Part shown: positions 1-32,000 of the stretch, in pieces
Position numbering within the stretch: the first letter of the stretch is position 1
Layout of the letters: every line of letters starts with the position of its first letter
Source: a bacterium
GTDB taxonomy: Bacteria > Bacillota > Clostridia > Christensenellales > Aristaeellaceae
Length of the DNA stretch: 32,000 nucleotides
NCBI GenBank assembly: GCA_963624325.1
Contig: CAVFPH010000003.1
Location: 15,029 to 47,028 of the forward strand
Direction: 5' to 3'
Notes under the pieces: generated by a model
The model's input: the letters and a program-made list of their open reading frames with translations, nothing else
Told to the model about the DNA's origin: nothing
Database searches by the model: none
Translations under genes and position numbers: made by a program

Positions 1-150
1 GATCGCCGCATCTTCGCTGACCGTGCTCTTGGCCGCACCGAACATTTCGCAGAAATGAGAAAGGGTGAAGATCCTGTTGGGAGCATCCGAAAGTACCTTT
101 GTCATGACTGCCAGACGCTCGTTGCGCTTGTATTTATCCATTGATGGCAT
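1..150 (-). CDS. purR: Pur operon repressor PurR, N-terminal 50 codons only (the rest lies left of the window)
   Basis: The minus-strand ATG at 150-148 is preceded by GGAGG (complement of 151-155). The translation MPSMDKYKRNERLAVMTKVLSDAPNRIFTLSHFCEMFGAAKSTVSEDAAI parallels the Bacillus PurR N-terminal winged-helix region (...FxxxFxxAKSSISEDL). Confidence 0.6.
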   Translation of the reverse strand, partial: MPSMDKYKRNERLAVMTKVLSDAPNRIFTLSHFCEMFGAAKSTVSEDAAI

Positions 151-182
151 CCTCCTTGCCATATATTTCAGCACCGCGGTAA

Positions 183-211
183 ATTATACATCAAATTTCC
201 GAACAATGCAA
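183..211 (-). promoter_or_regulatory. Sigma-A type promoter for purR (TTGCAT-17-TATAAT on the minus strand)
   Basis: The -10 is the complement of 183-188 and the -35 is the complement of 206-211, with a 17-nt spacer. It sits about 30 nt upstream of the purR RBS. Confidence 0.45.
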
Positions 212-239
212 TAGATATAGCCAGCGAACGTTCGCATAA
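195..239. promoter_or_regulatory. Pair of PurBox-like sites, a putative PurR operator
   Basis: ATTTCCGAACAAT at 195-207 matches the B. subtilis PurBox consensus AWWWCCGAACWWT at 13/13 positions. An inverted weaker copy (TTATGCGAACGTT on the minus strand, 227-239) matches at about 10/13. The first box lies in the spacer of the purR promoter. Confidence 0.45.
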
Positions 240-281
240 TTTGCAAATTTTGTTTTTCATTCGCCTTTTTTGTTTTTTCGA

Positions 282-311
282 TTGACCGAAGTGCGTGCTC
301 TCGATTATAAT
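282..311 (+). promoter_or_regulatory. Sigma-A type promoter for the pyrE-like operon (TTGACC-18-TATAAT)
   Basis: TTGACC is at 282-287 and TATAAT at 306-311, about 20 nt upstream of the GAGGAAG RBS and the ATG at 332. Confidence 0.55.
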
Positions 312-331
312 ATGGGTGAGGAAGTGATTGC

Positions 332-889
332 ATGGACCAGAATCAACTTAAGGAACTGCTTTATCGTGCGGATGCCGTGCGCCCCGGCCATTTTTTGCGT
401 GCCAGCGGACGGCACAGCAATCTATATATTCAATGTGCCCATCTGTTTGAAAACGCGCACAGTGCGCAGGATGTGTGCGCCATGATTGCCCAGCATTACG
501 CCAAATCGGGCATACAGCTGGTGCTCAGCGCAGCCATCGGCGGCATGCTGGCGGGATACGAGGTCAGCAGGCAGCTGGGGGTACGCAATATGTATGCCGA
601 GCGGCGGGATCAGGTGCTGACCCTGCGCCGCGGATTTGCCTTTGCCCCCGGCACACGGGTGCTGATTGTGGAGGATATGGTATCCACCGGTCACAGCGTG
701 CGCGAGCTGATTGAGATCGTTCGGGCACTCGGCGGTGAAGTGGCAGGTATCTCCTGCATTATCGATGTATCTGGTGGTAAAGTGGCGTTTGAATATCCTT
801 ATTATCCGCTATATTGTGAAAAAGTGGAGAATTACCAAGAATCAGATTGCCCTTTGTGCAAGCAGAACAAGCCTTTTGACAACGTATAA
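332..889 (+). CDS. pyrE: Orotate phosphoribosyltransferase-like type I PRTase
   Basis: Contains the PRPP-binding loop VLIVEDMVSTGHS and an N-terminal GHFLRASGRHSNLYIQCA motif typical of the short PyrE subfamily. A GAGGAAG RBS lies 7 nt upstream. Confidence 0.75.
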   Translation: MDQNQLKELLYRADAVRPGHFLRASGRHSNLYIQCAHLFENAHSAQDVCAMIAQHYAKSGIQLVLSAAIGGMLAGYEVSRQLGVRNMYAERRDQVLTLRRGFAFAPGTRVLIVEDMVSTGHSVRELIEIVRALGGEVAGISCIIDVSGGKVAFEYPYYPLYCEKVENYQESDCPLCKQNKPFDNV

Positions 890-903
890 CGGGAGCAGCC
901 ACT

Positions 904-1563
904 ATGCAGCTGTTTGATATTATCGGGCCGGTAATGATCGGCCCGTCCTCCTCGCACACTGCCGGCGCGGCGCGCATCGGGCGCATCACGCGTATGCTGC
1001 TGGGCGAGGATGTTCAGTATGCGGACATTCGCTTTCACGGCTCCTTTGCCAAAACATGGGAAGGGCATGGTACCGACCGTGCGGTCATCGGCGGTTTGCT
1101 GGGGCTGCAGGTGGATGACGAGCGTCTGCGCAAAAGTCGCACGCTGGCTCAGCAGGCAGGCATGCGCTACACAATATCGGCAGTTGAATTGCGGGATGCG
1201 CACCCGAATACCGTGCTGATCGATGCCGTGGGCGTTAACGGCGCACAGATCGGCGTGCAAGCGGTATCCGTCGGCGGCGGAAGCATCCTTGTGCAGTATC
1301 TAAACGGCCTGGAAGTCGGTTTTTCGGGGGAGCGCACCACGCTGGTCATTCAGCACCGCGATACCCCCGGTGCTATCGCCAAGGTAAGCCGTCTGCTGGC
1401 TGCGGCACAGCTGAACATCGCCACCATGCGCGTTTTCCGCGCCGAGGCCGGCGGACGGGCCGTCATGGCGCTGGAGCTGGACAGCACGCCCAATGAATCT
1501 CTGGTGTCCGCGCTGCGCAATGTACCTGCAATTCGCAGCGTTACGCTGCTGGATCGGCTGTAA
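904..1563 (+). CDS. sdaAB: L-serine dehydratase, iron-sulfur dependent, beta subunit
   Basis: The N-terminus FDIIGPVMIGPSSSHTAGAARIG is the SdaAB signature, and the C-terminal part looks like an ACT domain. Confidence 0.9.
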   Translation: MQLFDIIGPVMIGPSSSHTAGAARIGRITRMLLGEDVQYADIRFHGSFAKTWEGHGTDRAVIGGLLGLQVDDERLRKSRTLAQQAGMRYTISAVELRDAHPNTVLIDAVGVNGAQIGVQAVSVGGGSILVQYLNGLEVGFSGERTTLVIQHRDTPGAIAKVSRLLAAAQLNIATMRVFRAEAGGRAVMALELDSTPNESLVSALRNVPAIRSVTLLDRL

Positions 1564-1585
1564 TACAAATCTGCAGGAGGTCATC

Positions 1586-2449
1586 ATGGATCGATCGGTA
1601 GAAAAGCTCCTGCTGGCTGCGCAGGATATCGGCATAGCCGATGCCGCACGTGCATGGCAGCTGAAAAACGACACCGCAATGAGCACCGCAGACGAGCTGA
1701 ACGCACACATGGCCGAAGCCCTTGTTGTGATGCGTGAGGCCGCTCAAAAAGGTCTGGATCCCGATCTGCGTTCGGTCAGCCGAATGACGGGCGGAAACGC
1801 GGCAAAGCTGATGCAGGCCGCGCAGGCTGGAAAAACCATGGGCGGCAGTCTGCTTGGGCGTATCTGTGCCCGTTCCTTGGCCGTAGCGGAATGCAATGCT
1901 GCCATGGGACGCATTGTCGCAGCCCCGACCGCAGGTGCCTGCGGCATTTTGCCCGGCGCGCTGCTGACCGTTCAGGAGGAATACGGCTATACCGATGCTC
2001 AGTTGGTAGATGCACTCTTTGTTGCCGGTGCTTTCGGATTGATTATCGCCAACCGTGCCAGCATATCGGGGGCGCAGGGAGGCTGCCAGGCAGAATGCGG
2101 CTCCGCCGCAGCCATGACGGCGGCGGCCCTTGTTTTCCTGCGGGGCGGTACTCCCCGTCAGTCCGCAGATGCCTGCGCATTTTCCCTGATGAACTTGCTG
2201 GGGCTGGTCTGTGACCCTGTCCGTGGATTGGTAGAGGTGCCTTGCGTATTCCGCAATGTCGGCGCGGTATCCGTCGCCCTTTCGGCAGCCGATTTGGCGC
2301 TGTCCGGCATCTCCTGCCCCATTCCATGCGATGAGGTGATTGATGCCATGCGTCGGGTGGGCGATGCGCTGCCTGCCTCCCTGCGGGAAACCGGTGAGGG
2401 CGGCTGTGCTGCCTGCCCATCCGTTTGCGAAAGGAAGGAAGCACTGTGA
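1586..2449 (+). CDS. sdaAA: L-serine dehydratase, iron-sulfur dependent, alpha subunit
   Basis: Motifs AAPTAGACGILPGALL, GGCQAECGSAAAM and VCDPVRGLVEVPC are present. I chose the ATG at 1586 because GGAGG lies 6 nt upstream; the ORF-track start at 1493 overlaps sdaAB. Confidence 0.9.
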   Translation: MDRSVEKLLLAAQDIGIADAARAWQLKNDTAMSTADELNAHMAEALVVMREAAQKGLDPDLRSVSRMTGGNAAKLMQAAQAGKTMGGSLLGRICARSLAVAECNAAMGRIVAAPTAGACGILPGALLTVQEEYGYTDAQLVDALFVAGAFGLIIANRASISGAQGGCQAECGSAAAMTAAALVFLRGGTPRQSADACAFSLMNLLGLVCDPVRGLVEVPCVFRNVGAVSVALSAADLALSGISCPIPCDEVIDAMRRVGDALPASLRETGEGGCAACPSVCERKEAL

Positions 2450-3573
2450 AGGCAATTACCAACGGCAGAATTCTGCTTCCGGACGGCGAGACAGACGGGA
2501 AAGTACTGTTATTTGATGACACTGTGATCGGCTTGGCGGACGAGGTTCCCACAGGCTGCGCGGTGACCGATGCGCAAGGGTTTTACGTCTCCCCCGGCTT
2601 TGTGGATGTCCATATTCACGGTTATCTGGGGGAGGATGCCTCGGATGGCAGTGTTGATGGTCTGCGCCGTATGTCACGCGGAATTCTGGAAAACGGCGTA
2701 ACATCCTTTCTGCCCACCACCATGACGGTGCCGTGGAACGAGTTGGAGCAAGCCTTCTCGGCAATTCGCGCGTTCATGGCGGAAAGCAGCCTGCCTGATT
2801 TTGGCGGAGCCCGCGCCTTGGGCTGTCACGCCGAGGGTCCGTTCATCAACCCGTTAAAGAAGGGTGCGCAGGCAGAAGGCGCGATTTTGCCGCCCGATGC
2901 CGCTTTGCTGCTGCCCTGGCGGGATATTCTGCGCATGGTCACGCTTGCCCCCGAAATGCTCGGCGGGCTTGCATGCGTACAGGCACTGCACGAAGCAGAC
3001 ATCGTCGTATCCATCGGCCACACCAATGCAGACGGCGATACCTGTTATGATGCTCTAAAGGCGGGTGCCAATCACTTTACCCACACATTCAATGCCATGT
3101 CGCCGCTTACGCACCGCGGTTTGGGCACAGCAGGGGTCGCCTTGACTTCAGATGCCTATGCGGAATTGATTGTGGATGGCTTTCATGTGGATTCCCGCTT
3201 GTTCTCGCTGATGCATCGGGCAAAAGGAAACAAACTGGTCCTGATTACCGACTGCACCCGTGCCGGCGGGATGCCGGACGGACAGTACACGCTGGGCGGT
3301 CAGCCGATCTTTGTACATGGCGTTGCATGCCGTTTGGCGGACGGCACCATTGCAGGCAGTGTTCTGCGCATGAATGACGCCGTGCGCAATTATCATACTT
3401 TGGGCAATGTACCACTGTATCAGGCAGTACGCTGTGCATCCCTCTCTCCGTCGCAAAGCATCGGCGTCCTGCACAAGGGCTCGCTGGAAGCGGGCAAGGA
3501 TGCAGATATTCTTTTGCTGGATGATGATATTCGGGTGCATGCCGTGTGGACAGGCGGGCAGCGCAGGCTGTAA
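2446..3573 (+). CDS. nagA: N-acetylglucosamine-6-phosphate deacetylase
   Basis: Amidohydrolase/NagA motifs VDVHIHGY, HAEGPFINP, TLAPE, IGHTNA, THTFNAM and DGFHV are present. The GTG at 2446 overlaps the sdaAA stop (GTGA) and follows GGAAGGAAG. An alternative ATG is at 2425. Confidence 0.85.
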   Translation: MKAITNGRILLPDGETDGKVLLFDDTVIGLADEVPTGCAVTDAQGFYVSPGFVDVHIHGYLGEDASDGSVDGLRRMSRGILENGVTSFLPTTMTVPWNELEQAFSAIRAFMAESSLPDFGGARALGCHAEGPFINPLKKGAQAEGAILPPDAALLLPWRDILRMVTLAPEMLGGLACVQALHEADIVVSIGHTNADGDTCYDALKAGANHFTHTFNAMSPLTHRGLGTAGVALTSDAYAELIVDGFHVDSRLFSLMHRAKGNKLVLITDCTRAGGMPDGQYTLGGQPIFVHGVACRLADGTIAGSVLRMNDAVRNYHTLGNVPLYQAVRCASLSPSQSIGVLHKGSLEAGKDADILLLDDDIRVHAVWTGGQRRL

Positions 3574-3582
3574 AAAGGCATC

Positions 3583-3620
3583 AAAAAAGCGCGGGAGACT
3601 TTTCCCCCGCGCTTTTCAAT
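3583..3620. terminator. Bidirectional intrinsic terminator between the convergent nagA and mgtE genes
   Basis: The stem AAAAGCGCGGG/CCCGCGCTTTT has an A-tract on one side and a T-tract on the other. Confidence 0.7.
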
Positions 3621-3621
3621 T

Positions 3622-4980
3622 TTACGACAGTCCCAGGATCATGCCGGCAAAGCCGCAGTAAATCAGCAGCGCCAGGGCATCGACAATGGTGGTAATAAAC
3701 GGGCTGGCCATTACTGCCGGGTCAAAGCCCAGCTTGTCGGCCAAAATCGGCAGGGTACAGCCGACGAGCTTGGCAATGAATACCACCACGGCCAAGGTCA
3801 GGCAGATGGTCAGGGCAATGGGCGCAGCAACACGCTCCACCAGCAAAAGCTTTACAAAGTTTGCCACTGCAAGCGTCACGCCGCACATGACGGCAACCCG
3901 TATTTCCTTCCACCACACCTTGAACAGATCGGTAAAATGGAGCTCGCCCAGCGAAATGCTGCGGATTACCGTAACCGAGGACTGGCTGCCGCAGTTGCCG
4001 CCTGTATCCATCAGCATGGGAATGGCAGCGGTCAGGGCAATGGAGAAGCTGAGCACATTTTCAAAGTGCGTAATAATCATGCCCGTAAAGGTGGCGGAGA
4101 GCATCAGCAGCAGCAGCCACGGAATACGGCTTTTCCAAAGTGTCCACACGGAGGTTTTCAGGTAAGGGCGGTCGCTTGGCGTAATAGCCGCCATCTTGCT
4201 GATATCCTCGGTAGCCTCTTCTTCGATAACATCAATGGCATCGTCTACCGTGACGATACCAACCAGACGGTTTTCAGTATCGACCACAGGAAGGACGTTC
4301 AGATCGTATAGGCTGAAGAGATGCGCGACGGATTCCTGATCCTCCTGGGTGGTTACGGAGATGACGTTTGTCTCCATGATATCCTGCATCAGGGCATCTT
4401 CCTGTGCCATCACGATGGTACGCAGGGAAACGACGCCCAGCAGGTGCCTGCCTTCATCAATGATGTAGCAGGTGTTGACCGTTTCCTTATCCATGCCGGT
4501 CCGGCGGATGGATGTTATGGCATCAGCCGCCGTCATGCTGGGGCGCAGCGCCACAAACTCAATGGTCATGATGGAGCCGGCGCTGTCCTCCGGATAGCGC
4601 AGAAGCTCATTAATGCTCTTGCGCATATCGGGATCAGCCTGAGCCAGCAGACGCTTGACCACGTTGGCGGGCATTTCCTCCACCAGGTCTACCGCATCAT
4701 CCACATACAGCTCATCCAACACGGATTTCAGCTCGGTATCCGAAAAGCTGCGGATCAGCTTTTCCTGCATATCGGGCTCCATTTCTACAAAGGTTTCGGC
4801 TGCCTGCTCCTTGGGAAGCAGGCGGAAGAGCGGGGCGGGGGCGCTGTCCGGCAGCATGGCAAACAGAGCCGCCACCTGTGCGGGCTGCATGGTAACCAGC
4901 ACATCCCGCAAAGTACTGTACTTTTTGCCTTCCCACAATTTTTCTATTGTGGTTTCAAAGGCATTATCGATCTGCGACAT
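3622..4980 (-). CDS. mgtE: Magnesium transporter MgtE
   Basis: The protein has an MgtE N-domain, a CBS pair and a C-terminal five-TM domain (IPMLMDTGGNCGSQSS). A GGAGGG RBS lies upstream. Confidence 0.95.
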   Translation of the reverse strand: MSQIDNAFETTIEKLWEGKKYSTLRDVLVTMQPAQVAALFAMLPDSAPAPLFRLLPKEQAAETFVEMEPDMQEKLIRSFSDTELKSVLDELYVDDAVDLVEEMPANVVKRLLAQADPDMRKSINELLRYPEDSAGSIMTIEFVALRPSMTAADAITSIRRTGMDKETVNTCYIIDEGRHLLGVVSLRTIVMAQEDALMQDIMETNVISVTTQEDQESVAHLFSLYDLNVLPVVDTENRLVGIVTVDDAIDVIEEEATEDISKMAAITPSDRPYLKTSVWTLWKSRIPWLLLLMLSATFTGMIITHFENVLSFSIALTAAIPMLMDTGGNCGSQSSVTVIRSISLGELHFTDLFKVWWKEIRVAVMCGVTLAVANFVKLLLVERVAAPIALTICLTLAVVVFIAKLVGCTLPILADKLGFDPAVMASPFITTIVDALALLIYCGFAGMILGLS

Positions 4981-5150
4981 TTGTGAACCCTCCTGACTAA
5001 ATATCGGTCTGGAAGGCGCAGATTGCAGGCGCTGTGCGCTATACAGCGGCGGGCCGCGCAGGACCTGCCGCGCGCGTTGTTCGTCCTATGTCTGCGCCCA
5101 TGGCATTACTGTCTCCGTCCATGACGGCCCTCCTTCTTTCTGGTTTAGAG

Positions 5151-5192
5151 AACAAAATAAGCGCCGCTGCCACCCGACGGCGGCGCGGCGCA
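5151..5192 (-). terminator. Intrinsic terminator, the expression platform of the M-box leader
   Basis: The minus strand reads GCGCCGCGCCGCCGTCGGGTGGCAGCGGCGC followed by TTATTTTGTT. Confidence 0.65.
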
Positions 5193-5195
5193 TGC

Positions 5196-5368
5196 AAACT
5201 GAGCATCGCTGCTACCGTTCGAGCTTCAGCATCGCCGGGCAATGAAACTGCGTTAGGCCATGCCTTGTATTTCGACATTGCCTGCTCATACCTGCTCAAA
5301 GTGTCTCCACTTCTCCGCGGCAGCAGTCCGTATCCCTGCGGTAGCCTTGCCTACCGGGCTTTCGCGTA
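5196..5368 (-). promoter_or_regulatory. M-box (ykoK leader) Mg2+ riboswitch upstream of mgtE
   Basis: The minus strand contains GGUAGGCAAGGCUAC...GGAUACGGACUGCUGCCGC...GAUGCUGAAGCUCGAACGG. These parallel the conserved B. subtilis M-box blocks GUUAGGUGAGGCU, ACGCUGCUGCCC and GUGCUAAAGCUCUACG. The element is in the canonical position 5' of mgtE. Confidence 0.8.
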
Positions 5369-5374
5369 CGCTTC

Positions 5375-5403
5375 ATTATACAAAGCCCCATGCCATTTGT
5401 CAA
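5375..5403 (-). promoter_or_regulatory. Sigma-A promoter for the M-box-mgtE transcript (TTGACA-17-TATAAT)
   Basis: The -35 is the complement of 5398-5403 and the -10 is the complement of 5375-5380. Confidence 0.65.
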
Positions 5404-5454
5404 CGTTAAAATTAACCTCTTTTGAGAAGATTTGCGCCGTCATTCATTGACATT

Positions 5455-5498
5455 TTCCGCAAAAACAAGCATTTTTTCTGTTTTGCGGCTGTTTTTTT
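5455..5498 (+). terminator. Terminator-like hairpin plus T-run with no upstream plus-strand gene
   Basis: CCGCAAAAACA-(11 nt)-TGTTTTGCGG is followed by CTGTTTTTTTCC. Confidence 0.3.
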
Positions 5499-5509
5499 CC
5501 GTATGGTTC

Positions 5510-5538
5510 TTGAAAGGAATCGTTTTGCGTTTTACAAT
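5510..5538 (+). promoter_or_regulatory. Sigma-A promoter for nfnA (TTGAAA-17-TACAAT)
   Basis: TTGAAA is at 5510-5515 and TACAAT at 5533-5538. Confidence 0.55.
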
Positions 5539-5587
5539 AAGGAAGAAACGCAATCGCACGGTGCGATTAATGATAAAGGAGTCGCTT

Positions 5588-6445
5588 ATGTACCGCATTA
5601 CAGATAAGAAAGTGCTGAACACCGATGTTATACAAATGGACATTGAAGCGCCGCTGGTAGCACGCAAGGCAAAGCCCGGACAGTTTATCATTCTGCGCGT
5701 CGATGCGGATGGGGAGCGCATTCCCCTGACCATTGCGGGCAGGGATGCGCAGGCAGGCACAGTACGCATTATTTTTCAAACAGTCGGCGCCACCACACTG
5801 CTGCTCGGTCACAAAAATGTCGGAGACAGCATCCCCGATTTTGTCGGGCCGCTGGGCACTGCCACAGCGCTGGACGGGCTTCAGCGGGTATGCGTAATCG
5901 GCGGCGGGGTAGGCTGCGCCATTGCGCTGCCCATTGCACAGGCACTGCATGCGCAGGGTGCGGATGTCACAAGCATTATCGGATTTCGCAGCAGCAAGCA
6001 GGCAATACTGGAAGCCGATTTTGCCGCCTGTTCAAATCAGCTGATTGTTACAACCGATGACGGAAGCCTCGGCAGGCATGGGAACGTGACCATGCCGCTT
6101 GCCGATATGCTGTCCGGCGGTGCATACTTTGACAGAATTTTTGCCATCGGCCCGCTGGTCATGATGAAATTTGTTGTTGCCGCAGCGCGCCCGTATGCCG
6201 TGCCTGTCACCGTTTCAATGAATCCCATCATGATAGACGGAACGGGCATGTGCGGCGGCTGTCGGCTTACGCTTGTGCAGGACGGAAAGCGGATTGCGCG
6301 CTTTGCCTGCGTGGACGGGCCGGATTTTGACGGATACGAAGTAGACTTTGACGAAGCCATCGCGCGCAGCCGCATGTATGCGCCCTTTGAAAAAAACGCA
6401 CGGGAGCGGGTATGCAGCCTGCTTGCAAAGGCAGAGGAGGTATAA
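5588..6445 (+). CDS. nfnA: Sulfide/dihydroorotate dehydrogenase-like FAD/NAD-binding protein (NfnA-type small subunit)
   Basis: Contains an FNR-like fold motif (RIPLTIA), a GGGVGCA NAD-binding loop and the C-terminal 2Fe-2S motif CGGCR...C. I chose the ATG at 5588 because AAAGGAG lies upstream; the ORF-track start at 5432 lies in promoter DNA. Confidence 0.85.
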   Translation: MYRITDKKVLNTDVIQMDIEAPLVARKAKPGQFIILRVDADGERIPLTIAGRDAQAGTVRIIFQTVGATTLLLGHKNVGDSIPDFVGPLGTATALDGLQRVCVIGGGVGCAIALPIAQALHAQGADVTSIIGFRSSKQAILEADFAACSNQLIVTTDDGSLGRHGNVTMPLADMLSGGAYFDRIFAIGPLVMMKFVVAAARPYAVPVTVSMNPIMIDGTGMCGGCRLTLVQDGKRIARFACVDGPDFDGYEVDFDEAIARSRMYAPFEKNARERVCSLLAKAEEV

Positions 6446-6449
6446 AATC

Positions 6450-7862
6450 ATGGCAATTGAAGCAAAGAAAACCCCGATGCCCACGCAGGAAGCCGAAAAG
6501 CGCATCGGCAATTTTGAAGAGGTGGCTCTTGGCTACCCGATCGTGCTTGCACAGCAGGAGGCAGCGCGCTGTCTGAACTGCAAAAACCGTCCCTGCGTCC
6601 GGGGCTGCCCTGTCAACATTCAGATTCCCGACTTCATTGCCCGCATCAAGGTCGGCGATTATGAGGGTGCCTACCGGGTAATTGCACAGGATTCCGCCCT
6701 GCCCGCCGTATGCGGGCGCGTATGCCCGCAGGAATCCCAGTGCGAAAGCAAGTGTACCCTTGGCATCAAGTTTGAGCCTGTTGCCATCGGAAGGCTGGAG
6801 CGCTTTGCCGCGGATTGGCACCTGTCCCATGCCGATCAGCCCCCCGTTCGTCCCGTATGCAACGGGCATCGGGCAGCTGTGGTGGGTTCCGGCCCGTCCG
6901 GATTAACTTGCGCAGGCGAACTGGCACGCCGAGGCTATGATGTGACGGTATTTGAGGCGCTGCATGCCCCCGGCGGCGTGCTGAGCTACGGCATTCCGGA
7001 GTTTCGTCTTCCCAAGGCCATTGTTGCCCACGAGGTGGAAAATCTGCGTGCCCTGGGCGTAAAGATCGAAACGAATGTGGTAATCGGGAAAACGCTGACG
7101 GTGGATGAGCTGTTTGAGGATCGTTTTGAAGCCGTGTTTATCGGTTCCGGGGCCGGGCTTCCGCGGCTTATGGGGATCGAGGGCGAAGGTCTGCGCGGTG
7201 TATACTGCGCAAATGAATTCCTGACCCGTGCCAATCTGATGAAAGCCTATCATCCGTATGCCGCCACACCGATTCTGCGGGGCGGACGCGTCGCGGTTGT
7301 CGGCGGCGGCAATGTTGCCATGGATGCCGCGCGTACAGCCCTGCGCCTTGGCAGCAAGGTGGATTTGTTCTATCGCCGTTCTTTGGAGGAGCTGCCTGCC
7401 CGTCGGGAGGAGCTGGATCATGCCGTGGAGGAAGGCGTAACGCTGCACCTGCTGTGCAATCCGGTGCGGATTGTGGGCTATGACAACCCGCAGGATCCGA
7501 AAGATCCCCGGAACGGTTCCGTCAAAGCCATGGAGGTTGTGCGCATGGAGTTGGGTGAGCCCGACGAGCGCGGGCGCCGCAGACCCGTGGAAATACCGAA
7601 CAGTACCTTTACCTGGGAAACCGACTGCGTAATCATGGCGCTCGGCACATCCCCCAATCCGCTGATTAAAAATACCACGGACGGCTTGGCTGTTAACCGC
7701 TGGGGCGGCATCATCGCCGATGAAGAAACGGGAGCGACGTCTCGCTCCGGCATCTATGCCGGCGGCGACGCGGTTACGGGGGCGGCAACGGTCATTTTGG
7801 CTATGGGTGCCGGGAAAAAAGCGGCCGCTGCCATTGACCGCGCATTGTGCGGTGCATGTTAA
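6450..7862 (+). CDS. nfnB: NADPH-dependent glutamate synthase small-chain-like oxidoreductase (NfnB/GltA-type)
   Basis: Has N-terminal Fe-S cysteines (CLNCKNRPCVRGCPV and CGRVCPQESQCE) and two Rossmann GxGxxG motifs (VVGSGPSG and VVGGGNVA). The ATG at 6450 follows GGAGG, 4 nt after the nfnA stop. Confidence 0.85.
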   Translation: MAIEAKKTPMPTQEAEKRIGNFEEVALGYPIVLAQQEAARCLNCKNRPCVRGCPVNIQIPDFIARIKVGDYEGAYRVIAQDSALPAVCGRVCPQESQCESKCTLGIKFEPVAIGRLERFAADWHLSHADQPPVRPVCNGHRAAVVGSGPSGLTCAGELARRGYDVTVFEALHAPGGVLSYGIPEFRLPKAIVAHEVENLRALGVKIETNVVIGKTLTVDELFEDRFEAVFIGSGAGLPRLMGIEGEGLRGVYCANEFLTRANLMKAYHPYAATPILRGGRVAVVGGGNVAMDAARTALRLGSKVDLFYRRSLEELPARREELDHAVEEGVTLHLLCNPVRIVGYDNPQDPKDPRNGSVKAMEVVRMELGEPDERGRRRPVEIPNSTFTWETDCVIMALGTSPNPLIKNTTDGLAVNRWGGIIADEETGATSRSGIYAGGDAVTGAATVILAMGAGKKAAAAIDRALCGAC

Positions 7863-7961
7863 CAAAATGTATTGTTTTCAATCCGTCCACATTTGCAACA
7901 AATTATGTTCATATTTTCCAGCTACAATGGTGGGGCATTAAAAGCGAAAGGAGAATCGCTC

Positions 7962-8636
7962 TTGATATATCGAAATGAAATCAAGCACGAAATCAATGCC
8001 GGCGATAAAGCGGCGATTGTCGCCAATCTGCGTGCCGTGGCATCCCCCGACCCGCACGCCGGCAAAGACGGGCGGTATCTGATCCGCAGTCTTTACTTTG
8101 ATAACCTGTACGATAAGGCCCTGCACGAAAAAATCGACGGAGTAAATGAGCGCGAAAAGTTTCGCATCCGCTACTACAACGGTGATACCTCCTTTATCCA
8201 GCTGGAAAAGAAGGTAAAGCGGGGCGGCCTGGGCTACAAGGTATCCGCCGCACTCACCGCGCAGGAAGCGCAGCGCATTGTAGACGGTGATACCCAGTGG
8301 ATGGCCACAAGCGGCCGCGGACTTGTAATCGAGCTGTACAGCAAGATGAAGTCCCAAGGGCTGCGTCCAAGCGTCATTGTGGATTACACCCGCACACCCT
8401 TTGTGTATAAGCCGGGCAACGTTCGGGTAACGATCGACGAAAACATCCGTACCGGCCTCAAGTGTGTGGATTTCCTCAATCCAAACTGCGTCACCATCCC
8501 GGCAGGCGCCCCCGTGATGATTCTGGAAGTCAAGTGGGATGATTATCTGCCCAGCACCATCCGGCGTGCCGTGCAGGTAAAGAGCCGCCGCTGCGGTGCA
8601 TTTTCCAAGTACGAGCGCTGCAGGATATACGGCTGA
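7962..8636 (+). CDS. VTC-domain (polyphosphate polymerase-like triphosphate-tunnel) protein
   Basis: The N-terminal strand YRNEIKHEI, followed by RSLYFD, EKFRIRYY, LEKKVKRG and ILEVKWD, is the alternating charged beta-strand pattern of bacterial VTC-domain proteins. No TM segment is present. I chose the TTG at 7962 because AAAGGAG lies 7 nt upstream; the ORF-track ATG at 7872 has no RBS. Confidence 0.8.
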   Translation: MIYRNEIKHEINAGDKAAIVANLRAVASPDPHAGKDGRYLIRSLYFDNLYDKALHEKIDGVNEREKFRIRYYNGDTSFIQLEKKVKRGGLGYKVSAALTAQEAQRIVDGDTQWMATSGRGLVIELYSKMKSQGLRPSVIVDYTRTPFVYKPGNVRVTIDENIRTGLKCVDFLNPNCVTIPAGAPVMILEVKWDDYLPSTIRRAVQVKSRRCGAFSKYERCRIYG

Positions 8637-8698
8637 CGGCATTTCGGCAACCGACGATTCAAATTTCAACGATCAGAACGTGAAAGGAAGTACTCCCC

Positions 8699-9373
8699 AT
8701 GACCAATTTTTCCGACATTTTCAAGTCCTCTTTTCTTGAGAACGTAACCAGCGTTTCCTTGGTAGACATGGTCATTTGTCTGCTGCTTGCCTTCGGCGTA
8801 GGCCTGTTCATCTTCTTCGTGTACAAAAAAACGTATGCGGGCGTTATGTATTCCTCCTCCTTCGGCGGAACGCTTGTGGCTCTGACAATGATTACCAGCA
8901 TGGTCATTCTGGCCGTAACCAGCAACGTGGTACTTTCCCTCGGCATGGTAGGCGCCCTCTCCATCGTACGTTTCCGTACAGCCATCAAAGAGCCGATGGA
9001 CATTGCTTTCCTGTTCTGGGCAATCGCGGCAGGCATTGTGCTGGCCGCCGGCATGATCCCGCTGGCCGTGTTCGGCAGTGTGGTCATCGGGCTGATCATG
9101 CTTCTGTTCATGAACCGCAAGTCCAAGGACAATCCCTTTATCGCGGTCATTACCTGCCGTGATCATGATGCCGAAAAACGCGCCGCGGAATATCTGACCA
9201 AGCATGTGAAGAAAGCCGACATCAAGAGCAAGACTGCGCAGGAAGGCCATATCGAGCTGAATTACGAAGTTCGCCTGCAGTCTGACGATACCGATTTCAT
9301 CACCGAGCTTTCTGAGCTTGAAGGTGTCAACAGCGCCGTGCTGGTCTCCTATAATGGCGATTACATGGGGTGA
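8699..9373 (+). CDS. DUF4956-family polytopic membrane protein
   Basis: About five hydrophobic segments are present, including the family-typical SLGMVGALSIVRFRTAIKEPMDIAFLFWAI. These are followed by a soluble tail of about 85 aa. A GAAAGGAAG RBS lies upstream. Confidence 0.8.
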   Translation: MTNFSDIFKSSFLENVTSVSLVDMVICLLLAFGVGLFIFFVYKKTYAGVMYSSSFGGTLVALTMITSMVILAVTSNVVLSLGMVGALSIVRFRTAIKEPMDIAFLFWAIAAGIVLAAGMIPLAVFGSVVIGLIMLLFMNRKSKDNPFIAVITCRDHDAEKRAAEYLTKHVKKADIKSKTAQEGHIELNYEVRLQSDDTDFITELSELEGVNSAVLVSYNGDYMG

Positions 9374-9378
9374 GCAAT

Positions 9379-11763
9379 ATGCTCAAATCCGGAAAAATAG
9401 ACCGCATATGCTGTCTGGTCATTGTTTGTACCATGCTGCTGGCGGCAGTCTTCACGGCCATGGCAGGTTTTGGCGTGCTGGAAAGCAACCGTCAAAGCAG
9501 CTTGACCTATACAAGTCATCTGTTTGACCAGAGCACGGTGCACAAAATCGAAATCACCATGCAGGACTGGGACAGCTTTATCGATACCTGTACCAATGAA
9601 GAATACGCATCCTGTACGGTGACAATCGACGGTGAGGCACAGGGGACGGCAGGCATCCGTGCCAAAGGCAATACATCGCTCAGCTCCGTGGCGCAGTACG
9701 GTAACGACCGTTACAGCTTCAAAATAGAGTTTGACCATTATCAGGATGGAAAAACCTATCGCGGGCTGGACAAATTAAGCCTGAACAACCTGATTCAGGA
9801 CGCTACCTACATGAAGGATTACTGGAGCTACACCTTCATGAGCAAAATGGGGGTAGCCTCTCCCCTTTGCAGCTATACGGAAATCTACGTAAACGGCGAA
9901 TATTGGGGACTTTATCTGGCCGTTGAAGGCGTTGAGGATGCTTTTCTGGAGCGCAATTACGGGGAAGACAGCGGAGAGCTGTACAAGCCGGACAGCTTGA
10001 GCTTCGGCGGCGGCCGCGGCAACGGACGCGACTTTGACATGCAGGACTTCCAGGAAAAGTTCAGCAGCACCGACAGCAGCGAATCCGATCCGCCCGAGAG
10101 CGGTGCAGAAGATACGCAAAGCACATCCGGCATGCCGACACCGCCGAGCCAAGGCGGAGGCTTTGATTTCAGTTCTTTCATGCCCAGCAGCGGTTCGCAG
10201 GCCAATACCGCATCTGATAATTCCGCTGACAGCACCCCCGAAGGATTTACGCCTCCCATGCAGGGAAACAGCACCTCGGATCAGGCAGCTGCCGATACTT
10301 CGGACAGCAGTCAGAGTGCCAAGCAGTTTGATGCCGAAAGCAAGCCCGATATCGGCAGCTTCGGCAATTTCGGCGGCTTTGGCGGTTTCGGTATGGGCAG
10401 CAGCGATGTCAAGCTGCAGTACATCGATGACGATCCCGACAGCTATTCCAACATCTTTGACAGTGCAAAGACAAAGATAAAAGAAAAAGACAAAACGCGT
10501 CTGATTGCCGCGCTCAAAAAGCTCAGTGAGGGCGACACCAGCGCCATCGATACGGATTCCGTTGCCATGTACATGGCCGTGCATAACTTCCTGTGCAATG
10601 AAGACAGCTATACCGGCACCATGGTGCACAACTACTATCTGTACGAAGACGATGGCGTGATGAGCATGATCCCTTGGGATTACAACCTGGCCTTCGGCGG
10701 CTTTACCGGCGGCATTGATGCAACCGACACCGTCAATACGGCCATTGATACACTGGTTTCCAGCGGAGATGCCTCCGAGCGCCCCATGGCAGGCTGGATT
10801 ACCTCAAGTAAGGAAAACCTTGCCCTCTACCATGAAAAGTATCAGCAGTTCATCGATGAGGTGTTCACCAGCGGCTGGTTTGAAAGCGAGTATGAGCGTG
10901 TGTACGCCATGATCGCACCCTATGTGGAGAAGGAAACCCACGCATTCTACACGTATGATGAGTTCCAGACGGGAGCAGCCACATTAAAGAGCTTCTGTCT
11001 CAAGCGCGCTCAAAGCGTTCAGGGACAGCTGGACGGCAGCATTCCTTCTACCGATTCCGCGCAAAGAGGAAGCACTGCGCTGATTGACGCAAGCGAATTG
11101 AGCCTTTCTTCCATGGGCAGCATGAATACCGGCAACAACGGCGGTGATCAAAAGAGCCCTCCCGGCGGCGGCAGCTTTAGCTTTGACTTTGATGGGAATT
11201 TCAGCACCGACAGCATCCCGCAAATGCCCACGCAGGGTGGGAATACATCCTCCGGCAGCGATGATTTCAGCGGCAGTTTCGGCGGCAGCTCAGGCGGAAA
11301 TGCCGGTCAGGCGGGCGATACATCATCGTCTGAAGATGCCGGCACAGCCAATACGCAGCCGTCAAATATGCCGCAGATGCCCGCTCAGGGAGGCACCATG
11401 CCGTCGTCAGATGATTTCAGCGGCAGTTTCGGCGGAAGTTCGGGCGGAAAAGCCGATCAGGCGGGGGATGCTCAATCTTCCGATGCTGTAAGCGCATCCG
11501 ATATCCCGGCAAGTGCCCCGACGGCCTCGGCAGCGCCCGCTCCCGCTTCGGAAACGCGAACCGATGCGTCCGCCGATGAAAGCAAGGACGAGCAAAAGTC
11601 AAATCACGGGAACAGTAAGTCGGAACACGGCAATGGTGATTTTTCTTTCCCGGATCAAAATCACGGAACGCAGAATCAGGCAAAATGGGCTTATCTGCTT
11701 GCCTGCGCAGTCGTGTTGATCCTTGCCTGTATTATTGTCAAGTGCTTTAAGCACCGCACATAA
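9379..11763 (+). CDS. CotH kinase-family protein with N- and C-terminal membrane anchors and Ser/Gly/Asp-rich low-complexity regions
   Basis: CotH blocks YSFKIEFD, LNNLIQDATYMKDY, EIYVNGEYWGLYLAVEGVED, GELYKPD and HNYYLYEDDGVMSMIPWDYNLAFGGF are present. The N-terminal TM is ICCLVIVCTMLLAAVFTAMAGF and the C-terminal TM is WAYLLACAVVLILACIIV followed by KCFKHRT. An alternative GTG start at 9370 overlaps the DUF4956 stop (GTGA). Confidence 0.85.
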   Translation: MLKSGKIDRICCLVIVCTMLLAAVFTAMAGFGVLESNRQSSLTYTSHLFDQSTVHKIEITMQDWDSFIDTCTNEEYASCTVTIDGEAQGTAGIRAKGNTSLSSVAQYGNDRYSFKIEFDHYQDGKTYRGLDKLSLNNLIQDATYMKDYWSYTFMSKMGVASPLCSYTEIYVNGEYWGLYLAVEGVEDAFLERNYGEDSGELYKPDSLSFGGGRGNGRDFDMQDFQEKFSSTDSSESDPPESGAEDTQSTSGMPTPPSQGGGFDFSSFMPSSGSQANTASDNSADSTPEGFTPPMQGNSTSDQAAADTSDSSQSAKQFDAESKPDIGSFGNFGGFGGFGMGSSDVKLQYIDDDPDSYSNIFDSAKTKIKEKDKTRLIAALKKLSEGDTSAIDTDSVAMYMAVHNFLCNEDSYTGTMVHNYYLYEDDGVMSMIPWDYNLAFGGFTGGIDATDTVNTAIDTLVSSGDASERPMAGWITSSKENLALYHEKYQQFIDEVFTSGWFESEYERVYAMIAPYVEKETHAFYTYDEFQTGAATLKSFCLKRAQSVQGQLDGSIPSTDSAQRGSTALIDASELSLSSMGSMNTGNNGGDQKSPPGGGSFSFDFDGNFSTDSIPQMPTQGGNTSSGSDDFSGSFGGSSGGNAGQAGDTSSSEDAGTANTQPSNMPQMPAQGGTMPSSDDFSGSFGGSSGGKADQAGDAQSSDAVSASDIPASAPTASAAPAPASETRTDASADESKDEQKSNHGNSKSEHGNGDFSFPDQNHGTQNQAKWAYLLACAVVLILACIIVKCFKHRT
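11218..11480 (+). repeat. In-frame near-tandem duplication (about 150-153 nt, about 50 aa) inside the CotH C-terminal low-complexity region
   Basis: The 26-mer GATGATTTCAGCGGCAGTTTCGGCGG occurs identically at 11260-11285 and 11410-11435. The units encode PQMPTQGG..SDDFSGSFGGSSGGNAGQAGD and PQMPAQGG..SDDFSGSFGGSSGGKADQAGD. Confidence 0.85.
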
Positions 11764-11773
11764 TCCGCCAGAG

Positions 11774-11810
11774 AAATGCCTGAAATTTAACAGATTTCGG
11801 GCATTTTTTC
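11774..11810 (+). terminator. Intrinsic terminator after the CotH gene
   Basis: The stem AAATGCCTGAAAT/ATTTCGGGCATTT is followed by TTTTTT. Confidence 0.75.
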
Positions 11811-11826
11811 ACATTTCCGATTGTTC

Positions 11827-11866
11827 AAAAGATCCCTTCGGGCATCGCTGCCCGAAGGGATCTTTT
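11827..11866 (-). terminator. Intrinsic terminator after groEL, bidirectional in form
   Basis: The stem AAAAGATCCCTTCGGGCA/TGCCCGAAGGGATCTTTT is perfect and is flanked by A and T tracts. Confidence 0.8.
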
Positions 11867-11889
11867 ATGCTGTTTTTCTCAGCTTTCCA

Positions 11890-13521
<1,632 letters not shown>

Positions 13522-13556
13522 TCATGCACTCCTTTTCATTCAAGTGAATATCGTAA

Positions 13557-13880
<324 letters not shown>

Positions 13881-13907
13881 TTAGCAATCGCAGCTATTGA
13901 GTGCTAA
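13881..13907 (-). promoter_or_regulatory. CIRCE element (HrcA operator) upstream of groES
   Basis: The gene strand reads TTAGCACTC-N9-GATTGCTAA, one mismatch from the consensus TTAGCACTC-N9-GAGTGCTAA. Confidence 0.85.
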
Positions 13908-13921
13908 CGCCCTACGCATAT

Positions 13922-13950
13922 AGTTTAACGCATATTTTCAATATATGCAA
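13922..13950 (-). promoter_or_regulatory. Candidate groESL promoter (TTGCAT-17-TAAACT)
   Basis: The -35 is the complement of 13945-13950 and the -10 is the complement of 13922-13927. An A/T-rich tract lies upstream, and CIRCE lies just downstream of the predicted TSS. Confidence 0.45.
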
Positions 13951-14098
13951 TACCTTTTTTCAAAAAAATTTTTGATTTTTTAGCTTTCGTGGCATGGAAA
14001 TGTTTTTTTCATAAAAAATGCTGTTTTCTGCCGTTCTATGGGCACAGATGCGGGAAGTATGGTATACTATGCTTGTTTCGCTAACGGAGGTTGCATTC

Positions 14099-15136
14099 AT
14101 GGCTTACCCGATGTTGTTGTCCTGGTATGATGAGAACCGCCGCATCCTGCCTTTTCGCGGCACGAGGGATCCCTATGCCGTATGGATCTCGGAGATTATG
14201 CTGCAGCAAACGCGCACCGATACGGTGTGCGGTTATTATCTGCGTTTTATGAAACGTTTTCCCGATGTATCTTCCCTGGCCCAAGCCGATGAACAGGAAG
14301 TTCTCAAACTTTGGGAAGGTCTGGGCTACTATTCCCGCGCGCGGAATTTGCATAAAGCCGCCAAAATCATTCAAAGCCAATACGGTGGGCGGTTCCCCAC
14401 CCGCTATGAGGGAATCCGTTCACTGCCCGGCGTGGGGGATTATACGGCCGCTGCCATTGCAAGCATTGCCTATCATCTGCCCTATCCGGCAATTGACGGC
14501 AATCTGACCCGCGTTTTGTCGCGGGTACACGGCATACGGGAGGATGTGGATCGTCCCGCCGCAAAGCAGCTTATTCGGAAAGCGGGCGAAGCAGAAATCG
14601 ACAGGAACCGCCCGGGAGACTGGAATCAGGCTTTGATGGATCTGGGAGCATCCATCTGTGTGCCCGGGACGCCGGACTGTGCCGTATGCCCTTTGAGCAG
14701 TCATTGCGATGCCTGCAGGCAGGGTGATGCGGCTCAGCTGCCCATTCGTTCCGCCGCAAAGCCGCCTGTCCCGATTGACGTAGGCGTCGGCCTGATAATT
14801 GCAGAAGGACACGTGCTGACGCTCAAACGCGAATCCGCGCTTCTGAAAGGGCTATGGGTTTTTCTGCTGAATGAGGGTGACAGTACGCCCGAAGGGATGC
14901 AAAAGAAAGCTAAGCAAATGGGAGTCGATGAATGCGCCCCCGTATTTCTATGTGAAGCGCGGCACGTGTTCACGCATCGCATATGGAACATGAAGCTCTA
15001 CCGCATCGATTTGCCTGCCATACCGCGCCGTATAACGGGACAATGGGCAGATGCGCAAATGCTGTCGGATTTACCCATGCCGACGGCCATGAAAGCTGCG
15101 CGCAAAGCGGCTATGGAAATCCTGAAAAGCGAATAG
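14099..15136 (+). CDS. mutY: A/G-specific adenine DNA glycosylase MutY
   Basis: Contains the HhH-GPD motif (LPGVGDYTAAAI), the 4Fe-4S loop CVPGTPDCAVCPLSSHC and a C-terminal Nudix-like domain. I chose the ATG at 14099 because GGAGG lies upstream. Confidence 0.9.
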   Translation: MAYPMLLSWYDENRRILPFRGTRDPYAVWISEIMLQQTRTDTVCGYYLRFMKRFPDVSSLAQADEQEVLKLWEGLGYYSRARNLHKAAKIIQSQYGGRFPTRYEGIRSLPGVGDYTAAAIASIAYHLPYPAIDGNLTRVLSRVHGIREDVDRPAAKQLIRKAGEAEIDRNRPGDWNQALMDLGASICVPGTPDCAVCPLSSHCDACRQGDAAQLPIRSAAKPPVPIDVGVGLIIAEGHVLTLKRESALLKGLWVFLLNEGDSTPEGMQKKAKQMGVDECAPVFLCEARHVFTHRIWNMKLYRIDLPAIPRRITGQWADAQMLSDLPMPTAMKAARKAAMEILKSE

Positions 15137-15142
15137 CGTCTC

Positions 15143-15170
15143 GGCAGCCGTGAGAACGGCTGCTTTTTTG
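15143..15170 (+). terminator. Intrinsic terminator after mutY
   Basis: GGCAGCCG-TGAGAA-CGGCTGC is followed by TTTTTT. Confidence 0.8.
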
Positions 15171-15228
15171 TAGCATTTATGTGCATGTAAATGGATGAAA
15201 ATCAGAAGTTGTGAACAAATTATGAATA

Positions 15229-15270
15229 TTAGCACTCACCTATTGACAGTGCTGATAATGTGAGTATAAT
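15229..15270 (+). promoter_or_regulatory. CIRCE-like operator overlapping a sigma-A promoter for hsp20
   Basis: TTAGCACTC-ACCTATTGA-CAGTGCTGA at 15229-15255 has two mismatches in the right arm. TTGACA is at 15243-15248, followed by a 16-nt spacer and TATAAT at 15265-15270. Confidence 0.6.
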
Positions 15271-15392
15271 AAGGGCTGTGCTTAGGAAAGAGGCCCAAAG
15301 GGTTCCGAGGCATGGGTGATGAGCCCGGCAAGGCGAGTGCCCTGCAAAGGTTCATCGGTTATCCGCAAGGATATTGAAAGGAAGTATGTATT

Positions 15393-15836
15393 ATGTTGCC
15401 TATGGTTTTCAGTGAGAATCTGTTTGATGATCTGTTTAACGATACCTTCGCCCGCAGCATGTGGAACACCAACAAGGAGCTCTACGGCAAGAACGCTTCC
15501 CGTCTGATGAAGACGGATGTACATGAAACGGAAGACAGCTACGAGCTGGCCATCGATCTGCCCGGCTTCAAGAAGGAAGAAATCAACGTAGACCTGAAGG
15601 ATGGTTATCTGACCATCCGTGCCACCAAGTCCTTGGACAAGGATGAAGAGGACAAGAAGCAGCGCCGTGTCATCCGTCAGGAGCGCTATGTCGGCACCAG
15701 CCAGCGTACCTTCTACGTGGGCGATGTAAAGGCCGAGGATGTCAAGTGCAAGTATGAGGCCGGCGTGCTCATGATCGAAGTTCCCAAGAAGGACGTCAAG
15801 AAGATTGAAGGTCCTCATACCATCGCAATCGAATAA
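15393..15836 (+). CDS. Hsp20/alpha-crystallin family small heat-shock protein
   Basis: The alpha-crystallin domain reads TDVHETEDSYELAIDLPGFKKEEINVDLKDGYLTIRA...GVLMIEVPK. A GAAAGGAAG RBS lies upstream. Confidence 0.92.
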   Translation: MLPMVFSENLFDDLFNDTFARSMWNTNKELYGKNASRLMKTDVHETEDSYELAIDLPGFKKEEINVDLKDGYLTIRATKSLDKDEEDKKQRRVIRQERYVGTSQRTFYVGDVKAEDVKCKYEAGVLMIEVPKKDVKKIEGPHTIAIE

Positions 15837-15856
15837 TCAACCGATTCAAAATGTCA

Positions 15857-15888
15857 AAGGGGTTCCCGCATCGGGAGCCCCTTTTTTG
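15857..15888 (+). terminator. Intrinsic terminator after hsp20
   Basis: The stem AAGGGGTTCCCG/CGGGAGCCCCTT is followed by TTTTTT. Confidence 0.8.
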
Positions 15889-15913
15889 GGCGTCGGCAAA
15901 GTCGCCGCCCACC

Positions 15914-15937
15914 GAGAAAATGAAATTTCATTTTCTC
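15914..15937. repeat. Perfect 24-bp palindrome in the hsp20/MATE convergent spacer
   Basis: The sequence GAGAAAATGAAATTTCATTTTCTC is self-complementary (12+12). Confidence 0.9.
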
Positions 15938-16046
15938 TTCTGCATTCAGCAGAAGCAACCGCAGCTTTGTTGATAGTCCGGGGATCCTGCATCGGGAGCC
16001 CCCCCTTTTCATGCCGTCATACACCGCATTTCGGCTGTTTCTGCGC

Positions 16047-17375
16047 TCAGTAGCCGTATTTCATTCGCTTTGTTTTCAGGAAAAGGATCAATACGATTAC
16101 AGACATGACCTCGGCCGCGACAATGGACAGCCATACCCCGTCCAAGCCCCAGATGAGCGGGAAGAGAAGAACCGCGGCTACCTGAAACACAAGCGCCCGA
16201 AGGAAAGAGATCAGGGCGGAAGTAAGGCCGTCGTTCAGTGCGGTAAAGAAGGACGAGCCGAAAATAGAAAATCCGGACAGCAGGAAGGAGAAGGAAAAAA
16301 TGGCAAACGCATTGGCCGTCATTTTCATCAATTCTTCATCATAGCCCACAAACATACGGGACAGCGGCGTGGAAAGTCCTTCTCCGGCAGCAAACATCAG
16401 CACGGCGCAGATTCCGATTACACGCAGGCTGCGTTTCAGCAAGCCCTGCAGTTCCCGGTGGTTTTGCGCACCGTAATGGTACCCCACCACCGGTGCCACG
16501 CCCACCGAATATCCGATGAAAATCGCCTGAAAAATCATGCTCACGTACATCAGTACACCAAAGGCCGATATGCCGTTTTCGCCGGCATAGTGCATCAGCT
16601 GCATATTGTAGAGCATGTTCACCAGGGACATGGATACATTGCTCATAAATTCCGAGGATCCGTTGCTGCAGGTTTTCAGCAGTGCCTTTCCGTCAAAGCT
16701 GCAGCGTCCCAGGCGAAGCAAGCTGCCGTTGGGACGGGCAAAATAGATCAGCGGAATCACGCCGCCGATCATCTGGCTGACGGATGTGGCTGCCGCCGCG
16801 CCGGCAATTCCCCATTTGAACACCCCGACAAAGAGCGTATCCAGCACAATGTTAGCAACACCCGCCGCCACAGTTACGCGCAAACCCAGCTTTGGCTTTT
16901 CAGCAGTGGCGAACAAGCACTGGAACTCATACTGCATCACGTAAAATACCTGGGCGGCAAGCACAATACGGCCGTACAGCACACAATCATCCAGCATATC
17001 GTCCGTTGCGCCCATTAAGCAAGCCAGCGGACGCAAAAAAATAAAGCCGATTGCACCCAGCGCCGCTCCGCAAATGATGGATGTGTAGACAATAAGCGAA
17101 AAAATTTCGTTGGCCTTCTTTTTTTCGCCTTCGCCCAATGTTTTTGATATCAGGGCGCTGCCGCCCGTGCCGAACATAAATCCAACGCAGCCCAGAATCA
17201 TCAGCAGCGGCATGATAAAATTAACTGCGGCAAAGGCGGTTTTTCCCGCAAAGTTGGATACAAAGAAGCCATCCACCACGCCGTATATCGACGTAAAGAC
17301 CATCATCACAATGGACGGCAGAGAAAAACGCAGTAATCTGCGGGTATCAAAGTGATCTGAAAGCTGAATTTTCAT
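16047..17375 (-). CDS. MATE family efflux transporter
   Basis: The profile shows 12 TM segments, and the N-terminus LLRFSLPSIVMMVFTSIYGVVDGFFVSNF is typical of MATE/NorM-like proteins. Confidence 0.9.
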   Translation of the reverse strand: MKIQLSDHFDTRRLLRFSLPSIVMMVFTSIYGVVDGFFVSNFAGKTAFAAVNFIMPLLMILGCVGFMFGTGGSALISKTLGEGEKKKANEIFSLIVYTSIICGAALGAIGFIFLRPLACLMGATDDMLDDCVLYGRIVLAAQVFYVMQYEFQCLFATAEKPKLGLRVTVAAGVANIVLDTLFVGVFKWGIAGAAAATSVSQMIGGVIPLIYFARPNGSLLRLGRCSFDGKALLKTCSNGSSEFMSNVSMSLVNMLYNMQLMHYAGENGISAFGVLMYVSMIFQAIFIGYSVGVAPVVGYHYGAQNHRELQGLLKRSLRVIGICAVLMFAAGEGLSTPLSRMFVGYDEELMKMTANAFAIFSFSFLLSGFSIFGSSFFTALNDGLTSALISFLRALVFQVAAVLLFPLIWGLDGVWLSIVAAEVMSVIVLILFLKTKRMKYGY

Positions 17376-17390
17376 AGCTGCACCTTTTCA

Positions 17391-17828
17391 TTAAAAATTA
17401 TTTTTTAGCTTTTCCCGCAAAGCAAGCAGGTATTTTTCAGTCAGAACAATATATTGTTCCCGTTCTTCCGGCTGCCAGGAATCAAAAATTTCGTTTTCGG
17501 CAGCCACCAGGCGGCAAACCGTGCGCGATGCAAGCGTTTGCCCCGCATCGGTCAGGGTAACACGCTTGCTTCTGGCCCCGTCCGAGGTTAAGAAAACAAT
17601 ATTTTCCCCCTCCAGCTTGCGCAATGCGGAATTGACCGTCTGCTTGCTAAGCCCCGTACTGCGGCAGATCGTCTGCAGCGGGCAGCTGTTTTCATGGCTG
17701 CAAAGCGTGTATAGGATCATCGTGGCGCTGTCTGTCAGCCCCATTTTCAGCGAGATATCGTGGTAAACTTCCTCAATCTCATTTTGAAGGCAGGTATACC
17801 TTTGCAGGGTTCGCGTCGGTTCCCGCAT
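17391..17828 (-). CDS. MarR family transcriptional regulator
   Basis: The winged-helix region reads ILYTLCSHENSCPLQTICRSTGLSKQTVNSALRKLEGENIVFL. I chose the ATG at 17828 because AAAGGAG lies upstream and the promoter lies inside the longer ORF-track frame (17391-18179). The gene sits 15 nt upstream of the MATE gene, so the two probably form an operon. Confidence 0.8.
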   Translation of the reverse strand: MREPTRTLQRYTCLQNEIEEVYHDISLKMGLTDSATMILYTLCSHENSCPLQTICRSTGLSKQTVNSALRKLEGENIVFLTSDGARSKRVTLTDAGQTLASRTVCRLVAAENEIFDSWQPEEREQYIVLTEKYLLALREKLKNNF

Positions 17829-17843
17829 GCGTCCGGCTCCTTT

Positions 17844-17894
17844 CGGTACGAAATCATACCTGCGCATTTTAGTACGATTTCGTACCGTTGTCAA
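17844..17894 (-). promoter_or_regulatory. marR promoter (TTGACA-17-TAAAAT) with operator palindromes
   Basis: The -35 is the complement of 17889-17894 and the -10 is the complement of 17866-17871. A 12-bp perfect inverted repeat CGGTACGAAATC (17844-17855) / GATTTCGTACCG (17876-17887) is present. The site GTACGATTTCGTAC (17873-17886) is itself palindromic and sits in the promoter spacer. Confidence 0.6.
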
Positions 17895-18180
17895 GCGGAT
17901 TTTCCGCGATATAATGCAGCTAAAGCGAGTCCGGATAAGGAGGAACGCAGCATATACCGCATTGGGGTGGCTGAAGATGATATCGGTATTGCCCAGCCCA
18001 TCTGCGATCAAGGCAGCGTATGGAAATGGATATGTACCGCATATCCAATGTTCCGATTCTCTTTTTTCCTCCGCCGCAGACAACATGAGCATTGTCATGG
18101 TCACGAACATAGGCGGAGATGATTTTATGCCAATCCTTTTGGCATGTACATGCCGGCAGCCAAAATATACAAACCGCAAC

Positions 18181-18229
18181 GTAAAATCCCCTTGAAGTCA
18201 TCGGTTTCCCGATGTTCGCTTCAAGGGGA
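18181..18229 (-). terminator. Intrinsic terminator after gpmI
   Basis: The 11-bp stem TCCCCTTGAAG/CTTCAAGGGGA has an inner hairpin, and the minus strand continues TTTTAC. Confidence 0.55.
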
Positions 18230-18266
18230 CTTTATCAGGATGCCGTTTTTCGGTATCCGCAGTATT

Positions 18267-19838
18267 TTATTTCAGCATGCCTTCCATCCAGCAAGCAGGG
18301 GGCATCAAGCCCAGCAGCTGTGCAACGGTGGGCGCAACGTTGGCCAGGCCGAATTTGCCTTCCTTCAGGGCATGGGGCTCATCATCGCAAACGATGAAGG
18401 GAACGGGATTCAGAGAGTGCGCGGTGCGGGGCTGAAGCTCACCCTTCTTGTTTTTCTGCAGCATTTCATCGGCATTGCCGTGATCAGCCGTCACCAGCAG
18501 CACGCAGTGATGTGCCTTGCAGACATTCCACACACGGCGGAGCTCCAGGTCAACACTCTCCACCGCCAGGCGGGTTGCGTCCATGCTGCCGGTATGGCCT
18601 ACCATATCGCCGTTGGGATAATTGCAGCGGATAAAGCCGTACTTGCCGCTTTCAACTGCCGCAATCACCTTGTCCGTCACCTCGGCAGCCTTCATCCAGG
18701 GCGCTTCGTCAAAGGAACGCACATCGGAGGGAACTTCCTCGAAGGTTTCCAGGTTTTCATCAAACTTTTCGCTGCGGTTGCCGTTCCAGAAGTAGGTTAC
18801 ATGGCCGTATTTCTGGGTTTCGGATACAGCGTACTGGGCAATGCCCGCACCCACCAGCAGCTCACTCAGCGTGTTGCGGATGGCAGGGGGATTTACAAGG
18901 AAGTTGGTGGGAATATGCAGATCACCATCGTATTGCAGCATGCCGGCATACATTACATCGGGCACGCGGCCGCGGTCAAATGCCTTGAAGTCAACATCAT
19001 CAAAGGCCATGGAGATTTCCAGCGCGCGGTCGCCACGGAAGTTGAACAGCACCACGCTGTCGCCGTCTTCAATCGTTCCCACGGGCTTGCCGTCCTTGGC
19101 GATAACAAAGGCGGGCAGATCCTGATCGATCACGCCTTCCTCATTGCGGTAGGTTTCCACGGCATCGCGGGCAGAAGCAAACTGACGGCCGACGCCGTGT
19201 ACATGGGTTTCCCAGCCCAGTTGAACCATGGGCCAGTTGGCCTGATAACGATCCATGGTAACCTTCATGCGTCCGCCGCCGCTGGCAATGCAGGCATGGA
19301 AAGTATCGTCATTGAGTGATGCCATAAAGGCTTCAATGTCATCCACATACTGCAGTGCGGAGGTGGCAGGCACATCGCGTCCGTCCAGCAGCGCATGCAC
19401 ACGCACATTGGCCACACCCTGCTTCTTTGCATCGGCAATCAGCGCCTTCAGGTGGGAAATGTTGCTGTGCACATTGCCGTCCGAAAGCAGGCCGATAAAG
19501 TGAAGGGTGGATTTCTTTTCAACGCAGCGGCCGGTCAGCTTTTTCCATGTTTCCGATTCAAACAGTTTGCCGGATTCAATGGATTCGTTTACCAGCTTGG
19601 CGCCCTGCGCATAGATCTGCCCGCAGCCCAGGGCATTATGGCCAACCTCGCTGTTGCCCATGTCATCATCGGAGGGCAGACCAACGGCCGTACCGTGTGC
19701 CTGAATGGTGGTATTGGGGCAGGTGCTCATCATTTCATCCAATGTGGGGGTGTAAGCGTGCATCACCATGTTGCCAAGGTCCTTATCGGTTTTGCCGACA
19801 CCGTCCATAACAACCAGCACTACGGGCTTTTTATTCAT
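18267..19838 (-). CDS. gpmI: 2,3-bisphosphoglycerate-independent phosphoglycerate mutase
   Basis: The N-terminus MNKKPVVLVVMDGVG and the motifs GNSEVGHNALG and ADHGNADEM are present. I chose the ATG at 19838; the ORF-track start at 19889 would add 17 codons. Confidence 0.93.
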   Translation of the reverse strand: MNKKPVVLVVMDGVGKTDKDLGNMVMHAYTPTLDEMMSTCPNTTIQAHGTAVGLPSDDDMGNSEVGHNALGCGQIYAQGAKLVNESIESGKLFESETWKKLTGRCVEKKSTLHFIGLLSDGNVHSNISHLKALIADAKKQGVANVRVHALLDGRDVPATSALQYVDDIEAFMASLNDDTFHACIASGGGRMKVTMDRYQANWPMVQLGWETHVHGVGRQFASARDAVETYRNEEGVIDQDLPAFVIAKDGKPVGTIEDGDSVVLFNFRGDRALEISMAFDDVDFKAFDRGRVPDVMYAGMLQYDGDLHIPTNFLVNPPAIRNTLSELLVGAGIAQYAVSETQKYGHVTYFWNGNRSEKFDENLETFEEVPSDVRSFDEAPWMKAAEVTDKVIAAVESGKYGFIRCNYPNGDMVGHTGSMDATRLAVESVDLELRRVWNVCKAHHCVLLVTADHGNADEMLQKNKKGELQPRTAHSLNPVPFIVCDDEPHALKEGKFGLANVAPTVAQLLGLMPPACWMEGMLK

Positions 19839-19897
19839 AGCAGGTTCATTTCCTTCCCTAATCATTTCTGTCACGGCGTTTCTTCGCACGCCGCGAT

Positions 19898-19927
19898 ATT
19901 ATAGCATTTTCGGCGGCAGGATGTCAA
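19898..19927 (-). promoter_or_regulatory. Sigma-A promoter for gpmI (TTGACA-18-TATAAT with TGc extended -10)
   Basis: The -35 is the complement of 19922-19927 and the -10 is the complement of 19898-19903. Confidence 0.6.
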
Positions 19928-20005
19928 TTTTCTTTCGGCGAAATGCCGGGCTGAATGTGCTTGCTCGCCTGCTCATTTTCTTCTCCATTTTAATAAGTAC
20001 AAATC

Positions 20006-20034
20006 TTGTACAAAACCGGATTTTATGTTATAAT
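20006..20034 (+). promoter_or_regulatory. Sigma-A promoter for gyrB (TTGTAC-17-TATAAT with TGt extended -10)
   Basis: TTGTAC is at 20006-20011 and TATAAT at 20029-20034. The leader to gyrB is about 120 nt. Confidence 0.6.
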
Positions 20035-20112
20035 AAGCAAGATTCGGAAGGCCGATTTTTATTGGCCGAATTGATTCCGATTTGATCATCAAGCGGCGAT
20101 TTTTGTCCGTAA

Positions 20113-22137
<2,025 letters not shown>

Positions 22138-22190
22138 GGGAATGCCTTTGATCCCATCTCCCCTGCCGATTCAGTGAAAGGAATGAAATA

Positions 22191-24695
22191 ATGAGTGATA
22201 TTCAGGATCGCCTGATTCCGGTAAATCTGGAACAGGAGATGAAAAAGAGCTTCATATCCTACGCCATGGCCGTAATCATCAACCGCGCGCTGCCCGATGT
22301 GCGCGACGGCCTCAAGCCCGTCCATCGCCGTATTCTCTACGCCATGAATGAGCTGGGCATGACCCCCGATAAGCCCTTCCGCAAGAGCGCGCGTATCGTT
22401 GGTGATGTACTGGGTAAATATCATCCCCACGGCGATACCGCCGTCTATGATGCCATGGTGCGTTTGGCGCAGGATTTCAACACCCGCTATATGCTGGTGG
22501 AAGGCCAAGGCAACTTCGGCTCCGTCGATGGTGACGGTGCCGCCGCCATGCGTTACACCGAAGCGCGCATGTCCAAGATTGCCCTGAGCCTGATCGGCGA
22601 AATCGACAAGGATACCGTCGATTTCATGCCCAACTTTGATGAAACGCTGATGCAGCCCACAGTGCTGCCCAGCCGCTTCCCCAACCTGCTGGTCAACGGC
22701 TCCTCCGGTATTGCCGTAGGCATGGCCACTAACATCCCTCCCCATAACCTGACGGAGGTCATCAACGCCGCCATCTGCCTGATGGATCATCCGAATGCAA
22801 CCTTGGATGACCTGATGGAGCATGTAAAGGGGCCGGATTTCCCCACCGGCGGCATTATTCTGGGCCGCAGCGGCATCCGCGAAGCCTACCATACCGGCCG
22901 CGGCCGCATCGTGGTACGGGCAAAATCCGAGGTGGAAACGCTGGCCAACGGCCGTGACCGCATCATCGTATCCGAAATTCCCTACGGCGTAAACAAGGCC
23001 AAGCTGGTAGAAAAGATCGCCGAGCTTGTACACGAAAAACGTCTGGACGGCATCAGCGATATCCGTGATGAATCCGACCGCAACGGTATGCGCATTGTAA
23101 TTGACCTAAAGCGCGATGTGCAGCCGCAGGTGGTGCTCAACTTCCTGTACAAGCACACCCAGCTGCAGGATACCTTTGGTGTCATCATGCTGGCGCTGGT
23201 ACATGGTGAACCCAAGATCCTTTCCCTGCATGATATGCTGTACTGGTATATCGAGCATCAAAAGGATGTTGTCACCCGCCGCACCAAGTATGATCTGGAC
23301 AAGAGCCAAGCCCGCGCCCACATTCTGGAAGGCCTGCTCAAGGCCATGGACAGCATTGACGAAATCGTGCACATCATCCGTCACAGCAAGGATGTGCCCT
23401 CCGCCAAGGCTGAACTGATTGCCCGCTTTGATTTCAGCGATAAGCAGGCGCAGGCCATTCTGGACATGCGTCTGGCCCGCCTGACCAACCTGGAGTTGGA
23501 CAAGCTGCTGGCCGAATATCAGGAGCTTGAAAAGACGATTGCCTATCTTAACTCCATCCTGGCGGATGAGCATTTGCTGCTGTCCGTCATCAAGGATGAA
23601 TTAATTCAAATTCGTGATAAATTCGGCGATGAGCGCCGCACTGAGATCAGCACCGTAGAAGGTGAAATCGACGTGGAAGACCTGATCGCCCGCGATGACA
23701 TGGTAGTCACGCTGACGCATTTCGGCTATGTAAAGCGCCTGCCCAAATCCACCTATCACGCGCAGAACCGCGGCGGCAAGGGTGTTGCCGGCCAGAGCCT
23801 GCGGGACGAGGACTACGCCGAACAGATCCGCGTGGTGAACACGCATGAGGATATCATGTTCTTCACCAACCGCGGCCGCTGCTACATGATGAAGTGCTTC
23901 CAGATTCCCGAGGCCGGGCGCACCGCCCGCGGCACGGCGATCATCAATCTGCTGCAGCTGCAGTCAGGCGAAAAGGTTACCACCATGATTCCCATGCCCG
24001 ATATGCCCGAAGGCCATTACCTGATGATGGCTACCAAGCAGGGGCTGATCAAGAAAACGCCGCTGGATGAGTTTGCCAACTTGCGCAAGAGCGGCCTGAT
24101 TGCCATCATCCTGCGTGAGGACGATGAACTGGTATCGGTGGAGCTGACCGACGGCAGCCGCGAGCTGCTGCTGGGCAGCCGCCGTGGCAAGGCCATCCGC
24201 TTCAACGAAAAGAATGTTCGTTCCATGGGACGTGCCAGTCAGGGTGTCCGCAGCATGAAGCTGCGTGAGGATGACAGCGTCATTTCCATGTGCGTAGTGG
24301 ATGAGGATGAAAAGGTGTTGTCCATCACCGAGAACGGCTACGGCAAGCGTACCGATCCCGATGAATACCGTGAGCAGGGCCGCGGCGGTCAGGGCGTAGC
24401 TGCCATGAATCTGACCGAGAAAACGGGCCTGCTGGCCGCTCAGCTGATGGCAGCGGATGATGAAGACATCCTGCTGATCACCGATGACGGCACAGTCATC
24501 CGTACGCCTGTGGACAGCATCCGCGTATGCGGACGCACCACGCAGGGTGTACGCCTGATGCGCGTAGGCGACGGCAGCCGCATTGTGGGTGTTGCCCGTG
24601 CCGAAAAGGAAGACGAGGCAGCAGATGCCCTTTCCGAAGGTGCCGCAGAGAATGCCATGTCGGACGAAACCGCAGATCCAAGCGATGATATTTAA
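22191..24695 (+). CDS. gyrA: DNA gyrase subunit A
   Basis: Contains [14 protein letters not shown], the active-site region [10 protein letters not shown], and C-terminal beta-pinwheel repeats followed by an acidic tail. Confidence 0.98.
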
Positions 24696-24707
24696 AAAAT
24701 AGCCTTA

Positions 24708-24750
24708 AAAAAGCCAAGGAGGTTGAAAGCCTGCCTTGGCTTTTTATTTT
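24708..24750 (+). terminator. Intrinsic terminator after gyrA
   Basis: The stem AAGCCAAGG/CCTTGGCTT is followed by TTTTATTTT. Confidence 0.8.
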
Positions 24751-24826
24751 ACAATTGAAGCGCTTGCTTTTTTGGGGAAATCCTGTATCATGAAGATGAC
24801 AGCATAAACAATGAAGGAGGTTCGTT

Positions 24827-25948
24827 ATGAAGTATCGCTTGCTGTCCCTGCTGTTGACCATCGCACTGATTGCCTGCCTCGTTTCATCCGCCTATGCCGA
24901 CAAATCCTATAATCGCCTGTTTAGCGGTACAGCCGCACCAAGTAAAACAGCCGATACCGACGAGGACGCAGATGCAGCCCTCGAGCTAATGCCCGACAAC
25001 TACGCCCTCTATCAGCTGATTGCCGGGCACATTGCCTTTGCCCTGCCGCAATTGCCGCAGCAATTGGAGCAGGAAGCAAACACAATTTTCAATTGGCGCA
25101 AGGAGTATTATTTTACCACTGAGGATGGAGAATACAGCATTGCCGTGGCGGACATTGCCCCGCTGATGGAGCAGATCAAGGTTCTTCTCAAAGATCAGGA
25201 AGCCAAGGACATCGACCTTGAAGTGCAGTCCGTCCTGAATTATGCCAGTCTGATCATCGTGAAAGCATTCAACGGGCAATTCAAGCAAATCGGTGCGCAG
25301 GAAATCACAGTCGGGGATGCATCGTATGTCAACGTGCAGTTCACTTACCAATACGGCGATTTGCCGGATGTGGAGTATCTCGGCAACGCTCTCATGGATG
25401 GCACCACCATGGTGCTGGCCATGGTTACCAACGACGAACGCGGACAGGAAATCGTCTCTCATATGCGTCCCCTATCCGATGAGGCGCTGGAAAACCTGAC
25501 CGCATCGCTGACAACCCCATGTGAGCAGACGATTGGCCGGCTGACGGTTACCTTTCCGGCCTCGGTACGGCAAGGCAAGCAGGCAGATGGCTACATTCCC
25601 TATTGGGTTTGCTTTACGCAGGATGGGGAAATCATGTATGCCGAGCAATTTCAGGCGGGCATCGTGCCCGATGATGATACGGCTGAAGCCTTGCAGAAAA
25701 TGTTATCCGCTGCTGTGGAAAGACGCATCATGCTCGGCATCGCCGGATCGGACTTGCAGATAACCGCGCTGGATACCCTGCCGGATGGCACGGTTATGAT
25801 GGCGTTCCGCTTTGCGACAGAGTTTCAGCCTTATGAAGCCTGCTGCGGCCGCATTTATCGTACGCCCGATCAGGATTATTGCATCATATACAGCTTTGAC
25901 ACCGAGGCAGGGCGTGCCTTTGTGGACAGCGCGGTGTGGAACCCGTAA
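24827..25948 (+). CDS. Hypothetical exported protein, possibly a lipoprotein, with no recognisable domain
   Basis: A GAAGGAGG RBS lies upstream. The signal peptide MKYRLLSLLLTIALIACLVSSAYA has a lipobox-like LIAC and an AYA-D cleavage-like site. The frame is 373 aa with ordinary composition. Confidence 0.7.
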   Translation: MKYRLLSLLLTIALIACLVSSAYADKSYNRLFSGTAAPSKTADTDEDADAALELMPDNYALYQLIAGHIAFALPQLPQQLEQEANTIFNWRKEYYFTTEDGEYSIAVADIAPLMEQIKVLLKDQEAKDIDLEVQSVLNYASLIIVKAFNGQFKQIGAQEITVGDASYVNVQFTYQYGDLPDVEYLGNALMDGTTMVLAMVTNDERGQEIVSHMRPLSDEALENLTASLTTPCEQTIGRLTVTFPASVRQGKQADGYIPYWVCFTQDGEIMYAEQFQAGIVPDDDTAEALQKMLSAAVERRIMLGIAGSDLQITALDTLPDGTVMMAFRFATEFQPYEACCGRIYRTPDQDYCIIYSFDTEAGRAFVDSAVWNP

Positions 25949-25967
25949 AAGCAATTTGAACCACGTG

Positions 25968-26005
25968 AAAGGGGCTTCCGATCATCCGGAAGCCCCTTTG
26001 ATTTT
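25968..26005. terminator. Bidirectional intrinsic terminator between the hypothetical gene and GNAT
   Basis: The stem AAAGGGGCTTCCG/CGGAAGCCCCTTT is followed by GATTTT. Confidence 0.75.
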
Positions 26006-26483
26006 ATACCAGCTCGTAGGCGATTCTGGGCGAACCGCCCCGCACGTAGATAATGCCGCGGCAGCTGAAGCCGCACTTTGCAATCAGGTGCTGCATAATG
26101 CGGTTGTCCGCGTGCGTATCGATGCGCAAATGCGCAATCTGCTGTCCGCAAAAGGCTACGGCCTGCTGCAGCAGCCCATGAGCCTTCCCGTTTCCGGCAA
26201 TTCTGTGAATCGTGCCGTAGGGAGCATCCGACAGCCAGCTGCCATTGTCAATTACGGCATAGGTAGGATCTGCGCCGATGATAAAGGCAAACACGCCGAC
26301 AGGGGCATTGTCCTCTTCAATGATATACAGCTGTCCCTGATCAACATCCCGTTCCAGCACATCCCTTTGCGGATAGCCGTCCCCCCACTGGGCAGGGTTT
26401 CCGGTATCGGCCATAAATTTGCGGGCATAGGCGTAGATATCCAGAACAGCAGATATATCCTGCATGGAAGCTTTGCGGATCAT
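26004..26483 (-). CDS. GNAT family N-acetyltransferase
   Basis: The protein is 159 aa and carries a GNAT core (RIAGNGKAHGLLQQAVAFC acetyl-CoA loop-like). An AAAGGAAG RBS lies upstream. Confidence 0.8.
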   Translation of the reverse strand: MIRKASMQDISAVLDIYAYARKFMADTGNPAQWGDGYPQRDVLERDVDQGQLYIIEEDNAPVGVFAFIIGADPTYAVIDNGSWLSDAPYGTIHRIAGNGKAHGLLQQAVAFCGQQIAHLRIDTHADNRIMQHLIAKCGFSCRGIIYVRGGSPRIAYELV

Positions 26484-26504
26484 CGTTTTTCTTCCTTTAT
26501 CCGA

Positions 26505-26633
26505 TTACTTTTTGTCAATCAGGCGAAGCAGGTATACCGCCAGCACAATCACGCCGATGACCGCAAAAATGCCCAGCATTCCCAGGCCCATATACTTTAA
26601 GTTTTCAACAAAAGCACCAATATGAATCTGCAT
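26505..26633 (-). CDS. oadG: OadG-like small membrane subunit of a Na+-translocating decarboxylase (42 aa, not in the ORF track)
   Basis: The ATG is the complement of 26631-26633, with GGAGG 6 nt upstream. The protein MQIHIGAFVENLKYMGLGMLGIFAVIGVIVLAVYLLRLIDKK has a single TM segment. Its start lies 12 nt downstream of the oadB stop. Confidence 0.6.
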   Translation of the reverse strand: MQIHIGAFVENLKYMGLGMLGIFAVIGVIVLAVYLLRLIDKK

Positions 26634-26645
26634 GACACTGCCTCC

Positions 26646-27767
26646 TTAATGCAGGAAGAAATTGAGGATCAGGCCGCCCGCGATGACCGAGGCAATCTGG
26701 CCGGATACGTTGACGCCGATGGAGTGCATCAAAAGGAAGTTGGAAGGATCTTCCTTCAGGCCCATTTTGTGCACAATTCGGCCTGACATCGGGAATGCGG
26801 AGATACCCGCCGCGCCGATCATCGGGTTGATTTTTTCCTTCAGGAAAAGGTTCAGGAACTTGGCAAACAGCACGCCGCCCGCGGTATCCATGATGAAGGC
26901 CACCAAGCCCAGGCCCAGAATCAGCAGGGTGTCGGGGCTCAGGAACTGCTCCGCCTTCATCTGGGAGGCAATGGTAAGGCCCAGCAGGATGGTAATCAGA
27001 TTGGCCAACACATGCTGCGCGGTATCGGACAGAGAATCCAGCACACCGCACTCCCGAATCAGATTGCCGAACATCAGGAAGCCGACCAGCGCAACGGACG
27101 CGGGAGCCACCAGCCCTGCCACCACAGTAGTCAGGATGGGGAACAGAATGCGCGTAGTCTTGGATACGCTGTGCTCATGATAGGGCATGCGGATCATGCG
27201 CTCTTTCTTGGTGGTCAGCAGGCGAATGACAGGGGGCTGAATAACGGGCACCAGGGCCATATAGGAATAGGCAGCCACCATGATGGCACCCAGGTACTTG
27301 CTGCCCAGTTTTTGTGCCACTGCAATTGCGGTAGGGCCGTCCGCCGCGCCGATGATGGCAATGGATGCGGCATCGTTGATATCAAAGAACATAGAGGCCA
27401 GGCACAGGGTAAAGAAGATACCGAATTGAGCCGCTGCGCCGAAGATCATCAGTTTCGGGTTGGAAAGCAGCGGGCCAAAGTCAATCATCGCGCCGATGCC
27501 GATGAAAAGCAGCAGCGGGAACAGCTCATTGGCAATGCCTGCGTCAAAAAGCACGCTGAGCGGCCCTTGCTCAATAAAGCCGTTGATTGTCTGCGTTACC
27601 GCGCCGGAGCAGGGCAGGTTGACCAGAATAGCGCCAAAGCCCAGCGGCAGCAGCAGGGTGGGCTCCATATCCTTGGCAATGGCAAGGTAAATCAGCAGTG
27701 CGCCGACACCCCACATTACCACCTGCTGCCATTGCAGGTTGAGTACGTTTGAAAACAGTGCTTCCAT
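26646..27767 (-). CDS. oadB: Sodium ion-translocating decarboxylase beta subunit (OadB/GcdB/MmdB family)
   Basis: Contains FIGIGAMIDFGPLL, IIGAADGPTAI, AAYSYMALVPVIQPP and NPMIGAAGISAFPMSGR. I chose the ATG at 27767 because GAGGAGG lies upstream. Confidence 0.9.
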   Translation of the reverse strand: MEALFSNVLNLQWQQVVMWGVGALLIYLAIAKDMEPTLLLPLGFGAILVNLPCSGAVTQTINGFIEQGPLSVLFDAGIANELFPLLLFIGIGAMIDFGPLLSNPKLMIFGAAAQFGIFFTLCLASMFFDINDAASIAIIGAADGPTAIAVAQKLGSKYLGAIMVAAYSYMALVPVIQPPVIRLLTTKKERMIRMPYHEHSVSKTTRILFPILTTVVAGLVAPASVALVGFLMFGNLIRECGVLDSLSDTAQHVLANLITILLGLTIASQMKAEQFLSPDTLLILGLGLVAFIMDTAGGVLFAKFLNLFLKEKINPMIGAAGISAFPMSGRIVHKMGLKEDPSNFLLMHSIGVNVSGQIASVIAGGLILNFFLH

Positions 27768-27871
27768 GATTGACGGCCTCCTCAAATTATAACATTATAC
27801 AGTATGCGGGCAAGGATCGGCAGGCGGAAGCACATTGGCAGTGCCTGTTCCGCATCGCACTCCCTGCAATC

Positions 27872-27922
27872 TATAAAAAGCGAGGCTCCTATTGCGATGC
27901 TAAATCGCAATAAGAGTCTCGC
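27872..27922 (-). terminator. Intrinsic terminator ending the tatA transcript
   Basis: The stem is 19 bp (27880-27898 / 27904-27922, with one mismatch and one wobble), and the minus strand continues TTTTTAT. Confidence 0.65.
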
Positions 27923-28192
27923 TATTTCATCCAGAAGCGGGCCCTTCGGCCGTGCATTGACGCCTCTGTCGCGGCCAAAGCCGCCAGCTACTCCCCCTTA
28001 TCTTTGTGGGACAGTGTGTTTATTTTTTTATTCAGCTTGCTTTCCCGGCTGCTTTTCACGATTACGAAAAGCATCATGACGGGCTTCAGCAGCACCCGGA
28101 GCACCTTATTCTTCGTCAGGTTAAGGAACGCATTTTCTTTATTTCCGTTGCGTACCTCTCCTCATGGGTGACAGATCGCTCCCGGCAGCAGC

Positions 28193-28372
28193 TCACTCGG
28201 ACTTCTTTTCGGTCTCCGCCGTTTCAGAGTTCTCCTTGTCGCTGCCAACTTCTTTTTTGAATTCACGAATGCTCTGTCCCAATGCCTTGCCCACGCCCGA
28301 CAGCTTGCTGCCGCCGAACAGCACCAGGGCCAGCGCCAAGATCAAAAGGATTTCGGTAACACCGATGCGCAC
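28193..28372 (-). CDS. tatA: Twin-arginine translocase TatA/E family protein (59 aa, not in the ORF track)
   Basis: The GTG start is the complement of 28370-28372. The protein MRIGVTEILLILALALVLFGGSKLSGVGKALGQSIREFKKEVGSDKENSETAETEKKSE has a TM helix, an FGG hinge and an amphipathic helix with the KLxxxGKxLGxxIRxFKK signature. Confidence 0.8.
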   Translation of the reverse strand: MRIGVTEILLILALALVLFGGSKLSGVGKALGQSIREFKKEVGSDKENSETAETEKKSE

Positions 28373-28413
28373 TACGCACCATTCCTTTCGTATCGAAGAA
28401 TCGGTACGGATTG

Positions 28414-28442
28414 ATTATAGCAAAAAAGCATCCGGAATGCAA
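28414..28442 (-). promoter_or_regulatory. Sigma-A promoter for tatA (TTGCAT-17-TATAAT with TGc extended -10)
   Basis: The -35 is the complement of 28437-28442 and the -10 is the complement of 28414-28419. Confidence 0.6.
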
Positions 28443-28509
28443 CTGTCTGCATAACAAAATTGTACGATCTGGTTGGCATTATATTGCCAAAATAAATGCG
28501 AGCCTTCTC

Positions 28510-28538
28510 TTGACGCCCTTTGCTCTCTGCTTTACAAT
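28510..28538 (+). promoter_or_regulatory. Sigma-A promoter for the M42 peptidase operon (TTGACG-17-TACAAT)
   Basis: TTGACG is at 28510-28515 and TACAAT at 28533-28538. Confidence 0.55.
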
Positions 28539-28587
28539 TTCTTTTCGGTATGGTAGACTATCCGTGTAGATAAAAGGAGGTATTCGT

Positions 28588-29625
28588 ATGGAACGGGAAT
28601 ATGCGCTCTATGCCGTAGATCAAACCCAAAAACTGCTTGCCGTTGACAGTCCATCCGGCTTCACCGCCGCTGCCGCGCAGTGGGTATTGAATGCTTTTTC
28701 TTCTTTGGGCTACGATGCTCACATCACCTGCAAAGGCGGCGTTCTGGTTGATCTTGGCGGTCAGGATGCGCAGGATGCGCTGTTTCTGGAGGCACATGCC
28801 GATACGCTGGGAGGCATGGTTGCGGAAATCAAAAGCAGCGGCCGCCTGCGCATAACCAACCTTGGCGGCATGCGTGCCGAAAACGGTGAAACCGAAAATG
28901 TCCGTGTTTACACCCGCAGCGGCAGGATCATCGAAGGCACCCTGCAGCTGTGCAATGCCTCCGTCCATGTAAACACCAAATACAACGACACGAAGCGCGA
29001 TTTTGAAACCACCGAAATCGTATTGGATGAGGATGTTTCCTCCGCGCAGGATACGCGTGCTTTGGGCATCGAGGTCGGCGATATCGTCTGCTTTGAGCCC
29101 CGCACCCGTGTAACGGCCTCCGGCTACATCAAAAGCCGTTTTCTGGATGACAAACTGTCCGTCGGCATTCTGCTGGGGCTGGCCAAATATATGAAGGATC
29201 ATGCCCTGATCCCTGCCCGCCGTGTCTATGCGCACATCACCGTATATGAGGAGGTCGGTCATGGCGGATCTGCCTCTGTGCCTGCAGGCGTTACAGAAGC
29301 CATCAGTGTGGATATGGGCTGTGTAGGCGATGGTGTGCAGTGCACCGAACGCCAGGTATCCATCTGTGCAAAAGATTCCGGCGGCCCATATTGTTATGAA
29401 GTGGTCGGAAAGCTGATTGACGCTGCCAAGCGCGAAGGCGCAGATTACGCGGTGGATGTATACCCTTCCTACGGTTCGGATGTGGAAGCCACGCTGCGCG
29501 CAGGCAATGATATCCGCCACGGGCTGATCGGCGCGGGCGTATATGCCAGTCACGGCTATGAGCGCAGCCACGTGGACGGCGTATTCAATACCCTCAAGGT
29601 GCTCAAGGGCTATCTGAACCTGTAA
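28588..29625 (+). CDS. M42 family metallopeptidase (glutamyl aminopeptidase / FrvX-like)
   Basis: Contains metal-ligand blocks EAHADTLG, FLDDKLSVG and VYEEVGHGG. An AAAGGAGG RBS lies upstream. Confidence 0.85.
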   Translation: MEREYALYAVDQTQKLLAVDSPSGFTAAAAQWVLNAFSSLGYDAHITCKGGVLVDLGGQDAQDALFLEAHADTLGGMVAEIKSSGRLRITNLGGMRAENGETENVRVYTRSGRIIEGTLQLCNASVHVNTKYNDTKRDFETTEIVLDEDVSSAQDTRALGIEVGDIVCFEPRTRVTASGYIKSRFLDDKLSVGILLGLAKYMKDHALIPARRVYAHITVYEEVGHGGSASVPAGVTEAISVDMGCVGDGVQCTERQVSICAKDSGGPYCYEVVGKLIDAAKREGADYAVDVYPSYGSDVEATLRAGNDIRHGLIGAGVYASHGYERSHVDGVFNTLKVLKGYLNL

Positions 29626-29636
29626 GAGGCAGGCAT

Positions 29637-30146
29637 ATGGAGCTTTGGGATGCCTATGATGCCCGCGGCAGAAGCCTCGGGCATACCCTCATCCGCGGGG
29701 AGGACGTCCCCGCAGGGGAATTTCATTTGGTTGCCGATATCCTGGTTCGGCACACGGACGGCAGCTTTCTGCTTACCCTACGTGATCCAAGCAAACCTGC
29801 CTTTCCAAACTGTTGGGAACTGAGTGTCGGCGGCGGTGTCATCGCTGGGGAATCGCCTTTGCAGGCGGCTATGCGGGAACTGCGGGAAGAGACCGGCATC
29901 GTTGCCGATACGCTTTCCCCCGCCTATCAAATCACGTGGCCGCAAAGCCACAGCATTTATTACGGCTATATATGCCGCTATGCAGGCAATAAGGATGATA
30001 TCATCCTCCAGCCGGGTGAAACCGTTGCCTATCGCTGGATGACGCCCAAGGAATTGCTCAATTTTACCGATAATCCCGTCTTTGTTGCCGTAAACAGGCA
30101 GCGGTGGGGTGTTTATCTGACCATGCTGCAGGAGGAACTGCCATGA
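29637..30146 (+). CDS. NUDIX hydrolase
   Basis: The Nudix box GGGVIAGESPLQAAMRELREETGI fits GX5EX7REUXEEXGU. Confidence 0.85.
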   Translation: MELWDAYDARGRSLGHTLIRGEDVPAGEFHLVADILVRHTDGSFLLTLRDPSKPAFPNCWELSVGGGVIAGESPLQAAMRELREETGIVADTLSPAYQITWPQSHSIYYGYICRYAGNKDDIILQPGETVAYRWMTPKELLNFTDNPVFVAVNRQRWGVYLTMLQEELP

Positions 30147-31030
30147 TTGCTCCCATTCTCTCCAGGGGCGGCACAATCGGCATTTGTTCGCCCAGTCATA
30201 TTGCGGTTTATGAAAAGTACCGGCCGATCCTGTATCAGCTGCGCCGCCGCGGTTTTCGGGTTATAGAAGCCGATAACCTGTACAGCACTGCCGACACGTA
30301 TCTGGCCACACCACAGGAGCGGGCGGACGATCTGAATCAGCTGATCCACGATCCGAGTGTTCAATTGATCCTCTTTGGCGGCGGAGAAGCTGGGAACGAG
30401 GTGCTTTCGCTGATCGATTACGATTATCTGCGCGCTCATCCCAAGCGTCTGTGCAGCTACAGTGACGGCACCTTTGTGCTCAGTGCCGTCTGGTCCCGCA
30501 CCGGCATCACCACCTATTACGGCATGTCTCCCGGCGCTTTTGCCGATCTGCGTGCCTATGACTATGATCACTTTATGCAGCACCTGATGGGCAATGCAGA
30601 GACGCACATTGCAAATACGCCGTGGAATCTGCTCTGCAAGGGACAGGCGGATGGCATCCTGATCGGCGGCTATCTGCGCAATATCGCGCTCATGCTGGGC
30701 GGTGATTATCTGCCGCTCGATCCCAATGAAAAATACGTGCTGTTCTTGGAAGATCATGAGCAGTTCGGCGACCGTGCCTACATCAGCGCCATGCTGACGC
30801 ACATTGAGCAAAGCGGTTTCATGGGCCGCATTTCCGGTTTGCTTTTCGGTCACTATTCCGAAAAGAATTACCCGGAGTTATTTGCCCGTCTGACACGGTT
30901 TGGGGAACGCTGGGGCATCCCGGTTGCCGCCTGCGATGATTTCGGGCATGGACATTCCCATGCAATTCTGGATATCGGCCGCCGGGTGCATCTGGATACC
31001 GAGCATGGCACGCTGGACTATCTTGACTGA
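30143..31030 (+). CDS. LD-carboxypeptidase (peptidase S66, LdcA/MccF-like)
   Basis: The N-terminus reads GGTIGICSPSH, followed by a nucleophile region YSDGT and a C-terminal FGHGHSH-type histidine. The ATG at 30143 overlaps the Nudix stop (ATGA). Confidence 0.8.
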   Translation: MIAPILSRGGTIGICSPSHIAVYEKYRPILYQLRRRGFRVIEADNLYSTADTYLATPQERADDLNQLIHDPSVQLILFGGGEAGNEVLSLIDYDYLRAHPKRLCSYSDGTFVLSAVWSRTGITTYYGMSPGAFADLRAYDYDHFMQHLMGNAETHIANTPWNLLCKGQADGILIGGYLRNIALMLGGDYLPLDPNEKYVLFLEDHEQFGDRAYISAMLTHIEQSGFMGRISGLLFGHYSEKNYPELFARLTRFGERWGIPVAACDDFGHGHSHAILDIGRRVHLDTEHGTLDYLD

Positions 31031-31165
31031 CGCTTTTAGCCATTCAAAGGAGGTTTTATTTTGCCCCATTGCGCAGCGGCGGCAAAGCCGGCAAAAATGC
31101 GCTCGCCGTCATAGGCACTTTTTATGCGTTTTCCGCTGACAATGCATAGAAAGGGTCTTGCCATT

Positions 31166-31831
31166 ATGAAAAAAATCAAAGCCTTGCTTGCTTCCTGCAC
31201 CCTTACACGCAGGGAGCTGTTTCTGCTGCTTATCGGAAGCTGCATATTAGCCTTCGGTCTCTATCAGGTACACTCCATATCGGGCGTCACAGAAGGCGGT
31301 GTGCTTGGGCTGACGCTGCTGGGACATCATTGGCTGAATGTATCCCCATCCATCAGTTCTCTGGTTCTGAACGCTGCCTGCTACCTGCTTGGCTGGCGGC
31401 TGCTTGGCCATGGTTTTATGGTGCGTTCCATCATTGCCGGCGGCGCATTTTCACTGTTCTATGCCATATTTGAGCAGTTTCCCATCCTTTTTCCGGAGTT
31501 TTCCGAGCATCCGCTGATTGCCGCGCTGTTAGGCGCGCTGTTTGTTGGCATCGGCGTTGGGCTGTGTGTGCGTGCAGGCGGTGCCCCCGGCGGAGACGAT
31601 GCGCTGTCCATGGCACTTGAGCATGTCACGCACGTTCCCATCCAGTGGATTTATCTGGTCAGCGATCTGATTGTTCTCAGCCTGTCTCTCAGCTATATTC
31701 CCCTGCGCCGCATTCTGTACTCCCTTTTGACAGTCATCATTTCGGGCCAGCTGATCGGAATCGTCCAGCGTGCGGGAATGCGTAAAAAGTCTGACGCTTC
31801 ATCTTGCACGGACAGTGAAACTGTGCTATGA
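31166..31831 (+). CDS. YitT/YczE-like integral membrane protein
   Basis: The protein has 5-6 TM segments. LLLIGSCILAFGLY...GVTEGGVLGLTLL and RAGGAPGGDDAL resemble the YitT-type membrane domain. I chose the ATG at 31166. Confidence 0.6.
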   Translation: MKKIKALLASCTLTRRELFLLLIGSCILAFGLYQVHSISGVTEGGVLGLTLLGHHWLNVSPSISSLVLNAACYLLGWRLLGHGFMVRSIIAGGAFSLFYAIFEQFPILFPEFSEHPLIAALLGALFVGIGVGLCVRAGGAPGGDDALSMALEHVTHVPIQWIYLVSDLIVLSLSLSYIPLRRILYSLLTVIISGQLIGIVQRAGMRKKSDASSCTDSETVL

Positions 31832-31871
31832 TTGCGGGCGTATCTTATCAGTGATTTGGGGAGGTCTTTCC

Positions 31872-32000
31872 ATGAAAAAGCAGCACATGAACACCTACAC
31901 GCTGGCATTTATCGGCGTGATGGCTGCCATTATCTATGTTGTTACCCTGTTTCGTTTTCCCTTCCTTGGGTCTATGGTTCACTTCGCCAATGCCATGTGT
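31872..32000 (+). CDS. Membrane protein, N-terminal 43 codons, possibly an ECF-transporter S-component (runs off the window)
   Basis: A GGGGAGG RBS lies upstream. The translation MKKQHMNTYTLAFIGVMAAIIYVVTLFRFPFLGSMVHFANAMC is hydrophobic and its pattern resembles substrate-capture subunits. The family assignment is weak. Confidence 0.4.
   Translation, partial: MKKQHMNTYTLAFIGVMAAIIYVVTLFRFPFLGSMVHFANAMC

Follow-up and report, generated by a model that had tools for sequence, protein, structure and literature searches.

Does a gut Clostridia bacterium make polyphosphate (polyP) at its membrane and deliver it to a protein on its surface? The question is raised by three co-directional genes on the forward strand of the window (the whole 32-kb stretch of DNA that was analysed), which encode a VTC-family triphosphate-tunnel protein (7962-8636), a DUF4956 membrane protein (8699-9373) and a CotH-family surface protein (9379-11763). 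The array lies between housekeeping operons and has a terminator behind its third gene, as the original prediction had it: an NfnAB/GltD-like pair is located upstream (5432-7862), groEL/groES lie downstream on the minus strand, and the three genes form a single operon closed by an intrinsic terminator on the forward strand (11771-11809), an 18-bp hairpin followed by U6 (RNA fold -19.9 kcal/mol, z = -7.05, 0/200 shuffles equally stable). A second, G+C-rich 18-bp hairpin (11827-11866; -32.8 kcal/mol, z = -7.2), not assigned to a strand, sits between the operon and the convergent groEL and is probably a bidirectional terminator that serves groEL, too. We take TTG 7962 as start of the VTC gene because a ribosome-binding site, AAAGGAG, is found on the forward strand at 7947-7953, 8 nt 5' of this codon, and the choice is favoured further by the resulting length of 224 aa, which is common to VTC homologs. 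The gap to the DUF4956 gene spans 62 nt, in which RNA folding revealed no stable structure. For the CotH gene ATG 9379, the start proposed before, is preferable to GTG 9370, which overlaps the DUF4956 stop, because the Met at 9379 is invariant among homologs.

The triad had been regarded as uncharacterised, but it is not new. The genes for CotH, a polyP polymerase and DUF4956 were described in 2020 as accessories to the pel operons of Gram-positive bacteria (Whitfield et al. 2020, PMC7112168), the triad SIR_1594-1592 was reported at the pel locus of Streptococcus intermedius in 2025 (PMC12345266), and locus NELoc-2 of Clostridium perfringens also contains it (PMC2879425). In S. intermedius deletion of the VTC gene causes no aggregation phenotype, whereas deletion of the DUF4956 or the CotH gene does, Pel being increased in the former and decreased in the latter case (PMC12345266). 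What is new here is that the triad is common without pel, in contrast to the published statement that the arrangement is not found outside pel loci (PMC12345266): pel genes, glycosyltransferases and DUF4832 hydrolases are absent from the 32-kb window and from the 10-kb surroundings of the triad in 82 related loci. Like the triads at pel loci, the one studied here comprises the three families contiguously and in the same direction, with a CotH protein predicted to be secreted, a cytoplasmic VTC-like protein with catalytic residues and an MgtC/ACT-like membrane protein. It differs in the gene order, VTC-DUF4956-CotH instead of CotH-VTC-DUF4956, and in that its CotH protein carries a C-terminal TM segment and long acidic stalks in place of an FN3 domain. 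A second clade, in which the triad lies inside a GT2 synthase cluster, is likewise new. In NELoc-2 the genes for VTC, a 'tubulin/FtsZ-like' membrane protein and CotH are followed by those for a hypothetical protein of ~700 aa, a HEAT protein and a chitin-synthase-like GT2 (PMC2879425). Triads of this type, which also occur in Planococcus, Ureibacillus, Filifactor, Murimonas and Paraclostridium, show the same order as ours, but the last three genes are missing from the window, and the CotH protein of that clade (~483 aa) has another N-terminal motif and neither C-terminal TM segment nor stalk.

The prediction that the three families are linked beyond this genome is borne out, although only in part for CotH. 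DUF4956 follows VTC in all 81 related loci with room for it, and an anchored surface protein is the third gene product in 77 of 78 informative loci, so the arrangement is not a matter of chance. Intergenic gaps among these loci are mostly 9-13 nt, and the triad, also present in Pseudobutyrivibrio and Nonomuraea, reaches Bacilli and Actinomycetota. The third protein, however, is not CotH in 18/77 loci but a Cthe_2159 β-helix protein bearing the same N-terminal anchor, a replacement that has not been described before; identity between the anchors of the two types is 45%, equal to that within each type. As this β-helix is no kinase, phosphotransfer by CotH cannot be what the VTC-DUF4956 pair necessarily serves.

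Our best model, unproven and with a rough probability of 0.38, is that polyP synthesis is coupled to export toward a surface effector. The VTC enzyme, docked on an oligomer of the DUF4956 protein, would use ATP to polymerise polyP on the cytoplasmic side of the membrane, and DUF4956 would pass the chain, or at least hand it over, to the outer face. There the third protein, held by its own TM segments, would act on or with the polymer: surface proteins or glycans might be phosphorylated or decorated with polyP by it, or it might keep polyP in the wall or matrix. Export of polyP is plausible, and the model is supported by the eukaryotic enzyme Vtc4, in which synthesis of polyP and its translocation across the membrane are obligatorily linked (PMC9911596). 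The bacterial pair resembles the eukaryotic VTC complex (Vtc4/Vtc3/Vtc1) in its tunnel fold, in all catalytic residues, in the basic exit path and in the obligatory association of the enzyme with a membrane component. In contrast to the eukaryotic system the bacterial VTC protein lacks both the SPX domain and the covalently attached 3-TM VTC (DUF202) domain, its membrane partner is a separate and unrelated MgtC-like 5-TM/ACT protein, and polyP would be delivered to the outside of the cell rather than into a vacuole.

In this model, release of the chain from the cell would depend on DUF4956. The protein (224 aa) belongs to the predicted family (PF16316, E 3.4e-10) and contains the five TM segments expected (hydropathy), with a predicted N-out/C-in topology, the soluble tail being ~79 instead of ~85 aa long. 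It is the best conserved of the three proteins (81% mean column identity in alignment A2, 54 loci), and nearly all columns of the block AVTSNVVLSLGMVGALSIVRFRTAIKEPMDIAFLFW (8912-9019, forward strand), which extends from the end of TM2 to the start of TM4 and includes the basic loop R91-F-R93...K97, are invariant across species in this alignment. This block and the constant pairing with VTC speak for export. DUF4956 is, though, no relative of the eukaryotic VTC channel, to which it was likened earlier: a Pfam search gave no match to DUF202, and Foldseek found no structural similarity between VTC TM chains and the AF2 model, whose TM part is poor (pLDDT 64). Instead, the architecture resembles that of the MgtC/SapB/YhiD family, i.e. 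five TM segments plus an ACT-like C-terminal domain (9134-9370, forward strand), as judged from sequence and model. AF2 predicts a β-α-β-β-α-β order for the tail (E146-153, H156-169, E172-181, E184-192, H199-205, E210-217), for which the C-terminal domain of Mycobacterium tuberculosis MgtC (2lqj) is the top Foldseek hit, ACT domains being matched as well. The NCBIfam MgtC/SapB profile matches weakly (E 2e-6, 27 bits vs a cut-off of 214), the Pfam MgtC profile does not match at E <= 1, and strict pairing with a VTC enzyme does not characterise MgtC. JGI labels DUF4956 homologs YhiD. A channel role is something that we purely infer, and the export model is weakened as DUF4956 bears no relation to the VTC channel domain, as its MgtC relatives are regulators and not known channels, and as the search for a true VTC-DUF4956 fusion, which found none, and the poor TM model lend it no help.

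These features would suit a possible alternative without export, not much less likely than this model, in which the VTC-like enzyme makes or turns over polyP or triphosphate in the cytoplasm and the operon serves matrix production through signalling or homeostasis. DUF4956 would then be an MgtC-like regulator whose ACT domain responds to the phosphate, ATP or Mg status, or which relays the state of the surface protein; the latter would be tied in only via regulation or formation of a membrane complex. MgtC is reported to act by binding other proteins, among them the F1Fo ATPase and PhoR, and the opposite effects of the DUF4956 and CotH deletions on Pel look regulatory. In 38/83 loci the triad has a two-component system as its neighbour, the third protein possesses a conserved cytoplasmic N-tail that would be suited for signalling, and the authors of the S. 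intermedius study assume that polyP stays cytoplasmic; the lack of an aggregation phenotype upon VTC deletion there also weakens the export model. Yet this alternative accounts neither for the constant pairing of a chain-guiding Vtc4-type enzyme with DUF4956 nor for the near-invariant TM core of the latter, and bacterial PPK already makes cytoplasmic polyP without needing a membrane partner.

The export model presupposes a polymerase and would fall if the VTC protein were one of the triphosphate-tunnel enzymes that act by hydrolysis or cyclisation (tripolyphosphatase, NTPase or nucleotide cyclase). The soluble protein of 224 aa is a member of the predicted family (PF09359, E 4.8e-36), the family profile matches Vtc4 (3g3q) at E 2e-11, and Vtc4 is also the best Foldseek match (E 1e-14, TMq 0.72) of its AF2 model (pLDDT 96.5). 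The full set of catalytic and basic tunnel residues, on which the prediction depended, is kept: equivalents of the Vtc4 residues are R4, K8, R68, R70, K84, K93, Y142, R144, R155, E189, K191, S215 and K216, and among them K200, R264, R266, K281, Y359, R361, E426, S457 and K458 (Vtc4 numbering) are near-invariant in 72 homologs. These nine are all the residues whose mutation reduces polyP in yeast, and K458 is absent from the inactive Vtc2/3 and dispensable in hydrolases. Sequence and model thus show a cytoplasmic protein with the Vtc4 fold and a complete set of catalytic and chain-guiding residues, including the basic exit path, and make it a candidate polyP polymerase. The bacterial TTM/CYTH enzymes that have been characterised mostly hydrolyse or cyclise their substrates, and AtTTM3 has the tunnel-centre residues of Vtc4 but does not polymerise (PMC4641920). 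Moreover, the position of Vtc4 T198 is occupied by a Glu (E6, conserved in 71/72 homologs), one Glu of the hydrolase ExExK motif, which weakens the export model, and Foldseek also retrieves YgiF and CYTH cyclases. Nevertheless, we consider a hydrolase or cyclase improbable: invariant basic residues (R4, K84, K93, R155, K191), just as in Vtc4, take the place of the acidic patch that defines the second metal site in hydrolytic TTMs, the K458 equivalent is invariant, and Vtc4 structures match far better than any hydrolase (E 7e-9 or worse).

The third protein (794 aa from ATG 9379) is a kinase-fold protein of the CotH family, as predicted (PF08757, E 5.2e-58; Bacillus cereus CotH, PDB 5jd9, is matched by the family profile at E 5e-17). 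All of its features lie on the forward strand. A conserved cytoplasmic tail and signal-anchor (MLKSGKIDRICC..., 9379-9477) conform to the family motif MSTHKxIDxIC-TM-LFMNG, a hydrophobic N-terminal segment being present in 77/77 third-gene products; an AMA|G site could permit cleavage. The CotH domain, delineated by Pfam and PDB alignments, is split into an N-terminal part (9478-10014) with the invariant motifs RAKGNTS, SFKIEFD and GLDK..NN..QD, and a C-terminal part (10405-11049), aligned to B. cereus CotH, by an S/D/G/P-rich low-complexity insert (10015-10404), which comprises 130 aa here and varies in length and sequence between homologs. The catalytic Asp codons (10603-10605 and 10678-10680), both invariant (alignment A5), correspond to D224/D247 of B. 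cereus and, with the same spacing of 23, to D228/D251 of B. subtilis CotH. An S/G/D/A-rich disordered stalk of ~205 aa (11050-11664) with a net charge of -20 and a 150-nt duplication (11260-11353 and 11410-11503) leads to a C-terminal TM anchor, WAYLLACAVVLILACIIV, with the basic tail KCFKHRT (11665-11760); such a TM segment followed by KFKR is found in 56/69 complete homologs. CotH is thus predicted to be extracytoplasmic, positioned on a long acidic stalk between two anchors, in agreement with the topology originally envisaged. The use of polyP as phosphodonor is speculative: no result of this analysis favours it over ATP, the ordinary kinase active site argues for a nucleotide donor, and this site, like the non-kinase β-helix of the other third proteins, weakens the export model. 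That CotH is simply a spore-coat Ser/Thr kinase of the Bacillus type (PDB 5JD9) with unrelated neighbours is very improbable: the family was defined on spore coat proteins of B. subtilis and B. cereus, the kinase-like fold and both Asp are shared and the host lineage may sporulate, but the signal-anchor, the insert, the wall-spanning stalk and the C-terminal TM segment set this membrane-anchored protein apart, the operon linkage is near-universal, and non-sporulating streptococci, bifidobacteria and Nonomuraea possess the triad, too.

Other lineages have the triad within exopolysaccharide loci, i.e. within pel loci, the GT2 synthase cluster and an EPS plasmid cluster, so its most likely physiological role is the building or modification of the extracellular matrix or the cell surface. 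In the organism studied here the operon is a self-contained three-gene cell-envelope unit and represents a triad whose conservation extends across Gram-positive phyla.

The gene triad in the window has been described from other bacteria and occurs here as a stand-alone variant. It consists of three co-directional open reading frames, which the original prediction had assigned to the VTC, DUF4956 and CotH families, and profile searches place all three products in these families (Pfam E 4.8e-36, 3.4e-10 and 5.2e-58, respectively). The VTC gene (7962-8636) starts with a TTG at 7962 that is preceded by an AAAGGAG ribosome-binding site, and the resulting length of 224 residues is common to hundreds of homologs. 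A gap of 62 nt, which forms no stable structure in RNA folding, separates it from the DUF4956 gene (8699-9373). The stop codon of the latter is overlapped by a GTG at 9370, one of two possible starts of the CotH gene (9370/9379-11763), but position 9379 is the likely start as the Met encoded there is invariant among homologs. The three genes form an operon and, as anticipated, a terminator is present only after the third gene, i.e. a hairpin of 18 bp with a U6 tail (11771-11809; -19.9 kcal/mol, z = -7), followed by a second, stronger hairpin (11827-11866) that faces the convergent groEL gene.

The flanking genes are housekeeping genes (serine dehydratase, mgtE, a NfnAB/GltD-like pair, groES/EL, mutY, gyrB/A and others). 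Upstream of the triad operon neither a riboswitch nor any other RNA element was found. An M-box (Mg2+) riboswitch is located at 5203-5362 on the minus strand (87 bits, E 6e-18), directly upstream of mgtE (3622-4980, minus strand), which is the ordinary arrangement. A Pfam scan of the genes in the 32-kb window revealed neither pel genes nor glycosyltransferases, and a function of the triad as anti-phage defence system was rejected as PADLOC gave no matches. Three further open reading frames coding for 178-373 residues (15282-15818, minus strand; 24827-25948 and 25812-26600, plus strand) have no Pfam match at E <= 1e-5; the latter two overlap, and at least one of them may be spurious.

The VTC protein matches PF09359 over profile positions 2-229 of 235 (124.9 bits, cut-off 23) and is soluble, i.e. 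no TM segment is detected by hydropathy. A profile built from 72 diverse VTC homologs matches yeast Vtc4 with an E of 2e-11, and the 13 best PDB matches of the AlphaFold2 model (pLDDT 96.5, pTM 0.91) are Vtc4, Vtc2 and Vtc3 (Foldseek; best E 1.4e-14, TMq 0.72), with YgiF, CYTH cyclases and thiamine triphosphatase ranking below. In Vtc4, residues K200, R264, R266, K281, Y359, R361, E426, S457 and K458 coordinate Mn-triphosphate, their mutants produce less polyphosphate (polyP) in yeast, and K458 is absent from the inactive subunits Vtc2 and Vtc3 (bioRxiv 10.1101/2023.01.27.525886). The conservation of tunnel residues expected originally is borne out, as all nine equivalents are present in the window protein (K8, R68, R70, K84, Y142, R144, E189, S215 and K216), each being kept in at least 69 of the 72 homologs. 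According to Martinez et al. the acidic patch of hydrolytic tunnel enzymes is a second metal site, whereas the corresponding positions of Vtc4 are basic and guide the growing chain (PMC4641920). At the positions of the hydrolase patch the window protein carries the invariant basic residues R4, K84, K93, R155 and K191. One position deviates, however: E6, conserved in 71 of the 72 homologs, stands where Vtc4 has T198 and the ExExK motif its second Glu, so that one Glu of this ancestral motif is retained. Judged by alignment and model, the active site is of the Vtc4 type.

Neither the VTC nor the DUF4956 protein has an SPX or DUF202 match in Pfam. Four VTC homologs (P0225, P0257, P0266 and P0269) possess disordered N-terminal extensions of 140-280 residues that are rich in K, R, P and E and start with a conserved DDDIFKKLKKEKP-like motif; being strongly basic, these extensions could bind polyanions. 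A natural VTC-DUF4956 fusion was also searched for as Rosetta-stone evidence. The only candidate, P0194 (371 residues), joins incomplete VTC and DUF4956 parts to a tail similar to that of a third gene of the Cthe_2159 type; it was rejected, as it has the appearance of an operon that has collapsed or of a chimera produced by assembly, and the other long VTC homologs only carry basic disordered N-terminal extensions.

The DUF4956 protein (PF16316, 40.3 bits, cut-off 30.6), whose homologs are named YhiD by JGI, contains five TM segments according to hydropathy, with basic residues following TM1, TM3 and TM5, and is thus predicted to adopt an N-out/C-in topology. Among the three proteins it shows the highest conservation (81% mean column identity over 54 species), and the block AVTSNVVLSLGMVGALSIVRFRTAIKEPxDIAFLFW is nearly all invariant. 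In the AlphaFold2 model, the TM part of which is of low confidence, the tail of about 79 residues has a β-α-β-β-α-β arrangement, and its best structural match is the C-domain of M. tuberculosis MgtC (2lqj, TMt 0.64), followed by ACT domains (Foldseek). The protein thereby has the architecture of the MgtC/SapB family, i.e. five TM segments and a C-terminal ACT-like domain, but sequence membership is not evident: the NCBIfam match is weak (PRK09977, 27.4 bits, cut-off 214) and a Pfam MgtC match is missing at E <= 1. A structural match to the VTC channel subunits was sought and not found: in the model with its low-confidence TM part only the tail has matches, these being MgtC-C and ACT domains, and neither Foldseek nor Pfam links the protein to the eukaryotic VTC membrane domain.

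The CotH protein gives a strong match to PF08757 (197.5 bits), and the profile of its family recognizes B. cereus CotH (5jd9, E 5e-17). The catalytic Asp residues of B. subtilis CotH are D228 and D251 (PMC7821199), equally spaced as B. cereus D224 and D247. The residues of the window protein aligned with the latter two are D412 and D437 (numbered from the GTG at 9370), neither of which varies in 30 homologs. The protein begins with a basic tail, and a hydrophobic segment separates this from the CotH domain, which is split by a 130-residue insert rich in S, D and G, and a 205-residue acidic, S/G-rich stalk leads to a C-terminal TM segment and the sequence KCFKHRT. This layout predicts an extracytoplasmic ectodomain, in agreement with the original prediction. 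Bacillus CotH is a spore-coat protein, whereas the window protein is predicted to be membrane-anchored. The stalk contains a tandem duplication of 150 nt (50 residues; 79% identical, 11260-11353 and 11410-11503, DDFSGSFGGSSGG...).

Linkage of the three families outside this genome, which the original prediction implied, is extensive. When one genome per species was scanned, 80 loci with a VTC relative of 56-81% identity were obtained, all in Clostridia (Oscillospiraceae, Lachnospiraceae, Ruminococcus, Butyrivibrio). The VTC gene is followed by the DUF4956 gene in all loci with enough sequence (81/81), making DUF4956 an obligatory membrane partner, and in 77 of 78 the next gene is a third one whose product has the same anchors; the intergenic gaps are mostly 9-13 nt. 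In a close relative (93% identity) the triad occupies the same chromosomal position with slightly different flanks. Other neighbours are unconserved, except for a two-component system: in 38 of 83 loci (e.g. L029 7933-9883 and L056 7109-8996) the triad is directly preceded by co-directional or divergent genes for a response regulator of the OmpR type and a HisKA histidine kinase, which are absent from the window. An assignment of these neighbours to a specific system such as PhoPR was rejected, as all matches are generic OmpR/HisKA matches below the equivalog cut-offs. In this clade the surroundings of the triad were searched for pel and glycosyltransferase genes with negative result, and in 82 related loci no GT2, GT4 or HEAT homolog occurs within 10 kb. 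Given the lack of such genes, the triad is an autonomous module in the window's clade.

The third gene is not always CotH. CotH was first assigned to 77 of 78 loci, but this count had to be discarded because the HMM used matched the shared anchors; domain-specific HMMs identify CotH in 59 loci and a Cthe_2159 β-helix carbohydrate-binding protein (PF14262) in 18, which fall among L009-L077 (e.g. L011 1965-4322 and L013 11371-13926). The two were never seen together at one of the related loci. Both types carry MSTHKxIDxIC-TM-LFMNG as N-terminal motif, the identity being 45% between types as compared to 46-53% within types, and they further share a low-complexity stalk and, usually, a C-terminal TM segment followed by KFKR. 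The VTC + DUF4956 tree suggests about four switches between CotH and Cthe_2159. Owing to this exchange VTC and DUF4956 can be regarded as invariant core, the surface partner being modular with a conserved membrane anchor, just as one would expect if the anchor contacted the core.

Beyond this clade, all three plasmid records matched by tblastn carry the triad: Pseudobutyrivibrio pNP95 has the order CotH-VTC-DUF4956 within an exopolysaccharide cluster, a Planococcus plasmid has the order VTC-DUF4956-CotH-hypothetical-HEAT-GT, and in Nonomuraea gerenzanensis (Actinomycetota, L089 6665-10030) the triad is in the same order as in the window and unannotated in the PLSDB gene table. The Planococcus-type VTC enzyme defines a second clade (Ureibacillus, Filifactor, Murimonas, Paraclostridium) with the fixed arrangement VTC-DUF4956-CotH-hypothetical (~700 residues)-HEAT-GT2 (chitin-synthase-like), which is also present in C. 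perfringens NELoc-2 (PMC2879425). CotH of this clade has the N-terminal hydrophobic segment but lacks the C-terminal TM segment. In loci L084 and L085-L088 CotH comprises 483 residues and a hypothetical protein of ~285 residues precedes VTC; neither this nor the ~700-residue protein belongs to a Pfam family. Among the matches listed in a search for Bacteroidota relatives, the best ones are all Bacillota-like. In B. thetaiotaomicron the DUF4956 gene BT3498 adjoins the DUF2490 gene BT3499 (table in PMC10434189), a hint that the versions of diderms may contain an additional component.

In streptococci, clostridia and bifidobacteria the triad is linked to pel, and it was reported in 2020 as a set of pel accessory genes (PMC7112168). 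The window shares the contiguity of the three families with this accessory module (cotH, PPP, DUF4956, DUF4832), but not that with pelDEADAFG and the DUF4832 hydrolase, as the Pfam scan finds no pel-type genes. The autonomous triad of the window's clade contradicts the statement that the arrangement is not found outside pel loci (PMC12345266). Based on the pel-linked, second-clade and plasmid occurrences, the triad recurs in association with synthase-dependent exopolysaccharide systems. In S. intermedius deletion of the DUF4956 gene increases and deletion of the CotH gene decreases Pel, aggregation is reduced in both mutants, and deletion of the VTC gene has no visible effect (PMC12345266); the authors assumed that polyP stays cytoplasmic. 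The triad was originally considered uncharacterised, and indeed we found no paper that assigns a biochemical activity to any bacterial member, but the genes have been known as pel accessory genes since 2020 and deletion phenotypes have been described.

The observation is confirmed and its interpretation as a machinery for polyP synthesis and export is partly supported overall. We tentatively favour a model, with a probability of roughly 0.38, in which the candidate polymerase would act at the membrane, on DUF4956, and the latter would pass the polyP chain to the outside, where the anchored surface module would receive it. The model is based on the eukaryotic case, in which synthesis and translocation are coupled, on the predicted topology, and on the TM core of DUF4956, which is extremely conserved and has a basic cytoplasmic loop. 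There are also arguments against it: DUF4956 is not homologous to the VTC channel, its MgtC relatives are regulators and not known channels, E6 is retained in the VTC protein, the VTC deletion is silent in S. intermedius, the CotH kinase site is ordinary, and a non-kinase can replace CotH. A regulatory or homeostatic role without export, in line with the MgtC relatives, is somewhat less probable. That the VTC enzyme is a hydrolase or cyclase is improbable: E6 would suit it, but the patch positions are basic as in Vtc4 and the cyclases rank below Vtc4 as structural matches. Chance adjacency of the genes, given their linkage across species, and a spore-coat role of CotH, given its predicted anchoring, are essentially excluded.

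A more elaborate form of the export model is rather unlikely as a whole. Here the triad would be a split analogue of the eukaryotic VTC machine and would secrete an inorganic polymer in a synthase-dependent manner: a stand-alone Vtc4-type polymerase docked on an oligomeric, MgtC-like DUF4956 extrudes polyP across the cytoplasmic membrane and an exchangeable, co-anchored surface module (CotH kinase fold or Cthe_2159 β-helix) receives the chain. This module might draw phosphoryl groups or energy from the chain outside the cell, where there is little ATP, or fix the chain as matrix polyanion, and the system might work alone, as in the window, or beside Pel- or GT2-made exopolysaccharides. PolyP as direct CotH phosphodonor, as proposed originally, is the step with the least support.

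If the export model is true, the triad would represent a second, PPK-independent bacterial route to polyP and the first dedicated polyP exporter, and would bear on the phosphoryl supply of extracytoplasmic kinase-fold enzymes where ATP is scarce. Besides its wide distribution among Clostridia of gut and rumen, the triad also occurs in pathogens (S. milleri group, C. perfringens NE strains, Filifactor), where it sits in biofilm and matrix loci; its chemistry thus bears on aggregation, colonisation and host interaction. The question has become more tractable, since the module is autonomous without pel, the VTC-DUF4956 pair is invariant and the surface partner is exchangeable with one anchor motif, which shows which two genes and which contact matter for testing. 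The main interest of the window triad is that it presents the core module in isolation and exposes its testable contacts.
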